A DNA stretch of 55,763 nt, the filler included, from Sphacelaria rigidula (Eukaryota): the NCBI GenBank assembly GCA_964200075.2. It is 6 parts of 6 records of this genome, joined end to end, with 100 filler letters (N's around TTAATTAATTAA, not from the genome) between each part and the next. Parts side by side here need not be neighbours in the genome. Positions count along the whole stretch, not along the records: positions 46,554 to 55,763 come from CAXNAA020009040.1; 5 more parts are not named here. One strand, 5' to 3'. Shown here in pieces: positions 1 to 55,763 of this stretch; position 1 is the stretch's first letter; every line of letters begins with the position of its first letter. The notes under the pieces were generated by a model. That model ran no database searches. It was not told the DNA's origin and was given only the letters and a program-made list of their open reading frames with translations. A program made the translations under genes and the position numbers.

Positions 1-242
1 CCGTCTCTTTTTTTTTGTCTTTTGTTTTCTCTTTTTTTTTTTTCAAGTCCTATGATTTTTATCTTAACTTTCCTTTCTTTCATTTTTCTTTCATTTTTCT
101 CTCATTTCTCTTTCATTTTTTTCATGTTTCTCCTTTTTGTTTCTGATTACGAGCTGGAGTGTTGCAATCAGCTACGTAATGCGCGATCATCATCCTTGTT
201 GTCTTTGTTCGTGCTTGTGTTTGTCTTTGTGCTTGTCGTTAT

Positions 243-243
243 T

Positions 244-305
<62 letters not shown>

Positions 306-306
306 G
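243..306. repeat. (TTG)n microsatellite
   Basis: Perfect tandem TTG run seen directly. It explains the poly-L, poly-C and poly-N ORFs at 22-475. Confidence 0.97.
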
Positions 307-436
307 GTGGTGGTGTTTTTGTTGTTATCGCTGCCCCCTTTCTTTCCTTTCTGAGGCCGTTGCTTCTGTCGTGTTTCTGTTCCTGTCTTTCTTTTTTCTT
401 TTTCTTTTTTCATCATTCTGGTCTATTTTTGCTGCT

Positions 437-502
437 CCTGACCACGGGCTGGATTGTTGCAATCAGCAAATGTGAGATAATCAATCAATCAATCAACCAA
501 TC
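437..502 (+). repeat. 3' end of a non-LTR/SINE-like family: ACCACGG.CTGGA...TCAG...(AATC)n tail, preceded by a T-rich tract
   Basis: Related copies at ~142-195(+), 3946-4005(-), 29518-29590(+), 36149-36226(+), 37574-37649(+) and 41541-41592(-). The better-preserved copies end in AATC repeats and most follow a pyrimidine-rich body. Confidence 0.75.
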
Positions 503-1607
503 TGTTGCAGAACGCGCTACGCTCTCTAACTCAGGTCTCCAGAGCGACTTGGTATACAAGCAGTAACGCTTCTCCATTCAAAATCTGTCGGAGAGCATCA
601 TTTTTACCTTGACACAACTTTAGTCACCGGAATGAAGAAACTCCGGTCCAGGCCTTTTTTCCATTCTGCCCCGCCCCGTCCCTTCTGCGTGGTTTCATGT
701 CATTTGCCTTCGTTGAGGACGGTGGCTTGTTGAGGAGATTCCATCGATAGGCCGGCTAAATCACACATGATCTCGTCGGCCACGAGTGCGATTCGAGCGC
801 AATTTTTTGCGTTGTGTTCTTGAGATCACAATTTATGTTTCGTCAAACTCGCTCTCCGGGAACGTCCCGCTGCACACCCCAACGGCAAAAAGTGATTATT
901 TTGGAGAGTTTCGGGGAACGCTCGGAGAAATGAGAAAATGCGGTGTGACAAGGCATGCGTGTCAGAAATGTGGGGGTGTCTGTGGCGCCTGAACAGGGAG
1001 GGCGTCGCGTGAACGCACGTTTTGTTCATGGCAAGGATGTAGTGTCGAATCATGTGAACCCACACGAAAAAAAGGAAGCGAGGATGAGTTGCCCATGGTC
1101 GGAAAAATGGCATCGAACAGCCCGGATACCTTTCGGGGGCTAACCCCCCCCCCTCCCCCCCTATTCGCACCTCTAACAGTACAGGGCAGGATAAGCAGCA
1201 CGATTGAGTATGCAGTACAAGCAGCACAGTACCGTATAGAACACGCAGTCTCATTGAGCGTGCGGTACAAGCAGCGCAGTGCAGTGCACGGAATACCACC
1301 GAGCGCACAATCCTTAGCAATGTGTTGCCTTCGCCTCACCAACGGCTGCCTCTCGCCGCGAAAATGCTTTCTCCACGTCTTTCTATCTCTCAGTTGAAGC
1401 ACCCGAGTGACTCGTCTCCTCCCGCCACCTCTGGCACAGTACAAGGAGGCGCTGCTGTCTTCGTTCCTCTTTTGCGGGACATCGCTGTGGGGGCTGCTGT
1501 GATCTGAAACCCTCCCCTTCAGCAGCGGGGGATATCTCAATCGCATTTTTCAATATTGAAAACCGGTTTCTTGAGCTCTCTCGGTCATATCAAGGATTTT
1601 ATAGATA

Positions 1608-1829
1608 CAGTCGACCCCGCTTCAAGGACGACTTTTTTTTGTCAAACGAGGGGGCCCGACAGAAAGTACAACTAGTACGGTATGTACCTTTTTCTACTCT
1701 GCGGGGCCCCTTTTTTCACCTCTGGTGGGATGGTGAGCTATCGTCCCCTAATATTTAAGGACGAAACCTCGCTTTAAGGACGCTTTTCCCCCCGAAAATT
1801 CTGGTGCGTCCTTAGAGCGGAGTCGACTG
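1608..1829. mobile_element. Tc1/mariner (pogo-like) MITE, 222 bp
   Basis: TIRs CAGTCGACCCCGCTTCAAGGACG and CGTCCTTAGAGCGGAGTCGACTG, flanked by TA on both sides (1606-1607, 1830-1831). Confidence 0.85.
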
Positions 1830-2692
1830 TATACCGTTTGCATGTAATTCCAGGGTCGTCGGGATGGTGTTCCGTCCGTACCAAAACCACTGCTGTCATT
1901 ATCATCGTGACCTCCTGCACACTGTACGATATGGCCGAGAACGAAACCACCGCCGCCGGAATGCCACAGTGATCACCTTTCTTATGGTATTCATTTCCTC
2001 CCCTGGACTTCGCCTGAAAACTGCGGAAAAAATATCGTGTAATCGCGTATGGTCAAATGTTTCGTTTTTATTATTAAATCTTGTTTTCTCACGTTTTTTT
2101 GCTCCTAGCGATATTTCCCCGTGATGAATATATTACGGTGAACCATATCCCCAATGTGACGTCAGGTCATCCTCGGTTTTGTCGAAACCTCCGGGGCTAT
2201 AGACTGCCAATGGTTTCGGTTGGAATTAAATCATTTGGATCCGTTGAGAAATGAGGTCATTCGGAGGTGCAGGGTCTGCCCGGTCAGAAAAATGTTATGC
2301 CGGGGGGGGGGGTGTTATTAAGAATTCTGACCATACTGACTGCAGCCTACCCCGATGCGATACCGACCGCAGGCTCCCATGATATCTACAGCTGAAGCGG
2401 TCGCAGTCTCCCTGCACGTCTTTGCGGTTTTGACAGGCATGGATGGCACTCTCCGCCTGATCACCATAACCCGTCCGCTGTCGTCGCACCCTCTGACCTT
2501 TGACAATTCTTTTCCACCTCGCTTTTCCGGCGTCTTTTACACCGGTTTCACTGCTGTTCCTGTTGGCTCGCCTCTCTCCCCTATCTTTGCAATTCTCGAT
2601 GTCCGACTAACAGGCATTCGATATAGACGGCGTTTTGGTTCGAGGGCCGAAGGTACTTCCGGGAGCGAAGGAGAGCCTAAAAAAACTCGCAG

Positions 2693-5600
2693 ATAGTAAA
2701 GTACCCTTCGTCTTCGTTACCAACGGGGGCGGTAAGACGCGTGTTTCGTGCGGATCAGTATGGGCAAATACAGTGCCGTAGGATGGAATGAGAGTGGAAT
2801 AAAATATTCCAACAGTCAGTATATGCACGCTCTTGTAACTGCGTACTATACGCCGAAAACGTCTGTACTCTATCCTGCTACAGCCCCGCTGCATAATACT
2901 GCCTGTAGTATCTCCACTCAGTGTCCCAATCCCTGCCCGTCTGAGCCCCCCCCCCCCCCACCCCCCGGCACTCGCCGACACCCTCTGACATTTTATCGTG
3001 CGACTGCTCTTTGTCGGTCACCAAGGCTGCACGGAACGAGAAAAGGCCGTAGAGCTCGAGAACCTTTTCGGGGTACCCGTGGAACGGTCGATGGTGGTTT
3101 TGTCTCATTCCCCGATGCGGAGTTTAACGCAGGAGCTTTGGTCGAAGAGGGTGTTGGTCCTCGGGTCGAAAGCGCACAATATCGCCGAAGAAGATTTGGG
3201 TCTTCGAGATACGGTTAGTCAGAAGTGAGGGGGTCCTCTGCGAGACTCGTTGATGCAACATCGGTCCTTCCAATCTATGGGAAGAGTTTTACAGTATGTT
3301 TGCGTGCTTGTTCGTGAGTTCGTCCCATGTTCGTCCCATTGACGTGCCAAGCAAGTTGTGATAAACGCGTACATGAGTGATGCCGGGGTAGCCCTCCGCC
3401 AAAACCCAGCCCCATAACTGTCGAGAAGAAAGTGACCATACAGCGCATGATAGGTTGTTTCGGATTGGATGCAGACGCCGCTTTTGGGCGACATTTGGAG
3501 AAGATGATCCCGAGCGTGGGAGTTCCCGGCTGCTCGGTGTGCTCGGCTTTTGTCATTTTGATGCACACGTAGATATTGCCACCTCGAACTCGCCACTTTT
3601 TTTGAGGTGGTTATCGCCGCATTACTCACACGACGGAAACAACTGATGAGAGTCCCATCTTGTGCAAATAATAATATATGTACCTTTAGTCAGCGTATGG
3701 AATCGAATGCAGGCAAGCATAGTTAGCAGGCAGTGCAGAATCGGAAGTCGACGGTAAGTATACTTGGGGATGATGGATGTTTGGGGGTGTTGAGGATGTT
3801 GATTGCGTTTTAAAAATACTATTTCGTGGCATTCAAAGGTACAGTAGTCGATACTAGAAAGCAAAATTTCTTGTGCAAGCAGAGTGTCACACCAACTCCA
3901 AGGTATAATTCGGCCATCCCGCGTATTCCGCATGTCTGATGAATTTTGATCAATTGGTTGTCCCCCCTTCATGATCTCGGAGGGATCCAGCCGTGGTCGC
4001 ATGATGGACGTTCCTGACATAAAACGAATTGGGAACACTCGCTGAAGAAAAGTGTGTGATGAAAGTGGGAAAAAAGAAAGCGCAGAAAAATGTATGATAA
4101 AACAGACGCAAAGAGTACACTGGGAAAATAAAAAGATGGAAGGAAAGGTGAAGGGAAAAATACAGGGTATTAGAAAATAGGCTAGACATAAAAATGGGCG
4201 GCCTCTGCAACATACCTTCGGTGAAAAAAAGGTCTTGCCCGAAAACCATACTCATACCCACTCGTGAACAAACAGAACCCCGTGGGAACATATTGTCGCT
4301 TATCTATTTCGACGTCACACTTTTGGGGTTGAAGCTCCCATCCATGAACCCCACAGGAGCTAGGCACCAAACTTGTACTCGTATACACCAAGAGGAAATG
4401 ACGGACAAGGAGACAGGAAGGTGGAGAAAGGAAGTGGGAACCAAAAAGGAGAACCGATGTAACCCGAAGGGCACAGTTGGGTAGAGCAGGTACGAATGCA
4501 CAAAAGGGAGAACCGCCCGCGAACCACCACCCAAGGACAGAATCAACAACCGGCAGGAAATGGCAGGGGTACGTCGGTGTCCGTGTCAGCCCAATTTCTC
4601 GCAGCCACTCCTAGTGCGGTACAAAGCAAGCCACTATATCGGTCATTGCCCTCTTGGATTCGTCGGGAGCTGTTGCTGTTGTCGTGCTATAGCGAGGGCA
4701 GTTAGTCGTCCGACTGGCGGGTCTCGACGCAACATCCTCTCATTTGTCTATCGATTGCTATTGAACGCGACGGTTTCTGTAGCATTCACAGTGTTTTACG
4801 ACAATTCGTTCTGAGGCCACTGTATGCCGCTTCGCGTGACGCATTTTGTTGTCTTTACTCGAACGTGTGTGTGTGGGGGGGTAAGGTTGCACCGGAGGAA
4901 TTCGCGGCGGAATGGCCGAAGCTGTTTCACTTCACGGGGGAGAAGTACTACATGAAGCGGAGCTTCCCAGATAGGTGCGCGCGCGAAGACTTGCTAGGGT
5001 GTCCGTGGCGCGAACAGTTCATGCTGCTGTGCAACTCTTCGACTTTGCGCTCTCTTTTCGACATCTTTGCTGCTATAGGGCGTTATCTGCGTCGGGGTTT
5101 CCTGTCTGTGCGCGGCTATCGCAGTGGTAAGCATGTGTTCAACTAACGATGGGAAAAAAAAGGTCATGTCCAGTTTTTTCGCAGAGGCGTTTTTTTTTTA
5201 GTCAAGGGTTCGGAAAATTTCCGAAACGGCCACGCACTCACGAGACCACGTTTTGTGGACCCCAACATGAAGCTTTTCGGTTGCTTTCTTTCTCTGTGCA
5301 CAATGCTGACACACGTATGCGGCGAAGGCACGACAAGGCGCCGAGGCCTGTCTCGGCCATTCTCGTTCTTCACGACCCATTGGATTGGCTGCTAGAGGCG
5401 CAAGTGGTGACCGATGTCCTCAGAGGAGGTGCGTGCGCGCGCGGTCGCATGTGCTTGTGTCTGAGCGTTACGAAACGCGTTGGGTGTTGCGTGTTGCGTG
5501 CTGCTCGTTCTGTAGTAGCCGCAGTACACTGTCGGTTTGACAGTCATCGTGTAGTTAGCCTCGCCCCTGTAATAGCGCAAACGCTGAATAGAAAGCATAC

Positions 5601-6619
5601 ATTTTTTTTTTTTGTGAGGGATCGCGTCAGTCCTAATCGTTGCACCGTGGCGCTTCCTCGTAGCAAACTACCCCAGGTCCATCACATTTTTTTATGAAGG
5701 TTTGAGAATTGTCGGCGGGAGAATGTGTGCTGGCTCCCTCACTGTGTTGCCACTGTTTCATGCGATAATGTCTGATATGATATCGATGAAACTTGTAATG
5801 TCGTTGCCTCTACAGGAAACCCGCCGGGATCAGGGGTTGGCGCCCAAACGCCTATGTATATTTCGAATCCGGATTTTTTGTTCGCGGCAGCGTACCCCGA
5901 GCCGAGATTCGCGGCGGTGAGTCAAATTTGACTTGTAATCTCGACCCTCTGTGGAAGAGTTCAGATTCATTTCTAGGCAGCGTCAACATGATGGGCACCG
6001 TATCCTACGATCGGATGGATCATTGCATGAACACACTGGGCGAAGCGCACCTCCGTACACGTTTTCATGCTTGCTGTTTACTCTCATAAGACGCTCGCGT
6101 GCGTGTGCTTCACACTCTCCGTGCGAAAATCGCAGCCGGGATGTCGAAATGTACGCAGCATTGATTGCCCCACGCCCTTACAGTGTATACATTCTCACGT
6201 GGCCACACAGTTTTCCAAATATCATTCAGTAATACGGTAGCTTTATATGCATTGAATGTACTGAAACTTTTTTGTACTCGATGCTGATTGCCGTCGGTCA
6301 CCATCACGAGGACAGCGCATCAGCTTCTTGCATCGGATATACCGCGCTCAGATCCTCACCACCAATCTGAACATCAACGCTTCGCGTGTAAATCAACCCC
6401 TCCCGTTGGGTTTGCTCTGCTGCGTCCAGGGCGCGTTCACTGACACCGTTCGCATGCTGTACGCCAAGCGGTTTGGAGACGGCGAGCCGACCATAGGAGT
6501 GTTCGGCAAACCCACCCCCGCGACTTTCGACTACGCGAGGGACATGTTGGACCGCAGAAAGGAGGCGATGGGGCTGTCGGAGAACGACGGCCCTCTCGAG
6601 AGAATTTACATGGTTGGCG
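2693..6619 (+). CDS. HAD-superfamily subfamily IIA hydrolase, CECR5/HDHD5-like (partial, 6 internal exons)
   Basis: Exons 2693-2731, 3026-3213, 4886-4974, 5328-5428, 5816-5916 and 6430-6619 join in phase at GT-AG sites. The product has PFVFVTNGGG...VVLSHSPM...ILVLHDPLDW...YISNPDFLFAAAYPEPRFAAGAF...FGKP...IYMVG, motifs typical of CECR5-type HADs. The N-terminal DxDG exon and the C-terminal DNP exon were not found within the fragment. Confidence 0.9.
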
Positions 6620-9211
6620 GTGAGGACATGTTGTACGATGAGGTCAAAGAGAACTGCTCGGAGGTACTGCCTGATTCGCCCAGAAAAACGCAACATGACC
6701 CGTCGGTATTCTGTGTGTGAGCATGCTTCCATATTCATCGGAGTATGCTCACAGCACTCACCGTACAGTAACGTACTCTTCGCGCTCATGTTTTTGTTTT
6801 TCCTTACATTCAGCTCGAAGGGTGTGGAGAGAGTATACGTGGGCACCAAATCCGCTGTGATGCAATAGCTTGCAGCGTGCTAACAGCGTGACCTGACCGC
6901 ATACCTTTCAGAGGTACCGACGAAAGCAACTAAACGTTCTGTCGGGTGTACGATGGTAACGAGCGGAGACGCAGACGCGATCAAGAAATATTGGAAGGGA
7001 AATTATATGCCAAGAAGAAACGATCGGCTTTCAGCGTCAGCTTTTGACTATATCCGGTGTACTTTCAACAAGTGTTTGGCATTTAGTCTTCGTCTGCATT
7101 CATCTCGTCTTGTAATCCCCGACCCATCTTTCCTCGGGGTACGTCCGTAGTCTCAGGAAATCAAACCAGATCTTTCCCAATACCTCTATTGTACGCCATA
7201 TCCGAAAGCCAGATCAACGCTTCCGTAAGCTGTCGACTTTCGCCTTCTTGTTTTTTCCACCCTCATTTCCGCGTTTTCGAACAACTGAAGTCAGAAATGA
7301 ATGAATAATAATCTACGGGTGTCGGACGCACCAGTCCGTCCAAACGCTGATAAGCAAGTCTGACTGACGGGACGTAGCGGCACTGAAATATGTATGCTCC
7401 AGGCGGATGTCATCTTAAGACAATGAGACTGGAAATCATCCTCTCCCGATCCTCGTGAAGTGTCGGCGTAAGGTGTAAAGAATCCGGCGTATTGTAGCTC
7501 ATTCCCGGGCATTTGAGGTGTGTGAGGTCGACAGTCCGAGACTCCACGAAGCGGCATGTATGGTTGTGCAAAGTCTCGATCGTGATGGCCCCGTATCTTC
7601 AAACTGATCCCTGCTGAAAAACTAGCGATTCCATTTTTAAATTTTGTTGTTGCCTGCCAGTTTCGATATTTTGTCCAACTGTATTTCACTCGTTTTCTTC
7701 TTCGAATTTAGGACAATCAATTCTCTCAATCAGTCAAATATCGTCCTCGTATCGTAAATATGGCCTCGGAAAGCTCTGAGTCTGTTTCATGCTTCCCGAG
7801 GGGGAAGGAGGGGGGGGGGCGTCGTATGTCATACCTGCGCATACAATTAAACGCTGGAGGATCACAAACCTGCTTTCCCTACCCCCCACACGCGACTTTA
7901 CCCCGATCACCTCACGACGCACACGCCAAGAACACGCACACACCGTATTATAAGACCGCTAACATACGTACAGGGATATACGTATATAGGGACGAGATGA
8001 GGGCAGAGATGTCCGGGCCTCTGTCGTCAATAGGGAGACAGGGGGAGCGGAGGGGCAGGAAGGGGGCTCCACCCTCCGCGAGTAGCATCACAATGGAACG
8101 CAGTAATTGTTGAAATAGTGTGTTGGGGATCGCTTGCCTATGTGGTTCAGGGCTGCTTGTACGGTGTTGCGGTACAGCTGTAGGGATTACAGTTACCGTT
8201 CCGTGATATGATGGGGCTTCCTGTACTGTCGGAGGAGAACAGACTTCTGGTAGACACCTGACATGTCATATTAACAGGCCTTCGGGTTTATCTTTGTAGG
8301 AAGCGGGTGGGGCCAAGCTGCTGGATACTGTTCGCAAACGGTGGTCACCGACAGTACGTTGTGCACAGTACTGGCAGCGCTACACGTTTTCGACTATGGT
8401 TCGTCCGTCTATGTCTCCTGAGACGCACTTAAACGCACAGGGGGGGGGAAAGGGCTCTGCCGGTCCGTGAGGAGCGTAGGACACCGTAGTCTTGCTTCTA
8501 CCCATAGTTCGAGGCGAGCGGCACATGGCGTGACCGAACTCAGCAGCCTGGGTTGGGTACCGGGAGTCTTTGGTTCTTTGCTTCATCAGCGCAGTAGAGC
8601 AAAACACAGTACAGCCCCCCCCCTCCCCCCCCCCCTCCCCAACATATCAAACAACTGTGCAGTGTTAGCGAGGAGCAATATGGATGCGTATCACAGGACC
8701 ACAGACAGTTACAGTTTCCCCCTTTTAGCTCTCCGTGTACATGGTGTGTTCGCAAACCTTCTTGTTTTGTCCTTGGGCTACCGCAACGTATCCTTGTAAT
8801 TTTCAGTACCTTCCTCGCAAAGTTTGCCGCGAAGAGTTATTCACCGCACATCACGGCGTGGGGAACGTTTCCACCATTCCACTCTAATTTTATTTTTTAG
8901 CTACGATGGCAGACCACGAGGTATTCGTGATGTAAAGCACCAGTCGTTTTTTTCGAGAACGAAATGCAAGGCACAATCCTGTCCTCTCTTACCCCCACCC
9001 TCCCCGCCGAAGACGACTTAGGCAAGTAACATATGAACACACACCCCGCCGAAGACGTTGGTGTTCCTCTGTGCACATGTGAAAAAGGGTTACTGGGTTC
9101 AAACTGTTCAATGATCCCCCCCCCCCCCCCCCCCTTTTTTTCCTTTGCCGGACCTCGCCTGGGGTCGGAAGAGAGCACGTTCGGAATCCAGGCACGGGGA
9201 CACCCCGTGAG

Positions 9212-9311
9212 NNNNNNNNNNNNNNNNNNNNNNNNNNNNNNNNNNNNNNNNNNNNTTAATTAATTAANNNNNNNNNNNNNNNNNNNNNNNNNNNNNNNNN
9301 NNNNNNNNNNN
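9212..9311. other. Artificial linker (N44-TTAATTAATTAA-N44); same at 18523-18622, 27834-27933, 37144-37243, 46454-46553
   Basis: Identical 100-nt spacers with stops in all six frames separate six fragments of 9210-9211 bp. Confidence 0.99.
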
Positions 9312-12128
9312 GCAAGAGAGATATGCCACTTCAGCCCCATATTTTGTTTGAACCCCAAAATATAAAATCGGCTGTTATCGAGTGTTTCTTCAGCGCCCAG
9401 ACAAAATACGGCCAAAAACACGTGCAGGGGAAGACCCCACCAAGCTGAAATTTCGGACAGCATTCGCTCCATCTTCAGAAGGAAATTAATGCCAGATGCC
9501 GTCGCGATGGGCAATAGCAAATGTATTGCATATGTTCTCCATATTCAGGGCTTTCATTCAATCTATAGATCGTTGCCGAACTCCTGGTATATCAAGAGAT
9601 ATGTCCCCATATTATCGGCACCAAATCACAGCTGTTTGGATTTTTTGCTGCTCGAAACTCAAAAAATGACCCCACCTTACGTAATTTAATTCAATGCGTT
9701 TTGATTAATTTAATGCAGAGGTTACCTCATGTGTCTTGATACACCTGGTATGCTTGTACGTATGGCTGTCCCCGAATAGGTCGAAAGGTGGAACCTTGCG
9801 ATTATTTGTTGATTGGTTGGTGGTATTTGGGGCCTGAAGTCTCGCCTGGAGTCGGACCCTATGTTAATTTCTACTTGGCCTCTCACTTCGAGTTGGATAG
9901 CCGGGTGCCACCCCCTCAAGTCCGAATGGCCACCTGGGGCACCGGATCTTCTGAGGTCAGTCATATGTATTCTCTTTTTTCTTTACCATTTATCCCTGTT
10001 TTGCTTGTATCGCGTTTTGTGAGTTTTAATCTAGGTCTATTTTCGTTTCTTGGTTTTGTTTGATTTCCCCATACCTTATTATAGGTAGCTAGCCTGTGAC
10101 CACGGAAGGCGTCCGCACCAGATGCCCAGTACCAACATACCGCGCAGATATCGGAACGGTTTTAAATGTGAAGACAACAACAACAACAACAAGACCCGAG
10201 GTGTTTCCTCTGGCAAACGCGAAGATGTAAGGCGGAGGCAACCTTGTGGAACGAGCATGATGTATTTAGACACGCCGCTGGCACATGTCATGTATACCTG
10301 TGTAGACGGCAGTAGCCTCATCAAAGGGTGCGACCTTGAGATTTGGACTGGAAAGCATCGGATTAATTACAAGACATCGGATATGGCTCATGGATGATTC
10401 CGCATGTGTGCAGTGAATGAGCCTCAGCAGTTGAGGGGATACCGACTTGCGCATGATCATTGACTTGTTGTGCATGATCGGCCATTTCAGGTCTAGGTCC
10501 AGCATGGGCAGCGAAAATGCTAGGCACATGTATGAGATTTAGGTTCATGGCGACCTCCAGTAACAACCACACGCAGTTCAAATCCTGACGACCATGAGAC
10601 TTTTACTTGATAGCTCGCACGATGGTTGTTGCTCGGCTACACGCCGTGGTGTGCTGGTTCGAGCGTCGATCCGCCAAGAGAAGAGATTGCAGTGGTAGTA
10701 ATTTTGGCAAACTGTACGGCACGAATGGTGCCAAAGGTCACATGTTGGGCTCGAACGACTGCGATTCACAGACAGTACACAAGTTAACACGCACTATTGG
10801 CGCCCACATCGGGAGCCAGACGCACGTGTTCTAAGCACCTTGCATTCTGGTGGAGCCAAGTTACCTGTGGATGTGCGTGCGTCGATTGTGGGAATCTGAA
10901 CGCGATGTTGTATGCCCTGAAAAGTTAACACGCTTTTATATCTCGGCTGCATTATATTGGGACCTTCAACGAACCGACGATCAAGCAAGGTCTTGACGCC
11001 ACGGTTTCGATTTGAAAAGCGCGTTCAACTTACCGAGTTGAGGGGAAACGTGGTTGCGCCGCACACAATCAATGACAGCAACGGGGAAACAGCAAAAAAC
11101 AAGAAACAATGTATGGGACATGCGAACACTGTACATTACTACAAGCAGTCACGAAACAACACTCTCACGAGGCCTTGCAAACCCGACCTGTGCTCACATT
11201 TCCCGTCTTCACGAACATACTGCAAACTTGACACATAGGAACTGCCAGTTCGCGGAATTTCCTCTCCTGCTTCTTCTGCATCTGACACACAAGTACCATA
11301 CAGTAAATATTATCGACACGAGTGTTTGCGGCCCTGACAGACAGTCTCGGCTGCATAAAATAAAATCCCTCAACGTAAGATACCGCGCTGTCTACTGTTG
11401 CTCTCACGTCGACCGTCGACTGTCCTGCGCTAACCTACCCACGGCGGGTCCCTCACCCGGGTCCCTCACGCCTCTCAACAATTGTACATGACCTGTAGTT
11501 GTATCTTAATGATTGTGGGTTTCATTCACTCTGGGGGCTACATTCGCCGCATGTGCGAGGCCTAACTACTTCTCTCAATTTGAATGCGGACAGAGGTTGG
11601 TCCAAATACCCTGGCTCGCAGACTAAAATGGACACGATCCCACCTGCCACTCATTAAGGGAGGTGCTGACCGCGTGAGAACCTACTGTTTCTGCGAAGCA
11701 TGTGCCCTTTAAACGTTGGGAGTATGGCGTGGCGACGGTGTTATGATGCTCAGTGACTGGTCGTATGCCGAGGCACTACGCTCTAGATTTGAAGAGTAAC
11801 TAGCATGCCGTAGAGGTAATTGAAGCGCCCAAAATACGGCCAGTCGTACGGCCCTTCTCAATAGAGTACGACGCACTACTTCTTATCAACATCCGTGACC
11901 AAAATGCCTCGAAAACAAAAATAAGGTTCAAGGGCAGATATTTTTTCCATAAACCAATGACGTCGGTTCAGCAGCAGCAGAAACAGCAGCAGCACTTGAG
12001 TCATCATCCGAAAGTACTTCAAAATGTTCCTCAGGGCGTTCCCTAGACTTGGATTTGGGAAAAAACCCAGAGCATTCGCCGAAACTTTCTTCAGAACGTT
12101 CCCCAGAAGGAATGAAACCCGCGCACCG

Positions 12129-15100
12129 TCATAGACGACTCATGACAGCGTGCGCCCTGCCTTCGACCTGATCTTTGGTGGCATAGGCAGTCTTCACTGT
12201 CTTCTCTAGCTTTGCGGGTAGATGAGCGTCCGCGTAGCCGGGAATAACCTTTAGAAGTTACGGCACATAACACAAATATGAACAAAAAAACGTGAAACAA
12301 CAATTAGAAGGTTAACGTACGCCAGCACTATATACCGCCAATCGAGAACATATGTTCGCATGGAACCAAGCATACCCATGAGTAACACCTGCAAATAGCC
12401 AAGCAGTGGTGTACATGTCGGAACCTACACCACACCCGAAATGCAGGTTTTCGCCCATGTTTGGCGCTCGCGCGGAGGTGGGGGGTGGGGGGTGGGGGGT
12501 GGGAGGCTGCCAGAAGAAGTCACACCTCAAAAAGTTTATTCACGTATTGGGAATATGTTACTGGACCCGGAGCAAGGGTGCACACTGCAATCGAGACATT
12601 GATGAGAGTTGAACGCACGTAATTGAAATCGACCTGATATGGTGATTGAGATCAACCATGAGGCGGCTCGGTTGTGAACTTGCCTCGAGACCGCGCCGCA
12701 CTCTGGGAGGGGAGGAGGGGGGGGGGGCGACGTGTGGAAGAGTATCGATTCACTCAACCAGCTTCCTATATAGGTGCAGTCACAACCTGCAGCTACTGCA
12801 GCTGATTGTAGAGGTCTGCATACCGTGTTTTGGTGGTTTTCGGCCATATGCAACACGTTTTTCAAGGTCTTCAGCGGGGGTGAAGAGGGACGGGGGGCGG
12901 GGGGCGGGGGGGGGCGTACTCATTTGTTGCTTGCCTTAGTATTTTCACCATCGACCACCCATCCCTTTTAGAAACGGAGCACCGCTCCTACTTCTGATAC
13001 AGACACCTTCAACATGTCGGTGCTCATCACGTTTATTCCACACACTACATAAAAACGGTGTACACATCTTATCCCCGTCCTGTTTCGCCGTTTGTGGCCA
13101 CCATCTATCTCCTGGTATGGCCATCATTTTCTCGCTACGGTCTAATGCATCAAACGATTTGGTGCCACCTTCACTCACGTCCTACATGTCCCCCTCTAGC
13201 ATGTCCCGTTCCTCCTTGATTAGTCCACATTCTGCCACTATATGACTTCTGCTCTATATTGCTCGCCACAGGGGCAGTTCTGTCTATCTACTTTCTCCTC
13301 CTCTCGACTACTGGTGAACCCCTTTCTTTTTTCTGGCAGGTCCAGATCCCCCACCCGAAATTGCAGTTTCGATTTTTTCGCCGCGTTCACTGAGCCATGC
13401 AGATATGTTTTCATCCCTATCCCGTATCTCAACCCCCTGTGTATCTTCAGGTGTTCTCCCTCGTCTACTTTGCATCTGAGCGTATCTCTTCCCCTTGTTT
13501 GAATCATACATCTTACGTTTGTCTTGTACAGTACCCCCCGCCGTCATCCATGGACAGTATTTCGTCTTGGATTTTTCTATCTCCTACCATGCTTTCTCAA
13601 CCTCTCTATCCCACCTTATTTCAGCCTGACCTTTTGATACTTTCTTCCATACAGCCCTATCAACTATGGCTGGCAAATCTCTTTCTCTGCGTGTTCTTTA
13701 CGTCATATTGCCATCGCAATTTTCCCATGTCTGAGCTGTTTGAAGTGGGTATATTCCCAACTCTGCTCTCAACGCTGTATTACTCGTCGTAATCGAGCAT
13801 CCACGTATTCCTTAGCTTCTGCCATCTGTACTGTTCCCAACCTCTCCACCAACTTCACGTTCCCTCGCATACGTCTCCTGCATATTCCAGCTTTGGTACA
13901 ATCACGCTCATCAGGATACAGCTCTTAATCCTAGTATCTAGGTGCGGATCTCTGACGATCACGTCCATTTTGCCTGTCTGTGCCTTACCCTCTTCTATTA
14001 CGTTGTTTATGTGAGCATAGCAAGAACAGTGTTTTTAGATCTCTACGCCAAGGTATGTATACTGATCTACGATCCGCAGTTCCTCTTTCTTCCCAATTCC
14101 GTTTGAACTCTTCCGGATTTTTCTTCTCTCCGTTAGATACAAGTACCGCGCATTTATTTACGTTCGCTGTCACTCTCCATTCCCTAGTGTATTCTAGCGC
14201 GTTCTCTATTTGCTTTTTCAATCTTTCTGGCGTTTCTGATATCCCCACGAACTCATCCGCGAACGTCAATCCTGATATCGTATCTTCATCCACCCTGACG
14301 TGTGCTTTGGTGCTTGTATTGCTTTTATCACATCATGATTCAATACCTTAGATAAAGTGGTTGAAAAAGATGAAGTACATCTTTGTGCAACTCCTTATAT
14401 TTCAAGATATCAAAATATTTCGCACCTTGGACAACATATGGTCAATAGTTGCAAGTTGCAATAGACAAGAAACGTACTGCATGAAGTATAGGACTATTGC
14501 GGCTATTTTCGGCCGGCAATAGTTGTAATAGGCCCATACTTTATGCAGTACACTTCTTGTCTATTGAATCTGTTGACCATACGTTGTCTAGGGTGTGAAG
14601 CATTACGATATTTCTTCGTCTAGCATCGTAGCACGTTTCGCCCACTCTGTTATATTCTTCGCTTTTCTCCACTTTGTAAAATGCCAGTTTCCCATGACTT
14701 TTTCCACAGTCCATTTATCCACACTGTGTCACAGGCTTTTTGTACGTCTAGAAAGACACAGTGCATTGTCAGCCCGGCGTCTTTCCTACCTCGAACAATC
14801 CCACCTCATGTGTACACATGGTCTACGGAACCGCGGTTTGGCCTCAAACCTGCTCGCCTCTCGCTGATTTATCCTTCCTTTTCTAGCATCGCTCCCACTT
14901 CATTTGAAATCTTCCAGAATGTTTTCCCTACGGTGTTCAGTAGCGATATTCCTCTATGATTTCCTGGATCTGTCTTGTCTCTTTCCTGAAAAGGTTGACG
15001 ACTACTCCTGCTCTCCACCTCTTGGGTGTGTGCTCATTTCCCCACATCAAGTTGTACAGTATTATAATCATGATAATCATCACCTCTCCCCCGTACTTCA

Positions 15101-16747
15101 GAAATGCATTCACTGTGTCATCTGCCCCCGCTGCCTTCCAACTCTTGAGTTTGGCTACACACACTTTTTTAATTCCATCTCTTAAGAAATTCCTCTGCAA
15201 GTTTCTTCAGTCATCATCTTCACGTTTGGATGCCTCTACATGTGCCTCTGCCAACGCAATGATTTCTGTTTCGAATGTCGCATCGAGGGGTGGGGAGGGG
15301 GGAGCGTACTCATCTGTTGCTTGCCCGCGTCGATTAACCATTGACCACGCATCTCATTTGCGACTGAGCACCGTTCCTACTTCAAATAGAGGCACCTCCA
15401 GCATTTGGGCACCTATTAAATTCCCAGCACATATCACACAAGAACCTTTTGCATAGTTAATTCTCCTCCTGTTTCGTCGCCTGTGGCCGCCATTTATCTC
15501 CTAATGTAGAGATCATTTTTTTGCTCTCTACCGAACGATTTCATTCAACCTTCGTTTCGTGCCGCCTTCGTTTACTTCCAACATATTCCCCTTCTTGTAT
15601 AGTTCACATTCGGCCACTACAAGAGTTCTACTCTCCATCGCTTCACCACAGGGACGGTTCTGTGCATCTACTTCCTTTTCCACCCGACTACGGGAATACC
15701 TTTTTCTTCTTTATGGCAAGTCCAGGTCTCTCACCCAAAATCGCAGTTTCAAATTTGTCGCCGAACCCGTTGGGCCGTGCAGATATGTTTTCATGCCTAT
15801 CCCCTCTTCCAGCCCCCCGCATATCTCCAAGTTTTCTTCCTCGTCTACTTCCCGTCTAAGCGTGTGTTTTTTCCCTTATTTCCATCATGTCGCCCTTTTG
15901 TGCTGTACCCCATATATTCACCTATGGACAATATATCGCCTTCGTTTCCTCACATCTCCTCCCATACTTTCTCGACTACACTATTCCACCTTATTCAAGC
16001 CTGCCCTTTCGTCACGTTCTTCCAGACCTCCCTATCAACTGTGGCTGGAAATCCTCTTCTCGTCATGTTCATTATGCTACATTGTCATTTCAATTCCTTT
16101 ATGTCTCTAATTGTTCCAAGTGGGTACATTCCCAACTCTGCTCTCCATTTTGTTTTTACTCGACGTATTTGATCATTCAAGTATTTTCTTAGCTGCTGTC
16201 ATCTGTACTGTTTCCAGCTTCTTCACCAGAGGGGGTGAAGGCGCGCGCGGGGGGGGGGGGGGGGGGGGGGAAAAAAAAAAAAAAAAAAAAAGAGTGGGTG
16301 ATTTTTTTGGTGAGAGAGGGAGAAAAAAAGGGATTTGGGGTAGGAGAGGAGGGAGGATGGGCTGGATGGGCGAGAAGAGAAGAAATAAAAAAGATAAAAA
16401 CAATAAATGATCATGGATGACTTCTTGCTGAAGAGTGTGTACACGAAAGTGGTCGAAAAAGAAATGCGTCATAGTTTAGAGTTACATGTCTCTCCCCTTC
16501 CTCTCAAAAACGCGTCACGGTAATTGAGGTTTAGGCACAAACCTGGAAAAAGAAAGACGGTGCAAACACACTGCCCTCAATATGTATCGGCTACTACTAT
16601 ACTTCAAAGTAAGGCATACAAAAAAACAAGAAAATATTTGAAAGCAAAATCCGCTCATCCACTCGTCCATCTCCTTCTTACTTGAATTCCGCGTTTGTCG
16701 TCTCGTGCCTTGCTTGCCTCTACGCTCGCCGCTACTTCCCTCTCAAT
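12129..16747 (-). CDS. Last two exons of an uncharacterised protein
   Basis: Exon 16747-16682 (cag|IEREVAASVEASKARDDKRGIQ|gtaag) joins in phase 0 to terminal exon 12248-12129 (aag|VIPGYADAHLPAKLEKTVKTAYATKDQVEGRAHAVMSRL*). The intron is filled with LINE copies. No homology recognised. Confidence 0.55.
12892..15282 (-). mobile_element. Decayed, 5'-truncated non-LTR retrotransposon, family A (RT + C-terminal Zn knuckle; poly(C) 3' end)
   Basis: Minus-strand fragments KAAGADDTVNAFLKYGGE, HTPKRWRAGVVVNLF, FADEFVGISETPE and CPCGE. The 3' terminus reads GCAAGCAACAAATGAGTACG-C-run. Interrupted by the palindromic element at 14423-14595. Confidence 0.9.
14423..14595. mobile_element. Fully palindromic MITE (~173 bp) nested in LINE RT
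   Basis: Ends CACCTTGGACAACATATGGTCAA and TTGACCATACGTTGTCTAGGGTG; the arms stay complementary almost to the centre. The paralogous LINE copy (around 22741) lacks it. Confidence 0.85.
15287..16228 (-). mobile_element. Family A LINE, 3' ~0.9 kb fragment, head-to-tail with the previous copy
   Basis: Aligns by eye with 12915-13850 and 23300-24680 (VKKLETVQMTAAKKI; 3' terminus ...GATGAGTACGCTCCCCC). Confidence 0.88.
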
Positions 16748-17120
16748 CTGCAAAAGCGACCCAACGCCAGGGAAAAACACACAGTTCCAACGGGGAGCGG
16801 AGCAGGCCGGCGCGCGCGCGAGGGGGGCGGATGGGCGGGCGGGTGGGCGGGCGGGAGGGGTTGAGTACGCTTGTATCTTTGCGCGTAGAGAGCGAATCGA
16901 AGGGAGTGGCGACCTATGCTGCTGGAAAGTTCAACTCGGCCGGTGACACGCAATGAGCGGCTCTGGGGAACCGATAAAAGGCAACGACACCGGAGTCGAA
17001 ATACGGACCGAAATCAGAGGAGGGGACTCAAAAACGAGAGATTTCTTGTCGGCTCGCTCTATGATCGATCGTGAACTTTTTGCTGGAATTATTTCCCCGT
17101 TCCTCTTCTTTTCTCTCCCC

Positions 17121-18522
17121 ACCCACGCAAGATTCATATCGAATACAACTACGGTAGGATAGGAGGAGTATACAATAGCTCGAAAGGAAGTAAAAACGAT
17201 GGTGAAGGAGGAAATGAAGGGAGTCTGGGAAGAGGTGGATAAAACAAACGACAATTTTGATGGCGGAATGAAAAAAATGTGGGTAGGGGTAAAGGGGATC
17301 ATGGGAAACCAGGCAGGAAAGATGGACAACGGGATAGCCACGCTACGGGCACGGAACGGTGAAACGGTCAATAAGCAGTTCGAAGGGGAAGAGAGAAGTG
17401 CTAATAGAGCACTACAGTAACTAGAAACACCAAAACCTAACAGGAAGGTCGACAAGGAATTCGAAAAAGAAATCAACACGTGGGCAGAGGCACATGTAGA
17501 GACGTCAAAACGTCAAGATAATGACTCGAGAGACTTGCAGAGAAATTTCACAAGATATGAGGTGAAGAAGTGCGTAGCTAAATTCAAGGATAGGAAGGCA
17601 GCGGGGGCAAACGACATAGTGAATGAATTTCTAAAGTACGGGGGAGAGGGAATGATTGCCATGATGGTCATGCTGTACAACTTGATGTGGGATATCGAGC
17701 ACACACCCAAGAGGTGGAGAGAAGGAGTAGTCGTCAACTTTTCCAAAAAAGGAGACAAGGCTAACCCAGGGAGTAAAGAGGAATAAGGCTACAGCGCAAC
17801 GTATGGAAAGCATTCTGTAAAATTCTGAACGATAGAGTAGGAACGATGATAGGAAAGGAAGACAAAATCAACGAGGCACAAGCAGGTCCTAGACCAAACC
17901 GTAGTTGCGTAGACCATGTGTACACATGAAGTGAGTTTTTCAGGGTAGGAAAGATGCCGAGTTGACAACATACTGTTTCTTTCTAGACGCACAAAAGGCT
18001 CATGACACAGTATGGATAAATGGGTTGTGGAAACCGTTGTGAGGAACTGGCATCATTTAGGAACAATGTGGAGAATGGTGGAGAAGATGACAGAAGGTGC
18101 CCAAAGTGCCATGATGCCAGACGGGGAAATATCGGAATAGTCTGATATATTACAAGGAGTTGCACAAGGATATACCTTATCACCCAATTTGTTCAAGGTA
18201 TATATTAATGATCTATTACATTAGCAATAGAGGCAACGAAGCAGGGAGTCGAGATGGGGGAAGATATGGTACCAGGATTGATGTTCGCGGATGATTTTGT
18301 GGGGATATCAGAAACACCAGAAGGACTACACAGATAGACAAGGCACTAGAGTACACTAGGAAATGGAGAGGGACAGCGAACGTCAACAAATGCGCGGTAC
18401 TTGTATGTGACGAAGATAAGAAAAAATCCGGAAGAGTTCAAACGGAAGTGGGGAGAAGAGGAACTGCCGATTGTAGACCAGTATACATACCTTGGCGTAG
18501 AGATCTCAGAGAATTGTTTTTG
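17121..18522 (+). mobile_element. Family A LINE, RT region (decayed; cut by fragment end)
   Basis: RKAAGANDIVNEFLKYGGE, HTPKRWREGVVVNF, FLDAQKAHD and MFADDFVG; colinear with 21730-23120. Confidence 0.9.
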
Positions 18523-18622
18523 NNNNNNNNNNNNNNNNNNNNNNNNNNNNNNNNNNNNNNNNNNNNTTAATTAATTAANNNNNNNNNNNNNNNNNNNNNN
18601 NNNNNNNNNNNNNNNNNNNNNN

Positions 18623-18660
18623 ATGTATGTATGTATGTATGTATGTATGTATGTATGTAT
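18623..18660. repeat. (ATGT)n microsatellite
   Basis: Tandem ATGT seen directly. Confidence 0.95.
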
Positions 18661-18929
18661 TTATGTTTATACTCATGTGGATTTGCTTTGTCACTGAGGG
18701 CAGAGGGACAAAGAAAGACACAGCAGACTGCGTGACGAATGAGGAATGTTCGTGATACATTTCATGGAGAATACGCGGTCGACTTTACCCTACGTGATGC
18801 GCCCCCTCACACGAATAACAAGATCTGGTGGTATTGGACGCGCAACGACACAACACACACACCGGGTGAACGGGTTTCGTCTTTTCGACCCCACCACATC
18901 CGGAGTACCCTACAAAGAGGCGCTTAGCG

Positions 18930-19190
18930 TCAAAGGACGCTTTCAAACGACACAACGCCAGCTAGCACCTATTTCGCTGTAGGTATTCTTTCGCAGAGAA
19001 CTTCACACATCCCTACACAAAGAATACACATAAACAGACGGAAATTAGAAGCAGTAAATCAATATGACTCTCAGATGGCTTTCAGATGCTATTTACCGTA
19101 AAGCAACGCCTGACGGTAATATCCCTCCTCCTGACCTCAAATGGCGCCCATACCTAACAGAACGCCAGCTAGTACCCATTTCGCGGTAGG
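18930..19190 (-). pseudogene. Two tandem degenerate copies of the dynein C-terminal 17 codons plus stop
   Basis: 19190-19137 = PTAKWVLAGVLLGMGAI*; 18983-18930 = PTAK*VLAGVVSFESVL*; the real end at 19438-19385 = PTAKWVLAGVVLVMDII*. Confidence 0.8.
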
Positions 19191-19384
19191 TTATCTCTTG
19201 CAATTCCATTCCATTGGCCATTCTAATAAATAGATCACACCAAGCAAACTAATACACATATCAGTGAGTGAGCATCGCTCTCAGATGGCATTTGCCACAA
19301 AAAAACGCGTGAGAGTATTATTCTTTTCACCGTAAAAATCGTACTGATGGCAACCCCCAATATTAGTAGACGTACGGTAGGCTC

Positions 19385-22300
19385 TTAGATGATATCCATC
19401 ACCAAAACGACGCCTGCCAACACCCACTTAGCTGTGGGTGCTTTGGTTCGGAGTCGGGCGTCGAGGACATAGGTGGGACCTCTCTGCTGAGTTTTGTACA
19501 CAGGACACCTGGGATGGATTGACACATGATATCGGGAGGGGCGGGAGCGGGAACCTGTTTGGACTAGGTTTGGAATTTTCTTATTGAATTATAGACATGA
19601 AGCCGCTAGCATTGGAGTTGTCGTGTAATCGAAAATAAATGGGAAAAATGAGGGGAGGGAAGCACGAAAATCGACACATACATCATACCCCGAGGCAACA
19701 AACAGCACATCCGTCCATGTAGTTGCCGTCCTACATCATGTCTCACATGAAAGTTGAGTTGTCCACCTTCGCACTGACCACCGCTACACAGTTGATAATG
19801 GGCATCGGGCAGTACATCTCCCTTGGCTTGGAACTCTCCAGATGTTGCGCCTGGTGAGCGACGGACGCGGAGTGAGAAATAACGCCAGTACAGTAGATTA
19901 CAGTACAGGTCGATGTGTCGGAATGATAAGAGTATTTTTCAGGTCTCGCTTCTACATACAAAAAATGGAATGTGTACATGGGGCTACGATGATGAGAATT
20001 ATCCGGACACAGGAATCACCTCCAGTAGTGACGAAGAATCATAATCATCACACGTGAAAGCGTGTACGACAAGGCAATACTTCGCATGAACATATACAGA
20101 TTTCCACGTAGCTTACGTTTCGATTGCTACTAGATCCTTGGGAATAAAAAAATATACCAAGGGCTGATAGTGGCACTATGACTCACTTCCCTCCGTTCTC
20201 CGCATGTTGGGCCGAAGTGCCTGCCGAGTTGAGCCTCGAAATGTAAACGGCAATTTTATATATATATATATATGTAGAGAGCATCGCAATGTCCGACACG
20301 AAGGCGATTTTACCTGTAGATTCCATCGAGCCCCGTCCAAACTCAGTCCATTGATGTACGCTCCCGTTCGGCTTGGCGCAGCGATGTCTGTGACGTCCAT
20401 CTTCGAGAAGGAGCAACCGGTGCATACACGATCCGGTACGGGACAAGCAATACGAGTATTAACCCTTAGCATTTGCGGCGCTTCTATCTGTCGAGTCGGC
20501 AATGTGTTCTCTCGAAAAAGACTGATAAGCTCAAGCATCCACCAGCGAGCACTCATAGAAATAAGGGGCCTGATGAACACGGTAATCGTTTCAGATTCGT
20601 CCTTACTTTTCCCGAAAAACTAGAAATTATTTCCGACTTTACAACCACAAAAAGTTTGGAAAAATTCCGATGCTATTTTTCTGGAGAGACATGTAGTCAG
20701 TCTTAGATTGATCCACTGCCTGAACTGGTTGAAAAATCTTCCCTCGGTTATTTGGAGATCCCCCCCCCCCGTCTCGAAAGGGATGCGTGGTCAATGGTCA
20801 AATGACTAAGGCAAGCAACAAATGAGTACCCCCCCCCCCCCCCCCACGAGTACAATAGTCAATGGTCTGATGACTATGGCATGCATGATCATGAGTACAC
20901 CCCCCCCCTCACGAGTACCCCCCACGAGAGCACAGGGATAAGGTTACCAGGAGAGCGGGGAACGAAGGACTTCCTCGTAGGGAACATCTATATGTCCCCA
21001 GAACCGAAGAGTAGGGTGAACGATATACAATGGAGGTTTGAAGAGATAGCAGCAGATGTACCTAAGTGTAAAAGGCAAGGAGAAGTAGTGTTAGTGGGAG
21101 ATGTGAACGCAAGGGTAGGAAGATCAGGTCAACCGGATGATATCATTGGGCAATACGGGGAAGATAAGAAGAACACGAATGGGGTAGAAATGCTGAGGTT
21201 TCTCGAGCATAACGAGATGAACACGCTGAACGATAGAGCACGAAAACCAGGGGCGCAATGGGCATTGATGAGGAAATGCAAAGACAAGAGAGAACGTTCC
21301 GTTCTGGACTATATAGTGGTAAAGCATGGGAATGCCAATAAATGGAAGTAGAAGTATGCTCAGAGGACGTGGTAACCACAGAGTATTGCCTAATATGGAC
21401 AGGAAGCCAACAGACGGGAACTAAAATACTCAGGCGGGGTAGGAATCTGTACAAATGGAGAATCGATGAACTAGATGCGGAAGAGAAACGGCAACTGTTC
21501 AAAGAAGAGATGGTCAAGAATGCAGTGAATGTTTCCGAGCTGTTGGAACGCGTAGGCACAGTTGATATCGGAATGGAAAGAAATCGGGCATGAGCGAAGA
21601 TTATAGAAGGGTGGGGGCAGTTGATCAAGAACCCAGCGAGTAAAGTCATAGGAAAGAAACTGATCGTATGCAACAGAGCAATAACATCGTGGGCTGAGGA
21701 AGTAAAAGAGGCTATCAGAGTAAGGAGAGAGGCCCACGCGAGATGGGTGTCGAGAAAAAGTACGGTAGGATGGGAGGAGTATACTAAAGGTCGAAAGGAA
21801 GTTAAGAAGATGGTACAGAAGAAATAAAAAGAGGCTATGGGAACATGTAGTGGAAAAAACAAATGAAGATTTCGGTGGCGGGATAAAACAAACAAATTTG
21901 GGTAGGGATAAAAGGTATTACGAGAAATCAGGCAGGAAAGATGGGCATCGGGATAGCCACACTCCGGTCACAGAACGGTAAAACGGTCAGCAATTCGAAG
22001 GGGAAGAGAGAAGCGCTCGTTGAGCACTGCCGTAAACTGGGAACACCAGAAACAACCATGAACTTCGACACGGAATTCGAAAAAGAGATCAACGCGTGGG
22101 CAGAGGTAAATGTAGAGATGTCCAAATGGGAGGATAGAGGCTCGAAATAACTGCAGAGAGAGTTCGCCAGAGATGAAGTAAAGGAGGGCGTAGCTCAATT
22201 CAAGAACAAAGAGTCAGCAGGGGCAGAAGGAATAGTGAATGGATTTCTCAAGTATGGGGGAGAGGAAATTATTACAATGATGGTTATGCTATATAACTGG

Positions 22301-25300
22301 ATATGCGAAGACGATTACACACCCAAGAGGTGGAGAGAAAGAGTAGTCGTCAACTTTTTCAAGACAAGGCTGACCCAGGAAATCATAGGGGGATAACGCT
22401 ACTAAGCACGGTAGGGAAAACGTTCTGTGAGATTCTGAACGATGGAGTGGGAACGGTGCTAGAAAAAAAAGACAAAATCAGCGAGAGGCAAGCAGGATTC
22501 AGACCAAACCCTAGTTGTTTAGATCATGTGTACACACTGAGTAAGATTTTTCAAGGTAGGAAAGACGCCGGGTTGACAGCGTACAGTTTTTTTCTAGACG
22601 TGCAAAATGCTTATGACACAGTATGAAGAAATGGATTGTTAACAAAGTTGTTGGAAGCTGGGATCAGAGGAAAGATGTGGAGAATGATGAAGAAGATGAC
22701 AGAATGTGCCAAAAGTGCCATGATGCTAGACGGGAAAATATCGAAATATTTTGATATTTTACAAGGAGTTGCACAAGGATGTACGTTATCACCCACTCTG
22801 TTCAAGGTATTCATTAATGGCCTGATAACAGTAATAGAACCAGCAAAGCAAGGGGTCAACGTGGGTAAAGATATGGTATCAGGAATGATGTTGGCGGATG
22901 ATTTTGTGGGGGTTTCAGGAACAGCAGAAGAATTGCAACGACATATAGACAAGGCCCTAGGAATACTTGGAGATGGAGAGTAACAGCGAATGTCAACAAA
23001 TGCGCTGTACTCGTCTGTAACGAAGATAGGAGAAATCCGGTAGAGTTCAAATGGAAGTGGGGAGAAGAGGAATTGCCGATCATAGACCAGTATACATACC
23101 TTGGCGTAGAGATATATAAAAACTGTTCTTGGGGTGCATACATAAACAAAGTAATAGAAAAGGGTACGGCAACGATAGGCAGGATGGACGTGATCCTCAG
23201 AGATTCGAACCTAGACACTAGGATCAAGAGATGTATCCTGATAAACGTGATTGTACCAAAGCTGTAATATGCAGGAGAACTATGGGAGGGGAAAGTGAAG
23301 TTGGTGAAGAAGTTGGGAACGGTACAGATGGCAGCAGCTAAGAAAATATTTGGATGCTCGAAAACGATGGGCAATACAGTTTTGAGAGCAGAGTTGGAAA
23401 TGTACTTACTTAAAACAAACAGGGACACGAGGAAATTGCGATGTCAATATAGTTCAAAATACATGCAGAAAAAGAGAGTGTCAGCTATAGTTGATGAGGC
23501 TATATAAAATACATTTACAGAAGGGAATGCTGGAAAAAGGTGGGTCAGGAAGGTCTAGAAAGTATGGAAGGAGATAGGAGGGAACGAAGAAACACGGGAT
23601 TTTACAAATTGCGGATGGATTTTTATTGGGGATGAAAACCCGGAGAATCCAAATCTCCGTATCCACACCAAATCTTCGAAGTATGCTTCCATTTTTTTGC
23701 TTGCTGGTAGCTATTGACAACTACTGCACGCCACACAAATTTGAATTTCGATAACCGAAATGCCGGTATCCTAGGTGAAAAACCAACTTTGAGCGATTTT
23801 CGGTGTCCGATCGGACGCCAAAATTGTTTTTTCACCTAGGGCCCCGACATCTCGGTTATCGAAATCCAAATTTGTATGCCGTGTAGTAGTTGTCAATAGC
23901 TATCAGCAAGTGAAAAAATGGAAGCATACTTCGAAGATTTGGTGTGGATACGGATATTTTAATTCTCTGGGTTTTCATTCCCAATAAAAATCCATCCCAA
24001 ATTCGTAAAATCCCGTGTTAAGATGAAAAGCTGTCTATAGGTGAAGGCGCGGAGTACAAGACAAGAGTAAGAGGCATGATAGAAGTAGGGGAAGGAGGAG
24101 CACTCAGACGCAAAGTACACGAGGAAGAACACCTGAAAATATACAGGGGGTTGAGAGAGGGGATAGGGATGAAAACATGATCGCATGGCCCAATGGACGC
24201 GGCGAAAATGTTGAAACTGTGATCTCGGGTGGGGGACGTGGACCTGCCAAAAAGAAGAAAGATATGTACCAGTCGTCGAACGGAGGAGGAAGTAGATGGG
24301 CAGAACTCCCCCTGTGGCCAAGGAACAGAGAGCAGAAGTCATATAGTTGCAGAATGTGAACTATATAAGAAAGAACGGGACGTGCTAAAGGGGGAAATGC
24401 GGGACGTGAACGAAGATAGCATGAAATCGTTTGATACATTAGACAGTTGCGAGAAAACGATGGCAATACTAGGAGAAAGATGGTGGCCACAGACGGCGAA
24501 ATAGGACCGGGATAAGATATGTACGAGGTTTTTGTGTAATGCATGGAAGAAACTATGGAAGAAACATAATTAGCGCCGATATGTTGAAGGTGTTTCTATA
24601 AGGAGTAGGAACGGTGCTCCGCCTCGAAAGGAATGCGTGGTCAATGGTAAAACGACTAAGGCGAGCAACAAATGAGTACGCCCCTCAAAAAACAAATCTC
24701 GGAGCTTTTGAACCAAAACAGACCCGTCAACAAGACCTCCAAGCTTCTCGTCGCAGGAGAAATTGCAGGTTTAGTTTCCGGCACGCACACGGGCACACAT
24801 GAAGGTTTTCGATAGCAGCTAAAAATTATCATGTTATGCAGGGTAGTGGTGAGGACCGGGAAATGTTAAAACGCCTACATGTTCTGTAAGGTTTGCGTCC
24901 GGGAAGAAACCCCTCTACTAAGTACAAGTGGACGTATAAGCCAAGACGGAATACTAGCTCTGGCTTCCGGGATGGTCGCGCAAAAGGAGAAGTAGAATTT
25001 GTTCGCTGTACTGTAGCACCTTTTTGGTGACGTCGGTGGAAACCGAGAGCTTGTCGAGTTCGAGCCCACCGGCCTTGGCGGTAACCTGAGGGAGATCAAG
25101 AAAGGATTCGGAGATTTTGTATATTGTTAGATGTCGCCTTGAAAGAATTCGCAAGCGATGTATAAGCGCAGTACGGGAAGACCGTTGGGGGGCTGCTTCT
25201 AGCGAACATGCAAAAGGTTCTTGAACGCGGAGTGTTCCTGGGGGAATCCGATGACCTGTATGATAAAACGAAGATTCCAGTGATTGTCGACCATCCGACC

Positions 25301-27260
25301 GTCTCTAGGGTTTCATAGAATGTTACCAAATCCTTGTCATGACTAACCCAAGTTTCATCGGGAGTAAGCGTGGACGCGCACATGCGACACCACTTGGCAT
25401 TGAGAGCGTCCATTTAGAGGAAGATAATCCTCTCAATCTGTTTCTACTTCTGCCTCCCTCCTTGTTGCCCATCGCGATCGGTTGCCCTTTCTCCTCCACT
25501 TTTCATCATATACATCTGCGAAGGATGTGGAAGAGAAGGATGACCAACCAAGCAACGGCCACGGGGACGTGGAGGAGACAGCAACTGCGGTCAACTGCCA
25601 CCTACCACCAGCCATTCCCGACCCTTCTCACAAAGAAAGAATGAACCGTAACTCCGCGGATACAGTGAGGTCACAAGCGGGTTTAGTTCTCAGGACTGAG
25701 GGACGTGGCAGCGTGGTGCTGATTGAAAAAAACGACGACGGGGAAAGGAATCTATCACAATGTTCCCCAGTCACCAATGCTTTATTGGCGGTAGGGGATG
25801 GCTACCTCTTGTGTGGCGTTCTCTTCTGTGTACGGTGGAGCGAAAGCTCTTAAATTTCTAGCAGCACGTTTGCTGTAACAATTTTTTCTTCAATTAGCTC
25901 TGAGTGTTGCGAACGATAGTTGAGTGGCCAGGACAGTATCAGCCGACCCAGTGCGAAACGTCATCATGATGCATCATCATGATGCATCATCATCATCATC
26001 ATCATCATCATCATTGTCATCATCATCGCCGTCATCATCATCATTAAATAGCCTGGATCCGTTATTGAGGTTCGACATTTGGGTGAGGTTCAACTCGAAA
26101 ACAGTGCTTTTCCTGACCCTAAAGTCACGATCAATGAATTTCATACGGACGAACTCATGCCCCCCCACTTCCTTAAATTTATTATTGCGGTTTGCGCGTC
26201 TTCCGTGCCCCTAAAGCGCATGTGCGAAAGCACTTTTTGCCTCGATATCGGGCGAAAAAGGAGACGTTTTTAGCCCGAAATCGGTGCTTTCGCATATATG
26301 CTTTGGGAGCACGGAAGACGGGCAACCCCCAAGAATAGCTTCAAGAAGGTCGGGGGACATGATGTCTTTCATATAAAATTCATTGGTCATCACTTGAGGT
26401 CAGGGAAAGCACTGTTCTCGAGTTGAACCTCACCCAAACGTTGAATGTCAAAATCAGATCCAGGCTGTTATTGATTTCAACGCCAACGACGACCGTGCCG
26501 TCTCTTCACACAAACCCGTACTTTGTCCGCCTGTTAGCAAAGTACGATACCTCATTTGTGTTGTAAGACCAAAACTGACCAACTTTGAATCAACTCTCCT
26601 CACTAAACATACATCGAAGCCGAAGTCCTAATTGACCGCACCCACGCCACAAACCTCTGATTTTTGTCAACTTCATCTACAGGCAGTGACACTGACGCAT
26701 ACGCCGAAAGGTGATGACCTGATCAAAGTTTCAGACATGCAGTGCAAATTCGCACGGATCACTCTTGCGGATCACACCAGAGGGAAACTGGAAACACACG
26801 TTTGCTGATACGCAATCCGGGACCTTGGGTTTCATATTTTCCATGGTGGGGACTATCCTGACACGTACTGCGCTCAAACACTGGTCTTAGAGCCGATCAT
26901 TTCAGTCGACGCAACCATGTACAGTGCAAAACAAAATATATTTTGAGGCTACGAGATTTCTTCAAACATATGTCTGAATAACTCCGCTATACAGCTGAAA
27001 TCATATCTCTACAAAACCTCTTTCGATCGGTCCTATCAACACCACATGAATCGCCGAATAACTTGAGATGTGATCGGTGACACACCGCACCCTTTACCCA
27101 TGCGACAGAGATGATACCGAAATACGTACATGCCATCGTCGAACCGCACCTGCATAATGGCTGTCAGGAATGACTGCGGATTGAACAGTCCACTGATCCA
27201 TGTCACTGCAGGAGGCTCTGTGGGGTTCGCCACCCAATCCGTGAGCTGCACAACCCGCGC
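19385..27260 (-). CDS. Axonemal dynein heavy chain (outer-arm beta / DNAH9-17-like), last five exons
   Basis: Exons 27260-27150, 25085-25020, 20400-20314, 19850-19747 and 19508-19385 splice in phase. Product: ARVVQLTDWV...WISGLFNPQSFLTAIMQ|VTAKAGGLELDKL...DVTKK|...GAYINGLSLDGARWN...|...SKPREMYCPMPII...|MCPVYKTQQRGPTYV...KWVLAGVVLVMDII*, the canonical dynein HC C-terminal domain. Confidence 0.95.
20760..20927 (+). repeat. Stacked short 3' ends of family A LINE subfamilies separated by C-runs
   Basis: C-run, then GTCTCGAAAGGGATGCGTGG...AAATGAGTAC, C-run, then GTCAATGG...GATCATGAGTACA, C-run, with repeated CCCCACGAG(TAC). Confidence 0.8.
20928..24684 (+). mobile_element. Near-complete ORF2 of family A non-LTR retrotransposon (APE + RT + CCHC; RTEX/L2-like architecture), decayed, in a dynein intron
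   Basis: APE motifs VVLVGDVNARVG and SVLDYIVV. RT motifs NHRGITLLS, RQAGFRP, FLDVQNAYDTV, GVAQGCTLSP and LADDFV. C-terminal PCG...SHIVAECELY. Many stops and frameshifts. Ends AAATGAGTACGCCCC. Confidence 0.93.
23591..24019. mobile_element. Foldback/MITE, 429 bp, ~200-bp arms, termini AACACGGG...CCCGTGTT, 4-bp TSD AAGA
   Basis: Long inverted arms read directly. AAGA at 23587-23590 and 24020-24023. Paralogous LINE copies (~13560, ~15935) show the empty site. Confidence 0.92.
25961..26043. repeat. (CAT)n microsatellite, imperfect
   Basis: Tandem CAT units. Confidence 0.9.
26047..26469. mobile_element. Foldback/MITE, ~423 bp, termini AATAGCCTGGATC...GATCCAGGCTGTT
   Basis: Inverted arms of ~185 bp (e.g. 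TTTGGGTGAGGTTCAACTCGA vs TCGAGTTGAACCTCACCCAAA). Flanks ATTA/ATTG are a possible 4-bp TSD. Confidence 0.88.
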
Positions 27261-27754
27261 CTGTCGGTTTTGATGAACACAAACGTGGTCACTGGGGCGC
27301 TCGAATCAACTCGCACACGGCTGAAAAGGTACATAACCGCCCAGGACACACATACTGATGTATCCATACGATCGAGCATGCGTTTGGCTACATTCAGCGG
27401 TACACGTACACACACGTATGTATATATATATATATATGGCTCCCGCTACAAAGGTGTAGAAAACCTGTGTATTCGAGGTTGATACAAACTAGAGTTGCCA
27501 CCTGACGTGCAAGTCTCACGTGCGGGTATTCGGCTGTTGAGAGTGCCCGCTACTGCGCCGCCCGCGTTTACCCGCGTTGTGTCGAAGGGTCGAACGACCC
27601 CGGAATCAGTGTGTGTGTCCTTAAGCGTTGACTGCAGGACAGTACAGTACCTGGCGGTACCCCACTCTGTGCTAACCGAGTGCGATGTGTTGTTAGCACG
27701 ACGACGTGTGGAATCATCTTCACCCAGGAAGTGTGGCCGAAACAGGGCGCAAAT

Positions 27755-27833
27755 GGGGGGGGGGAGGGGGTGTACTCATGATCATGAATGCCATAGTCAT
27801 AAGACCGTGGACCTCGCATTACCACAAAGCCAG
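27755..27833 (-). repeat. 3' end of a family A LINE subfamily with poly(C)
   Basis: Reverse complement reads ...GACTATGGCATTCATGATCATGAGTACA-C-run, matching 20872-20908. Confidence 0.8.
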
Positions 27834-28497
27834 NNNNNNNNNNNNNNNNNNNNNNNNNNNNNNNNNNNNNNNNNNNNTTAATTAATTAANNNNNNNNNNN
27901 NNNNNNNNNNNNNNNNNNNNNNNNNNNNNNNNNGTGCACCGTGAGTGTGACAGGTTGTCTGACACACCTATGCGGCCTCTTTTTCGTTCAATAAAATACC
28001 CCCCCCCCCCCCTACACACACATGCTAGGATGACTTATTAACCAACCTCAGCTCGATGAACTGCTACAGCGGTCACTCATATGGGGCACTGAATATTATC
28101 CGAGATACGACTATCTCATGGTAAGTTATTTCGCATTTTTGACTGTTATACAGCTTTGTTGCGGTAGGTTCCTGCTGATAAATCGAACACTTTGAGCCAT
28201 CGCTCGTTGGTCTCAGTAATGAGCGAGAGAACTGAGGACCCCGTGCCTGTTCGGTCGAAAATTGGACGCTCTCCCTTGACAATTATCTTCTTCCTTTTTT
28301 TTCTTCTTTTTTTTCCATTGATTTCTCTCTTTTCTGTTCCGTCATCTTCGTCATACTATGTTGGTTCCGTGGGTCTTGGTTGCGGGGGAAATAGTTAGAT
28401 TGCACCCGTTAGTGGTCAAAAGCATCACCCCTGACTCTTGAGCAAAGCACTCGTGATTAAAAGCTGTTACTACCTCATCTTCCATTTCGATACTGCC

Positions 28498-28579
28498 GCG
28501 CCCCGGTAGTGTAATGGTCCGACTGTCGCCAATATGGCGGGGAGAACGAGGATTCGATTCCCCATGCGCTAGGTTTTTT
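28498..28579 (+). ncRNA. tRNA-like Pol III element (tRNA pseudogene or SINE head)
   Basis: A-box-like TAGTGTAATGG (28507-28517), B-box-like GGATTCGATTCC (28550-28561), internal hairpin CGCC-AATAT-GGCG, and a T6 terminator at 28574-28579. The cloverleaf is not canonical. Confidence 0.55.
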
Positions 28580-28982
28580 CTTCGTATTGTCTGATTTCCA
28601 CCGTGGAGAGCGTGAGAACGTGAGTAAACAAAAGTCGACTGAGTTTGTTTGAGGTGAGTTGACGCGGTGCGGGAGTGCTGGTCATGATCCAATCCGCGAG
28701 ACCAAAATGCAGAGGCGTGTACCGGGGGAGAATTTGCTTGATCCCTTGAGAATACGGACCCATTCCGAGGAGGGGGAAGGGTTCAAAGTACGACACATAA
28801 AAAATGAAATCGATACCTATTGCACTCCCGGTTATTTCGTACCCCAGCTTGCTTGCCAACTCTTGATCTTGAGCGAGATGCTGAGAGGTAGTTATATGTT
28901 CGCGATTTCCACGGTATCTGGCGTATGCTCACAAGTCACGTTCTTCCGCGTGCCATTCCCGACCAGTGCGCACTTGCACCAG

Positions 28983-31900
28983 ACAGAGACCACTCTCCGC
29001 GAGTGCAGGAACACGGTTGCGGAGCTGCAGAGAATGCTGGCTGCAGCAAAGGCGGAGGCCAGCGATAATTTGTACTTCAAGGAAAAGTAAGCTGCTTTCG
29101 GACACGACGCCGTCCGATTGTCGATAGAAGGGGGGTAAACCTCCCGTCCCTTTGTCATTTCCGTGGTCCGCACCGCTTTCACGTCCTCACCTACACTAGG
29201 CAACCCGCTGTACAGCTCAACGAGGCAAAATATGTGTATGACTCGGCTTATGGGGCCCACACCCAGCGTATCGCGAAACCACAGGTTGTTTCCCTTCGCC
29301 GGCTTCCTTTGACGTCGATATGTGCCTTTACATTCCCGCTTCCATGGTTCGAAAGGAACACTGTGCTGCAGAAGCAGCTTGATCATGCCGAAATCTTCAC
29401 GCGAGGGGCCAGGACGGAATGTGCCAAGGTACGCTGGTTGTATCACCATAGGTTATCCCCCAAAGGTGTCACGTACACTCCGCTTTGTTCATCTTGGGTA
29501 CGTGTAGCTTGTGGATAATGACCAATCACGGCAGGGTCCCTCAAAGATCAGTTGATGAGCGACAATCAATCAGTCAACCAGTGAGTCAACATCACCGACC
29601 ACAAAGCCTGTAGTCCTTGCCCCAGCCCCCCTGGCTTGTCGAAATAGACAGAGGAGGCGGGGCTTGACTTGGTTTCAGGTACTTTGACTCAGCGTAGTGG
29701 GTATTTTTCATGTAGAGCTTGATTTATTTACTATTGTGTTCCAGTGACTATTGATGGCTACAACGTAGCTAAACTTTTGTCGTCCGGTACAGATACTAAG
29801 TGCCGCCCGTGGTATCGTTGCATTTTTGCGCGCTCTTTTGTTTGGGTGCAGAGGCCTACACCACTTGCAAGCAGCGGCTGCATGTAGGGTAGAATAGTGC
29901 GTGACCCTACCTGTGGAGACGTGGGCGATTACGGTGATACGCATGCGATCGATGCCGTCCGTGCGCTTGATATAATTTTAGTGCTTCGACGCGAATCAGA
30001 GAATGAGGCACCGCAAACTCACTGCAGCTGCGTACACATGAACCGCTCGTGTTTGCTTCCCGCTAGGCAAAGTGGGAACTCCAAGAGCAACACGCAACTG
30101 TAATGGAACTGAGAACGTGGATGGGATCAAGCGAGGCCAAGGAAGCAAAGGCAAAGGCCATCGAGAAAACTCTGAGGGTGGGTGGGTGGACTGTCCGCCG
30201 ACTGCGTAGCCGATGATTATTGCCGGTCAACAATCGATTTTCGAAGTCGACGTTTGCGCCGTTCCCGGGTCAACTACTGTGGTTTGAGCTTGGGAATATG
30301 ACCCCCATTACAAATGTTGTGTATGAGCCTCTGTGGGGGTATCACAAGTGTACGCAAGCGCTGTGTTCGTGCACGTTTCGCGAATCCGACTTGCGATAAC
30401 AGAAGAGACGCTGTTGCGTTGAGATTCGCCAGGGTGAGAACACCCATCGCTGACACCAACGTCAGCAACAGCTCACGAGGAATCCAAGATAGGAGTGCCC
30501 GGCGGAGTGGCTCGTTTGTACTTGGCGGTTGTAGGGATCAGCGGGAGCGCGGAGTTACACGGAACTGACACCCATGCCTTCTGTCAATTGCTGATTTCTC
30601 TCATTGGCTTTCACCTCAATCAATGGTCCGCAATTATTTTTCCCTCTGTTTCCTGCTCTCTCATGTTCTATTTTGTTTCTGGATTCCTGATATTTTCTCC
30701 CACATTCTCTCTCCAGTTTTTTCCTCCTGTTCTTTTCCCAGTTTTATTCTTCAGTCTAGGCCGTAGTTTTGTTCTCTCCCTTCTGTAGAGTTTGCAACTG
30801 AGAATTTGCAGGTAGCTGAGTTGCAAGATGCGTCTGCTGCATCGTGTCGTACGGCCTCCTTTCCGGAAGCCATGACATGGGTTTGTCGAGAGTTTTCGCG
30901 GGACTGCGTACTATACTAGCTCCTGACTGGCGTCTTTTTTATCCATTCCATCTAACCCTTCCGTCTTCATTATATCATGCGTCCTTCCTCTTTTCCTGTT
31001 CTTTACTTCCTTCTCTCGACTTCAGCGAGCATGAACAATTGCTAACCCTGAGAACGTTTTTCTTGTGAGCCCCTTTTGGGTTCGTCGAGGAGCAGACCGT
31101 GTACGGCAATCAACCACGCACTATGGGTGGCGTAATACAGTCCTTCCGTTGCCAACTCAATCCATTCGACGCACCCGTTACTAGCGGCGCCTATTATCAT
31201 TGCGGTCGAAACGTGCTGAAGATTTCACTCATTGAGGGCCAATTGACGGCCCGCGCATTCTGACCTACATAACGTGCGAGGAACCCATACGCGCCTACAA
31301 CTATCAGGAGACAACAGCGGCCTTGGAACGGAAGTTACGGACGGCAGAAGATAACTATGATCGATTGGAAATGCAGCGATTAGCGAGGCTTGAAAACCTG
31401 GTGTCTACGGAAACACAGGTATTGTTGTTCAGAGTGTGGCATACGACAAGGGATTGCCACAACCGTCCATCAGCAGAAGATAACTTCAAAGCGAGTAGGT
31501 GCCTCAACTGGCTCCGTCATCCGGATGGTCGACGTATACCCTTTCCAATTCAGACGGTTGCCGCCTGTCGCCCAACGCCTTCAGTCTCAATTTTTAAGTT
31601 TGCCCTTGGCGAGTGACCTCATGTGCTCCGGACGAGGAGGTCCCTGAGTGTCGCGGGCTGTCCCTTTCAACCTCGTATACGGGTATGACTACTCCGGCGC
31701 ATGGAATAGGTGCAGAAACATCATTCGTGCGTACAATTGCGGTTGCGTGTTCCCTCTAATGACATATTGGCTCATTCGCGGCTTCCTAAGATATGCGGCT
31801 ACGGGGATCCGGATTTAGGCCTGGGAAGAGAGAATTCGACGCAGACGACGTTTCACTCTCCCGAGCTAACGTTAAGGTACGCGCAACATTGCTGTTTACC

Positions 31901-33981
31901 CGTTGCCTTGGATGACGTGAATCCTGTTCGCTCAGAAACAGTCCAGATGGCGCCGGCAATTTTAGCAGCGCGTGCAAATGGAGACTGATGGCGTGAAAAT
32001 ACAGTGATAGCTAGCTCCCAGCTTAGCCCCGCGCAATTCTTTGGATAGAACCCACGAACAGCAGACCTCGTCACGAAAGTTTCGAGTAGAGACCGAGGGA
32101 CACATGTGAACCTAACCCTTGACATTCATCCATGGGTCTAGCGCTTGTTGGATACGCGCTGCGAGCCGATGTGTGGCGACCCCGCCTATTCTTCATGTTG
32201 CTCACGCGACCTCATAACCATGTCGATCGTTTTATCGGAATCCCAGCACTACCTTGTTACTTCGTCTCTCTGCTTGAACTTAGTACTTGAAAATTAAACA
32301 TTTAACGTTCTACGTCTAATTCTCCTGGCTCGTTTTCGTACAACATGGACACAACTCATGGGCATGCCTCCATTACAAGACGCTGCAATAATCAAAGGAT
32401 GTTCCCAGCCCATGCCTCTAGCGTCCTGGCCAGAGGCAACACAGCTTGTCCAGACTCTATTCGCGATACCGGACAAGTCAAAGCGAGCGATCCAGGGGTT
32501 GGGATTGTCTACCCCGCCGTCGACGGGAGAGCTGCCGTCATGAATCGTGACATATATAGCCCTGGGGGCGGGTACGCGGTAAGAAGGGGTCGTGAGGCAG
32601 GCGTGGTATCGTACTGCATGACTTGTGGTCGTGCTTGGAACAGCGGAGTACGTTTCTGGTGCTCGTCGGTTGCTGATTTTCGTCATTTCACCGACACAAA
32701 TAGAGTCATATGCGGATGGATGCACGTTTAAGGTATCGGACACAACAATCAGTGGAAGACGTACACGTAGGTGGGCTCAATCGCCAATCACATGAATGAC
32801 AATAGTCAGAGCCGGGGGTTTATGCAATAACATATTCTCGCCAAGAGGTCGGTATGCTCATTCCCTTCTCGCCCCAAAGCGCTGAGTGCCGTTATCCTCT
32901 TCCGACCGACGTGCCCCACCAGGCGTTTACGGAGACGCAGAGTTTCGGCGACGTACATCCTGGACAGGCATCCCTTGTGAGGCCGGGGTCACTTTCCGAC
33001 ACTCATGCGCGTGGGTCTGCTGGATGCGGTCGGAGCAAGACCTATTCGGAGTCGCCTGGAGACACCGACGCCGACCAGTGGGGGCTCTGGAATGAGAGTT
33101 CACTTGAGGAAGAAGATTCTAGAAATCCCAGGGGGTTGACGGACGGAAGTCAGCACCACCTGCCAAGGGACGCGCGCTCTGCGCCCAATTTGACCGCAGG
33201 CGGTGTTGTCTCGGAAAGTCAAAATGATCGGCGGCCTCGAACCTCCCCTGATCAAGGCAGCGGCCACGTCTCAACACGAAACGGTAGTGGTGACAGGAGA
33301 GCGCCTAAGCGAATACACAGCAAATGGCTAATGCAGAGCGCGATGGATGTTTCTCTTGGTGACTGGACAGATGGGGAAATGTTGTCGCCGGGAAGTAGTA
33401 TCTTTGGTGACTCGTGGCGGGAGCAGAGTGCTTACAGCGAACCTTCTAAACGATATCATTTGGACACCACACACCGGCCAACGACTTCTCCTTCTAGGAT
33501 CGGAGGTACAGTTCAACACGGTGGCGCCAAATCTGAACACTATTACGGGGTTATGACAACGACGGTAGACAACACCGGGAATAGCGTGGGTGCATGGTCA
33601 GGCCACCCGGGCTGTGTCCACCTACCACAACCCCGACTTTCCGGCGCCCAACACTTGGAACAGAGCTGTGGCGGAGCGATGAAGTTACACAGCAGCTCCT
33701 GCCAGCACCGATCCGGCTTTAGTGATACCACGGGATTGACTGTTCAAGTACCGACACCGAAGGTGTGGGGCAGCAAACAAATGATAGCCGCTGTTGCTGC
33801 AGCCACGGAAGGGCATCCGGCGAGTAGTAGGGAGAGGGCGGCGACAAAGGGAGGAAAGTTGATTTGGTTGAGCGAAGGAGGTGTAGTGCAAGTGGAAGAT
33901 AGGCTTTCCAAAGCGAGGAGCACTTTGAGGGGTGACCTTTTCGATGCTGCCGAGCGAGCGGCGTTACCCCTGTTGCAGTAA
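28983..33981 (+). CDS. Uncharacterised coiled-coil protein with long low-complexity C-terminal exon (partial)
   Basis: Exons 28983-29086, 29356-29428, 30067-30177, 31308-31418, 31791-31876 and 32880-33981 join in phase (junction phases 2,0,0,0,2). The first four are E/K/Q/L/A-rich and heptad-like (TETTLRECRNTVAELQRML..., LERKLRTAEDNYDRLEMQRL). The last exon is the 375-aa ORF. Confidence 0.75.
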
Positions 33982-35196
33982 AACACACGCTAACAAGGCG
34001 TGGATTGCATCAAGGTAAACAGCAGAATCTACGTCGAAACCGATTTTTTTCCCCCATGCGCGTGTGCCAATACTCTGCATAATAAGGCCGCGATCAAGGT
34101 TGTGGCACGTGACGTGAAGGTTTAATATGCGGCGTTCCCCTCTCCCAAGATCCAGCGGATAGTCGAGCAAACGTCGATTGTTTATGGTGCGCGTTTCGAG
34201 ATCCACGCGTTCACTGAGAGAAATCGAGCTGAAAGTCCCTTGGGGTAAATACCTCTTTGGAATGGAGCAAGTCGTGAGAGGAACCGTTCCCGCAGCTTTC
34301 CTACCAGTCAAGTTGTTTCCGACGAATCACTCAGCTTAGCCAGGCCCAAGCACCGGGACCTTCACACTTCAACTGATGCGCACAATCAAGACTGTCCCCG
34401 CCATACCTCCAACGGATTTTCTTAGCGATCTTCACTACGTTCCGCCCCAACCAAACTGTCGCATACAAGCGGGTGTCCTATGTCGCGTACAAGCGGATGT
34501 CTCCGTAACCCCATCCAAAGCTAATACCTTAATGTTCGGCCCGAGTAACGCAACGAAATGCCGCAATGGTGTGTAGTCTCACACGCAACAACCGATTTGT
34601 GCAACTAGCGCTTTGACTTTGCCTAACGATCTGCATGGTTGAATTCACTCACGCTACACCCACCACTAGCGCCTCGTGTCTACGCCCAAAAGGCAAAACT
34701 ACCCCCGAGGTTAGCGTACAAGCCAACAGTCGAAAAGGGCGACCATCCTACCTCTCACCGTAGATACTCTATCCGAGGTTTCACGCCTCTTAAGACTTTC
34801 TGGAAGGTGAATGCTGCAGTGATCTGGTACGACTTCGCATTTGCCCGCATGGTCGCGCGCACCGCTACTGTAGTTTCCCCGTTGCTCATCCCCGCGTGTG
34901 TTGTACGAAGTGTGTTGATGTGTGACAGAAAAATTGATCACGACAGTTGTCGCTCGTCTCGCCATAGACTGACTTTCCGTAACAGTCGACGAAACGAGAT
35001 ATCCGAATAAAGTGTTGGGAGAAAGCACCAACAAAACCTCGAACGAAAATAGACAGCGTCGAAGTTCGCAACACGCAGCACCTTGGAAACCAAGCTCTAG
35101 CTCACGAAGGACACGCCACCACTGCGGTGTTGTTCCTTTTACAATCTAGCAAACCTATCTCCGTGGATCCTGATGGAACCTTGATCGAACCCTGGG

Positions 35197-36569
35197 TCAT
35201 ATTGCCTCAGTGATATACTCCGTGACTATTCTTGAGAAGGTCTTGGGATTCGTGAGGTGGCACAGGTGACCCCCTGGCAATCCCTGCTTTGCGCAGAAAC
35301 ACAAAAGGCAAAACGAGCACTGTTTTTAGGTTCAAGAGGGGGTGGCGGGCGGGGTTGCGTTACGAAACGAAAAAAATCACCGCCATCACAGCGACCTGCA
35401 TCTATCGAGAGCATGCGACCGTAAACCAAACGTCACCCATGAATCAAAATGGACACCGCATCTAGGAATCATGTGCAGCCATGTAGAAACCCCGGCATCA
35501 TAGAGCTTACGCCTCAAAAGGGACCAACATGGAATTTCTCATACGACGGCTTGGAGTTAACAGCGAGAGCCTAAACTGAGGTTTTTTCGTATAAATAGAG
35601 TTCGACTTACTAAAACCAAAGCAGCGGGCAAACCGGCTGCCTACGCAGACCTTGTTCACCAGCCAGCTCTTCGCAGCTGATTGTTGTTCCTGCAGATGTC
35701 TCCTTGATTTGACTTTCCATCATTAATTTCCGATATAATGTATGAATCGTACTCTGCGTACACCCGGATTGGACACCGCTATTAATAGCAGGTTGACTGG
35801 CACTGCACGTGTTACCACACCTTATACCGAGCGTCATCGCTGGTACCGTATTCGTAATATGTAGTACAACTGGGAACAGCGGGGGGGCAGCACGCCTATA
35901 TCGGCGTGTTTCGCTCGGATGAATGATATGATGTAATACGCCGACGCTGTGGTACAACGCTGCTGCGCGTCCGACTTCAGCTACCGCCCCTCACAAGAAG
36001 AGAAACCTTTAGCGCACAGTACAGAAAATGGAGTCACGCGTGCCAGTTTCCATCAAAAACGAGTTTAACACCTCCTTTCAGAAACGTAACGACCAAATAC
36101 TACTGAACGCTGGTTATCGACTGAACCCCATCTCCCGATCACAGCGTGACGTCTGTCATGACACCACGGCTGGACCCCTGGGGGGTCAGTTAAAGTGCGA
36201 CAATCTATCAATTAATCAATCAATCAGCGTGCCGCTAGACAAACCGTTCAACACGGGCTGGTAATTGCGACGACGTGATATTTTTCCATCGTGCCGTTGA
36301 CACGTGGTGAAAACGGTAGCCATGGGCACATTACGTTCAACACAGTGAATCGAAATTGAGTGTCATCACGCTGCGGCAACACGTGCTGAAAAGGGGGTGT
36401 ACGTATCTGTACGCATTGTATCTGAACATAATGCATCAACGGCAGGGCAACGAAAACGCACATGCTCTCGCGCGTCAGGGATGCCGTCAAGCAGCTGCTT
36501 GACCCCCGTGGCGGTGAAGCTGTCGTCCTTTCCGAACATCACTAGAGCACCGGTCTTGATGTTCTTGAG
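35197..36569 (-). CDS. Alpha/beta-fold hydrolase, last two exons
   Basis: 36569-36462 (LKNIKTGALVMFGKDDSFTATGVKQLLDGIPDAREH) plus 35283-35197 (GLPGGHLCHLTNPKTFSRIVTEYITEAI*), phase 0. Carries the acid (G..D) and GH catalytic-His motifs of an alpha/beta hydrolase C-terminus. Confidence 0.85.
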
Positions 36570-37350
36570 CTGGAAAGAGCAGTGAAACAAGGGGGATGGC
36601 GTGGGAACACACTGCTGAGCCAGCTCTTCATGCTGGCCCACCATTATCGCCACCGGTGCTGTTCAGGTTTCACCCCCGGCGTACACGTCGATAGAAACAT
36701 TTCTGGCTATGTTGTGTTTTGTGGGTTGTATACAGTAAACACACGATCTCAGCGTTCCTTCGGTGATGATCAAGATAGTGCAATACCGAGGTTATTTCCT
36801 GCTTCCGCCCCCTCCCCGTGCTTGGTGCGGCGAAAATTCGGTTTGCTCCACCCCGGCTTTGTAGGGATGCGACGTCAATGGTCATATGACGACGGCATGC
36901 CAGATCATAAGTACACTGCCCCCGCCCCCGCCCCTCTCCCGATGGGCTTCGCGCCGGTTGGCGATGACGCTATAAAATGCACGACTCACTGCGTAAGCTA
37001 GGCAACCAGGTTACCGGGTGTTTTTGCGCGCTTGCATTTTTTCACGGTAACCATGATGGTAGTCCAGCTAGATCATGTTGTGCGGCGTGGGAGAACCTCA
37101 ACTCCGCACAATGGGGTTGATCGTACTACGTAGTGTTTTCATGNNNNNNNNNNNNNNNNNNNNNNNNNNNNNNNNNNNNNNNNNNNNTTAATTAATTAAN
37201 NNNNNNNNNNNNNNNNNNNNNNNNNNNNNNNNNNNNNNNNNNNGTCACCGCCAAGCGACGCCACCCCCATCGGGGGTCCGCCCCTACAAAGCCGGGACGG
37301 AGCACGCCAGGTTCTCGCCGGACCAGGCACAGGGTAGACGGGCGAGGGTT

Positions 37351-37393
37351 GGCGGGGGGCATACTCATTTGTTGCTCGCCTTAGTCGGCCATT
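37351..37393 (-). repeat. Very short 3' end of family A LINE
   Basis: GGGGGGCATACTCATTTGTTGCTCGCCTTAGTC is the reverse complement of the family terminus. Confidence 0.8.
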
Positions 37394-39519
37394 TCTTTCT
37401 GTGCTTTGCTTGTGTTGACTTTTTATTATTATTTTTTGTCACGACTTATTCTGCTATGTCGTTCTGTTCGACCACTCTCTTTTTTTCTTTTTCTGTTCCT
37501 ATTTTTTTCTGCTTCTGTTCCTTTTTTTTCTTTTTTTTTTATTGGAGCGTGTTTGACTTTCGTTTTCCTTGGGTACGTCTATCATGAGACCACGGCTGGA
37601 CCCCGGGGGGGTCAGTTGAAGTGCGACAATCAATCAATCAAATCAATCAGTATACAGCGACATGGTCGAAAAAAACTCTGGCCGAAGAAAACAGAGACGC
37701 TCTTCCTCGTTCTGGTGTCTCCTGTGTTCATCGTGTACTCTAAGAAATTTCCGTTTTTCAGAATCAAAGTGTCAGATCCACTATCAGGGCTCCGCGTATC
37801 GCCTATTACGCGCATACTTTCAGGCACTGACAGCTGGGGTCGAAGGTCGAATCTCGCCCTCGTCGAAGGTAAACAGTGATGGGAATACATTGCACTATCT
37901 CATCAAGCGTTCGAAAATGAAAAATGTCGCAGGGTGACGTGGAGCTGAAGGGGTTTGCGGAGTGTGCTGTTTTAAGATTAGGTCTAGTTATCCCGCTTGC
38001 ACGGGAGCGTTCACACGTGATCTTAGTTAGACATAAATCTTAGTTAGACATGTATTTGTATGATACTGCTTGCTGTCTGTGTGTACCGAGGGGTGGTACG
38101 TGGTGTGCCACCCCTCGCTCCGCCACATCTTGTACAGCTGTCGGTGTTACAGCTGATCGTGCATTCGCCCTAGGTGGCGAACGCAGGAGTAAAAGGCCAC
38201 ATCTGCCGCTATAATGCCTGCTTGTATCTTCAGCGGAGCTGTATGGTAACACAGCCGATATGGCGCGCAAGCCGACTGTAACATTTCATACCGTGGAGAT
38301 TTCTAATCTGTCTTGAAGTGATACTGCGCGCAGTTCGCACTTTGAGTAGTTCCCACGTTGCAGTATGCATTAATTAATTAATAAACTAATTCAAGATTGT
38401 TTGGGGATGGATGGCTGTACTTTATTTTTGGACAAGGGAAAGGCAATATCTTCTATATTGTGCACAGTGCATTATTTTAAATTGTGTACCGACTATAGAA
38501 AGCTCTTACCCGGGGTGTATTATAACAATACAATTCCACATATATTAGGCGGTGAGATCGTGAAATAATTCACAGCACATGGCCGAAGTGAATCACCGAA
38601 ATATTCACGTGCAAAGCGTGTGCGGAGAAAATCTAAGTTGATAAGGCTAGAAGAATACCAGTGCAACGCCCACTCCGGCTGCCAGCCTGTTTGCACGGCC
38701 GTCCCGGTAGTGGTGAGACTGCCTGTACCGGGATGTCGCCCCCGGTACCAGGTACGCCGGCAAGGGCCCGTCGCGCAACCCACTGGTCGCGCGACAGGAG
38801 CTTGACCTTCGACTGTCGACCGTTGTGGAGCAGAAACCTTCACCTCCCAACCCTCATATATAGCGGACCGTAAACGATGCTTGTTTGCTGGGTTTCTTCG
38901 AGCGTTCATCCATAACTGGGCGAAGATTGATGTTAAGGCCAGCAGGATCCGTTGCAGTCAGTGTTCTCAACTGTCAACTGTACCCACTAAAATCGTCATC
39001 AGATAACAGGGTTGTGAGGAAAAAAGTCCGACGTACCGAGGATATCTACAGTTTCGATGCAGACCGGGCCATCAGCAACTTCTTCTGCTACAGCTGTGAC
39101 TCTGACCACCTTCCTCTGATACTAATCTACACACTCTCCAAGTTTCGGTGTCATCTGACGCGAGGTGTTCATTCTCTTCACGGCTGATCTGCCAAAACAC
39201 CGCATCCATCATATCGAAAAGGAATAACACTGAAAAAGCGTACAGAACGAAAAATGGCGTCTTCGTCCATGTTAAAACGCCATCTTACGCGAGTGAGGAG
39301 TTCGGGATGGCGGATTTCTGCGGAAGGGGGTGTTATCGGGAGTAATTGGTTGATACTGAAGTATAGTAAAAGTAATATAATAACTGAAGGGCATACTACT
39401 CGCTATTTGAATACGGCATTTTCACAACCCCGGCGGCGAATTATTAATCGAACGCAGATTCGTGGTGTACGTTCAAAATCAAATTTGCCCATTTTTCCCC
39501 GGCTGATGGTATTAATAGG

Positions 39520-40781
39520 CAGCCGGGGGCTTGTATGTAAATGCCTGAGGACAGTCCCTAGAGCAACTTCGACTGGGTAAGAGCGATGACGAAGAACACC
39601 GCGCTGTATCTTATCCTGTATTCTCCAAAGGCGACCCTCAGTGGTTCATCGTCGACGCTTCGTCGCATTAACATATCGCCGGAGTGTATGCAGGCAAGCA
39701 AGCAATGGCCTCTGGCCAGCGGTTGTAGACTCAACATCACTCGTCTCCTTTGCACCGGCGCCTGCCCCGCGGTGCTAATATCTATTGTCGGCAGACCGCT
39801 GTACCACTGAATGGAAACTGTAATCTACATGCTACTATGCCGGGAGTACAGGACTGTACCGTCTGTACTGCACGTGTTCAAACCTTTAGTAACATGGTTA
39901 CTGTACACCTACCCCACGGGCCTGTTGACCGAAATATTATGTCAAAACGAGGCCCGGTGCTCAAAGGGTTAAGCCGCAACCCTTAGAGCGCCGGAAGCCT
40001 CACATCACCCCTACATCGACTGCAAAAACGCAGGCGAGAAACGGTGGCTTCGACCATATTCAAAACTCCATAATACGCGGGTGGGGTTTGGGACTCCGAA
40101 TTCCTGCGCAAGGGGTTGCTATCGGGGGTATGTGGGTGAAATGGAAGAAGAGTAGACCCAAGATATACCCAGACTGATCATTCACTTGCGATTTGACTGA
40201 GGCGATGTTGCAACTGCGGCGGTTGTGATGGACTTGGAAAACTTTGTGGTCGTTGCCACGTGCGTTCAACATAACATTTGCCCATCTTCGTAGCCACGGC
40301 CTTGTCTGCAAGTGGTTGATGACTGTCCCCAGTGCAACTTCGACTGGGTGAGAGAGATGACAGAGAACACCGTGCCGTGTCATACCATGTATTCTCCAAA
40401 GGCGTTTCGCACAACACGTCGTCCTAGAAAACATAGGTAAGTGATGGCCTCTGGCCAACGGTTGTGGGGTCACCATCACTCAATCATCTCCGTTGCACCG
40501 GCGCATCCACCGCGGTGCCGGTATATGTTGTCGGGAGACCGCTGTACTATATGTAAAATGCCATCTACATGCTACTAGATAGTAATTACTGTCCTGTTCG
40601 AATTGTTCGTTTTTAAAATCTATTTTGCATCCTTTTGTACGGAGGCAGTACAGACGGTCGGTCCTCCCTGTACTTCACGTTGTTCAGTTTTGTTTTTAGT
40701 ACATCGCATGGTTGCATGTATCCCGCGAGACTGTCAGCTGAAATTTTGCACCGAAACGAGGCCCGGCGCTCAACGGGTTGA
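39520..40781 (+). repeat. Two diverged direct repeats (~39520-39972 and ~40292-40781) ending in piggyBac-like ...AAAGGG|TTAA
   Basis: Shared blocks GCAACTTCGACTGGGT, TATTCTCCAAAGGCG, TGGCCTCTGGCCA, AGACCGCTGTAC, ATCTACATGCTACTA and AAACGAGGCCCGG.GCTCAA.GGGTT.A. Confidence 0.8.
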
Positions 40782-42152
40782 TTTTGTCCAAGACGAAGGC
40801 ATCAGAAATGCCGAAACTTGACATTGGAAATGCCTGTTCAACATTTGTCTTGGGGTTATCCATATCATGAACGTTGAAGTGTATTGCCGCGAGAGGTCGA
40901 TCTTTCAGTGCACAATTGGTACAACGTACCCACTCTAGTAAAGCAGCACGAGATGGTACTCACACTATACTTCACAGGCAGGCAGTGCTTGGGAACGCCG
41001 TGTTAGGATCACCCCTCGAATCCTCTGATCAAGGACCGAAGTGCAGAAAATCTTTGATCGCGATTGTCCCGGCGACTATGGTGCGCTGCTGGCACTTGAA
41101 CGTGTGCTGGGTAGAAGAAGACGTAACTGGGAGTTTTTTCATTCCACCTGTTCGGAGAGGTGGAAACTTTAAACTTCCGTCGAGACACTCGCGTTTGAGC
41201 AACAGACAGGTGTGAGTATCAGGCCATGTCCTTGTAAAACACACCCACATACATCGGGATTTTGTCATTCCTCGAGATTTGTTCGGGATCGTTCCTCGGG
41301 AGCGGATGTCCGTCTCTTCGTGTTATCGTGTATTGCGTCACCAGAGTGTTTCAGTACGCTCCAGAAATGGCCGGCCCTTCTTTGCCACTCTATCGACAGG
41401 TGTCCATATTCACCTCCACATGCAAGAGCAGCCGAGAGGTCGTGCGTTCAGTTCGCGGTAACACGACTGATGGAAACACATCATTATCTTCTGAAGCTGC
41501 GAGACTAGCGCCGTACTTGTCCTTGATTTTTTTTATTTATCGATTATCGTTCATTAACTAATCCCCGAGGAATCCAGCTGTGGTTATCGTCCACAAGATA
41601 GACGCATCCAAGGTAAACAAAACAGCAACATTCGATAAATGAAATTTGACAAAGACAAAGAGACGACAAAGAGGAGAAGAACAAAATATGGATCAAACGG
41701 GAAACGCTCAGCAAAAAAAAGAGAGGAACAAAGCACATGAAAAAGGAGCAACACTGAACAGTGAGAAAAAGGAAAAGGGAATAAAAAACACAGCAACAGC
41801 AAGAGGAAGGGGAAGGGAAACGAATTTATGAAACACCGAGACCACGCAAAACATGTGTACGAACACAACTAGGAACATCGCTGAGGTCGCAAGTCACGGA
41901 AAAAAGTCAATAGCCGATAAGATGAGACACGTTTTTTTTTGTCTTACTCCAGCTTGAAGAGATCAATGCACCATATCGTGCGGACGACTCATACCTCGGT
42001 TCGTACATTTCCCCCCCCTTTTTTAATGTTTTTATCTCCTTTTTGTTGTACTTTCAGCCCGCCCCCATTCCCAGCCTCCCTCCTTGACACAAGTCCATAG
42101 TCTCCGAAGGTCAAGCCATTTCTCCTTCTGTACACTTCATGCGTAATCTTTT

Positions 42153-42982
42153 CAGAGCTCTGCACGTTACACGTTACACGTTCACGTTACGTTTCGTTTG
42201 GTACGTTAAAGTTTTTAACGTTTCGTGAATGTTTCATTTTGAAAGTAAACGGCCACGTTACGTCACGTTTATCGCGTTAAAAAAGTTAATGTTACGTTCC
42301 GTTACATGTATAGTGATATGAAACGTTTCAATGTCACGTGTAACGTCTACTATAACGATCCATTGGCACGCGCAACCTTCGAATATAAGGTTTCATGCGG
42401 TGCCTGTCGCGGCTCATTTACCAGTGTTTAAGGCGTTGTAACGTGCCGTGTAACGCGTGACGTTACCGTGTGCGTGACGGTGACGGTGACCCGTCGTAGG
42501 TTTGAGCGTAGACACATTATAGATGCTGCTGCTGCAGACAACGGCCGAGATTGGATGGCGGCTGCGGCACTCCCTGGTTGTGAACCCGCCGATGCCCACC
42601 CTGGATCCATGTCATGTACTTGTTTCACGTGAACGTGACGTGAACGGGTATGTTACACCCGGTCTCTTCTATTGATATGAAAGTGGATGATATTATATTA
42701 TTATGATGTGTTGCAACGATAACTTGTAGTGTGTGTTTTGGCGCGGAGCGCGCGAACTCGTTGAAATAGTATGTCCTATACCATGGACATTCAAACTAAC
42801 TATTTTTTTATTGAAGCACAATCTTCTAGGATTTCGAATTTCATTCCAAACTTGAAGTGTGCACCGCTACATGTAAAGTGTTTATGGCGTTTCATGTGAC
42901 GTGAAACGTCTAATGCACGTGTGAAGTCTAATATGCGTGTAACGTATCATACCCATTGAACGCCTAAAACACGTATAACGTC
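42153..42982. mobile_element. Probable non-autonomous hAT-like element with dense ACGTTA/TAACGT subterminal repeats, interrupted by RTE
   Basis: Begins CAGAGCTCTGCACG and carries many CGTTAC/GTAACG/CACGTG motifs in both orientations. The partner TIR is not in the fragment. Confidence 0.5.
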
Positions 42983-45900
42983 TCCTTCCCCCAGCCTCGA
43001 CCTCGAGCGCCGAGGCCGGGTTGGGCCGGCTGACAGTAGCGGCCCAAGGAAATACGCAGGATTTCGGCTAGTACGGAGAATCAGTGACACCCACTGCCAA
43101 ACTGCTCCGTACCACAGCTACGTGATTCGCACTGTCAAAGTGACACCGTACATTTGCTGCTTCACGGCGATGATATCGGAACACACCCTACCCCTGCCGG
43201 CGGGGGCCGGTAATCCGTCTGACCATCGCCACCGCCGAAAGCATTGCTACCGTAGCTCTGAGAGCAGACACCGGCGTGCATGGAAGCACAAAGGTCAACT
43301 TGGTGGAGGTCGACGTGCGCGGGATCCGCTGAACCCCGCGCAGGAACAACGAGGCATGAGCCAGAGTAGGCAGAATAGTGCGTGGAAGCAGAGAAAAGCC
43401 CACAAACGCTGGGTCAAATACCAACAGGAAAGGGGCATAGCAAAACGAAGGAAGAGAAGGAGGAAAATACCAGCCCGGCGAGTCGCCAAGGGTCATGCTC
43501 GCGCCCGTCGCACCACCGCAAGGGCGGAGTTTTGATCCAAAGAGCTGGTGGTGGACACTTGGAATGTACGCACTATGACCGAGAGAGATTCCAACAGCAC
43601 AGGCCACGCCGGGGACCTGCCGCTTTTTGCATACAGATGCAAGTGTGATTTCGTCGCCGTCCAAGAAAACCGGCGCGATGGGCGAACAATCTTCCACGCA
43701 CCGGCAGCAGGGTACGTCGTTCACTGCAGTGGCCACTGCCATAGAGACGGGGGTAAACCGGGAATGCTCAGAGTCGGTCTCGACGTTCGTGAGCCTATCG
43801 CCAGCACGCTGGGCCCAGAAGCCATCGCCCCCGAACACGTGAGTGCTAGGATCCTCAAGGTACGAGTTGCTTTCAGGCATGGAGTTGCAACAACCTTCAT
43901 CGTAGGGTATGCTCGTACGAGACAGCACAACGTGCTGAAAAGACCAAGTTCTGGAAGGCCATCAGTAGTTCCATCGCAAAAGTGCTCACCAACGAGCACC
44001 TAGTACTCATGATGGGTACCAATGCTCGTACCGGAAAGAGAGAAAGAGGAGGCACGGATGACGTTCGGGTACTGGGAGAGTATGGCAGAGACACCCAGAA
44101 TGATAATCGTAGACGCCTGCTGAAATGCGCTGCTGAACACAAAATGGCCATCACCAACACATTTTTTCGCACACCAATGCGCGGGGAAAGCTCGACCGCA
44201 TACACATATGCGGGGCCGAAGGCCGAATACCGCTGGCGCCTGGACTACATCCTAGTACGTCAGCAAGACCGCAGACTCGTCCGAAATGTCATGTGCACCC
44301 CGATATGAAGTTGAACCATCGTCTGATGTCAGCCACCATCCTCCTCCTCGGACGCAACACTCTCAACCGCCAATAGAAACCAAGAGGCGGGGATAGGAGA
44401 GTGCGTGTCGACCGTAACGCACCCGACCGGCGCTGGAGAGCGACTGTTTCATTTCACAGGCCATTGTCGCCAAGCTTCCGAATGTCACAAATTCCCCGCA
44501 GTAATGGACATCAACGACGTGGCATATACCTCCGCCGACGCCCTGCGACGAACGGCCGAGGATACACTCTTTCGATGCCCCAAGAAAACCCAATCTAAAG
44601 GTTTCAGTGAGTCAACTCAAGCTCAGGTTCGTCTCCGGAAGCCGTGGGATCCCAGGGGAAGTGTGTGGAAGAATCTGCGAGCAAACCCGAAAGACGCTGT
44701 CCTAAAGAAGGCGCTCAAGGTAACGGACAAAGCGTTCAAGCGGGTGAAGGATGCTGAGCTGCGGAACTTCGTTCACGAGTTCACAGTCCAGACCGCGGAG
44801 TTTGTTCGCGAGAACGATCAAGCAGGATTGTACCAGCATGTCAAGTCCTTGGGCCTGTAAGGGAAAAAACAGAGCGACTCAACTTACATCAGGAGCACGA
44901 CTGGCGAGCTGTTGCGGCACGAGCAAGCTATCCTTCAACGATGGAAGGAATGCTTCGAAACACTGCTGAACGCAACCCCACCTACGATCGGCCACTCTGT
45001 CATCGATCTCATCAAACAGATGCCGGAGCACGCACCACTTGCGGCGGAGCCCTTGACGGCAGAAGTGAAGGAAGCGGCGGGCAAGCTAGCAAACGGCAAG
45101 GGGGCAAGGCCGTTGAGACGGACAACATCTGTGGCGAACTATTGGAGCTCGGCCGCACCGAAGACTGCCATTCTGAAGTGCCTACACAACATCGTGCTCG
45201 CCGTGTGGCGTCAGGAAGTAGTGCCGCAGGAATGGAAATACACCATCATGAAAGTGCTTTTCAAGAAACAGGATCCGCACGAATGCGGCAACTACCGTGG
45301 TATTTCTTTCGGATCTCACGCGGGCAAGGTGATACTCGAGATAGTCGCGACTCGCCTCAGCGCTTATTGCGAGTCAAAGGGAATCCTCCTAGAAGCACAA
45401 CGCGGTTGCCGACCTGGCCGTTCCACAGTCGACATGATGTTCGTTGTGCGCAGGCTCCAAGAGCTGGCCAGAGAGAAGAATGTTCCTCTGTACATGAGCT
45501 TCATCGACCTCCAAAAGGCATACGACTCAGTGGACCGCTCTCTTCTCTGGAAAGTTTTAGCACGCTACGGTATCCTCGCCAAGGTAAGTTCCATCATCCG
45601 CTAATTCCACGACGCCATGCGGGCATGCTTACGCCTGGACAGCGGCGAGACATCTGAGAGGTTTGACGTAAACGAGGGCCTCCGCCAAGGATGTGTGGTT
45701 TCCCTCGGTCTGTTCAACATTTTTTTCGCGGCGGTGCTGACAGTAATGTTCGACCGCTTCTCGATCAATAAGCGGTGGTGCAACACTTCATCCGCATCGC
45801 TAAAAGGGGCGGGAAGACCAGGGATGAACTCAGGAAAGTGCTCTGGGCTATGCTATACGCCGACGACGCTGACATCGCTTCGCGGTTCCGGGTAAGCCTG

Positions 45901-46453
45901 GCAAAGATGATGACGGCCGTCGCATTCGGTCTCGTCGTCGCGGAAAAGAAGACGATCACCATGAAAATGCGCTGTCCGAACGTGGAGACGGATGCGATCG
46001 AGGTGGAGGCAGCGTGCCAAAGATACAAGCAAGTTGATTCGTTGCTCTACCTTAGCGGGAAAACCAGCAGCATCGGTGAGGTTACTCCCGAGATCCACAG
46101 CTGCATTGGCCAGATCTGGACGTGCTTCTACAAATCGGTATACGACAACCCGTACATCGCCCTCGCCACCAAGGTTCGTCTCCTAACGACTGAAGGGATC
46201 GAGGTAATGCTGTACGGCTGCGTGACCTGGACGACCGCACACGACAATTTCGGTGCGTTACGGGAGGCCCATCGAGGATTCCTGCTGAGGTGCCTCAGTA
46301 AGCATACCACGAGATCCTCGAACGAACTAGCTGCGAGTGCATTGAGGCTGGCGTGATGAAGCGAATCCTCCTGCACGCGGGCCGCGTTGTGCGCATGCAC
46401 GATGAACGCCTCCCCAACATCGTCATGCGTGGAGTCATGGTTGGGGGGAATAT
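42983..46453 (+). mobile_element. RTE-clade non-LTR retrotransposon, near full length including 5' region, decayed
   Basis: APE: TWNVRTM, DFVAVQE, GTNARTG, ITNTFF, LDYILV. RT: CGNYRGIS, MMFVVRRLQE, FIDLQKAYDSVDR, GLRQGCV, LYADD. Downstream LYGCVTW and ERLPNIVMRG. Frameshifted and cut by the fragment end. Confidence 0.93.
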
Positions 46454-46553
46454 NNNNNNNNNNNNNNNNNNNNNNNNNNNNNNNNNNNNNNNNNNNNTTA
46501 ATTAATTAANNNNNNNNNNNNNNNNNNNNNNNNNNNNNNNNNNNNNNNNNNNN

Positions 46554-46642
46554 TTTGTGGCTTGGTTAAATTAGGTGACCATGGCGCAGGCATCCCTTTC
46601 GAGACGGAGCACCGTTCCTACTCCTACTAGAGACACCTCCAA
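46554..46642 (-). repeat. 3' fragment of family A LINE
   Basis: GCATCCCTTTCGAGACGGAGCACCGTTCCTACTCCTA matches the reverse complement of 24590-24640 and 20771-20790. Confidence 0.8.
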
Positions 46643-46645
46643 TCG

Positions 46646-46861
46646 TAGGGGCGGGGGGGTATTTCGGGCCACTCTTGCACGAAATTCCTAGTCAAATCGT
46701 GGTCGAAAGCAGTAACGGTTATTCGAATGCGCTTGTCATATATAACGCTCATTCATACTGCTTGACACCATTTTTAACCCAACACCAGCGCACCGCGAGT
46801 GTGGCAGGTCTTACGACCCACCTATGAGCCTTTTTTTCGTGCAATCAAATACCCTCCACTA
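46646..46861. mobile_element. MITE with TAGGG...GGGTATTT / AAATACCC...CTA ends; the right end of a second copy lies at 27934-28014
   Basis: Imperfect TIRs GGGTATTT..TGCACGAAA and TTTCGTGCA..AAATACCC. 46790-46856 aligns with 27936-28000. Confidence 0.65.
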
Positions 46862-46980
46862 GGTAAGGTTCCAACAGCGTCGAGAGCTCAACGGAACAGA
46901 TCCATCTTATGCACTCGGGGTTCCACTCTTTGATGTGTACCCTGTACAAGCTCAGCTCAGTTCAACCGCCCACCGCCCAG

Positions 46981-47105
46981 GCTCACAGCCCGTCCTGAAT
47001 ATCGAGAGAAAATACCCCTCTTTGGAGATCCTTCGACAACTGGGCTACGACAGCGACCTTCTTCAGGAACAAACGGAGATCATCAGGGCCGCCCGCAGTA
47101 CGTAG
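46981..47105 (+). CDS. Candidate terminal exon of an unidentified gene
   Basis: cccag|GC TCA CAG CCC... gives SQPVLNIERKYPSLEILRQLGYDSDLLQEQTEIIRAARST*, with GC3-rich codons. No upstream partner in the fragment. Confidence 0.45.
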
Positions 47106-47829
47106 TCATACCGTAACTACTCCAATGAAGTAGTGAAAATATCATTTTTTTCTCCCGGTTTCAGCCGGTGATGCATCTCTTCATATTTCATTCATTACTT
47201 TTTCCTCGAGACACATTTATTTCTTCAAATAAACGTCATCAAGGAAGGAAAGGCAGAAAAACAAAGTCTCATTTTACGAAAAACATCAACTTTCAGTCAC
47301 CGCAATATTTTGCGCACGTATAATTTTCTCGATAACACCACACAACACACATAGTCGTACAACAGGCGCTGAGTTTCCGGGGGGGGGGGGCATCCTAGTT
47401 ATAGCTGGAAAGCTGGTGAACAAATTGGATGGGCTTATGTCGAGGCCATTCAACTCATCATGGTAGGCGAGCGTCACCGCCGCCCCCCGCGCTTCAATCG
47501 AGTACACGTATCGCCATCCCTGCGCGGACGAACGCCATGAAGGGCAAAGGTCCTTACGACAAAGCAAAGCGCGTGGCCGACCAATAAACAAAAAAGACAA
47601 AGTCCTTGACCGCATACATACAGCGATACAACCACACCCTGTATAATTACCAGCAGTTCTTACCGTTAAGCCATATACATCATGTATGTAGCGACTTCCG
47701 TTCTATCTTCCCACGCATTACTCATTGAAATCATAACACATTTGCACTATATAAAAAAACATATTGGGAGCGTTCAATCCTCGCGTTTCTTAGCGCCTGC
47801 GTGTGCGTGTGACTGTATGCAGCAGAGCA

Positions 47830-48146
47830 CTGAGGGGATCTACGCGAACCTGGCGATATAAATCCATGGTTGACACACTTTTTTTTTGTCAAAAACCATA
47901 ACTCTAAAACCCTAACCCCATCTCAAACCCAGGCAGAGTATCCTCCTGCAAGTGGAATACATCCAGTGCCCTAGGCACAGTGTGCGCCGTTTGGCCGATT
48001 TGAGCCTTAGCGCTGTGCTGCGCCACGCTGGGCGAGCCGTTGGGACTGTGAGCCCTTTCTGAAAATACGAAATATAACCGTCCACACTAAAAGCAAGTTT
48101 TCGTCAACCATGGATTTTTATCGCCGAGTTGGCGTAAACTCTACTG
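47830..48146. mobile_element. MITE (~315 bp) with ~40-bp imperfect TIRs
   Basis: TACGCGAACCTGGCGATATAAATCCATGGTTGAC vs GTCAACCATGGATTTTTATCGCCGAGTTGGCGTA. Confidence 0.75.
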
Positions 48147-48472
48147 ACACTACTACTGGACATGCCGTGCTTGGGTTGCCACCCACTTAGTGTACGCACG
48201 CTTGAATCAAACTCTATAAAAGTAACGCAACCTAGCACATTCACGAACGACCATGAAAATCAACGTTTCAAACAAATCAAATTTCCCGAGCTTTGGTGTG
48301 TCCACGCCCCCCCCCCCCACGTACGTCATCATGTTTGCACATGCAACAGGCATAAGCAATGCTTACATTTTTTGTACCGTCTCCGAATAAGCCCCACCAC
48401 CAATCCAAGGCGGTGAAGTATAAGACCCCTGATAAACCTTGTTTTCCACGTCAATATTCTAGGAAAGCAAGA

Positions 48473-48738
48473 GACAATTTCTACGATAGCCCCCCCCCAC
48501 CACCACCACAAAGTGCTTTGTTTGAGGAGATTTCACGTAAAATCGAAACGAAATAAGCTGAGCATAACGAGCAGTTGGGAATTCCCACGCTTGGGTTCGT
48601 TCCCGCCAATGTCGCTCATATGAGGTGCTTCATGCAGCCTGAACCCAAAACATCAGGCGCTGGATGCCCATTTTTTCGTGACACTTTTGAGCTGTTTTTT
48701 TTTTGGGTGGGGTGGGGATGGCTATCGTAGACAGTGTC
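48473..48738. mobile_element. MITE, 266 bp, termini GACA...TGTC, 4-bp TSD AAGA
   Basis: TIRs GACAATTTCTACGATAGCC-C-run and G-run-GGCTATCGTAGACAGTGTC. AAGA at 48469-48472 and 48739-48742. Confidence 0.8.
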
Positions 48739-51111
48739 AAGACTATACCCCCCCCCTCTTCTACCTATTCCGAAATACCCCTTTCTACACAACGCACAAC
48801 CCCGACACGATTACATGAACGACACAAGTGACCGCCACAATATTCTCCTTCGACATTGGAATGTATACGTCGACAGGCTTGTCACTCTGTGCCACAAAAA
48901 CGATAGGTGGCGCACCCCCATAAAAGAGACGACGGTGGAGTCCATGAGATCGGTGGGGAAACAATCTCTCCCGTACACCAGTCTGCTGCACAATTTTGAC
49001 GACAGTGCCGCAGCTCAATTTTTCATGCTCCAATATTTAGATAGAATGAGCTTACTACAAGCGCCCCATTCCTCCCCTCGTCCCCCTCGATTCTTCATTG
49101 CCTCAGTTCAAACGATACTCCCAGACTGTTTTTCAGACTAGCTGCACGAGTGTCATGTGCATGCCTTTTTTCAAGATGACAACAGCTGACAAGGCGAAAT
49201 CAACACATTTCAACTCTTTTTCACTCTCCATTCCTCATGAGGTTCTTCAACTGAGAAAGGCCAAGTGAAGTGAAGTCCACATCTATTTGCGGAACGGTCA
49301 CCATCGAAAAAGGCAGGACGCCATACCCCTCATCATATGATGTATTTGAATAGTCGATAGATATTTCCCGCGTCGACAAACGATTGTAACCAAGAGCCAT
49401 GATAACAAAATAGACAATCCTATTCCAGTTGTCCGTCACTTCGTCGCACTTGGCGTCAACATATATATATATATATATATTCCTAGGTTATGTGGAGCTG
49501 GGGGGAAAAGTTACTCTCCTGTGTAGGACGCCGTATTTCAATCAATCCTCTGAATACCACCTTCAACTTCTGATTACTTTCTTCTTTTTTCTAGACATTC
49601 CTAGAGCACCTCACATGTACCGATATCGACTCAAAAGCAGCGACAGAACCATGGGTAGACAAGACGAACAGTTGTCAACTCTGAAAAATCGAATTGAGCA
49701 AAGTGGCGGTGAACAGAACGAGGAGGGGATAATGGGGGGGGGAGGGGCGAAGCAATTACCACATCGCCCCATCGCTTCTTGCTCATGTGCTGGATCTGTG
49801 CCCTACAGAGGAGATGAGTGGAAAAGCTGCCGCTCGCTGAAACACCACCATGCAGATATACATCAGGAACATTATATACATATTCGTGTTGCTGTACTGT
49901 AGGTTGATTGCCTTGTTCCTCCGAATATTGTTCCTCCGAATACTGCATACTTTCGCGAAAAACATGCAAAATTTCTTCCACCTTTCCCCTTGTTTCGAAC
50001 TTGACCAACGCAGCAATAAATGTATGAAACATTGGCTTCTTGCTCAGATCACACCGCAACTTCCCCATCCCCCCTTTCCCACGAGGCAAAGATTGACCTC
50101 TCAATCGTTCCACAACTCCGCACATACCCCGTATCCTCGTGGTGGGGGCGGGACGCTCGACCAAGAGTCACTGCCGCCTATAGTACACACCCCTATGCTG
50201 CCGAGAACATGCGCCCGGGTTAACACAACACACAGAAACAAGTAGCAGCAAAACTATCCAGTTGCAGGCATACGCACCACGGTAGCAGTGTTATGCTCGC
50301 TTCCGCACAGATTCGTAAGGCCGACATGTAGCAGGAGTTCCACACCGTCGTCTCCTGACTGCATGAAACTGCACGTGCGGAAGGTAGGGGAGGAGGCAGG
50401 GAGAAACGAGCTTCATCAGCCTCGCCAATCGCATGCAACCGCGGGCACGGGGAGCATTTCCTCCAGCTCGTGATCCGGCGAGTGCCCAATGAAGCCCCCC
50501 TCGCGTCGCCACTGTCCGTCTGCGAAGAGATAGCGATGCCGTGGAGGCGCCGGTCCCACCTTGTCGAAGCATCGCTGACAGAGGTCATAGTCCGGGCAGC
50601 TCTTGCAATGATATCTAGGGCCGCAGAAATCCTGCTGCCCGCTGCGGTGTTTGCCGTGGAACGGAGTTGGGTATAAATAGGCGGCAAAGGCACGGTTCAG
50701 TCGATCGAGGTTTCAGGGGATGTGCAGATGGATTTGCTGCGGTAGTGTGGGCCTCGTGCCTGTGAAGAACAGGCTCCTCTCTTGTACCTCGATGCTGTGA
50801 TTACACAAGTCAGGTGTGGGAATGAAACGGCGGGAAAGTAAAGACGAGAAAATGGCCAGAAAAGACAACCGACTGCTTTCAAGGACAGGAGTGGGGTCAC
50901 TGGATGTAACTCATATCTCGAATCGATCGATAAGTCACAGAACTGGACCCGTTCGTGACGTTCGCTGAACTTACTTTTCTTGTTTACGATCCTAAACTAA
51001 AGGATGGATAGAATGTGCTGAACAAACGCGGGGGCTAGCTGCATAGTTGTTCAAAGTACGGGATAAAATGCAGCTTAGCGTGGGGGATTCGTGTGAAATC
51101 GCACTTCTTAC

Positions 51112-51945
51112 CAACTATCGCAAATGAATGCCAGATGCCTCCCTCTCGCCACATACTCCAGAGTCTCCCTCGCGTTGACATGTCGCCGTTGGTCATGGGC
51201 AATGCGCGCACGGAATCCTTGATAACCCAAAGACTCGCAAATCTCCACCACTTGCGGTAGCTGTAAGGCATGTTCGCGTAGAAAATACAACAGATGTAGG
51301 GCGTGAAGGGGATATCGCAGACGTTTCATCGAAGCATTCAACACAGTCATCCTCACGTCACAACGTGGAGAAGCGAACGAAGGAGCGTAGAAGAAGGTTA
51401 TTACACTTTGCTCAGCAAAAAAAGCAAGAAATTTCCCTCCCCGCCATGCCTGCCGACAGTCGCACCGCAATTCGGCCACCATTCCATGTCTTGTGTAGTG
51501 TGGTCGAGGAGACATCCCCAAGAACGACGCAAACAAGGGCCCCTTCCACATAAGTACACACATACCTTGATGAGATGAACGCGCCCTAGCGGGCCCTCTC
51601 CCCGCAGTAGTTTCCGCATATCCTCCACCAACCCCTCCGTCATCCCCCCGTACATCCGTCGCACTAACGCCTGCCCTCCTCCTCGCACACCTGCCCCATC
51701 CCGACGGTAGAAGCAAACAGACGAGCCTGCTGCCACGCCGAAGGTTTCCAATGTTAGCGTCGTCGAGGTGACCTCGGTCGGGGCCTGCCGTCGTGACCGT
51801 TTCGCTGACGAGCAGTGCCGGTCTGCTTTTGGACAATCGGCAAACCGCTTGTACTTGCCAAATCTCCTGGTGGGAGGAATTAAGGCGTTTGTACTGTTTT
51901 TTTTCGTCGAGCAAGGGTGAGCGGTGTGGGCCCTTAAGCCGTCAC

Positions 51946-51976
<31 letters not shown>

Positions 51977-54900
51977 ACTACTTCTAATCAACAGGTTGGC
52001 CCTGGCGATGGAGGTCGGCGTCACGTGGCCCGATAAAGCCAGGTGTGTACCAAACGAGCCGTCTGGCAACACAGGCGATCTTTGTGTCTGTTCGTCGGTG
52101 TGCAATATCTACATGACAACCAATGCCAACGAGCAACGGCGGAATGTCAGGACGAACGCGCACGCAGGTAACCAGGCATGAGGGTGGGACGCGTGAGCAG
52201 ATAAAAAACGAACGACCGATATTGAGAATATGTTGGGCGTTTTCTTGACGGCGCTTCGGGAAAACACGGCGACAAGAAAAAACAAACAACCTTGTCCGTA
52301 CACAACTATCGGTGCTCGCCTTTAGCAAAATCACCCCGCCTATTTTGGTTGCCAAAAAATCCAAGCAAAGTAGAAGTAGAATCTCCAGATGGAAGACAAA
52401 AAGATGCGGGACTCAGGTACTGTAGGGTGAGTTGTACAGATGAGATGCGTTACCTGGCTGCTGCGAACATTTTTATACCATACTCGAAAAAGCGATTTTG
52501 CGTGCAACGGCTTCGTGCGATTTCGGAGGCAGTAAACGGTGGGCGGCCACAGGAACGGCTTGCCGCCCAAGGGTGTCCGAGCGAAAACAGTCAAACAGAA
52601 AATCAGAGAAACCGAAATTGAACCGTTCGAGTTCCAACACAGAAACCTTTAAAATAGAGGGACAAACGTCAGCTCGATGCTGAAGGTACGATTTTCCCGG
52701 ATCGTCCTACGCGGACAGCCGACCGATTGGTCCACCTCAACTGATCTGTGACAACAGGTCATGTCAACTTGAGTAACCACATGCGGGAGTATAACGCGAT
52801 GGCAAAAAAACTGGTGTGGGGAAAAAAGAGCAAAGGGCAGTACATCTTCCGTACGGCTACTTCCTACGAACCGTCGCTGCGTGTCCTTACCTTCGCTGGC
52901 TTCTGACCATTCGAGCCGTCTTGCCACGCGCAGGGCAAATCCTCTAGATACGCCCCTAGATCCTCCGGCCGTGTGCCGTCACCGATTTTATCCGCCGCCA
53001 GCTCGAAAAGCGCTCGGAGCGGGCTACTTGACCGCAGGATCGCGTGGGTCAGGTACTCGGGCCCCCTGACGCTACATCGGCTCCCGCTGCCAACAACACC
53101 ACCACGGCCACCATCCTCGTCACCGTCATCTTGTTGCCCACCGATCTCTCCACCTGTAGCCCCCCCGCGATTGTATCCAGTCGTGCTGCTTTTGAGTCCG
53201 AGCGTCTTCAGGAAAACCAAGATGCGCTCCTGTTTTGGATGTCGATTCTTTTCTGCCGAGCGAACATCTTGATCCCCCTCGCTTGAGCCCATCGTACCAT
53301 CTTCTCCCAGTGTAATCGGGACCTTTGGATCTTCCTTTGCCTCCGTGTCCACCACTGCCAGAGCCACCGATGGTTGCCCGCTACCCCTGTCCGGGTGAAG
53401 CGGTGCCTCGCCGCCGGCTGCTCCCCACGCCAATGGTTGTTGCATGTCCCACCGGGGCATATCGGTCATGCAAGCGAGGCGGACGCCACCATAGAATTCC
53501 TGCGCAATCACTGGCGGCGACGGCGGCTTCCCAATGTCGGTCGACATCGGCAAGCGCGGGTGGTTCTTCTCAGCTTCCCAGAAGCCGCCGTCGCGACGCT
53601 GCTCGACCCAAAGTCTTACCCTGCATGTATCGTCCACCATGTCGCCAGTGAGGAGGCGCTGGAGGCTCGGAGATTCCTGCCCGTCGTCGATGGCGCGAAC
53701 TGGCAAGTTATCCGCGCTGAAGAAACACGATAGTGGCAAATGTAGGGCGTCAGGGATGACAGTCAGGGAGGAGGCAGTGAGAGAAACATACGATTGAAGA
53801 CTCCTGAGCGTGTTGAGCGGCGCGTTTGGTGTGCCCCCATTTGGTCAAACTTTGTGTGGAGATGTGACTCTTTTTGTGTATCGCTCAAATAAAAACGTTC
53901 AAGTACACATCCCAGGCGTTTCTCCATGCTCCCCAACGATCACAAGCGAAACAGTAAAGACCTGCCTATAACCAACGGAATAGACGCAAATCGAAATCAT
54001 TGTACGAACATGTCAAAACCACAGCAACATCCAGAAACTCTTGCTCATACACGCACCTTAGGAGCTCCCTAGGCGCGAGGGGAGCGTCTGTCACCGGCTG
54101 GGTGATCACCCACAACCTGATGTCGGGCGACTCAACGTCATCACCGAGTACGCGCGCTACCATTTTCTCCAGCTCCTCTAAACTTGTGCACTGCAAAACT
54201 TCTAAAGTCAAGCACGGCAACGATCCATCGCAACGGGTAGTTGGACATTTTTTCTTGGACTTTTCCCCGTCATCACCCCCACCCACGTCCTCCCCGCCCA
54301 TTCCTCGGCCATCACCCATCCGCTCTTCATCTGCAGGTGGACTACCAGCAGCCGAACCACCCGGCGGACCCCCATCGGCGGCGGCGGCGGCGGTGCCACC
54401 GCAGCCGTGTGAATAGTGTTCCGGTTTCTGATCCGCTTGAACGTTCACGACGCCGAAGCCACGGTGAGCTGCGAGGTCAGCGGTGGTGTAGATATGCAGG
54501 ACGAGGAATAGCAGTCGGACGCGGAGCCTAATGGTCAGGCTTCCGTCACCTTGCAAAAAACCCTCCTGGGGGTTCTGTGCAGCAGTGGAGCGAACGGGGG
54601 GGGGGGGGGGACGAGGCGACGCTCATAGTCACCCTCTACAGCCTGCGGCGTGAAAAACAACATCCCAAGGTCATGTCCACCTGCTCTGAAAAATATCTAC
54701 GGGTCCAACACAAAACAATGACTAGGGCAACGTTTGTGCAGAGCATAGTTTCATCGCACCGCAGGGTACACAAAAAGGACCGGCCTTGTTATCCTGGCCG
54801 TACAGTACATGTACCCGGAATGGCAACACTAAATACTTCGACAACGTCATCACGACAATACCCGTCACATGACACGGCGCAGTCAGGTTACATCACGTAC

Positions 54901-55635
54901 CTGCATAATCGACGTTGGCAGAAGGCAGTGGACTCCCCAGCTGCTCCGCCCCGGATAAAACCGATCACCATCCATCGACGACACCCACGTCACGTTCTTC
55001 CGCCCGCCCTGATTGATCGCCGACAAGGAAAACGCGGCGCAGCATTCCCTGCTTATAACCGCCTCATCCCCGACGTGTGAGCAAGAGGCATATGTAATCG
55101 CCCGCCCTTCCCGCCTCCTAAAGCGGCGCCGGCGCCTCCTCAACCCGTGCGGATCCCGCCTGACAATCGATCCAGCGCCCCATTTCGACGGTGGTGGCGG
55201 CTGCTGCCGAGCAGCTCCACTTTCTGACGCCGACACCAGCGTCTCGGCCACTACGTTGAACATCTCATTTTCGACACTATCCCCTTCTTCGCTTCCGTCG
55301 TCACCCTTCATCTGGGCTCCCTTTGCTGCGTTTTTTACTTCGATATCCGACTCCGCGCCGTCAGATTCGGGAGGTTCGCTCCAAGGATGGCCCGGACCGA
55401 CTGGCAATGGGGGTGGCGGGAAAGGATGCGCAAACGCGAACCCCTCGCCCCACGGTGGCGTGTTCGGCAGCTCCTCGGGAAAGAAGACACCGAGATAGAC
55501 CGACAGGCCTTTCTCGATGCGGGCGCCCCCGGCGGCTTCTGCTTGGTCAGCAGCGCGCGGGTTGCCGCTAGGGTCGGCTAGGAGCGTGAAGGAGTAGCCG
55601 CAAAGACGGAATGGTGGGAAGTAGCGCCTGAGGGA
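51112..55635 (-). CDS. USP7/UBP12-related protein: MATH(TRAF) - Ubl - Ubl - UBA-like, with no intervening C19 peptidase domain (partial)
   Basis: Exons 55635-54901, 54574-54057, 53716-52891, 51784-51566 (acceptor less certain) and 51260-51112 join in phase. MATH: YFPPFRLCGYSFTLLADPSGN...LSVYL...AAFSLSAINQ...DRFYPGRSSWG...NPQEGFLQGDGSLTIRLRV. Ubl1/2-like: LEVLQCTSLEEL...IRLWV, ILVFLK...YLTHAIL...LRALFELAADKIG...LGAYLE...TLETFGVAAGSSVCFYR. UBA-like: VVEICESLGYQGFRARIA...NARETLEYV. Confidence 0.75.
51947..51977. repeat. (CTG)n microsatellite
   Basis: Tandem CTG. Confidence 0.9.
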
Positions 55636-55671
55636 CTGGTAAAAAGGGGGGTGAAAATGGGAGACGCGTGC

Positions 55672-55745
55672 GGGGGGGGGGGGGGGGGGGCAATGGTTGT
55701 TTGCCTTAGTGGCTTGCCCTTTGACCCCGCATTCCTTCCGGGATG
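55672..55745 (-). repeat. Degraded 3' end of family A LINE next to a G-run
   Basis: G-run followed by TTGTTTGCCTTAGT...TTGACC.CGCATTCC resembles the reverse complement of the family terminus. Confidence 0.6.
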
Positions 55746-55763
55746 GGGTAAGGGGGGGGGCGG

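Follow-up and report, generated by a model that had tools for sequence, protein, structure and literature searches.

A spliced and expressed gene from a brown-alga-like organism, joining USP7-type MATH and Ubl1-Ubl2 domains to a ZZ finger, a likely SCF substrate receptor

Exon structure and expression of the gene

The window, i.e., the whole stretch of 55,763 nucleotides (filler included) that was analyzed here and that joins six parts of the Sphacelaria rigidula genome (GenBank assembly GCA_964200075.2), ends with a part of record CAXNAA020009040.1 in which six exons of a minus-strand gene are found (Table 1). Their five splice joints (50641 to 51112, 51260 to 51566, 52108 to 52891, 53716 to 54057, and 54574 to 54901) are each present in one contig in each of the RNA-like runs X1, X2, and X8, which come from two studies and show the same precise removal of the introns; all five introns have GT..AG borders on the minus strand (CT..AC as read on the plus strand). 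The RNA nature of these three runs is presumed, with the spliced joints as its sole support. No contig of the DNA run X5 contains a spliced joint, though X5 contigs do cover the introns. The exon limits proposed in the first-pass annotation from the sequence alone (55635, 54574-54057, 51566, and 51112) coincide exactly with splice joints in the X1, X2, and X8 contigs. Its gene extent was correct at these limits and fell short on one side, as the gene continues below position 51112 into a sixth exon.

When joined by a script, the six exons form a single open frame of 998 codons with two stop codons at its end. X1, X2, and X8 each include a contig that extends 30 letters past the acceptor at 55635; translated by hand, these letters are in frame and similar to the orthologs at that place. 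At least one further upstream exon lies beyond the end of the window, where the first-pass annotation had expected such exons. The locus comes from a brown-alga-like organism and is both expressed and spliced, and the spliced contigs in three RNA-like runs speak against an unexpressed pseudogene. On the 3' side, exon F continues without splicing in the contigs of X1 and X8, and the X2 contig in this flank breaks at 48602/48617; the flank may be a 3' untranslated region of great length, or it may reflect read-through into neighboring transcription.

Table 1. Coordinates of the exons and of the other features of the gene in the window
Feature	Position	Strand	Content	Basis
Exon A	54901..55635	-	245 codons, phase 0; MATH domain from the second strand on	Splice joints, translation, ortholog alignment
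Exon B	54057..54574	-	Last MATH strand, MATH-Ubl1 junction, first two thirds of Ubl1	
MATH-Ubl1 junction	54509..54520	-		Spliced product mapped onto the family profile
Exon C	52891..53716	-	Ubl1 end, long insertion, Ubl2 start	Contigs, frame, profile mapping
Exon D	51566..52108	-	Insertion with poly-Ser run, last Ubl2 strand, long helix	Contigs, frame, profile mapping
Exon E	51112..51260	-	Three short helices and first Cys pair of the ZZ finger	
Exon F, coding part	50416..50641	-	Remainder of the ZZ finger, C-terminus, stop codon (50418-50416)	
3' flank on the unspliced contig of exon F	46613..50415	-		Contig pieces 46613-50641 (X1) and 46602-50641 (X8)

Exon A carries the MATH motifs FRLCGYSF, LSVYL, CCAAFSL, and SSWGVH, interrupted by a low-complexity insertion of ~150 residues, and matches positions 125 to 227 of the family profile described below at 5e-34; the first MATH strand and everything N-terminal to it are encoded in one or more exons past the window end. 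In exon B, the end of MATH (NPQEGFLQGDGSLTIRLRVR) runs unbroken into LLFLVLHIYTTADLAAHRGF and later into LEVLQCTSLEEL...IRLW, all within one open frame on the minus strand, just as had been read from the sequence alone. The Ubl1 part of this exon consists of LLFLVLHIYTTADLAAHRGFGVV, an insertion, and then LTLEVLQCTSLEEL...IRLWVITQP. Ubl1 ends in exon C with SPSLQRLL...CRVRLWVEQ, and Ubl2 starts there with ERILVFLKTLGL, followed by an insertion and by YLTHAILRSSSPLRALFELAA...YLEDLP. Exon D contains a poly-Ser run at 51937-51993, where the contigs break, as well as the last Ubl2 strand (LTLETFGVAAGSSVCFY) and the segment ALVRRMYGGMTEGLVEDMRKLL, which forms a long helix in the models of its relatives. 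The ZZ finger starts in exon E with HLAFICDSC, the last codon being split by the intron, and continues in exon F with GPRYHCKSCPDYDLCQRC...HRY...GHSPDH.

MATH and both Ubls contain long low-complexity loops as insertions, which account for over half of the MATH-Ubl region. The long insertions pointed out in the first-pass annotation are retained in the spliced contigs. Their bulk, together with a nearby retroelement and N run, might suggest that the locus is a pseudogene in decay or an artefact of the assembly, with the insertions being junk. We consider this reading barely credible: the frame stays open over all six exons, the introns are precisely removed in three runs, the conserved blocks are all intact, including 8 of the 8 zinc ligands, and the insertions of the orthologs occupy the same loops.

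Relation to the MATH and Ubl domains of USP7

The gene belongs to a conserved family. A profile built from 15 family members, with the window sequence excluded, is matched by the spliced product at positions 125 to 630 in a single stretch (8e-161) and by the exon B peptide at positions 230 to 334 (5e-30); with the window sequence left out of the profile, these matches are beyond chance. The same profile aligns to full-length human USP7 with an E value of 1e-27, profile positions 106 to 248 corresponding to USP7 residues 66 to 195 (MATH) and positions 251 to 501 to residues 563 to 798 (Ubl1-2), so that the USP7 catalytic domain (about residues 200 to 560) is represented by two profile positions between MATH and Ubl1. 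The part matched by exon B overlaps the one that aligns to USP7 563 to 798. When the spliced product is mapped onto the profile, MATH matches the profile up to residue 264 (54520-54518), and Ubl1 begins at residue 267 (54511-54509); the USP7 equivalents of these two points are residues 195 and 563. Among PDB entries, the best MATH match for the family profile is the TRAF domain of USP7, at about 1.5e-10.

The predicted fold of the Scytosiphon ortholog P0003 (mean pLDDT of 71.9, pTM of 0.75) points in the same direction. In a Foldseek search with this model, the best ten PDB matches are all USP7, and VIA-align places model residues 389 to 871 on USP7 residues 559 to 795 with Z scores of 17.2 to 18.1 and rmsd of 2.7 to 3.3 A over 216 to 226 residues. 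Both Ubls are superposed on USP7 together, with their mutual arrangement kept. Judged by its fold alone, the MATH domain matches USP7 (Z score of 12.0) and SPOP (Z score of 11.8) equally well.

For the peptides of the window themselves, the link to USP7 runs through the family profile and the predicted structure of the ortholog. It is indirect, since the window peptides show no Pfam match to MATH or Ubl and a profile of brown-alga-type sequences stops short of the Ubl. Pfam searches with eight frames of the window found ZZ alone, the remaining rows being at chance level, with no match to MATH or USP7_ICP0_bdg. The brown-alga-type profile, to which two window peptides had been added, found ZZ and reached USP7 only at its MATH end, with E values of about 0.16 to 0.26, and not in its Ubl. 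Likewise, a phmmer search of P0003 against PDB returned ZZ and weak F-box rows but no USP7. The first-pass expectation of a profile or structure match to the USP7 Ubl domains was thus borne out at the level of the family profile and the P0003 model, whereas Pfam searches with the window peptides went no further than ZZ.

Taken together, the profile alignment, the ortholog fold, and the alignment to USP7 indicate that MATH is joined directly to a USP7-type Ubl1-Ubl2 unit, with no peptidase domain predicted in between, as the first-pass annotation had claimed. The catalytic domain is absent from the relatives as well: none of the 56 relatives matches the USP peptidase (C19) at an E value of 0.1 or less, and it appears in no precomputed Pfam list of the orthologs and database relatives. 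Nor do the 19 families listed for these 56 relatives include a C-terminal family of USP7 that would correspond to Ubl3-5 or the C-terminal activating peptide; in the models of the relatives, Ubl2 is followed by a long helix, three short helices, and the ZZ finger. Lacking a ubiquitin-specific peptidase domain, the protein cannot be a deubiquitinase. A domain-shuffled active enzyme with a USP catalytic domain in the upstream exons could be imagined, as the 5' end of the gene lies beyond the window and some relatives carry the database name "Ubiquitin carboxyl-terminal hydrolase 12." It is, however, extremely improbable in view of the 0 out of 56 relatives with this domain and of the about 110 to 140 residues ahead of MATH in the complete orthologs, which are taken up by an F-box. 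Such names appear to result from automatic transfer on the basis of MATH and Ubl similarity.

Several positions that we take to be ligand contacts of USP7 are not kept. The equivalent of USP7 D164 is Ser in the window (in the family, Asn in 62 of 96 rows, Ser in 23, and Asp in 1), and the acidic patch D758/E759/D762/D764 of Ubl2 is replaced in the window by F/G/A/S. Because these residues are mostly changed, substrates shared with USP7 cannot be assumed.

The C-terminal ZZ finger, the orthologs, and a probable SCF receptor

The ZZ domain is found by Pfam directly in the window frame 50416-50712 (5.7e-8; 32.9 bits against a cut-off of 21.4). The suspicion that HLAFICDS begins such a finger proved correct, the finger being completed in exon F. 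The window has all 8 zinc ligands of the finger (6 Cys and 2 His), each of them conserved in at least 94% of the family rows, as well as three Asp residues (CD...DYD) that are nearly invariant in the family. By fold, this domain matches the ZZ fingers of KCMF1, PRT1, and BIG with Z scores of 6.1 to 6.6.

The segment before the finger had been described as a UBA-like helix bundle. Exon E shares 94% identity with P0012, and in the model of P0012 helices span residues 171 to 180, 185 to 194, and 200 to 208, so three short helices are indeed predicted. The UBA label itself found no support: Pfam searches with exon E and four relatives gave no family, UBA included, at E values up to 10; UBA_HYPK appeared in 1 of the 56 relatives at 0.054; and the fold searches, run with longer segments than the three-helix unit, returned no UBA row, their result lists being filled by ZZ and single-helix matches.

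The first-pass annotation suggested looking for the same MATH-Ubl junction in stramenopile proteomes; the family is present in oomycetes and brown algae as uncharacterized or misnamed entries. Exon B alone retrieves the 1,026-residue Scytosiphon protein P0003 at 4.8e-24, and the spliced product is 39 to 48% identical to P0003 through P0007 in long aligned blocks and 62 to 71% identical in shorter conserved ones. In P0003, Pfam finds F-box-like (1.2e-6, above the cut-off), MATH_2 (1.8e-5, below the cut-off), and ZZ (4.5e-11). Among 20 distant relatives that were scanned, USP7_ICP0_bdg is detected in 10 at E values of 0.01 or less and in 2 above the curated cut-off, the best match being P0043 (2e-13, 50.7 bits). 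Alignment A3 has 56 rows, with many fragments among them; MATH_2 is matched by 34 rows, ZZ by 34, F-box-like by 22, and USP7_ICP0_bdg by 11.

All four brown-alga-type orthologs with a complete N-terminus start with an F-box, as do many distant relatives. Precomputed lists assign PF12937 to 4 of the 6 proteins of the ortholog set (P0003 to P0006), and family profile positions 29 to 104 match the F-boxes of FBXO3 (1.6e-10) and GID2 (4e-9). An F-box with an LPxE start and a trailing Trp is seen in P0003 to P0006, P0018, P0021, P0022, P0025, P0029, P0030, P0037, P0062, P0067, and P0117. Judging from the orthologs, the gene in the window probably encodes an F-box as well, in the part that lies outside the window.

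Since the complete orthologs start with an F-box, the protein is probably a substrate receptor of an SCF ligase rather than a decoy. Our preferred reading, which we hold with good though not full confidence, is that the window contains the final six exons of a gene that is expressed and encodes an (F-box)-MATH-Ubl1-Ubl2-helices-ZZ protein, an SCF substrate receptor built from USP7 parts. The product would comprise, in this order, the putative F-box, MATH/TRAF, the USP7-type Ubl1-Ubl2 unit (the "ICP0-binding domain"), the long helix, the three short helices, and ZZ. Its F-box would dock on Skp1-Cul1-Rbx1 (F-box and Skp1 are a textbook pair), while MATH, Ubl1-2, and ZZ would hold the substrate to be ubiquitinated. 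The gene would most likely have arisen from a USP7 paralogue through loss of the catalytic domain and Ubl3-5 and acquisition of an F-box and a ZZ finger.

The first-pass annotation had called the protein a non-catalytic adaptor or decoy derived from USP7. Its non-catalytic nature stands, and of the two roles the decoy has become the less likely because of the F-box in the orthologs. A decoy or scaffold outside any ligase would bind through MATH, Ubl, and ZZ and compete with USP7 or sequester its partners, with the F-box missing from the window gene or merely tethering Skp1. Both USP7-derived parts are indeed binding modules, the N-terminus of the window gene lies outside the window, and no F-box was detected in P0007, P0008, and many database relatives. 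However, relatives with a complete N-terminus do have an F-box, those without one are mostly short or cut models, and direct competition for the same ligands is less likely when the USP7 contact residues are not kept. We therefore regard a decoy or scaffold as improbable.

A still more specific version of the SCF receptor, in which a stramenopile ligase carries a former USP7 as its receptor (both docking modules retained, protease deleted, F-box added, so that an eraser of ubiquitin would have become a writer) and its ZZ finger makes it an SCF-type N-degron reader, is a speculative and rather doubtful proposal. Our literature searches found no description of such an N-degron-reading SCF combination.

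The family provides a clear natural case of targeting modules of an enzyme being reused without the enzyme. MATH and Ubl1-2 of USP7 appear to have been kept as a unit, with the protease excised cleanly between two beta-strands and the unit placed behind an F-box, and the question of what the noncatalytic domains of USP7 do alone becomes testable. Should the protein act as an SCF receptor, it would provide stramenopiles, among them Phytophthora, Pythium, Saprolegnia, and Aphanomyces, with a MATH-based CUL1 adaptor, for which we know of no counterpart in animals, fungi, or plants. For members of this family, database names such as the hydrolase name mentioned above are wrong. As domains are often shuffled in the ubiquitin system, the family does not represent a new principle.

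Comparison with known systems

The closest homologs among characterized proteins are peptidases of the C19 family, USP7/HAUSP, plant UBP12/13, and yeast Ubp15, which share homologous MATH/TRAF and Ubl1-Ubl2 domains in the same order, MATH, Ubl1, Ubl2. In contrast to USP7, the family described here has neither the catalytic domain nor Ubl3-5, carries helices and a ZZ finger after Ubl2, has an F-box ahead of MATH in the orthologs, and has most of the ligand-contact residues changed.

The closest analogy in the mode of working would be the MATH-BTB proteins SPOP and plant BPM, adaptors of CUL3 that likewise combine MATH with a cullin-docking module. Whereas SPOP and BPM use BTB, the docking module here would be an F-box (CUL1 via Skp1) located N-terminally to MATH; no BTB family turned up in any Pfam scan of the window frames, P0003, or the relatives, and MATH is directly followed by Ubl1. 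The MATH sequence is closer to that of USP7, with no SPOP chain among the 60 profile matches listed, and Ubl1-2 and ZZ are additional to the SPOP/BPM architecture.

The F-box region of the family profile matches those of FBXO3 and GID2, which are SCF substrate receptors. The full-text literature, as far as its listings and abstract beginnings go, yielded no F-box protein with MATH, USP7-Ubl, or ZZ as the substrate-binding part and none with the whole F-box-MATH-USP7 Ubl-ZZ arrangement. The ZZ finger, finally, has its best sequence and fold matches among readers of protein N-termini, namely, p62/SQSTM1, PRT1, BIG/UBR4, KCMF1, and HERC2, and its three Asp residues are those that hold the N-terminus of the ligand in p62 and HERC2. 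It differs from these fingers by a conserved extension (HRY...W.R...F.GH...H), ~25 residues long, that separates the last Cys pair from the His pair.

Gene structure and surroundings

Contigs from four public runs (X1, X2, X5, and X8) were aligned to positions 46600-55763 of the window and delineate a spliced gene on the minus strand (see the table). Each of its five splice joints is found in one contig apiece from X1, X2, and X8; the contigs of X5 show 0 of the 5 and cover the introns without a break. The "RNA?" label on X1, X2, and X8 is an automatic guess only, and these runs are taken as transcript-derived because five canonical introns are precisely removed. The limits at 55635, 54574, 54057, 51566, and 51112 are exactly those in the first-pass annotation. 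Joined by a script, the exons give a single open frame of 998 codons and two stop codons. Long low-complexity stretches are retained in the spliced contigs and are therefore coding rather than hidden introns. The contigs extend past 55635 by 30 letters that are absent from the window; translated by hand, these read in frame as NVDELGGDDE preceding SLRRYFPPF and resemble the orthologs at the same position. Hence, 5' exons lie beyond the window end, as had been supposed.

Coordinates of features in the window
Feature	Position	Strand	Evidence or remark
Spliced gene	50416-55635	minus	contigs aligned to window
Exon A	55635-54901	minus	contig joints
Exon B	54574-54057	minus	contig joints
Exon C	53716-52891	minus	contig joints
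Exon D	52108-51566	minus	contig joints
Exon E	51260-51112	minus	contig joints
Exon F	50641 downward	minus	contig joints
Splice joints	50641>51112, 51260>51566, 52108>52891, 53716>54057, 54574>54901	minus	CT..AC on plus strand, i.e., GT..AG on coding strand
MATH end (residue 264)	54520-54518	minus	profile mapped onto window
Ubl1 start (residue 267)	54511-54509	minus	profile mapped onto window
ZZ finger	50416-50712	minus	Pfam, 5.7e-8, 32.9 bits (cut-off 21.4)
Stop codons	50418-50413	minus	joined exons
Unspliced continuation	46613-50415		X1 and X8 contigs
High-depth sites	46600-46905, 48436-48741		summed contig depth
N run	near 46400-46450		
Non-LTR retroelement remnant	43536-46505	plus	broken frames
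RVT_1, within remnant	44861-45601	plus	Pfam, 3.5e-12
Second retroelement fragment	20806-21348	plus	Exo_endo_phos_2, 4.9e-5, below Pfam cut-off
AMP domain of DIP2-like proteins	5131-5694	plus	weak Pfam match, 2e-4, 21.8 bits (cut-off 27)

In X1 and X8, the contig with exons D to F continues unspliced for ~3.8 kb beyond the stop codon; in X2, it is broken at 48602/48617, and one X2 contig carries a loose A run after 48498. This continuation contains no open frame of at least 180 aa; either the 3' untranslated region of the gene is very long, or the stretch reflects overlapping transcription. The two high-depth sites stand out in each of the four runs, with depths reaching about 234,000 in X5, and are connected to 55670 by many contig joints, a pattern that suggests short, highly repeated elements flanking the gene. 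Elsewhere in the window, the retroelement remnant comprises endonuclease- and reverse transcriptase-like frames broken over several frames, the second fragment (endonuclease-reverse transcriptase) lies in a region (13-25 kb) of strong GC and AT skew of alternating sign, and the DIP2-like match may mark an exon belonging to a different gene.

Relatives and domain content

With exon B alone as the query, one longer protein was found, P0003 from Scytosiphon promiscuus (1026 aa; 4.8e-24), which in turn retrieved five more: those from Ectocarpus (P0005) and Undaria (P0006), two EukProt models (P0004 and P0007), and a fragment (P0008). The spliced product shares 39-48% identity with P0003-P0007 in long aligned blocks and 62-71% in shorter conserved blocks; another fragment, P0012, is 94% identical to exon E and 84% to exon F. 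These identities place the source of the window among the brown algae or their close relatives. A search among 1.84 billion representatives yielded 960 proteins at E<=0.001. The family was matched outside the ZZ finger by 108 of the 157 collected proteins (two window peptides not counted), and the remainder matched in the ZZ only. Tandem ZZ finger arrays occur in many unrelated proteins from this search (P0032, P0041, P0135, and others), with 18 copies in P0041. A profile search for named relatives gave 56 proteins, and all those with an organism name come from oomycetes (Phytophthora, Pythium, Globisporangium, Lagenidium, Aphanomyces, Saprolegnia, Thraustotheca, and Nothophytophthora). Among the names given to these proteins are "hypothetical protein," "Ubiquitin carboxyl-terminal hydrolase 12," "Ubiquitin carboxyl-terminal hydrolase and/or F-box protein," and "ZZ-type domain-containing protein."

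Pfam searches with the window's own frames and peptides matched neither the MATH nor the Ubl unit, only the ZZ finger. As anticipated in the first-pass annotation, HLAFICDS starts this finger, which is split by the intron 51111-50642 and completed by the sixth exon, below the start coordinate of the earlier model. Its six Cys, two His, and three Asp residues (CD...DYD) are nearly invariant in the family and all present in the window. P0003 shows an F-box-like domain (residues 37-79; 1.2e-6), the end of MATH_2 below the cut-off (1.8e-5), and the ZZ. Relatives without long insertions give clearer matches: USP7_ICP0_bdg is found at E<=0.01 in 10 of the 20 relatives scanned and above the curated cut-off in 2 of them (P0043, 2e-13, 50.7 bits; P0081, 28.5 bits), and most of the 20 also have F-box-like, MATH_2, and ZZ. 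Among the 56 rows of A3, an alignment of relatives that includes many fragments, there are 34 with MATH_2, 34 with ZZ, 22 with F-box-like, 17 with F-box, 11 with USP7_ICP0_bdg, and none with the USP peptidase family.

The "UBA-like" label previously given to the segment preceding the ZZ finger is unsupported: exon E has no Pfam match at E<=10, and no UBA appears among the fold-search rows for the P0012 model, searched as a whole with its ZZ finger present. UBA_HYPK is seen, at 0.054, in 1 of the 56 A3 rows. In the model, a long helix (133-158) is followed by three short helices (171-208) and then by a ZZ finger with a β-hairpin extension; fold searches match the finger only (KCMF1, Z 6.6; PRT1, 6.3; BIG, 6.1), and Foldseek matches it to BIG, PRT1, p62, and HERC2.

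Relationship to USP7

The 15-member family profile, with no member from the window, matches full-length human USP7 (E=1e-27), its isolated Ubl structures (about 1e-17), and its isolated TRAF domain (about 1.5e-10, the best MATH match in PDB). Profile positions 106-248 align to USP7 residues 66-195 and positions 251-501 to residues 563-798; USP7 has about 367 residues, the whole catalytic domain, where the profile has two positions. The window product spans profile positions 125-630 in a single stretch (8e-161), and exon B alone, which holds both the MATH end and the Ubl1 start, covers positions 230-334 (5e-30). By way of this profile and the ortholog model, the original proposal that MATH is joined directly to a USP7-type Ubl with no catalytic domain between them is borne out. 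In a phmmer search of PDB, P0003 matched ZZ only, and a profile built from brown-alga-type sequences together with two peptides from the window did not reach the Ubl and found USP7 only at the MATH end (E 0.16-0.26). Such weak direct matches are likely due to the insertions, which lengthen the Ubl1-2 span to 595 residues versus 236 in USP7; the relation of the window's own product to USP7 is thus indirect, running through the family profile and the ortholog.

In the AlphaFold model of P0003 (56 alignment rows, mean pLDDT 71.9, pTM 0.75), pLDDT is above 90 in the domains and below 50 in the insertions. The ten best Foldseek matches in PDB are all USP7. VIA-align places residues 389-871 on USP7 559-795 (Z 17.2-18.1, rmsd 2.7-3.3 Å, 216-226 residues, 15-17% identity), superposing both Ubls at once, so that their mutual arrangement in the model is as in USP7. 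The MATH domain (112-398) scores Z 12.0 against the USP7 TRAF domain and 11.8 against SPOP; given this tie, the fold alone cannot separate the two, whereas the sequence profile does.

Residue conservation was counted over 159 family rows, in which oomycetes are over-represented. The MATH groove motif, DWGF in USP7, retains its Trp and Gly in 96 of 96 rows. Where USP7 has Asp, 62 of these rows have Asn, 23 have Ser (the window among them), and 1 has Asp; where it has Phe, 86 have Val. At the four acidic Ubl2 positions of USP7 (D758, E759, D762, and D764), the window instead carries F, G, A, and S. We take the groove motif and these four positions to be ligand contacts of USP7; if that is right, the ligands of the window protein would differ from those of USP7.

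Putative function and origin

The predicted product cannot cleave ubiquitin. Complete relatives start with an F-box (LPxE start and trailing Trp) that, by the family profile, matches those of FBXO3 and GID2. Most likely, the product is an SCF substrate receptor, for which we infer an F-box in the window gene, Skp1 binding, and ligase activity: the F-box would dock on Skp1, and the substrate would be held by MATH, Ubl1-2, and ZZ. Since USP7 occurs across eukaryotes and the named family members are all stramenopiles, the simpler direction would be descent from a USP7 paralogue that lost the protease and Ubl3-5.

Family proteins appear in databases solely as uncharacterised or misnamed entries, and a full-text literature search found no paper on the F-box-MATH-USP7 Ubl-ZZ architecture. 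The proposed protein would be an F-box receptor carrying a USP7-derived binding module. Its mode of action would be analogous to that of SPOP, but with the proposed docking on CUL1.
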